A DNA stretch of 63,728 nucleotides, filler included, from Klebsormidium nitens (taxonomy: Eukaryota; Plantae; Klebsormidiophyceae), in the NCBI GenBank assembly GCA_000708835.1. It is 4 parts of 4 records of this genome, joined end to end, with 100 filler letters (N's around TTAATTAATTAA, not from the genome) between each part and the next. Parts side by side here need not be neighbours in the genome. Positions count along the whole stretch, not along the records: positions 1 to 21,409 come from DF237931.1; 3 more parts are not named here. One strand, written 5' to 3'. The notes under the pieces were generated by a model. It searched no databases. It had not been told where the DNA came from and saw only the letters and a program-made list of their open reading frames with translations. Each line of letters opens with the position of its first letter. Position 1 is the stretch's first letter. A program made the translations under genes and the position numbers. This document shows positions 1 to 63,728 of this stretch, one piece after another.

Positions 1-11
1 TAGCCGACGGC

Positions 12-542
12 ATGGTCGACGTCAACAGCAAGCTGTGCGACGTTGAGGGTTGTCCCACGCGTCCAACTTTCGGCGTGCCGGGAGGTCGACCAACTCGGTG
101 CACAAGACACAAAACCGTGAGCATGGTGAATCTCATCAACAAATGCTGCGATTCGCAAGGATGCAAGAAACAACCGTCCTACGGCGTTACGGGTGGGCGT
201 CCAACCTCGTGCGCGGAGCACAAGGCAGCGGCAATGGTCCCACACAGGCTTTGTGCGATAGAAGGTTGTGGCAAAGCACCCACATTTGGGCTGCCCCATG
301 TCAAAGCCACGCGATGCGCGCAACACAAGTCCCAGGATATGGAGAGAAATTACACAAAGTGCAAGACAGAGGGGTGCCGGACGTCACCTGCGTTTGGATT
401 CGCTGGGGGGGCACCTACGAGGTGTGGGCGACATCGAGAAGAGGGCATGGAAGATGTTATTACCGTTTTCGTCGAAAGTGTCACGCGAAACCGGCCGGTT
501 GGACCTTTTTCATACGATTGTCGTATATATTTACCCGCTTAA
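12..542 (+). CDS. EsV-1-7-type cysteine-rich repeat protein, open at the window 5' edge; 3' end probably replaced by the Fanzor insertion
   Basis: About 4 repeats of C-x4-C-x3-P-x-F/Y-G-x2-GG-x-P-x2-C-x2-H-K/R-x3-M (e.g. CDVEGCPTRPTFGVPGGRPTRCTRHKTVSMVN). No introns. The repeat pattern breaks after MEDV at ~459. Confidence 0.8.
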   Translation: MVDVNSKLCDVEGCPTRPTFGVPGGRPTRCTRHKTVSMVNLINKCCDSQGCKKQPSYGVTGGRPTSCAEHKAAAMVPHRLCAIEGCGKAPTFGLPHVKATRCAQHKSQDMERNYTKCKTEGCRTSPAFGFAGGAPTRCGRHREEGMEDVITVFVESVTRNRPVGPFSYDCRIYLPA

Positions 543-655
543 GTACTGTATACGACAGTCCGGTATTATAAGCCCTCGGCTCGTATACCATAACCTGGGC
601 CGTGCGTAAAATTTCCAAGAACTAATTTCCTAAGGAGACTCATAGGGGTGGTCTA

Positions 656-3600
656 ATGCCACCCAAGAAACCCCCAGATGTCGCTCTCCACCACGAATGC
701 CTGGCCTACGTGAGCAAACTCTTCAAAGAGCCTAGGACCCGAGAGGACGTCAAGCTCAGGGCCCTGAGGAACAAAGAGACCGAATGCACCGTGGTCAAGA
801 CCAGCCTCAGCAGCTTCTGCAAGGACGCTGCCAGGGCCCTCCCTCTGGAGAGCGTGCTCAAGGAAGTGAATAAGGCCATATTTGAGGCCTACGTCCTTGC
901 TAACCTGCATGTACTACGGATGTGTGAGTCAGGTCGAGAAGTGCCACTTCTGGACCAGCCCTTCTTCTACAACTGCCTCTCTGCCGTCAGTATGGCTGGT
1001 AGGCAGAAGAGCTCCGTCAAAGACCTCTACCTCAGGGAGACCGTAGAGCTCTACCTGGCATCACGCCCCGCAAGCTATCTGCCTCCGGACTGTGAGCATC
1101 TCTCTTCCGGCTGGTACCAGAATGCAAGCCTTCAGATGGCCACGTGCACCAGGAATTCCGTCGCCACCAACTTCTACAAGCGCTTCAAGCGCTACCTGAA
1201 GCACAAGTACTCCCTCGACGGCCCTTCATGCTATTCCAAGATGCGGGACATGTTCGCCGATGAGTACGAAGGCGACGACCCACTGGTTTTGAGGTACCGA
1301 GCCATGCTTCCAAAAGCCACTACTGGCAGGGCAGACTCCACCCCTCACATACTCATGCCAATGCAATACATGTTCCNNNNNNNNNNNNNNNNNNNNNNNN
1401 NNNNNNNNNNNNNNNNNNNNNNNNNNNNNNNNNNNNNNNNNNNNNNNNNNNNNNNNNNNNNNNNNNNNNNNNNNNNNNNNNNNNNNNNNNNNNNNNNNNN
1501 NNNNNNNNNNNNNNNNNNNNNNNNNNNNNNNNNNNNNNNNNNNNNNNNNNNNNNNNNNNNNNNNNNNNNNNNNNNNNNNNNNNNNNNNNNNNNNNNNNNN
1601 NNNNNNNNNNNNNNNNNNNNNNNNNNNNNNNNNNNNNNNNNNNNNNNNNNNNNNNNNNNNNNNNNNNNNNNNNNNNNNNNNNNNNNNNNNNNNNNNNNNN
1701 NNNNNNNNNNNNNNNNNNNNNNNNNNNNNNNNNNNNNNNNNNNNNNNNNNNNNNNNNNNNNNNNNNNNNNNNNNNNNNNNNNNNNNNNNNNNNNNNNNNN
1801 NNNNNNNNNNNNNNNNNNNNNNNNNNNNNNNNNNNNNNNNNNNNNNNNNNNNNNNNNNNNNNNNNNNNNNNNNNNNNNNNNNNNNNNNNNNNNNNNNNNN
1901 NNNNNNNNNNNNNNNNNNNNNNNNNNNNNNNNNNNNNNNNNNNNNNNNNNNNNNNNNNNNNNNNNNNNNNNNNNNNNNNNNNNNNNNNNNNNNNNNNNNN
2001 NNNNNNNNNNNNNNNNNNNNNNNNNNNGGAGTCGCATCACCCCCTGACAGAAGAAGAACTGAAGAAAGGCAAGCAGCTGAGGCTCTTCAGCCTCCTACCC
2101 ACGAAGAGGGGCTTCGAGTGCAATCACCTCAAGATGTGCACGAATGGTCTTTATGGGCTTCTCAAGAAGGGAGGGGTCGAGCTTCCGGCCTCGGGAGCCG
2201 AGTTCAGGAAGGTGGCTGACGATTACTGGCGGGACCTCTTCGACATCGCAAAGTTTGAGACGTGCAACCGCAAGTTCGCAGGCGAGATCCTCACGGACGG
2301 AAAGGCCGTCTGCATCGTACTGAGGAAGCCAAAACCCAAGCAAGCTTCAGGCGAAGCAACACTCCCCGACCTCACAGGCGAAGAGGAGTTGTGGGGCCTA
2401 GACCCCGGCAGGCGAGACCTCTTCGTCATGGTCAACGAAGAAGGAGAGAAGCTGAAGTGCTCAACTCGAGAATTCTATGGCGACGCCAAGTACAAGCACA
2501 GCAACGCCAAGATCAAGCGGTGGTACGATAAGAGCCTGGAGGTGCTCGAGGCCATCCGCAACATGCCTACCAAGAAGACCTCGGAGAGCACCAAGTTCCT
2601 CGCTTACGTGCACTTCGTGCTGCCTCGGTTGGACATGCTCCTCGTCTACCACATGAGGCAGGGATTCAGAGGGCTCAAGTTCAAGCGGTACATTTCGGTG
2701 CAGAAGAAGCTGCATGCGCTCTGCAATGCCATAACGAGGCGAGTGGGTTGCAAGACGGTGGTGGGCTTCGGGGACTGGTCTAACAAGGACTCCGGAGGCA
2801 TCATCAAGGGGTCTCCTTCTGGGCCCGTGAAGCGACTGGAACGGGAGCTCCGCAAGCATTGCAGGGTGGTCACGATGGACGAATTCAGGACGAGCAAGCT
2901 GCACTTTGATTGCAAGACGCAGCTGCGCAATCAGTATTCGGAGAAGCGGTGCAAGGATGGGGCGGTCAAGACGTTCAAGGTCCATAGTGTACTCCACTGC
3001 ATAAACAGTGGCTGTCATGGTATGACTGTGAACCGCGACGTGAACGCCGCCCGTAACATCCTGAGGCTGTTGAGGCTGCGGCTCGAAGGCCGCACCAGGC
3101 CGGTGGAGTTTTGCCGGTCGGTTAAACCGAGCAACCACCCTCCTCCAGTGGAGACACCCGCAAACCCGGGGTGGCAACTCGGATCTCGATTTGGTGCTTG
3201 GATGAAACTAGTATTTAAGATTATCTATATGATCATGGTTTTTTCTTGCAATGTAAATGGCACCGTTGAATTCCTTGCGTCGAGAGGAGCAGATATCACC
3301 TCTTATATGTGAAAATAAATGTATGGGGTGGATGCTAGAGCAAATATTGGACCCAATAATCATTGAATACTTATGAAGGTGGTGTGCGACCAAGATAAGG
3401 GGGTAAAAAGCCCAATAAACATATTTAAATAAATGAAAAACACTACGAATATGGTGAAAAGCAAGCCTAAATCCGTTCAATATCCAATAATCGGATGGGT
3501 ACGAGCCAAATCTCTTGGACGCAGACCTCGTACACAAGCACCCCTAGTTGCCACCCCAAGCCCGCAAATCCCCCTCCCCCCGCGGATACACCCGCAAATC

Positions 3601-3968
3601 CGCCTCCCCCAGTGGAAACACCCGCAAATCCGCATCCCCCTGTGGAAACACCCGCAAATTCCCCTTCACCTGTGGAAACACCCACAAATCCGCCTCCCCC
3701 TGTGGAAACACCAACGAATCCCCCTCCCCCTTTGGAAACACCACCCCCCACACTTGAGCCCACGGAGCCCTGCAATGACACTGCGCCGGCGCCTCAGCCG
3801 GTGACGGTGCCCGTTCCAGCTCCACAGCCTGCTGCGACCCCCCCTCCGGATGTCCTGCCCATCGACGTCCCTTCCCCAACACCCACTTTGCTTGCCCCTG
3901 CTCCTTCAATGACGTCGCCAGCTCCCGCTCCCTGGGTCGAGGACCCGTTGCAAGTATGCTACAAGTAA
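656..3968 (+). CDS. Fanzor1 RNA-guided endonuclease, split by gap 1377-2028 and interrupted by MITE 3165-3560
   Basis: N-terminal VVKTSL...VNKAIFEAYVLANLHVLR...LDQPFFYNCLSAV. After the gap, LRLFSLLPTKRGF and ILTDGKAV. RuvC-I LWGLDPGRRD, RuvC-II VVTMDEFRTSKLH, Zn-knuckle HFDC...HCINSGC, RuvC-III NRDVNAARNI. All three acidic catalytic residues are present. Confidence 0.9.
3165..3560. mobile_element. 396-bp non-autonomous DNA transposon (hAT-like MITE)
   Basis: Perfect 8-bp TSD CCCGCAAA (3157-3164 and 3561-3568). 15-bp TIR with 2 mismatches, containing a perfect 12-bp core GGGGTGGCAACT/AGTTGCCACCCC. AT-rich interior within a GC-rich context. Confidence 0.8.
3561..3750 (+). repeat. 30-bp minisatellite (~6 copies, one more at 3137-3164) encoding TPANPPPPVE
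   Basis: Unit ACACCCGCAAATCCGCCTCCCCCTGTGGAA in tandem, without spacers. Confidence 0.9.
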
Positions 3969-4068
3969 CTATCAGCTCCGGAATTGCACCTGCGTCTGCA
4001 ATTGATTCCCCTGGGCCTGAGAGAGCCCGCGGCAAGCGGAGATCGTTAAAAGCTTAGGGAGTTGAATA
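3969..4068 (+). ncRNA. Candidate Fanzor omegaRNA scaffold (3969-4048) plus flanking guide (4049-4068, AAAGCTTAGGGAGTTGAATA)
   Basis: Closing stem CTCCG 3976-3980/CGGAG 4037-4041 encloses a 7-bp stem AATTGCA/TGCAATT and a GGGC/GCCC hairpin. It lies between the ORF stop and the predicted right end. Expression is not shown. Confidence 0.5.
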
Positions 4069-4089
4069 ACCCACAAACAACATCGAATC

Positions 4090-5256
4090 ATGACTATCAA
4101 GAAGAGTTTCTCTGGATCTAAACAGCTCCAATTCAGGTGCGATCACCCAAAATGCCAGAAGGCGTTTGCCCGTCGCAGAGATCTGGCTGATCACAAAAGA
4201 GTCCATTCGGGTGAACGTCCCTACCTTTGCCGCCAAGCCGGCTGCGATAAATCCTTTGCGCGAAGCAGAGGACTGAGAGCCCATAAAAGGGTGCATTCGG
4301 GGGAGCGTCCATTCGTTTGTCCGGAGGCCGGATGCGGAAAGGCCTTTGCGGACAGCAGCACACTTACTAAGCACCAAAGGACGCATTCAAGCAAGCTTCC
4401 CTTCGTTTGTTCGGAGCCTGGATGTGGGAAGGCCGTTGCGGAGAGCAGCACACTTTCCAAACACAAGAGAACGCATTCTGACGAGCGTCCCTTTGTGTGC
4501 CATGAAGCCGGATGCAGGAAGGCCTTCACACAGAACGGTCACTTGACCAATCACAAAAGGGTGCACTCGGGCAAGCGTCCCTACGTTTGCGACGAACCGG
4601 ACTGTGGGAGAGCCTTTGCGGAGAGCGGCCAAATGACAGCGCACAAGAGGGTGCATTCGGGGGAGCGTCCCTATGTGTGCCAGGAAGCGGGTTGTACCGA
4701 AGCCTTCACTTGGAGTGGCAGTCTGAAGGAGCACATATTCTACTATCACACCGCCGACCGGCAGCAGCGCCGGAAGCAAGAGGAGGAGCGAGTCGCAAAG
4801 GCCCTCACGAAGGCCCAGATCGATTTCAAACGGGAGCACCAAGTGGATTTCGGGTGCCTTCAGGGGACGTTCGCACGGACGGACTTCATTGTCCTCATGG
4901 GGGGCAAGGTCATCATAGTGAAAGTGGACGAATATCAGCATGAGAGCTATGGGATTTCCTGTGAGGTTGCACGAATGCTCCAAATCCAAAAAGCACTGAT
5001 GCTTGAGGAAAACGAATTGCCCGTCCACATCCTGAGGTACAATCCCCACACATTCCATATTGACGGAATCAAGAAGCGAGTGACGAGGCAAATCAGGGAG
5101 GAGCGCCTGGTCGAAGCGATACGTGAGGCAAGCAGAGGCAAAGGAGGTGGTTTGCAAGTGCGCTACATGTACTACAACATTCAGGATGGTAGACCTAAGA
5201 TTATGAATGGTCCCGCCTTTATTATAGGGGATTGTTGTTTAGAAGCAATTGCGTAA
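4090..5256 (+). CDS. 7x C2H2 zinc-finger array fused to a Vsr/DUF559-like PD-(D/E)xK endonuclease domain; intronless
   Basis: Seven C-x4-C-x12-H-x3/4-H fingers with SGERP-type linkers. C-terminus FKREHQV...RTDF...VKVDEYQHESY...CEVARM...LRYNPHTF resembles endonucleases found in large DNA viruses. Confidence 0.8.
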   Translation: MTIKKSFSGSKQLQFRCDHPKCQKAFARRRDLADHKRVHSGERPYLCRQAGCDKSFARSRGLRAHKRVHSGERPFVCPEAGCGKAFADSSTLTKHQRTHSSKLPFVCSEPGCGKAVAESSTLSKHKRTHSDERPFVCHEAGCRKAFTQNGHLTNHKRVHSGKRPYVCDEPDCGRAFAESGQMTAHKRVHSGERPYVCQEAGCTEAFTWSGSLKEHIFYYHTADRQQRRKQEEERVAKALTKAQIDFKREHQVDFGCLQGTFARTDFIVLMGGKVIIVKVDEYQHESYGISCEVARMLQIQKALMLEENELPVHILRYNPHTFHIDGIKKRVTRQIREERLVEAIREASRGKGGGLQVRYMYYNIQDGRPKIMNGPAFIIGDCCLEAIA

Positions 5257-6018
5257 AGTGCGCCACAATGACCGATATTGTTTCATCTCAGTCGCCGTGG
5301 CGTTTCTCCAGACAAGCATGCATGCTCTCAAACGGCAAGATTGGGTTTTGAGACACTGACGGGGCTGGACATGCAGCGTGATGTGGAAGCAAGCTTCTTC
5401 ATGGAGATAAATGGACTGATACCTACGGAGCAAGGTACGCCCTCTGTCACAAACGTGAGCCTTACAGGTGACACTGATCTGCTGGCAAATGGCAGCGGGC
5501 ATCGCTTGCTCTCGATGCAGTGCCATGGGAAAGTGCAGGTGTTGCAAGCCGGGTATACCCGCGCTTGGTATACAGCTCAAGACCACGGGTAAGGACTGGG
5601 TGCAGCAGAGGAGGGGCAACAAGTACAGCCTGACTCGGCTTAACCGAACCCTTTATGCCATGTGTTCGGTCCAGGAGCATTCAATCGTCGATATACGGCC
5701 GGTTCACCGTCGTTTTTGGCTCTTTATAATAACGAACAACCATTCACAGTGCGCCAGACCGTCATCGCGACGCAGGCTCATTTAATATTTCGCACGAACT
5801 GACATTGACCTCCTCTGGTTATCTAAACGACAGCAGATTGTACCCTTAACCGCAACAAATACAGACTTTGGCCGTCTGTTATGCCGCAGTCTCGTTACAC
5901 GGACGGCAGGCACAACTGTAATGTTTTGGCCTTTTTCGGCACTTCCAGGCAAGTTCCGGGCAAGAAACCAATTTCTTTTAGGTTCTGCCGTCTGCCGCCA
6001 ATGTAACGAGGGCCTAAA

Positions 6019-6098
6019 TCCGACTCCGGCTCCGACTCCAACTCCGGCTCCGACTCCGACTCCGAATCCGTTTCGAACTCCGACTCGGACTCCGAGTC
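6019..6098. repeat. Degenerate (TCCGAC/TCCGGC)n hexamer repeat
   Basis: tccgactccggctccgactccaactccggctccgactccgactccgaatccg... Confidence 0.85.
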
Positions 6099-7540
6099 CT
6101 CACCGGGCACCAGAGTGGCAGGCAGAAGCCGCCTCACAGTGCCTGGGGCTCTGTTCGAGACTCTTACTCCAACTTGGACTCTGGTTTGGACCACGTGGCG
6201 TTCCCAAATGAGTTGAGAAACATACAGAAGGTCATAGAAGCTGCATGACAGTCTGTCAATGTCAGCAGGTGACTCGAAGTTGCTGGAACGTCCACGTGGC
6301 CTCTCCTAATGGGTTTCGAAGTACACGGAAGGTCCTAGAAGGGTGCATACATGCATACAGGCAGGCACCCAAGAGTACAGACAGACCTGCAGACCCACAG
6401 ACTAGGACTCTCTGGGGCAGTCACCCAACGTTCATAGGTCGCATATGTTGGGGATTTGGTTTTGTCCTTGCAAATGCGCTCCACAGCCTGTCATTAAAGC
6501 CCCGCAATACTTTCCGTACCATTTCTCCACTTCCGGTTGCAAGTGTTCTTGTTCCAGGCTAGGCTGAAAACACTGCTGGGCTGCCAGACTTATCAGGTAG
6601 CGACCGTGGCCCCACCTCCAGTTCACCCTTTTTATGCTTTGCTTCCTGATCTTTCGTTTGTAATCTGGCATGCTTTGTTTTCTCCTCATCATGACGTGAT
6701 TTGACCTTTGACAAATCTGCTATTCTTGTACTGCACTTGCCTCTTCCACCTCATTGCAAATTTTGGCCCGGGCCGTCCATGTGCCGCAAACTGCCGGCGG
6801 CAGTTACGGCGCATGCAGTCAGGGTGTGCCGCTCCGGCAGTCATCGAGGTGCCGCAGCCTGCCGTCCGGATATGTTCGTGCCGTCAGGGAGCCGTCCCTG
6901 TGCCGTGTCACTGCAGGCGCGGCACACCGACCCGGCGGATGTCCGGCACTCTGGGACCCGGTGCACGCAGTCGTACGGCACATGCAGTCTGGCTGTCAGG
7001 CAGCTGCGACGGCACGTGTACGGTTCGTTTGTCATGTGGACGGCATTGGCACGGCATGTCATACGGCCAACGAGTCATGACATTTCTCATTTGTGCGGCA
7101 TTAACACGGCATGCACAGAGATTGGCCGGCATAGGCGACGTTCTGATGAGTGGCGCAAAGTTTACGCAGAAAGGCTTGAATGATGGTGTGTCGTAAACTT
7201 CGCGCGACCGACAATATTGCATATTTTAAAACGACCAGCTGTAAGGGATCCACCATTAAGACACCTGGAACGCTATGATGCTCTCAGAGTGCACGAGAAG
7301 CCTTTCTCAATACCCAAAATCTGCAAAAACTGCCTGCGGCGCTGCTCCGGAAAACTGAGTGAAGAAAAGCAAAGTTTCCGCACCGACTTCGCTTTGCTCA
7401 GGGGGGCTCCAACTTTGCTTTTCTTCACTCAGTTTTCCTTCGATAGATGGGATGAATCTTGTCACTTCATGATGTCCTGAGTGTCTTAATAGCGGAAATG
7501 CTACATCGGCGGTTCATTGTGTTGCTTAGAAGTCCACTGA

Positions 7541-9204
7541 GTGCTAAGTCCGTAAATCCAATTCAGAACCACTGTCGAATGTTTACTGTACTAGTTGGCT
7601 ACTAAGCTAGTCAGAGTGACTCAGTTGTGAGACTAGCTGTACCTCAATTGGCGTCAAAATGATTGCAGTGCTATGCGGTCCTTCTCCAACTCGTCCTTCA
7701 AGCCTGCGGATGATTTAGCAACGTGGATCAGCTTTGAACAAAGTAGAAACCTCCTAGACATATGATGGCGCGCAAAATACGTTACAGTTGCTTCATATTA
7801 GCATTCCTGCAGAGATAATGCACCATGGATAAGACTTGGCGCATAAATTACGTTGAAACCTCTCATATGCCTTACTAGCGTAATTTGTGCGCCAGCAGCA
7901 AAGGCGCGTTAAAAAAGGCTGGCACTCACGCCAGTTGGTCAAAGCATCAGTTGAGATCGCCCTTAAGTTACACTACCATCAACTTTTGACAAGCTGGTAA
8001 GGCTCGTGAAATCTCACCCTCGATCAAGTTGCCTTCCTTGACCATCACAGAGACCTGCAATGGACAATGCAATATTTAATTAGCAAACATATGAGCAATC
8101 AATGTAATCAATGGCAACTATCCAACTCATCAACAAGCTGCAAATCTAGTTTGTGAAAGACAATTCTATCAGCAGAGATTGCAATACTACAGACAAAATG
8201 TCTAAATCCTGCACAACTCTGCATACCACATTCTTCAGAAACTTTACTTGAATCACTTGCAATAGTTGATCTATCTAAAGCTTGATTTTCAATTGTTGCA
8301 GCTGAGCACAAGGTTGGCGGCATGAAGATCAAACATTGCTTGAAGTTCAGATGCGATCAAACATTGCGCNNNNNNNNNNNNNNNNNNNNAGTGCTAAGTC
8401 CGTAAATCCAATTCAGAACCACTGTCGAATGTTCACTGTACTAGTTGGCTACTAAGCTAGTCAGAGTGACTCAGTTGTGAGACTAGCTGTACCTCAATTG
8501 GCGTCAGAATGATTGCAGTGCCATGCGGTCCTTCTCCAACTCGTCCTTCAAGCCTGCAGATGATTTAGCAACATGGATCAGCTTTGAACAAAGTAGAAAC
8601 CTTCTAGACATATGATGGCGCGCAAAATACGTTACAGTTGCTTCATATTAGCATTCCTGCAGAGATAATGCACCATGGATAAGACTTGGCGCATAAATTA
8701 CGTTGAAACCTCCCATATGCCTTACTAGCGTAATTTGTGCCGCCAGCAGCAAAGGCGCGTTAAAAAAGGCTGGCACTCACGCCAGTTGGTCAAAGCATCA
8801 GTTAAGATCGCCCTTACACTACCATCAACTTTTGACAAGCTAGTAAGGCTCGTGGAATCTCACCCTCGATCAAGTTGCCTTCCTTGACCATCACAGAGAC
8901 CTGCAATGGACAATGCAATATTTAATTAGCAAACATATGAGCAATCAATGTAATCAATGGCAACTATCCAACTCATCAACAAGCTGCAAATCTAGTTTGT
9001 GAAAGACAATTCTATCAGCAGAGATTGCAATAGTACAGACAAGATGTCTAACTCTTGCACAACTCTGCATACCACATTCTTCAGAAACTTTACTTGAATC
9101 ACTTGGAATAGTTGATCTATCTAAAGCTTGATTTTCAATTGTTGCAGCTGAGCACAAGGTTGGCGGCATGAAGATCAAACATTGCTTGAAGTTCAGATGC
9201 GATC
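7541..9204. repeat. ~815-bp tandem duplication (7541-8359 and 8391-9204)
   Basis: Near-identical copies with scattered substitutions and small indels, separated by a 20-N gap. The minus strand carries small exon-like pieces with stops. Confidence 0.85.
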
Positions 9205-9856
9205 ATTTTGAGGTTGTCTTTATTGCGCCTCTCGGAATATCGTTGTCTCTCGCCGCACGTCCGCAGTCCCCCGGCCATTGTTCCCATCCTCTATCATAGT
9301 GGCGCACTTGGGCAACGCCATTGCGGGGCCATTGCGCTGAAGACTGCAAGTAAATTGAATTGAATTGCGCCATGGCGCCCTACAAGGCGGCACCTGATGG
9401 CTTACCTAGCTAGCGACCTTAGTATTACCTCTAATGTGTCGAGTCTAAGCCTAGGCTGAGTCTAGGCTAGAGTGGTTGACCGAGTCGAGTCGAATTTGAA
9501 TTTGAACTACCTAGGTACGACATTTGAAATTCGACCGTCGATTCGATCATCGACGGTGGATCAAAATCTCCAGCAGATCGTCCGTACATACCCTAGGCTA
9601 GATATGGACCACACTCGTAGGTATGGACCGTACGGTATATTAGGAAACATTCAACTTGTAAGCGCACAAGGACCGACCGCTGTACGGTCCCAGAAAAGGG
9701 ACCGGTAGGCAACACAATACGCAGGCACGGCCCAAAATTGGCCGCTCAGATTACGCTCGGGCATGACACAGGCCCAGCCGGTACGTATGTTAAATTAAAT
9801 TTTAAAATGTCAATCAAATGCTATATACTTTTACTGAGGCTCCAAGATCGTAACCG

Positions 9857-9950
9857 TGACAGCGGCCTAGTGGTAGCGCGTCCGGTTGTAAGGGCAATGT
9901 GGGACCGAGAAGTACCGAGTTCGAATCTCTCATGAGACGTACGACTTTTC
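9857..9950 (+). ncRNA. tRNA-like Pol III A/B-box sequence (tRNA pseudogene or SINE head)
   Basis: A box GGCCTAGTGGTAGCG (9864-9878), B box GAGTTCGAATCTC (9917-9929), TTTT shortly after. Acceptor and anticodon stems are imperfect. Confidence 0.4.
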
Positions 9951-11879
9951 TCGTGCGTGACGCCTGGCGCACAAGTTACGATGCGCAGCGCTGTTGGTCT
10001 ATCAATCGTAAATTGCGCGCTAGTATATGTTCTGACACATTTTTGGATCCACAACTTTTCCCGAGATCTCTTTTTAAACCCCAAGTGCCCTCGCGAGCAT
10101 GGGAGGCTAGCTCACTTAGTCTAGGATGCCACTCGGACCTTCCAGACTTTTATGTGTGAGCCTGAGGTATGTGAACAAGTCCTAGCGCGCAGTTTACGCT
10201 AGACAGGTGAGAAAAACTGCACATCGTAATGTGTCACTTGACAACTAAAAGCCGTCCCCCTTGGATGTTTTGCAGCGAGCCACGAGCACGCGAAGCAGGT
10301 GCTTCAACTCCTCCAAGCCCAGCCTCTCCTGTCGGAGTTGCCTGTAACACTGGGGACGGTCCTCGGGCGGGAGAAGGGGTTGAACCCCGCCTCGTTTGAC
10401 CCGGTCGAGTATCTCTGAGCAAAGTTCGCTCCTCGGGTGAGCGAATATAACATTGTCATGATGCGACGATGAATTCGAGTGGTTTTGGAGCATATCAAGG
10501 AACAGATGAATCATNNNNNNNNNNNNNNNNNNNNNNNNNNNNNNNNNNNNNNNNNNNNNNNNNNNNNNNNNNNNNNNNNNNNNNNNNNNNNNNNNNNNNN
10601 NNNNNNNNNNNNNNNNNNNNNNNNNNNNNNNNNNNNNNNNNNNNNNNNNNNNNNNNNNNNNNNNNNNNNNNNNNNNNNNNNNNNNNNNNNNNNNNNNNNN
10701 NNNNNNNNNNNNNNNNNNNNNNNNNNNNNNNNNNNNNNNNNNNNNNNNNNNNNNNNNNNNNNNNNNNNNNNNNNNNNNNNNNNNNNNNNNNNNNNNNNNN
10801 NNNNNNNNNNNNNNNNNNNNNNNNNNNNNNNNNNNNNNNNNNNNNNNNNNNNNNNNNNNNNNNNNNNNNNNNNNNNNNNNNNNNNNNNNNNNNNNNNNNN
10901 NNNNNNNNNNNNNNNNNNNNNNNNNNNNNNNNNNNNNNNNNNNNNNNNNNNNNNNNNNNNNNNNNNNNNNNNNNNNNNNNNNNNNNNNNNNNNNNNNNNN
11001 AGAGAGAAAGAGAGAGGGAGAGACACTCGACGTAGACGGAGGAAGAGAGAGACTACACTAAGTTGGACCTTGATCATTAAAGTTGTCTGCTGCAGCTTCA
11101 GTTTGTCCCTAGCGACTGGAGTCATGTTTTTCTTGTATAACCGCGTGAGCGCATCATCGCAGTGAGCCTTCGCATGACAGTTTGACGCAGCGAGTAATCA
11201 CGTTTCGCATTCCTTTTCTTCTCGAAAGGACTAGCGCACACTTTACGCCTAATAGGGCGATCGGACTGTGCATCGTGACGTGTGCGCCTGGCTTGCAGAA
11301 TGGCACATGGCAGTACTAGCGCGCAGTTTACGCCTGACAGGGCGATAGGGATGCGCATCGTGTTGTGTGCGCCCGGCGTGCAAACCGGCACTCGTTGGTA
11401 CGGTGGCGGCACGGTGTGCAGCACGAGCCCGGCACTGATGTTACGGTGACGGCACTGTACGCGGCGTGGGCCCCAGCCGTCACGGCAGCCGGCCATGTTG
11501 GCACGGCCATCAGCTGCCGCGCAGCAGCATTGACGGCTCAACCTTACGGCACAAACGTGATGGCGCCCGGCAGCCATAGGCACCGCTGGCATCATGCGGC
11601 AGGCGGTGCGGCAAACACAACGCCGAACGGCAGGGGATCGGCAGGGGGTCGGCAGTTAACGGCATGAGTGCGGCACTGGAGATGCCTGGTCGGCATGGGT
11701 GCGGCACCTGGTCGGTTCATAGGAAATTTTGCGATGCTCTTCGACATTGCCTGGTTCCGCACAACATCATTACACCTTCGTGATCGATCATAGAAGATTT
11801 TGTTTGCACATCCTTTTTATTACTGTGTTCGGATCCTCAGACTCGTAACCCTCCCATCATTGGATATTGTTTCCAACAG

Positions 11880-13004
11880 GTCCTTACCTGTAATTGCAGC
11901 TTTACTCCCATCTCAACCTGTACCAGAATGGTCCACCTTGTGGATCCTGTAATTGCAGCTTTACTCCCATCTCAACCTGTACCAGAATGGTCCACCTTGT
12001 GGATCCCCTCATTCTTTTTGAGGAAAAGGTGAGCTCCATTCTGATACGCGAGGATCTGATGTTGGAATTGTGCATTTTGATATGGGAAGAGTCAATGTTG
12101 AATCTGTGTGAGAACCGTTGAAATATGGTTGTTGTTTGAATATGACTCTGTTAGAGTTGGGCCTCCACATTCATGATCGAGGTCTCCAAGGTTGAAGGCC
12201 TCCAGGTTTGATGCAGGTTGTGGCACATGCCTTGATCTTGAAATCAATCTGAGTAGATGATTCAATTTTATTACTTGCAGATAGTTAGTTGCAGAACGGG
12301 TAGTAGCAACACAAACGCATTGCAGTATGCTGATATCTTCCAATTGGGTTTAGGAACATTGTCTGTGCAGGACGTGACAGACGCTGACCTCAAACCCATT
12401 CTTGCGGCTTTGGCGGAGGTGGATGATACTGCTGTACGGAGTATAGATGAGCAAGTACAGAAACGCAAATTGGTAAGAATTTTCATTCACCATTTTCTTA
12501 AGCAAGTCTCTTATACTATTGCTGACATGCCAGTTGTGGTTGTTCCGAGAGTGGTTGTTGTGAGAGGTTCATTGAAAATCGGTTGCCCTTGATTCAGAGT
12601 CCCTCAAAGCAGGTGTGAACTGCTTTGCCTACTTCTTGAACTTCACATGACATAAACTTGATTAGTTGGATAACCATTTTTGTTTTTTCCCCTTTTTACA
12701 GGCGGAAAAAAGTGCAGAGTTCGAGCTCACACACCCTACTGGCCCCTTCACCCATGCTCACGTCGTCAACACCCAACCCTATGCCATAATTGTGGTGGCA
12801 ATAAGGGAGAAGGAAATGCGGCGCCTGCAACAAATCAACATGACGGGGGGTGGAGGTCCGACATCACTTACAGTCGGACTTGGCTTGCAGTGGGCTTTCC
12901 AGTCGGGTAGAGTCGTCCAGTTTTGGACGTTCCCGTACCAGCCACTTCAACTGCCTGACAACTCGGCATATGTAGTGGCTTCACCCATTTCATCAAACGG
13001 GTGA
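11880..13004 (+). pseudogene. Spliced gene of unknown function; one exon carries a 59-bp tandem duplication (11887-12004)
   Basis: Open AG/GT-bounded exons at ~12283-12472 (IVSCRTG...QKRKL) and 12702-13004 (AEKSAEF...SSNG*). The 59-bp duplication is not a multiple of 3. Confidence 0.4.
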
Positions 13005-14025
13005 AATGTTGGTAGCTCAAGTGGTGAGGCATGGGCGTACATTAATCGTGGATAACGCAGACATGCCCATGCCAGATCTCCGCAACATGGTCATGAATTT
13101 TGCCAACTAGGTAGCTGAAAAGGCAAAGTGTATCTTGTAAAAATAGATATGGTGTTTGAAAGACTGAAACAGCTGAAAATTAGTAGAAGTAAGAGGCTTC
13201 TGTACATTAACTGTGAATATGACATAGGTAGTTAAGTACTGTACATTAAGTGTGAATATGAGATAGGTAGTTAAAAAACGTTAGTGTATTTTGGAATTGT
13301 CGGAAAGTGTTTTGAAAAGTCTGACGATGGAGAGAATATCAAACCGAAAATAATTTTGTACATAGAATTGTATATATGATGAAATAACCTGGGAATGCGA
13401 TACAATAAGTAAACAAACGACATGACGCCAATTGCAAACGATCAAATCAATGCCTAATGGGAGTTTTGGCAAGCATGTGAATTACAAAACAAATGCCCAC
13501 GTGAACTACGTGGCTTTCTCCCAAAATCCTCATGCAAGAGCACGTGCCCTACACATGCCAGACTTACTCTTTGGTGTAGGCAAGTTCTGAAAGGGTGTTG
13601 TTTTGCGGTCAGAAAGACTCGTTCATTTTGGAGAAGAGAATCAGACAACATGGCGGATGATAGAGGGCTTATCGTCGACATGGAAACACCATCAGGAGAG
13701 AGAGGCAGCGCTTGAAGAACGAAATGCAGCGCTTGAAGAACGAAATGCAGCGCTTCGCCGAGTTACAGTGCTTGAAAGGGAGAGGTATGTCGCCATGTTG
13801 ACAAACAGATGTATCATAGAACACCTGTCAGTGGAAACAACCTACTTTCGTTGGATGCCGCTTTAAAGTTTCTAGTCAAGAGAGTCTGACGTCAGCTGCA
13901 TGAATTGGGGACCATGGGGAGCACGTGTTTTTAAAAGTGGTTCCAGGTGCAGTATGAATTGTGGAGCAGCACAGTCTATTCGGGTTTGCACACAAGAGCT
14001 TAGTCCATTGACCTCTCTCCTGCAG

Positions 14026-14433
14026 TTCAGGGAGCTTTCGAGCTTACAGCTTATAATAAAGGCAGAGGAGGTTGCAGATTACGAGCAACAACAGGAATTT
14101 AGGTGGCTCGCAAAGGCAAGATGGGATGTCATTTTGGACTTGCACATAAAGACAGAGAATGATGACGTCCTGGACTGGTTGTTTGGTCTTGGAAGAGTGG
14201 TCATCAACCTTTTTAGCCATCATTGGGAAGATACAGAGGGACAAAGAATATCTGAGGGCAGTCTTGAGTACAGGCCTTCTGATGTAGAGAATGGGCTCGA
14301 GTGTGCTGAAGTGCACCTAGACTCGAAGCAGAAGTGGACAGAGTCGTTTGCTAGGGCTGTTGAGGAAACTGAGTGGCTCGACAGTTTGAAAATAGTATGG
14401 GTTGACAAGCCAGATGAACAAACGGGCGAATAG
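14026..14433 (+). CDS. Probable terminal exon of an uncharacterised gene
   Basis: Stop-free, protein-like frame after a CTGCAG acceptor. An upstream frame (13603-13866) has a 21-bp AALEERN repeat. No family recognised. Confidence 0.3.
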   Translation, partial: FRELSSLQLIIKAEEVADYEQQQEFRWLAKARWDVILDLHIKTENDDVLDWLFGLGRVVINLFSHHWEDTEGQRISEGSLEYRPSDVENGLECAEVHLDSKQKWTESFARAVEETEWLDSLKIVWVDKPDEQTGE

Positions 14434-16609
14434 ACTCCCAAAAGGACACATTGTTATCTAGCTTACACAAGTCCTTTGCAGGTTCATGGTTTGCTTTTAT
14501 TTCACACACAAACACGGATAACAAGCCTTTTTCAAAAGCTTTGGTAAGAATGAGAATGTCATGTAAGGCCTCCTAGAGAGAGGCTTTGAAATACTCATGC
14601 GCTCCGTGTTGCGTGGTGTACAATAAATTCAATATTCACAGGAAAGTACATGAGATTGTTGCAGTTCATTACTAACATATAATGGATGGTATGGCTGATT
14701 ACCTTCAAAAGCTTTGGTTCTGATTGTCGAGTTAGTTTGCCTAGAGAAGAGCTTCAAAGGGGACTCAGTGTGAGCCGTCTACTACAAGCTACATACCTTA
14801 CTACTGCTATTCAGAACTCTAGGGCTTACAGGATGGGCTCAACGTTCCATTCCGGGATGATCCAGTGCTTCCCCTCTGCTGCAGCTCTTCCTTCTAGCAA
14901 AGGCTCCAAGGTTTGGAGGAAGAGGTGCTGGTCTAGTGCATTACAGGGGCTCAAGATTTTCCGTTTGGAGGCTGGAGAACGCTGCCCGTTTGCAGATCAT
15001 AGAGAGTGACGCAATGTGGCGACTTGTATGGTTCCCCTTTGGCAGCCCCTTTCGACCAGAACTCTACACCAGTGGAGGAAGAGCAGCGGCCAAACTGAGC
15101 AGCAGTAGAATCCATGAATGCTATCTGACTAGCTCCAGCTGCAGTCCTGAGCTCAAGACGCGCCCGCTGGTGACCGTACGCCCTCCTCCCCTGCTTGTCA
15201 CGACCAATGGCCTCTGCCACCAATGTCAACGTGGCCCCAATCCCTCTTTCTCCAGCTCATAGGCGAGAGCGTTGCGGATAGGACCCATGTACACCCCGCT
15301 TATGACCTGAAGACTCTCTACGGAGCACAGTCCCAGCGAAGCTGACTTGACGTAGAAAGGTTTCTTGACCTATCCTTGATCTCTGGGTGAATGCGCAGAG
15401 GGCTAGAGGGAGGCATCAAGTGGACGCAGAGGGGGTTGACTGAAGACATCACCTCTGCCAGCTGAGCTTGCCTGCTGTTTGTGGCGCCCTTGCCAAAATA
15501 CTTTGCTTTCCCCTCTGTCAGCGGCTTCACGTCCATCTCGTACCGCAGGTTCGACTTGCGCACCCAAGGACAGGGTGATCTGCCGCACTCTCTGCTGGAC
15601 GGCATGAGCTAGACTGATAATGTCGTTTCTTTCCCTTGGCACATAGTCTGAGGTCCACACGTCCTGCAGCACGTCCCTGGCAGCAGCGAGCTTGCGCTTC
15701 TGGGAAACCCTTAGCGCCATTGCTCCCTCCTGCCTCTAACAGCCGCACCTGAGTGCCTTTCTCTCCTAACAGCTCTATCTCTCCTAAGCTCTAGCCTCTG
15801 AGCCTCACTTTGAATGAGAAATTGACCAGTGTTTAGAGAGTTGGGATTTGGATTTGGACGGGAGTGATGTTCACCTGTCCAAACAAGTCGGGCGCATGTC
15901 CAGGCAGCCTGTTACTATGACGGGAATGAGCCGAGGCGTGCCCGATCTATACGGGCACGTGCAGATTTGTGACGTACAGGGTGTCGTGACCAAAAACGTT
16001 GCCGTAATCCGCTTGAAAGGCCATGGTAATGCTACCGTTACCGATGGGAAGCAATTTTGGGTCTAACAGCCTTGCACGTGTTTTGCCAGCACATGCCGAG
16101 CGAATGGGCCGAAGCTTACTTTTAAAGCTATGGTAATGGTAGGGTGGACTGTCCTTTTGTCCGCAAACGTTGGGTGTGTGTCCAGGCAAGCCTGGCACTT
16201 CGACGGGAGTAGGCTGAGGTGTGCCCGACATTCGCGGACATTGCACTTGGGGTGACATGAACGAAACGAGGCCCTTATTTTCCCGCAATGTGTCAGAGGC
16301 AAGGCCATGGTCTGAAAAGTTGGGCCGCAATAAGCTATCCACGTGTTTATGAGCTGTAAGCTTACCGGGAAAGGAGTGCCCTCTCTAAGTCCGAGAGGTG
16401 CTATATCAAGTTAAGAGACTTGTCTCCATTCCGAAATCGAATCTCTAAGTCTACCTCCGGGGCCCTTGTAGTTGACCGGGGACAGCCAAGAGCTTAGAGG
16501 TTAGAATCTTTAACCGGGCACTAAACCTCAAAGGCCCCATACCCCCCGACCGGAGTAGGGTCTCCCCGTTTGGCTGTGCCCCCTGGAGTTCAGCTTACCC
16601 ATGCCAGTA

Positions 16610-17400
16610 GAATGAGAGGCTTTGGTGGACATGTGCAGACTGTATGAAGACCCAAGATATTTCCTTGGAATGAACAAGACATGGACGCAGTTTCATAAGC
16701 ATCGCCTGGACAAAGCCCTAAAAGGGCGCGAATAGATCATGGATGGCCTGCACTCCTTGATCAACGATCCACATGCTGCAAACTGAACATCTGGACACAA
16801 CATGCATGTTTGGACGTCACATTCTCTGTGAAATATGTCAGGTGCGGATGGGTGACTGTAAGGAGGTACCGGGTGATACACGTGGTAGCTCACGGTTGAT
16901 AGGACTTGTCGGGGGTTCAAACAGCAAATTTCAACATCGACCGGCTGCCTGATGATGAGGAACTGCGGCGCATGGCTGCCCACTCACCACACGGAATATT
17001 GTGGTCAATTGTACATCGAATATGCCCGCCGGCCGAGCCTCTCGAAGTAGTGCGGCTCGCTTTTGATGATAAAAGGCTCTTTGACTTGTATGTCTACAAG
17101 CCGCTAGAAAGAAAGCCCGCAAACATACGCAAAGGCACTGCGAATGTACTGCGTGATTACACTGAATTTCTGGATGCCAACTGGTGTCCTGTTGAGCGGC
17201 AAAACAAAGAGGTCTCTGACTATGGGTATATGCTTAGCGATATACGGAAGGACGGTACCGTCCTAAAGGTGATTCACCGACAAGCAATTAAGGAATGGAT
17301 ATCAAAGCCCCCAGTTACGGCGCGCAATCTACTCACAAACCGTCTGCTTGATTTTGCAAACATGCGAACCTTGCGTGCTCATAAACAAATGTCACTGTGA
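16610..17400 (+). pseudogene. Decayed ORF of unknown function
   Basis: 16906-17400 is open (164 aa). The upstream coding-like frame is broken by several TGA/TAG stops. Confidence 0.3.
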
Positions 17401-17483
17401 GTCTGCCAACAATTGTGCCCCGACCTTACCTATTCCAGTGTCGTAGGCTTAGCGCACAACCCCATTTGATATCGGCTCCTTCA

Positions 17484-20447
17484 TCACCTAGGGGTGACGA
17501 ACCTTGAGGCCACTTGCACCGTGCTCTCACGCACTGACCGCTCCGCAGTTGAGGAGCCCAGGCTGCCCAAGTACCCAGACGACCCCTCCGAATCCCATAT
17601 CTCTTCCTGTCTAAAGCTCGCGTCCACGACTGAGGCTCGAGCAAGGAGCGAGCCAACATCTTCCATGGTGGGCCTTGCGGACGGGTCCGTCCGCAGGCAT
17701 GCCAGTGCGACGTGGATATAGTTCCGCGCTTCCTCCGCCTCGGAATTTCTCCCAAGAACCGGGTCCACAAGCTCCAATTCTCTCCCCTCGGTAACCAGAT
17801 TCATGGCGACTTTCAGGAGCCGCTCTATGACTCCGCTCTCAAGCTGACGCACTGCGGGGCGCTCGCTGATGAGCTCCAGCAACAACATTCCAAAGCTGTA
17901 GACGTCGCACTTCGGGGACAGGAAGCGGGCACCCCCGTGCAGGTACTCGGGGGCCATGTATGGAACCGTGCCCTTGACCATGGTCGACGTCTTCCCCCCC
18001 GTGTCTTGCACCAGATGCGCGAGGCCAAAGTCGGCAATGCAGGCATTGATAGGGTCGGCTTCAGTCAGAAGGATGTTGGCGGCCTTGATGTCCCGGTGCA
18101 CCATGGGTGGGCGAATATGGTTGTGCAGATAGATAAACCCCTGGCAAACCCCCCTGGCTATGTTCATCCGATCCCCCCAGATCAGCACAACCTCCCCTGC
18201 ACCAGGATGGTGAAGCTGCCTGTCCAGGCTCCCACGGGGGAAAAAGTCGAAGATCAGCAACCGCTCCCCTCTTTCCACGCGAACCCCGAGGAGGGGCACC
18301 AGGTTCACGTGCCAGACCTTATCCAGAGCCTCGACTTCCGCTTTCCACGACTGCTCCTCGACGTCTCTGCGCCCTGGCCTCGTCTCTAGCCGCTTGATTG
18401 CGACAAAGGACCCGTCTTGGAGGACGCCCTTGTAGACCGTGCCGAACGAACCCCTCCCGATNNNNNNNNNNNNNNNNNNNNNNNNNNNNNNNNNNNNNNN
18501 NNNNNNNNNNNNNNNNNNNNNNNNNNNNNNNNNNNNNNNNNNNNNNNNNNNNNNNNNNNNNNNNNNNNNNNNNNNNNNNNNNNNNNNNNNNNNNNNNNNN
18601 NNNNNNNNNNNNNNNNNNNNNNNNNNNNNNNNNNNNNNNNNNNNNNNNNNNNNNNNNNNNNNNNNNNNNNNNNNNNNNNNNNNNNNNNNNNNNNNNNNNN
18701 NNNNNNNNNNNNNNNNNNNNNNNNNNNNNNNNNNNNNNNNNNNNNNNNNNNNNNNNNNNNNNNNNNNNNNNNNNNNNNNNNNNNNNNNNNNNNNNNNNNN
18801 NNNNNNNNNNNNNNNNNNNNNNNNNNNNNNNNNNNNNNNNNNNNNNNNNNNNNNNNNNNNNNNNNNNNNNNNNNNNNNNNNNNNNNNNNNNNNNNNNNNN
18901 NNNNNNNNNNNNNNNNNNNNNNNNNNNNNNNNNNNNNNNNNNNNNNNNNNNNNNNNNNNNNNNNNNNNNNNNNNNNNNNNNNNNNNNNNNNNNNNNNNNN
19001 NNNNNNNNNNNNNNNNNNNNNNNNNNNNNNNNNNNNNNNNNNNNNNNNNNNNNNNNNNNNNNNNNNNNNNNNNNNNNNNNNNNNNNNNNNNNNNNNNNNN
19101 NNNNNNNNNNNNNNNNNNNNNNNNNNNNNNNNNNNNNNNNNNNNNNNNNNNNNNNNNNNNNNNNNNNNNNNNNNNNNNNNNNNNNNNNNNNNNNNNNNNN
19201 NNNNNNNNNNNNNNNNNNNNNNNNNNNNNNNNNACACTGGTTGCGTCAAAGTGCCTGGTGGCTTTTTGCAGCTCCTTGAGGGTGAAGCGCTCCTGAAGAG
19301 ACGTAGGGGCTGGAGGTGCAGGGACGATTGCCCCGTGAAGCTCGTTCTTTGGGTCACCTTCCTCGAGACTTGGGACAGCAGCGGGAAACCCCTTCCGCCC
19401 CTTCCGACAATAGAGGCAGAAGCCTATCGTTGCAGCGGCCACAAGAAGAGCGGCGCCAGCAAGCACTCCGCCGACGATGGGTCCTACTGAAGTGGATGAG
19501 GAAGGGGGCGCTTGATTAGGTCCCAGAGTTGGTGTCGGCTGAGGGGTTAAGGAGGGGGGTAGAGAAGGCAGGACTGGGGCCACGAAAGGAGGTGCATTTG
19601 GTGGAGGGAAGGCGAACACTGGCGGAAGTGGTTGCAATGAGGGGGTTAGAGAAGGCAGAGCTGGGGGTGGAGGGAAGGCAAACACTGGCAGAAGCGGTTG
19701 CAATAAGGGAGGTGGCGATGAAGGGGCTGGGGGTGGAAAGTCAGCACACAGGCCTGTAATGGAGCATGTGAGGCAGCACAGTCCAGAATTTCCTGGGAAG
19801 AAGGAAATTCCACGAAACCGGGAAAGAGTTGGAGGTATGGGTCCCGACAGGCTGTTGTTGTTGAGCCAAAGGATTTTAAGGTTGGTGACGCTGCCGAGCT
19901 GCGGGGGGATGGGGCCCGAGAGGCTGTTGTGGGAGAGGTCCAAAGACGTGAGGTTGGTCAGGCTGTCGAGCCCCGAAGGAACGGAGCCCGAGAGGTTGTT
20001 GCTGGAGAGGTCGAGGTATTGGAGGCCGGCGAGGTTGCCGAGCTACGGGGCGATGGGGCCCGAGAGACTGTTGGAAAATAGGGAGGGAAACTGGACGCTA
20101 GTGAGGTTGCCGAGCTGCGGGGGGATGGGGCCCGAGAGGCTGTTTTTGTAGATGTAAAGGTTTTGGAGGCTGGTGAGGTTGCCGAGCTCCGGTGGGATGG
20201 GGCCAAAGAGGCTGTTGTAGGAGAGGTCCAGGTAGGTGAGATTGGTCAGGCGGCCGAGCTGCGGGGGTATGGGCTCCGAAAGGCCCTTAGAATTCAGGTT
20301 GAGCTTGGTCTGGTTCCAGAGGGGACCATCGACCAGGCTGCCAATATCCTCTATGGTGGCTGGGTGCACTTTGCACGTGGAGCTAAACCACCACAAAGCC
20401 ACCAGAAGCAGCATTCTTGCATCTAGACGAGTTGCAGGCCTGGCCAT
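17484..20447 (-). pseudogene. Intronless LRR receptor-like kinase (RLK/Pelle, RD kinase) with one in-frame TAG at 20043-20045
   Basis: Signal peptide, ~8 plant LRRs (LSGPIPPQLGNLT), Pro-rich stalk, TM (IVGGVLAGAALLVAAATIGFCLYC), and kinase IGRGSFGTVY, VAIK, HRDIKAAN, DFG, YMAPE. The frame continues through the stop. Gap 18462-19233 falls between HFDATS(V) and IGRG. Confidence 0.9.
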
Positions 20448-21453
20448 GATGCACGTGCCACAAATCTATCTGCAAGGCCAATGATCAACGAGTGCAACCA
20501 ACCCAAGATCCGCTTGGTAGGAGCTTTTTGCCACAAAGCACTGCAGAATGACAGCATCCTTGGGGAGAACTCCCTCTCGCGCATCAAAACTGATGGAGGC
20601 AGCGCATTTTTGGGAAGTGACATCCCTGTATCAGTTTTCTGTTTGCATGCCACCGATTGGACTGACTATAGATGGCACGTGAGGATCCAAACTGGGGTGC
20701 ACCTTTGTTGGCTGCTTCTTTTTTTTCTTGTTGACCCAGGTGCAGTACTGGGCAAAGACCGTACAATTTGTGCTCGTGAACGTCTGAGAGCGTCCGGCAG
20801 AGAGTTGCATTCAACTATTGGGCAGTGTTGTCGGGAATTTCGTCGACGCACGCACCCTTTCGTCGATAATGGACTTGTCCAGAGTGTTCGAAGCACGGAT
20901 TTGAGCCCTCTATGCACTCTGGTGCGTACTAATGTCAACGGTATACATTTTTAAGGGTACCGGGCGGTTGTGTTGACGTGGCATTGCCTCTTTCGAAGTG
21001 TTCGGAAGCATAAATCAGATTCGCTGCATGCTCGGGGACATGGTTGGCAGGCTGGATGATACCTTAAGAACACTGTCTTGGGTAGAGTACCCCTCCCGGA
21101 GTTTTCGCTCACGATCGGTGTCATACCGATTCAGGGCATTGGCTTAAGAATTTGGGCAAGTCCCTGTACCCCAGGTTCCTAAGCTTCGACGCCGAATACA
21201 CATACTTAGGGATAGGAGCGCGCCGTCGGTCCCAAGTCCTTAAGTAGTGACCGGTAGGCCTTGTGAGTGACCGGATGAACCCCAGGCTTAAGGACAAGAT
21301 TCGATTTCGAAAATTTTGTCCCTAAGTCCGGATGACCCCCCTTAAGTAGGCCCGTCGACCTCAATGGCAGAGCCTCTCGACCGAGAAGCCCTTCTGGCAA
21401 TGCACCAAANNNNNNNNNNNNNNNNNNNNNNNNNNNNNNNNNNNNNNNNNNNN

Positions 21454-21465
21454 TTAATTAATTAA
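21454..21465. other. Artificial contig-join linker TTAATTAATTAA (also 26324-26335 and 42090-42101)
   Basis: Identical six-frame-stop 12-mer centred in N runs. Confidence 0.95.
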
Positions 21466-22010
21466 NNNNNNNNNNNNNNNNNNNNNNNNNNNNNNNNNNN
21501 NNNNNNNNNCGCAACCTAACTCGCTAGTATTAATTAGAAACGCCATGCGTCGAGGTAGCCTATGAGGATATGGTAGATTTTTGGGCGCTTATATAGCTTC
21601 CTGAGCGTTCCAATTTCCGACACCCTTAATTTTCCAATTAGGGTTCCAAGTTCCAACGTACGGCGTTCCAACGAGGCTGAAGAAGTAGTGACGTAAACAT
21701 CAGCTCCACAAATTGTCACGGTGGGTGGCCGCCGCCGCGTTGCCCTGGCAGGTGGAGGAGATGGTGAAGACTGCTTGAAGAGGCGCATTGACCAGCTTCC
21801 TGCAAACCACCTGGAGCGACTGCAGGCTTGGCAGTGCTGAAGCATTGTTGACACTAAGTCTTTGATAAGCAAGCAGCTGGCGGAGCTTCTGCTGCCCTCC
21901 AACCAGCGCAATAGAGACATTGTACGGTCCTTGACCCGCCTGAATTGGTGCAGGAGGCCCACTCAAGCAGCCAACGGACGTTGCTCGCTTGCATTGATTC
22001 CAGAGCAGTC

Positions 22011-25000
22011 ATGGCAGTGGAGCAGTGGGAAAGGGTGTCGCCGTATCGCCATTCCTCCGTCAAGTCTCTTGATCATGATCTGCCACACCAGTCTGGGTGG
22101 CACACAGATGCTGAATGTGACCGCCACTTGTCTGCCAATCCCAGCTGCAGTGGAAGAGCACCAGCGGCTTGTGCGGTTGCAGAGCCGGAGGCTTCTTATT
22201 TGCGGTCGCCGAGATCTGTTCTGAGGAAGCCCCAGGGCAGCTCGCATCCTGCTGATGAGGCGGCAGTAATGTCTGTTGATGAATTACGTCTTCACGCCTC
22301 AGAAGCTGACGCTTGGGTTCGGGTGCACAACAAGGTGTATGATGTCACTGGATTCTTAGATGCACATCCGGGAGGCAGACAGGTGAGGCGGAGCAAGGTC
22401 CACATGCCTCTACTTTTGCAGCACGCATTGGGGATTATAGCGGTGACTGTAGTGATAGCACTTGATTCTGGCCATGCCGAATCTGGTTTTACAGTATTCA
22501 GAACTCTCTCTAGGTCTGCTAGTTGGTTTTCAAGAGTGTCGACCCCTTGCTCTTGCTCCCTGGGATCAGTTTGGAGGTAGCATTGGATGGCATTGAAGCA
22601 CTTGCTGCGCAGATATGCTGCTCGCTCAACAAGTTCTGAGACATGCGATTCCCTTGTGATTTCTTGCATGCTGCATCTTTTTTCTTTAAGAGTCCAGAAG
22701 CCCGAAGCAGCTTTCCAAATCGGCCTTGCAGTTCTTCGTAGAGGCTGTCATTCTTACCATGGGAACCTGTTCAAGTGTTTCCTCAACTGGAGTGGCCTCA
22801 ACCAGCAGAGTGACCTTTGCAACAAAATGCAAACGGGGATGTTATACTTCAATGTCAGCAGCTGCCTATCCTCCTGTCGCTACTGTTGCAGACACAGCTG
22901 AATAATTGTGATTATTGAGCTGGAGAAGAGAAGTGTATCTGACTCCTGAGTTTTGCTCCTTGACATGCTTAATGGCCTAGACGCCTCCGCTACCAGCTCA
23001 TCTCACCTACGCCAGTCTTTCAATCTCAGTGCCACTCAAGCCCAGCAGGCGGTCTGCTCAGGCCCTGCACGTGTCATAATTAGTGCAACTCTTGTGTTTG
23101 TGGCACAGGTCCTTCTGGAGCATATGGGGGGCAGTGATCTGGCCCCATTGATGGCGAGTCACCACGACAGCGGTGCGCATGCCCACAGCAGGGCAGCATA
23201 TGAGATCCTTGAACAGTACTGCATTGGGCGGCTCTCCGAAGCAGGCCTGGAGCCCAGGTAAACGCCCTCCCCTGACGTGTGCCTGCCTGCCAGCTGTCAA
23301 GAGCCCACCCTTTGGGAATCATCAGCGTGCATGTAGGTAGAGTGCAGCATCGGCCCCTCTGCATCCTGGGGGAGTCAGGGCAAGGGCAGTACGGGGGAAG
23401 TCCATCTTTTGGTCGCAAACCCGCACTTGTCGCGCCTGCTCAGAGTTGAAAGTCCTGGTGTGTGCAGTGCTCCCCCTCCCCAGGCTGCTCCCGCTGCGCC
23501 CGACTTCCAGGTGGACCCCAGCAAGCCGCTGGTCTTCCAAGTAAGTGCCCGGGCGCTGCCCCTGCGGAGAGCGTTTGGTCCCTAGCAAGTTACTTGAGGT
23601 CTTCAGATTTGGTGTCCTATCTTGAATCCAGGCTGCTGCGATCTTACCCTTGCTACTTTTAGCCCCCTTGGTGTGCCGGTTGCATTTAGGCACCGGCGCG
23701 CCGCCTGCTTGTCCTGCACCCCCCACCCCACCGCGTGGCTCCCCCCTGCTGCAGGTGGGCCACCTGGGCCCCCGCTACGACGCATGGGTGCACCAGCCCA
23801 TCGTGTCCCGCGCCCACCCCCGCTTCTTCCACAGCCATATCCTGGAGGTGCGCTCACATGCTGCTCTGGGGACATCCCTGGTACGCGCAGGCCGCACCTC
23901 TTGCTGCCGATCTTGTCTGCTATCTGCTGTTTGCTGCGGACCCCTTTTGGCTGCCGCTGACGCACAGTGCCACCCCTGGCCGCAGTTCCTGAGCATCACC
24001 CCCTGGCAGGCCATCCCCGCGGTGTGGCTCCCGGTGGTGGCTGCGCTGCAGCGGGCCGCGCACCGCGCCGGGCTGGCCCTGCCCACCCACGCGGCGTGCG
24101 TTGCGGGGGGCCTGCTGCTGTGGACCCTCCTGGAGTACTCCCTCCACCGCTTCCTCTTCCACCAGAAAACGAGCAGCTACTGGTAAGCCGGCTGCCCTCC
24201 ACGAGCTGGGAGAGCTCATCTTGGCACCTCTTCTTTGCAGACTGCCATGTGCAAGTTTCTAGACATTCTATTTTGGCGTTTGGTGTCTCGCGTATCGGGC
24301 CCTTTTTTTGGGCCTTTTTTGTAATTTTGAGGAGTACTCGTGTAATTGTTGCCTGAGGTAAGATCGTTCGGCTTATCTTTCTGCGCATTTTTATCGTCAC
24401 TGGTGAGATGTCTACGAGAATAGGCTACAGCAGGCATACTCATAGCCGACTGATATTGTAAACCTCCGTCCAAAACACTTCCCAGATGGATGACTTCCTG
24501 GTCGGTTGGCTTAAGTTCGCCAGAGGTAAGTTCTGGTCCAGTATCTCAGAAGGTTGCTCTTTTGGCAAGTGCGAAACTAAGATTGAACAAGCCCTCCATG
24601 AGAGCCCAGCTACTTCTGTGGTCCCCCCTACGCTTCTCGCACGGTGGCCTGTGTCTATACCTGCAGCCGACCCCGCTCCGTGCACCCATGCCGGCTTTGT
24701 CCCTTTCGCCTCTTGCTCGGTGCCTGTGGCGCTGCTGGTCTGCTGAGCGGCTGGTTCGTTGCAGGTTCAACACGCTGCACTTTTTGCTGCACGGCGTGCA
24801 CCACAAGCACCCCATGGACTCGTACCGACTCGTCTTTCCGCCGGTGCTCACCCTCATCTTCGTCGCCCTGGTAAGCCAGCCTGCCGCCCGCCCACAGCTT
24901 GAAACTTCTACCTCCGCAATCGTGCTCCCCTGTTGGGACAGCGCCATGTGGCCTGCCCTTGTAGTGCCCGCCCCAAGTTCCCCAAGCCTATATCCGTTGT

Positions 25001-25477
25001 TGTATTGCGGCGCCCATGCCATCTGTCGTTTGGCGCAGTTTTGGCCGCTCTTCTACGCCGTGTTGCCCTTGGGGCCGTGCTGTGCGATGTTTGGCGGCGT
25101 GCTGCTGGGCTATGTGGGGTACGACCTGACCCACTACTACCTCCACCACGGCACCTCCACCTGGGCCCTGCCGCGGCAACTCAAGGTAACGCCCATGCAC
25201 CCAGCAGCGGAACCGCCGGCCTTGACAGCCACAATTGTGCACGTCTGCTGTAAGGTGCTGTAAGTTGCCTCACATGGATTTGGCGCTTGAGCTGTCTATG
25301 CAGACTGTACGTGAACCGCCCGGTTTGCAGGTGCAGCAGTTGTGCGGGCCGCATCTGATTTGGAACTCGTGTTTGCAGCGTAATCACATGAAACATCACT
25401 TTAAGTTTACAGAAAGCGGATTCGGCATCACAAGCACCCTGTGGGATCACATTTTTGGATCTCGACTCCCCGAGTAA
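22011..25477 (+). CDS. FAH: Sphingolipid fatty acid 2-hydroxylase (SCS7/FA2H/FAH family) with N-terminal cytochrome b5 domain, 8 exons
   Basis: Phase-consistent exons: 22011(or 22269)-22382, 23109-23257, 23468-23540, 23755-23847, 23986-24182, 24765-24870, 25039-25185, 25379-25477. b5 motif HPGG. His boxes HRFLFH, HGVHH, HYYLHH, HMKHH. Also RLVFPP and GITSTLWDHIFG. Confidence 0.93.
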
Positions 25478-26459
25478 GACTGTGCATTGCGCACACATTG
25501 GCTCGGCCTCACAAAGCAAAAGGACTGATACTTATTAGCGCAAAGTGCAGCCTTCAGTTAGTCGAGATAGGAATGTAAGTAATTCTACATCATTTATTCG
25601 AGATCAGACAGTGGGCTAGATGCAAAGCTTTGCATACTGCCAAGCAAGCACCGGCTGCATAAGGAGTGCCCTCAATGGACCTCATAGAACATGCTTGAAT
25701 CTGTTGTCATGAGTCCACTTCAATATCTGGTAGGTTTGGATAGTATGAGAGAGAGACAGTAAGCCTGTTGCTGCTTTATTGAACTGTCATAGATCGCAAA
25801 GCAGACCGGACAGGTTGCGATTGCCCATAACTCATCAGTGACCTGTCCGAATAGATAGATTTTGCCACTTACCCGATGGCCGATCTTAGTTACAGCTAAT
25901 CTGGTACATTGAGTAGGGTTACTTTACCAAGTCAACCAAATTCAGGCTTGGCACAAACAAATGAAGATTGAACCGCTTCGACCAATAAAGCCTGACGTCC
26001 GAAAGTCCAAGCGGCATCCCATCCCGGCTCATCCCCAGATCGCCGTGAGATCGATCCCTCAAGTCCTGCAAAGTTATTCTCAACGTCGGACACAATTAAA
26101 GTGAATCATTGTTAACTTAGCTAGGCCCATTTATCCGATCATTCATGACGATCTTGCAGTACGTGGTACGTTACGGACGACCTGCAGCTTAGGCCATATT
26201 GTCACGTGACGTATTTCGAATCGGCGGCCCCCTTCCCCTCGAGAGACATATACCGTGACCGTCACGATTGTAGCTGATGNNNNNNNNNNNNNNNNNNNNN
26301 NNNNNNNNNNNNNNNNNNNNNNNTTAATTAATTAANNNNNNNNNNNNNNNNNNNNNNNNNNNNNNNNNNNNNNNNNNNNAAGGCGTGCTGAAAAGCTTCG
26401 CATGGTTTCCGCACATGTGAAGTAGACAGGCAGCGTGTAAACCCTGTCCAACCGTCACA

Positions 26460-28383
26460 TCCGGCCCCATTCCCCCCGAGCTCAGCAGTCTAACCCAACT
26501 CTCGGTCCTTGACCTTTCCTCCAATGTTCTCTCCGGCCCCATCCCCCCCCGAGCTCGGCCGCTTGACCGGACTCGTCGACCTCTCCCTCTCCTCCAACGG
26601 CCTCTCCGGCCCCACCCCCCCCGAGCTTGTCAGCCTGACCAGACTCAGGTTCCTGCAACTCCACGATAATGCCCTCTCCGGCCTGGTTCCCCCCGAGCTC
26701 GGCAGACTGTCGCGCCTCACCGTCCTCGATCTCTCCTACAACGAGCTTTCCGGCCCCATCCCCGCCATGCTCGGCAGCCTGACCGACCTCTACTTATTCA
26801 ACCTCAGTTTCACAGACACATCTTGCGAAGTGCTCGACATGTCTCGTCTGAAGAAGGTCTCGAGACTAGGCCTCCCTTGCTCGCCACCCCCTTCTTTCAA
26901 GCACAACAATCTGACCTACGTGGCGCTATCCGTGAGCAACAACATTCCCACCAGACACCTGGATCTCTCGTCGGTGCCAGACTCCTGCAAGATCGTCAAC
27001 CTGACGGGCTCGCACCCGGATCTCGAGAGCATCCGGTTCTGGGGAGCCTGCGACGAAGGCTGCGTCGTGAGCTTGGCGGGCACGGGGGCCAGATTGGGTC
27101 GCAGAACGCGCAGACAGGTGTGCTTGAGTCGGATATCGGTCTTCCTCTCGGGGGACATTCCCTTCCCCCTGTATAATGACGAGAGCAGATTCTTGGGCGT
27201 TCTCAGCAACGCGCACGGGAACTACACCTTGGCGGACCCGGACTTTGTGGATCTGATCGACCTGGGGCGCGACGGGAGGGCGTACACGGGGGTCGGGTTC
27301 TCGAGGGTCCAGGCGGGCAATCTCTGCGGCAATCCCGAGGCGAAGGTGGTCACGGCGCTCGTCTTCGGGGTATTCGCCGTCCTCTCGCTGGTGGCGACCA
27401 TCTCCATCGTTGCGGTGGCCCGCTGGCGCCGTCGAGTCCGGGGTATAGGACTCGAGACTGCAGTTGGGGGGCGACTCGGGTAAGTCGTTGGGATGGGCGC
27501 TGGAATTCGAACGCGTCTCTCCTCTCGCCCGACTTCCAGCACTTCGAGTATCTAGTGAGTCCGTCATGCCGCGTTTCATATCTGCTGCTAGAAAGGGATT
27601 CGTAATCCGTGCGCTTACGTTCGCAGGTTCAAACGTGCTGGACTCTACATCTGGGGAGCTGCACTGGGCGTTTAACCCGTCGTGGACGTCGTCACCGACT
27701 TCATGGTGCTGAGCGAGGTCTGGGGGGCGTGGCCGATGTGGGTTGTGCTGGCGTCGGTCTGCGCGCCCTTCGTGTGGGGGTCCTTCGTGGTGGCCAAGGC
27801 CTGGTCCTCGACCGGGGTTCCAGTGCGCGGGTGGAAGGGGTTGCGGGTGAAATGGTTGTGGCCGCTGCCGGCCCTGAATGATGAGCAGCCGAGGACCTCG
27901 GACGGGTGGTCCCCGCGCGCCGCGGTTCTGGCAATCCTGCTGCTACCCCTGGGCCTCTTGGGGGTGCTCGTCCAGGACCTGCTATCCGTGGCGGAGAGGT
28001 TCGGGCTTCATCTGGGGACCGGGGACCAGATCGTCGTGTTCGAGGGCTATCACGAGTCCCGGGTGGTGGTCGAGCTGCTCCTGGAGTCCCTGCCCCAGGC
28101 GGTGTTCCAGACGGGACTCTACGTCATAGGGAGCTCGAGGGCGACCCGCATCTACATCGACCAGCGCATATTCGTGCAGTCAATCGTGGTGTCGCTCTGC
28201 AGTCTGTCTGTGCATTACTGCACCATGCTCTGGGAGGCGGTGTACGAGGGCAGGTCGCTGGTCAGGGTGTTCCTGGACCGGTTCGGGAGTGCGGGGCAGC
28301 CGACTCTCGTGACGGTGACTTCCCAGCGGAGCGCGGATGAAGAAGTGGAAGGGTTGAGCCTGAAGGTGGCCAGTTCAAAATAG
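26460..28383 (+). pseudogene. LRR-TM-XK-like membrane protein, copy 1 (5'-truncated, disrupted)
   Basis: LRRs begin abruptly at 26460. Extra C in the C-run at ~26543-26550. Intron 27480-27626. In-frame TAA at 27673-27675. Exon 2 has VDVVTD and ELLLESLPQAVFQ. Paralogous to 32862-36675. Confidence 0.8.
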
Positions 28384-28844
28384 CTCAGAGAATCGAGTAG
28401 AAGTCGATGGTTTGCGACCTTACGATAGCCCGTATTTAGTGCCAGATCAGTTCACTGAAACTCGCGCGACCACGCCCCTTCGAAATTTCCAACACTCCGG
28501 CCGTCTGCCACTATACTACTGGACTGTGGTGTTACATCATAGGGACTCAGTGATAATGATCATGCTGACGTGTTCTTGCCAGTCTGCATGTCTTCGATAC
28601 TGGTCCATTCTTTGACGTATAGGCCTCACATTAGGACTTGAAGCGGCGATCTCGGGGATGCCGTAAGCTTGTATTCGTGTGTAGCATGCCTTCACGGATT
28701 ACATGTTGTTTATACGTTCGAGCACACACTGTGTCGCATGTCCAGAATAGCTCTTGGTTGGCGCCGCGGACTGACATGGCACGTGTCCGAAATGGACCCT
28801 TATTCGCGCGGTCGCTGTCATACCGTTGCTCTTGTTGAGCGCGC

Positions 28845-29210
28845 GCCCGCCGAGCTGTATGCAAAGGCTGCCGACCAGGGCGACGCTCGGGGGCAGGGCG
28901 CACTTGGTGTCTGCTTCCAGCTGGGCACGGGCGTAAGAAGAGAGACGAGGCGCGCGTCGCCGAGGGGTCGCCGAGCTGTTCGCTCGGAAAGCCGCCGACC
29001 AAGGCGACGCGACGCTGCAGTGCTGCGTGGGCGTGTGCTACGAGAAGGGCACGGGCGTGGAGAAGGACGAGGCGCGCGCCGCCGAGCTTTTTGCGAAGGC
29101 AGCCCACCAGGGCGACCCACCGGCGCAGCACAGTCTGGGATGGTGCTACGAAAACGGCAGGGGCGTGGAGAAGGACGTGCCGCGCGCCGCTGAGTTGTAC
29201 GAAAAGGCCG
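28845..29210 (+). pseudogene. SEL1-like (TPR-class) repeat gene fragment, frameshifted
   Basis: About 3 repeats of type AELFAKAAHQGDPPAQHSLGWCYENGRGVEKDVPRA. Confidence 0.8.
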
Positions 29211-29214
29211 AAAA

Positions 29215-30185
29215 GCGGAAGGCACCGGAGCTGCTGGACGCGTTCCCGCTATCAAGCGCGTGACCCCTCGGAGCAAGACCTTCGCGAACCGCATCACCAT
29301 GGATGGGGTGTTGGCGAGCGTATACTTCCTGGTGAATCAAAGGGGGCCGCCCAAGGAGGACCGGAAGGTCACCATCCACCCGGAGCAGCGGGTGGTGGGG
29401 CTGGATCCCGGTAAGAGCCCGGACTTCCTGACGGGGGTGACCGTGAGGGGAGACTGGAACGGCATAGAGCATCAGAGCGGTGACATACATTTCGAGACCA
29501 AAGAGTTCTACCACCTAGCGGGGTTCAAGAAGCGCACGTTCCTGATGAGCCGGTGGATGGCCAGGGACGTGGATGTGGCTTGGTTCAACGAGAGAGCCCA
29601 ATCCGGAGACGGACTGGGCCTGGAAGAGTTCGGCAGGCGAGTGACGGCGGTCACCGGTAGCATGTACGCGCTCATCCGCTTCCACACCGCACGGAGGGTC
29701 CGGAAGCTGAGGAGACGAGTGACGGTCGAGAAGCAGCGGGAGGTAGACCGAGTGTGTGCGGACATCACGGGAGGGAAAGTGGTTGTGGTTGTGCCTTCGG
29801 TGCGGCTGCGATGGGGAAAAGAATGACCTAGGGCCAGGGCGGCCCGTGTGAGGCTGTCATGCGGCGGTTGAGTAGCCATCATAGAGCGACGGTGGTGATG
29901 GTCGCAGAATTCAGGACGAGCAGGAGGTAAAGCACTTGCCCCTCCGACGTGGGAGGTTTTAGGGTGCCAAGGCGGCGCAGGATCATCGAGGATGGCATGC
30001 TCACTATGAGCGGAGGGAGCTACGAGACGTGCCACAACGTGCGAGCGTGTACGAACCCACTGTGTCGCATAGTGTGGAATAGAGACGTCAATGCAGCCAG
30101 TAATATAGCGTGGATATGCGTGTTGATAGCGAGAGGTGAGAGGAGGCCGGCGGAGTTCACTAGGGCCGGAGTGTGGGGGAGCTAA
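29215..30185 (+). pseudogene. Second, divergent Fanzor1 (5'-truncated, frameshifted)
   Basis: KTFANRITMDGVLASVYF, RuvC-I VVGLDPGK, EFYHLAG, RuvC-II VMVAEFRTS, CTNPLC-x3-WNRDVNAASNI and RPAEF. Frameshifts and stops at ~29800-29945. Confidence 0.85.
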
Positions 30186-30240
30186 CAACAGAACGCTTTA
30201 AGCACGAGTGTGCCTAGAACTCTGTTCGTCTAGGTACTTC
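30186..30240 (+). ncRNA. Candidate omegaRNA 3' structure of the second Fanzor
   Basis: 8-bp stem GTGCCTAG 30210-30217/CTAGGTAC 30230-30237 (one G-U). AACAGA 30187-30192 is complementary to TCTGTT 30221-30226 inside that hairpin. Confidence 0.4.
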
Positions 30241-30801
30241 GGTGAGAATCCAAGATACACTTGAGTGCTATGGCGATGTGTATAACGTTATACAGGCATC
30301 CACCGAAAAGAAGTTCGGTGAACGTGAAGATAATCCATCATGCATTTACGTTTCAAGAGCTTCACATACCTTTCTCTCTGCAGTTGAGCAACTTGGCGAT
30401 GGGCTGCTTCTGCACGCTCTGTCTCTGTCGCTACGCGTTGGTCAGCCACCCAGTCAGCGCGTTCCAACTCAGCAATACGCTGTCGGCACTATTCTCCGCC
30501 ATGTTGCCTGCTTCAAGGGATAAAAAGAGAGTCACCCTACACGCAAGAAGCAACGCTCACGTTCTGACTGGCTCCAAAAGCAGTGCACTGAGGTCACAAG
30601 TATGCTTCTGCAAGAATGTCCACAGGGTCTTCGACAGCGGCTTTTTTTAGGGTGAGCGGGTTAACAGCGCCGCCTGCCGAAGGAGGAATGCGCTAGCGAG
30701 AGCCAGACCAGCGGCTCTCGGGTCGACTCCGAGGGCTCCTCGTAGATTCGGACGGTAGCTATGAAAACAATATTTACGGCACTGTTAAGCTCCTATTGAG
30801 C

Positions 30802-31749
30802 ATGCCCGTCTTGTTCGATGCTCTGGTCGTCTTCGTGACGGCTTGCTATAGCGCGATGACAGGCGCCCTCGCGTGCGCCGTGGTGGTCTTGGACGACGAG
30901 TCGGATGATGAGATTTAAGGAAGTAGAACGGCCGAAGTTCTCCCGATCGGACGGGATGTTGCTCTTCACAGAACGACGGCTCGCACACGAAGTCCGAGCG
31001 AAGAGGCGGGATGGGGGCGCAGGTGCTCCTCTGCCGGCCTTGTGCGGGGCGCTTCTGGATTCGACGGGGGACGAGCGGGACGTTCGGACGAACACCAGCA
31101 GGAAGAAGCTCCCGGGCTCAGATGTCTGCGGATCGCTCAGTTGAAGCTCCCCGCGCCCGTGGGCGAGCGGCCGACGAGATCGCGATGGCCTGGTTGCCAA
31201 CCAGTGTCGCAACGCAAGCAGCGTGGTATCGCTAGGCGTGGGGTGCTGATGGCCGCCGTGTTCTGTGCGTGTCGGATACGTGGGGCACCCGTGAGGGCAC
31301 CCGTGACGTCAAAGGAGCTCTCCAGAGTCACCGGTGTCCCGCTGCCCTCGCTCACGGACGCATGCAAGAAGATGGGGGCCTGGGTGGAGGGGCACTGGAC
31401 GGAGAGTTCTGGCATGCCGGTCGGTGCGGACGCTCTCTTGCTTCAGGCGTGCGAACACGTCATGGTAGGCCGGGACGCTGAAGAGACGAAGGCTCTCTCG
31501 GCAGGATGCAGGAGACTCTGCGCGGACCGGTCTTGGGCTCTGGCCGTTCAGGGCAGGACTCCGAAGGTGGCGGCGGCGGCGGTCATCTGGACGGTCGCAA
31601 CACGTCGCGGCATGAGCCTGGGCAAGAAAGAGGTCGCCGTAGGCTGCCATGTCTCGGTCGCATCTCTAGACAGATGTGCGAAGCTCATGCGAGAGGCGGC
31701 GGCAGACCCTCCGCCGAGTGGGCTGGATCTGAAAATAGCACTGACTTGA
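30802..31749 (+). pseudogene. TFIIB-like transcription factor, intronless and frameshifted (giant-virus-like)
   Basis: Broken Zn ribbon (CPSC...CAVVVLDD). Two cyclin-fold repeats: RGVLMAAVFCACR...TSKELSRV and QGRTPKVAAAAVIW...GKKEVAVGCHVSVASLDRCAKLM. Confidence 0.65.
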
Positions 31750-32861
31750 CCGATCTTCGGAGTGATAGAACCAACGCGTCCACCTAGCGCGCTGGGAGAG
31801 CGGTCAAACGCTCGCAAACCTATCCGCGAGGCGTGTGGATTAGTACTGGAATGGGGGACCAGAGTACGGTACCCCGCTCTATTTCTGGGAGTCCTAGTGC
31901 CCCATCGAGTTATCGCAAAAATTAGGGAGAGGGGTTGCGACTTACCTCGCAGAGAAGGTGGCCGGGGTTCAAATTCCTGGGCGAAGTTGGCGTGCTCGCT
32001 TGCACCCACCTGCTCTACCGGAGGCCAAAATGGCCGAGGTAAAATAGAAAACAAAAAACAAATGTAACGCACTTGCCCACCCTGTACATTGGCTCCCGGG
32101 ATCGGCCGTCGATGACAATGCCCGTGCCATGTCAATGTCATTATTTACCCCTAGTAATGACGTCATTGTGGGGACAGATTCGATGACAACATGCTTGGGA
32201 ATTTGGACCAGACCACAATTGCTGGAGCATTACCGGTAGCCTAAATCGAAGAAAACAATACCGGTAAACGAAGCAAGGGTTGAAGGATTGGTGTGCACAT
32301 AGCCAAGACTAGCCAGGGCGGACGATCCCCTTCCTTCTCAGATATTCCACTCAGAGCGAACATGGACTCGCCTCATTCAATAAGAAACCCACCACATTCA
32401 CGGCGCTCCTGGAAGCCCTAAGTGGGGGATGGCCTTGGAAAGTGGAAGGTGAACATATTTGGGAACCGCTGCTCTCTGCTGCCTCGAGAAGCCAAGTACA
32501 AGGATGCGTCAGGCACATTGATCTGTATCCACGCGGTGAGTCCATATGTGAAATTTTCTGTCTAGGCCTGGCGGTATATTGTACCTCATTTTCTGGGTCA
32601 TGTGCTCATTCCCGAGAATACCGCTGCATTCTTTGAAGATTCTTTGTAGCGTTGCATTGTCACATCCTTATGATTGTACCTTTAAATTTGGAGCGGCATG
32701 TGGCAACAGGCTCCTGACGAGCCTGTGTAAGGTTCTTTGTCGTCGTCATATGCAAGGCGGTGTGTGCGGACTTGGGGTGGAATCTGTGACCCATGGAAAG
32801 GGAGCCCGTCGCTTGAGCTGGGGCTAATTTCTCTTTCCTTCTCGCACTTTTAGGTATCACC

Positions 32862-63728: not shown

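Follow-up and report, generated by a model that had tools for sequence, protein, structure and literature searches.

The window analyzed here, a 63,728-nt stretch of Klebsormidium nitens DNA, opens with the 3' part of an ORF for an EsV-1-7 cysteine-rich repeat protein (Pfam PF19114, E = 1.5e-37, four repeats). This is the gene that was hit by the insertion of a Fanzor element, the remains of which follow (Table 1). Beyond the element lies proline-rich coding sequence, then a short intergenic spacer and a neighboring gene for a C2H2 zinc-finger protein. An LRR receptor kinase gene is also present on the same scaffold. The proline-rich sequence is interrupted by a MITE-like insertion bordered by an 8-nt duplication, CCCGCAAA, at 3157–3164 and 3561–3568. 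When 3165–3568 was deleted in silico, both the reading frame and the 30-nt periodicity came back. The MITE-like insertion sits in the flank, outside the Fanzor element.

Table 1. Features at the Fanzor1 locus, in window coordinates.
Feature	Position	Strand	Basis or remark
EsV-1-7 cysteine-rich repeat host ORF, 3' part	1–459	+	Open from contig start; scaffold edge truncates 5' side
Surviving Fanzor1 element: left end, 5' leader, ORF	457–3124	+	Without last 2–3 codons, 3' RNA region and right repeat
TTA at left boundary, target/TAM-like motif	457–459	+	First three bases of conserved terminus TTATTACC
Left terminal inverted repeat, ≈33 nt	457–489	+	Window left end matches intact copies
14-bp hairpin within left end	516–560	+	Sequence mostly kept in L003 and L005
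Fanzor ORF, N-terminal 240 codons	656–1376	+	92% DNA identity to L001
Assembly gap	1377–2027		Stated 651 nt
Fanzor ORF, C-terminal part with RuvC D/E/D and TNB zinc-finger region	2028–3124	+	Pfam, PDB match, family alignment
Start of flank and of proline-rich coding repeat	3125–3164	+	In phase with Fanzor ORF and EsV-1-7 ORF
MITE-like insertion, 396 nt, 15–18-nt inverted ends	3165–3560		Inverted-repeat detection
Proline-rich ORF, 30-nt tandem repeats (PPPVETPANP), then unique tail	3569–3968	+	Stop at 3966–3968
Intergenic spacer ahead of C2H2 gene	3969–4089	+	ATG at 4090
Neighbor gene, C2H2 zinc-finger protein with NERD-like C-terminus	4090–5256	+	Outside element

The left end and the Fanzor1 gene

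All seven left ends examined, that of the window copy among them, open with TTATTACC, and all eight right ends examined in the paralogues close with GGTAATAA. Reverse-complementing the right end of an intact copy gives a sequence that agrees with its left end over ≈33 nt. The left junction proposed in the initial annotation, TTA|TTACC (457–460), is common to every left end seen. Its reading of TTA as the TAM also holds, as the motif is conserved at 7/7 left ends and is the TAM published for the K. nitens nuclease KnFNuc (PMC10530073). Hairpins had been suggested just inside this end; one long hairpin was found there, but the fold of the full left 196 nt is unexceptional (z = −1.1). Two further resemblances were attributed to chance. 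A 17-mer resembling TTATTAC at 11817 has four mismatches and no partner. The left flanks of the window copy and of copy L004 are alike (GCATGGA), as if both had inserted into an EsV-1-7 target, but the L004 flank contains no such ORF.

The Fanzor ORF is split by an assembly gap, with no stop codon on either side. In all eight paralogous loci compared, the sequences corresponding to the gap edges are only 10 nt apart and in frame. These 10 nt code for LRYM in P0002, and the partial codons at the gap edges in the window (c.. and ..g) are compatible with that reading. The two halves of the Fanzor ORF are therefore continuous and in frame, provided that the gap conceals nothing more; the stated length of the gap is either too large or hides an insertion.

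As initially annotated, the ORF (656–1376 plus 2028–3124) encodes a Fanzor1 protein with an intact catalytic site. In a 14-sequence family alignment, the RuvC D (2401–2403) and E (2881–2883) fall in invariant columns and the second D (3037–3039) in a near-invariant one. Residues 19–365 of the C-terminal piece matched the SpuFz1 structure (PDB 8GKH) with E = 1.5e-10. The score for PF07282 (TNB zinc finger, Cas12f1-like TNB domain) was 24.6 bits in the window ORF against a cut-off of 26.3, and a Pfam search with the N-terminal 240 residues gave no match. Precomputed annotation assigns PF07282 to many homologues. Judged by its sequence, the ORF is a genuine Fanzor1 in which the predicted catalytic residues are retained. 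The protein is 98% identical to K. nitens KFL_009820010, which is the GenBank entry for this gene, and 96% identical to KFL_016210020; the K. nitens matches form a single family with at least 79% identity. The 3' end of the ORF (2950–3124) is strongly folded (z = −3.4).

Intact relatives and the missing right end

Intact relatives of the element are ≈2.19 kb long. They begin with the left repeat of ≈33 nt, followed by a leader of 200 nt, a Fanzor ORF of 611 codons and ≈150 nt of conserved, highly structured 3' non-coding sequence, the end of which is the right repeat. L001–L008 all have this structured 3' region. This module folds at −82.8 kcal/mol (z = −5.84), and its conservation is 0.75–0.96, compared to 0.78–0.94 for the ORF and 0.35–0.41 for the 5' leader between subfamilies. 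Covariation in the 3' region among eight close copies was 0.103, versus 0.096 when shuffled, and was equalled by 63 of 500 shuffles. Since covariation did not rise above the shuffles, support for the 3' fold comes from the energy z-score and from conservation. No Rfam family was found in the window or in L003. From its sequence, the 3' module of the intact copies looks functional. By analogy with the published KnFNuc and with TnpB, it would be transcribed as the scaffold of a guide RNA, the guide would be the DNA beyond the right end, and the nuclease would cleave TTA-flanked matches, i.e., element-free sites.

The 4.3-kb relative L007 encodes an HTH and a DDE_3 domain (E = 3.7e-19, 4001–4699) between repeats at 2449 and 6746. 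Because DDE_3 is found within the same repeats, the family is of the Tc1/mariner type, and the L007-type transposase presumably mobilises the whole family. In all copies, the termini are T-TA-TTACC...GGTAA-TA-A, and the flanks hold no further direct repeat; the target duplication is ambiguous, as T-TA...TA-A is embedded in the repeat itself. Comparison of the filled and empty sites in L001 and L005 gave a break at TTA, blurred by substitutions. A scan of IMG/VR with the family alignment returned only distant relatives (25–40% identity), which were of no use for defining the ends. The other fetched copies, whose element DNA is 78–93% identical to that of the window copy, all have NCLDV-type genes around them, whether they come from K. 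nitens scaffolds or from metagenomic virus-like contigs.

The window copy is shorter. Blastn matches to L001, L003, L004 and L005 begin at 445–457 and cease at 3121–3124, and the alignment with the more distant L002 ends at 3069. Window positions 457–3124 correspond to positions 1–2029 of the 2189-nt L003 element, and the intact L003, L004, L005, L006, L007 and L008 run ≈160 nt further, up to a right end that repeats the left one in inverted form. When the 3' module of the intact copies was searched by blastn with a word size of 7 across the whole window, the left repeat was the sole match. The right repeat was not found in the window, either with up to four mismatches or by blastn, and the Tc1/mariner-type transposase (DDE_3) is absent from the window copy. 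We conclude, with a probability of about 85%, that 457–3124 belongs to a multi-copy family of Fanzor1-bearing K. nitens DNA transposons with inverted-repeat ends, and that this copy is truncated on its 3' side and non-autonomous. Such a copy can neither transpose nor provide a guide RNA, and supplies protein at most.

The initial annotation had described a complete element at 460–4048, with the proline-rich tail as part of Fanzor, a compactly folded omegaRNA scaffold at 3969–4048 and the 20 nt from 4049 (4049–4068) as the guide; the empty site would then be expected to read GATGTTAAAAGC. The bracketing GTTA is indeed present at both proposed junctions (456–459 and 4045–4048), the ORF is open to 3968 once the MITE is removed, and excision of 460–4048 does yield ...MEDVKSLGS*. 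However, GTTA is not enriched (63 matches versus ≈96 expected), chance alone gives one within 1 kb downstream, and another plus-strand GTTA is found at 3121–3124, the true end of homology. Similarity between the copies covers 457–3124 only, and nothing past 3124 is common to any paralogue. The proline-rich tail does not belong to Fanzor: the paralogous ORFs stop 2–3 codons after ...FCRSV, and the proline-rich ORF has no counterpart in the Fanzor paralogues. The initial annotation had itself named an end near 3135 in other copies, and a lack of conservation at 3969–4048, as grounds for rejecting it, and both were observed. The segment 3969–4048 is conserved in no copy and has no similarity to the 3' region of the family, and the genuine module and right repeat differ from it in sequence and are absent here. 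It folds at −22.3 kcal/mol, compared to a shuffle mean of −23.3 (z = +0.31), and 122 of 200 shuffles fold equally well. The supposed guide is part of the 41-nt leader ahead of the C2H2 start codon. With no 3' guide-RNA end in the window copy, the proposed scaffold and guide are not real, and a complete element is scarcely credible. A construct made from 3969–4048 and the guide from 4049 would assay intergenic DNA unrelated to the Fanzor system.

The junction 3124/3125 falls within a multi-copy repeat of a gapped draft assembly. The genomic copy might thus be complete, with the 3124/3125 join and the oversized gap at 1377–2027 both resulting from mis-assembly of a repeat that exists in at least eight copies. 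The stated gap of 651 nt, versus 10 nt in all paralogues, is in the same element, and several paralogues (L001) are on tiny scaffolds that end within the element. Mis-joins, however, would be expected at the end of the repeat rather than 160 nt inside it, the sequence from 2028 to 10500 is unbroken, and the two ORFs are kept in phase across the junction. We consider an assembly artefact improbable.

Proposed history of the truncated copy

In the history that we favor for the truncated copy, the element would have entered a TTA within the EsV-1-7-repeat gene. Later, this copy would have lost its last ≈160 nt, a stretch that starts with the final 2–3 codons, includes the RNA scaffold and ends with the right repeat, so that the Fanzor ORF came to read on into the proline-rich flanking coding sequence, which may afterwards have gained the MITE. 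Originally, the EsV-1-7 gene may have continued into the proline-rich ORF. If the deletion on the right side was precise, the uninterrupted EsV-1-7 and proline-rich gene would read GATGTTAAACCGAGC. A deletion stopping precisely at the target site should have left the junction GMEDVKPSNHPP; a search with a degenerate form of it, in sequences other than the K. nitens genome, returned nothing. The unique C-terminal half of the neighboring C2H2/NERD protein was used to look for an empty allele in the JGI metagenomes and found no relative.

The same in-frame junction would be seen in a domesticated or chimeric gene, in which loss of the stop codon and the RNA module fused Fanzor to the proline-rich tail and, before the MITE arrived, gave a guide-less or trans-guided protein. 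Consistent with such a gene, no stops interrupt the Fanzor ORF and its catalytic residues are retained. However, a junction is in frame by chance in one of three cases, and a deletion stopping precisely at the target site within an in-frame host gene would be expected to give one as well. Furthermore, the MITE now terminates the ORF at 3312, and a second copy of such a fusion is absent among the matches. A gene of this kind is very unlikely.

A more speculative suggestion, which we regard as doubtful, is that the Fanzor1/mariner-type element shuttles between giant-virus DNA and Klebsormidium cellular genes, given that the window copy, unlike the other fetched copies, interrupts an EsV-1-7-repeat gene on a scaffold with an LRR receptor kinase. 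On this view, the exact-looking loss of the right module might have been left behind by an excision that was aborted after only one end had been cut. The junction, ...GGT-TA-AAC, would agree with breakage at the right TA duplication and repair through 2 nt of microhomology, which would restore an in-frame TTAA target.

Comparison with known systems

The K. nitens Fanzor1 is an ordinary, already known system. KnFNuc is a K. nitens Fanzor1 with several intron-less copies (Jiang et al. 2023, Sci Adv, PMC10530073). It has been purified and its RNA sequenced, its activity has been shown both in vitro and in human cells, and it has been used for editing; its RNA (fRNA) derives from 3' non-coding sequence directly adjacent to the right end (PMC10530073). 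Given that the K. nitens matches form one family with ≥79% identity, KnFNuc probably belongs to the family of the window copy. The two share the species, the Fanzor1 type, the lack of introns, the multi-copy state and the TTA at the left boundary, which equals the published TAM. The intact paralogues also have a structured 3' non-coding region adjoining the right end, like that of the fRNA, whereas the window copy is without this region and without the right end. What the analysis adds, as by-products, is a clean definition, drawn from the intact copies, of the family ends and the ≈150-nt 3' RNA module, evidence for a DDE_3 transposase partner of the family, and the location of nearly all copies in giant-virus-like DNA.

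The homology with SpuFz1 from Spizellomyces punctatus (8GKH) extends over WED, RuvC and TNB, with the DPG..., DE(F/Y)(R/K)TS and NRD motifs aligned. SpuFz1 is distant, however, with many alignment gaps and another transposon context.

Tc1/mariner–IS630 (DDE_3) transposons carrying Fanzor1 have been described (Bao and Jurka 2013, as cited in PMC10530073). The present family resembles them in its ≈33-nt terminal inverted repeats, within which L007 has HTH and DDE_3, and in T-TA...TA-A ends compatible with a TA duplication, although this duplication is inseparable from the repeat, and the window copy is without transposase and right repeat.

The initial annotation followed the logic of the IS200/IS605 TnpB–omegaRNA systems, in which the right end supplies the RNA, the 3' flank serves as the guide, and a motif in the 5' flank corresponds to the TAM. 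The Fanzor family differs from these in having inverted-repeat ends and a DDE transposase rather than a Y1 or serine TnpA, and in the position of its RNA module, ≈150 nt beyond the ORF.

Boundaries of the element and of the window copy

The window copy was compared with eight related loci, located on K. nitens scaffolds (L001, L003, L004, L006 and L007) and on JGI metagenome contigs (L002, L005 and L008). DNA similarity to the window starts at 445–457 in L003–L005, the three loci in which the left end is preserved, and seven left ends, including that of the window, begin with TTATTACC, the flank before each being unrelated. These data bear out the left boundary proposed in the initial annotation. 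On the right, similarity stops at 3121–3124 in L001 and L003–L005, and not at 4048 as had been proposed. Past ...TGCCGGTCGG, intact copies continue with two to three further codons, a stop and ≈150 nt of conserved non-coding sequence, which ends in ...GGCGAAAAYGGTAATAA, the inverted left end over ≈33 nt. The intact element is ≈2,189 nt long (leader, 200 nt; ORF, 1,833–1,836 nt; 3′ region, ≈152 nt), and the window copy corresponds to positions 1–2029 of the L003 element. When four versions of the 3′ module were sought in the whole window by blastn (word size 7), the only matches were to the left repeat and to the end of the ORF, as far as 3124, and the right repeat was not found in the window with up to 4 mismatches allowed. 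Comparison with its paralogues thus indicates that the window copy is 3′-truncated. A complete element, as originally described, has next to no likelihood given that the 3′ module and right repeat are absent from the window. That the break at 3124 is instead an assembly chimera is improbable.

The GTTA said to bracket the element on the right is indeed present at 4045. However, GTTA is not enriched in the window (63 observed vs. ≈96 expected), and between 460 and 5818 the plus strand carries it at 3121, where homology really stops, and at 4045; the bracket is therefore due to chance. Deletion of 460–4048 does give ...MEDVKSLGS*, but this has no diagnostic value. The putative scaffold at 3969–4048 folds at −22.3 kcal/mol, compared to −23.3 ± 3.2 in shuffles (z = +0.31; equalled or bettered by 122 of 200 shuffles), and was not matched by the family's 3′ region in the blastn search (word size 7), so this assignment could not be upheld. 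Nor could that of the 20-nt guide from 4049, which makes up the first part of the 41-nt leader preceding the ATG (4090) of the C2H2 zinc-finger gene.

The open reading frame and its flank

The closest protein match of the window ORF was K. nitens KFL_009820010 (98% identity). The C-terminal piece (2029–3312) matched the solved Spizellomyces punctatus Fanzor1 (8GKH) with an E-value of 1.5e-10 and a Cas12f1-like TNB domain at 24.6 bits, slightly below the Pfam cut-off. When 14 members of the family are aligned, the RuvC residues D (2401–2403) and E (2881–2883) fall on invariant columns and D (3037–3039) on a nearly invariant one. All three are kept in the window copy, which was therefore correctly described as an intact-catalytic Fanzor1 ORF.

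The ORF is interrupted by an assembly gap. Its left edge reads ...MQYMF plus a single c, and its right edge a single g, then ESHHPL; the homologous protein P0002 reads MQYMF-LRYM-ESHHPL across this position. The distance between the edges is exactly 10 nt in 8/8 paralogous loci, which implies that the two sides would be continuous and in frame, provided that the gap hides nothing more. Either the annotated gap size of 651 nt is too large, or an insertion is concealed in the gap, round which the GenBank gene model P0001 splices.

Features flanking the Fanzor ORF in the window
Feature	Position	Strand	Remarks
30-nt tandem repeat coding PPPVETPANP	from 3125		then unique proline-rich tail, stop at 3968
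MITE-like insert, 396 nt	3165–3560		inverted ends of 15–18 nt; 8-nt duplication CCCGCAAA
C2H2 zinc-finger gene, intron-less	4090–5256	same as proline-rich ORF	120 nt downstream of proline-rich ORF
Leucine-rich-repeat receptor-like kinase (LRR + proline-rich + TM + kinase)	17484–20447	−	split by another assembly gap

Deletion of 3165–3568 restores the frame and repeat period of the flank, showing that the MITE sits outside Fanzor. This insert lies within the tandem repeat, has a lower GC content than its flanks and a duplication of hAT-like size; no second copy was found in the window or in the related loci compared. The proline-rich “tail” was considered as part of Fanzor and rejected, having no counterpart in any Fanzor homologue; a functional Fanzor–proline-rich fusion is very unlikely.

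Joining 459 to 3125 yields an in-frame host ORF, ...HREEGMEDV-KPSNHPPPVETPAN..., open to 3968, and recreates TTAA at the junction. Both observations fit a deletion from the TA within ...GGTTA to the right-hand TA duplication; such a deletion could reflect an abortive excision at one end, with repair via microhomology. However, an in-frame junction has a 1-in-3 chance anyway, the 30-nt repeat is itself open in all three frames, and searches for an empty allele found none. We consider such a TA-to-TA deletion to have slightly less than even odds, the alternative being a deletion extending some distance into the flank.

Transposase, target site and genomic surroundings

At the K. nitens locus L007, the family's ends (2449 and 6746) enclose a longer version of 4,298 nt, which has two ORFs upstream of Fanzor, one for HTH and one for DDE_3 (E = 3.7e-19, 69.5 bits). 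These ORFs within shared ends assign the family to the Tc1/mariner/IS630 type, with the 2.19-kb copies as its non-autonomous derivatives. Within L007 2449–6746 there is a second, internal left-end copy (3628–3672) and the transposase N-terminus is duplicated, with an unrelated minus-strand ORF (3011–3547) between the duplicated parts; the appearance is that of an autonomous copy, nested or rearranged. The termini, T-TA-TTACC...GGTAA-TA-A, are compatible with TA duplication in a TTAA-like target, and no other direct repeats were found in the element flanks. In a natural filled/empty pair, the right flank of L001 (2129–2728) is 95% identical to element-free L005 4891–5483; homology ends at TTA, and the TTA of the L001 terminus is TTGA in L005.

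The other copies (L002–L008) all sit among genes of giant-virus (NCLDV) type: major capsid protein, ribonucleotide reductase with intein, topoisomerase II, ThyX, RNase III, Bro-N, HNH, TFIIS and mRNA-cap methyltransferase. This setting is common to K. nitens scaffolds and metagenomic contigs (JGI 3300060284, 3300060285), and NCLDV inserts in K. flaccidum/nitens are on record (PMC5294986). Three GenBank gene models (P0086, K. nitens KFL_006700050; P0123; P0127) join Fanzor fragments to adjoining genes. Two are named thymidylate synthase (FAD), and one includes a C-terminus that by eye is apparently Ulp1-protease-like. These fusions are likely annotation artefacts of passing intron-less viral-type DNA through a eukaryotic gene caller.

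In the window, the zinc-finger protein has six or seven C2H2 fingers and, at its C-terminus, a NERD-like (nuclease-related) region; its C-terminal half, used as query, found no relatives in JGI metagenomes. The region 5300–17400 has few ORFs and a further gap (≈10515–11010), whereas 1–5256 is densely filled with same-strand ORFs; a block that is virus-derived or rich in transposons may have its edge here. From the presence of the receptor-like kinase, the scaffold appears to consist of ordinary cellular DNA, at least in its right part.

The RNA module and comparison with KnFNuc

The last ≈190 nt of intact copies (e.g., L003 7800–7988) fold at −82.8 kcal/mol (z = −5.84), with several predicted hairpins and a long terminal stem pairing the right repeat with a subterminal inverted copy. 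Pairwise conservation is 0.75–0.96 in the 3′ non-coding region vs. 0.78–0.94 in the ORF; that of the 5′ leader falls to 0.35–0.41 between subfamilies. Covariation in the 3′ region (three compensatory pairs; score matched by 63/500 shuffles) is uninformative with only eight close sequences, and no Rfam family matched. The end of the window ORF (2950–3124) also folds well (z = −3.4), which would fit an RNA starting within the coding region.

Taken together, we favor, with a probability of about 0.85, a family in which a DDE_3 transposase from autonomous relatives would mobilize the element via its ≈33-nt inverted repeats. Fanzor would carry the 3′ RNA, with a guide taken from the DNA that follows the right end, and once loaded would cut TTA-flanked sites without the element, as has been published for both KnFNuc and TnpB. 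Having lost its stop codon together with the right repeat and the RNA module, the window copy would be immobile and guide-less. In the initial annotation, the calls of Fanzor1, of TTA and of the left end were thus right; those of completeness, scaffold and guide were wrong.

KnFNuc, the Fanzor1 of K. nitens tested by Jiang et al. 2023, has no introns and 5 copies, and co-purifies with RNA from the non-coding 3′ region that adjoins the right end of the transposon (PMC10530073). Its TAM is TTA, in agreement with the TAM ending in TTA proposed for the window copy, and it makes focused nicks, with editing in human cells of up to 2%; Fanzor RNAs reach well past the ORF and overlap with the inverted repeat (PMC10530073). 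Since all K. nitens matches form one family of at least 79% identity, we infer that KnFNuc is a member of the window copy's family. The Fanzor1 system of K. nitens is already known and experimentally tested, and the published features of KnFNuc all agree with the intact paralogues compared here.
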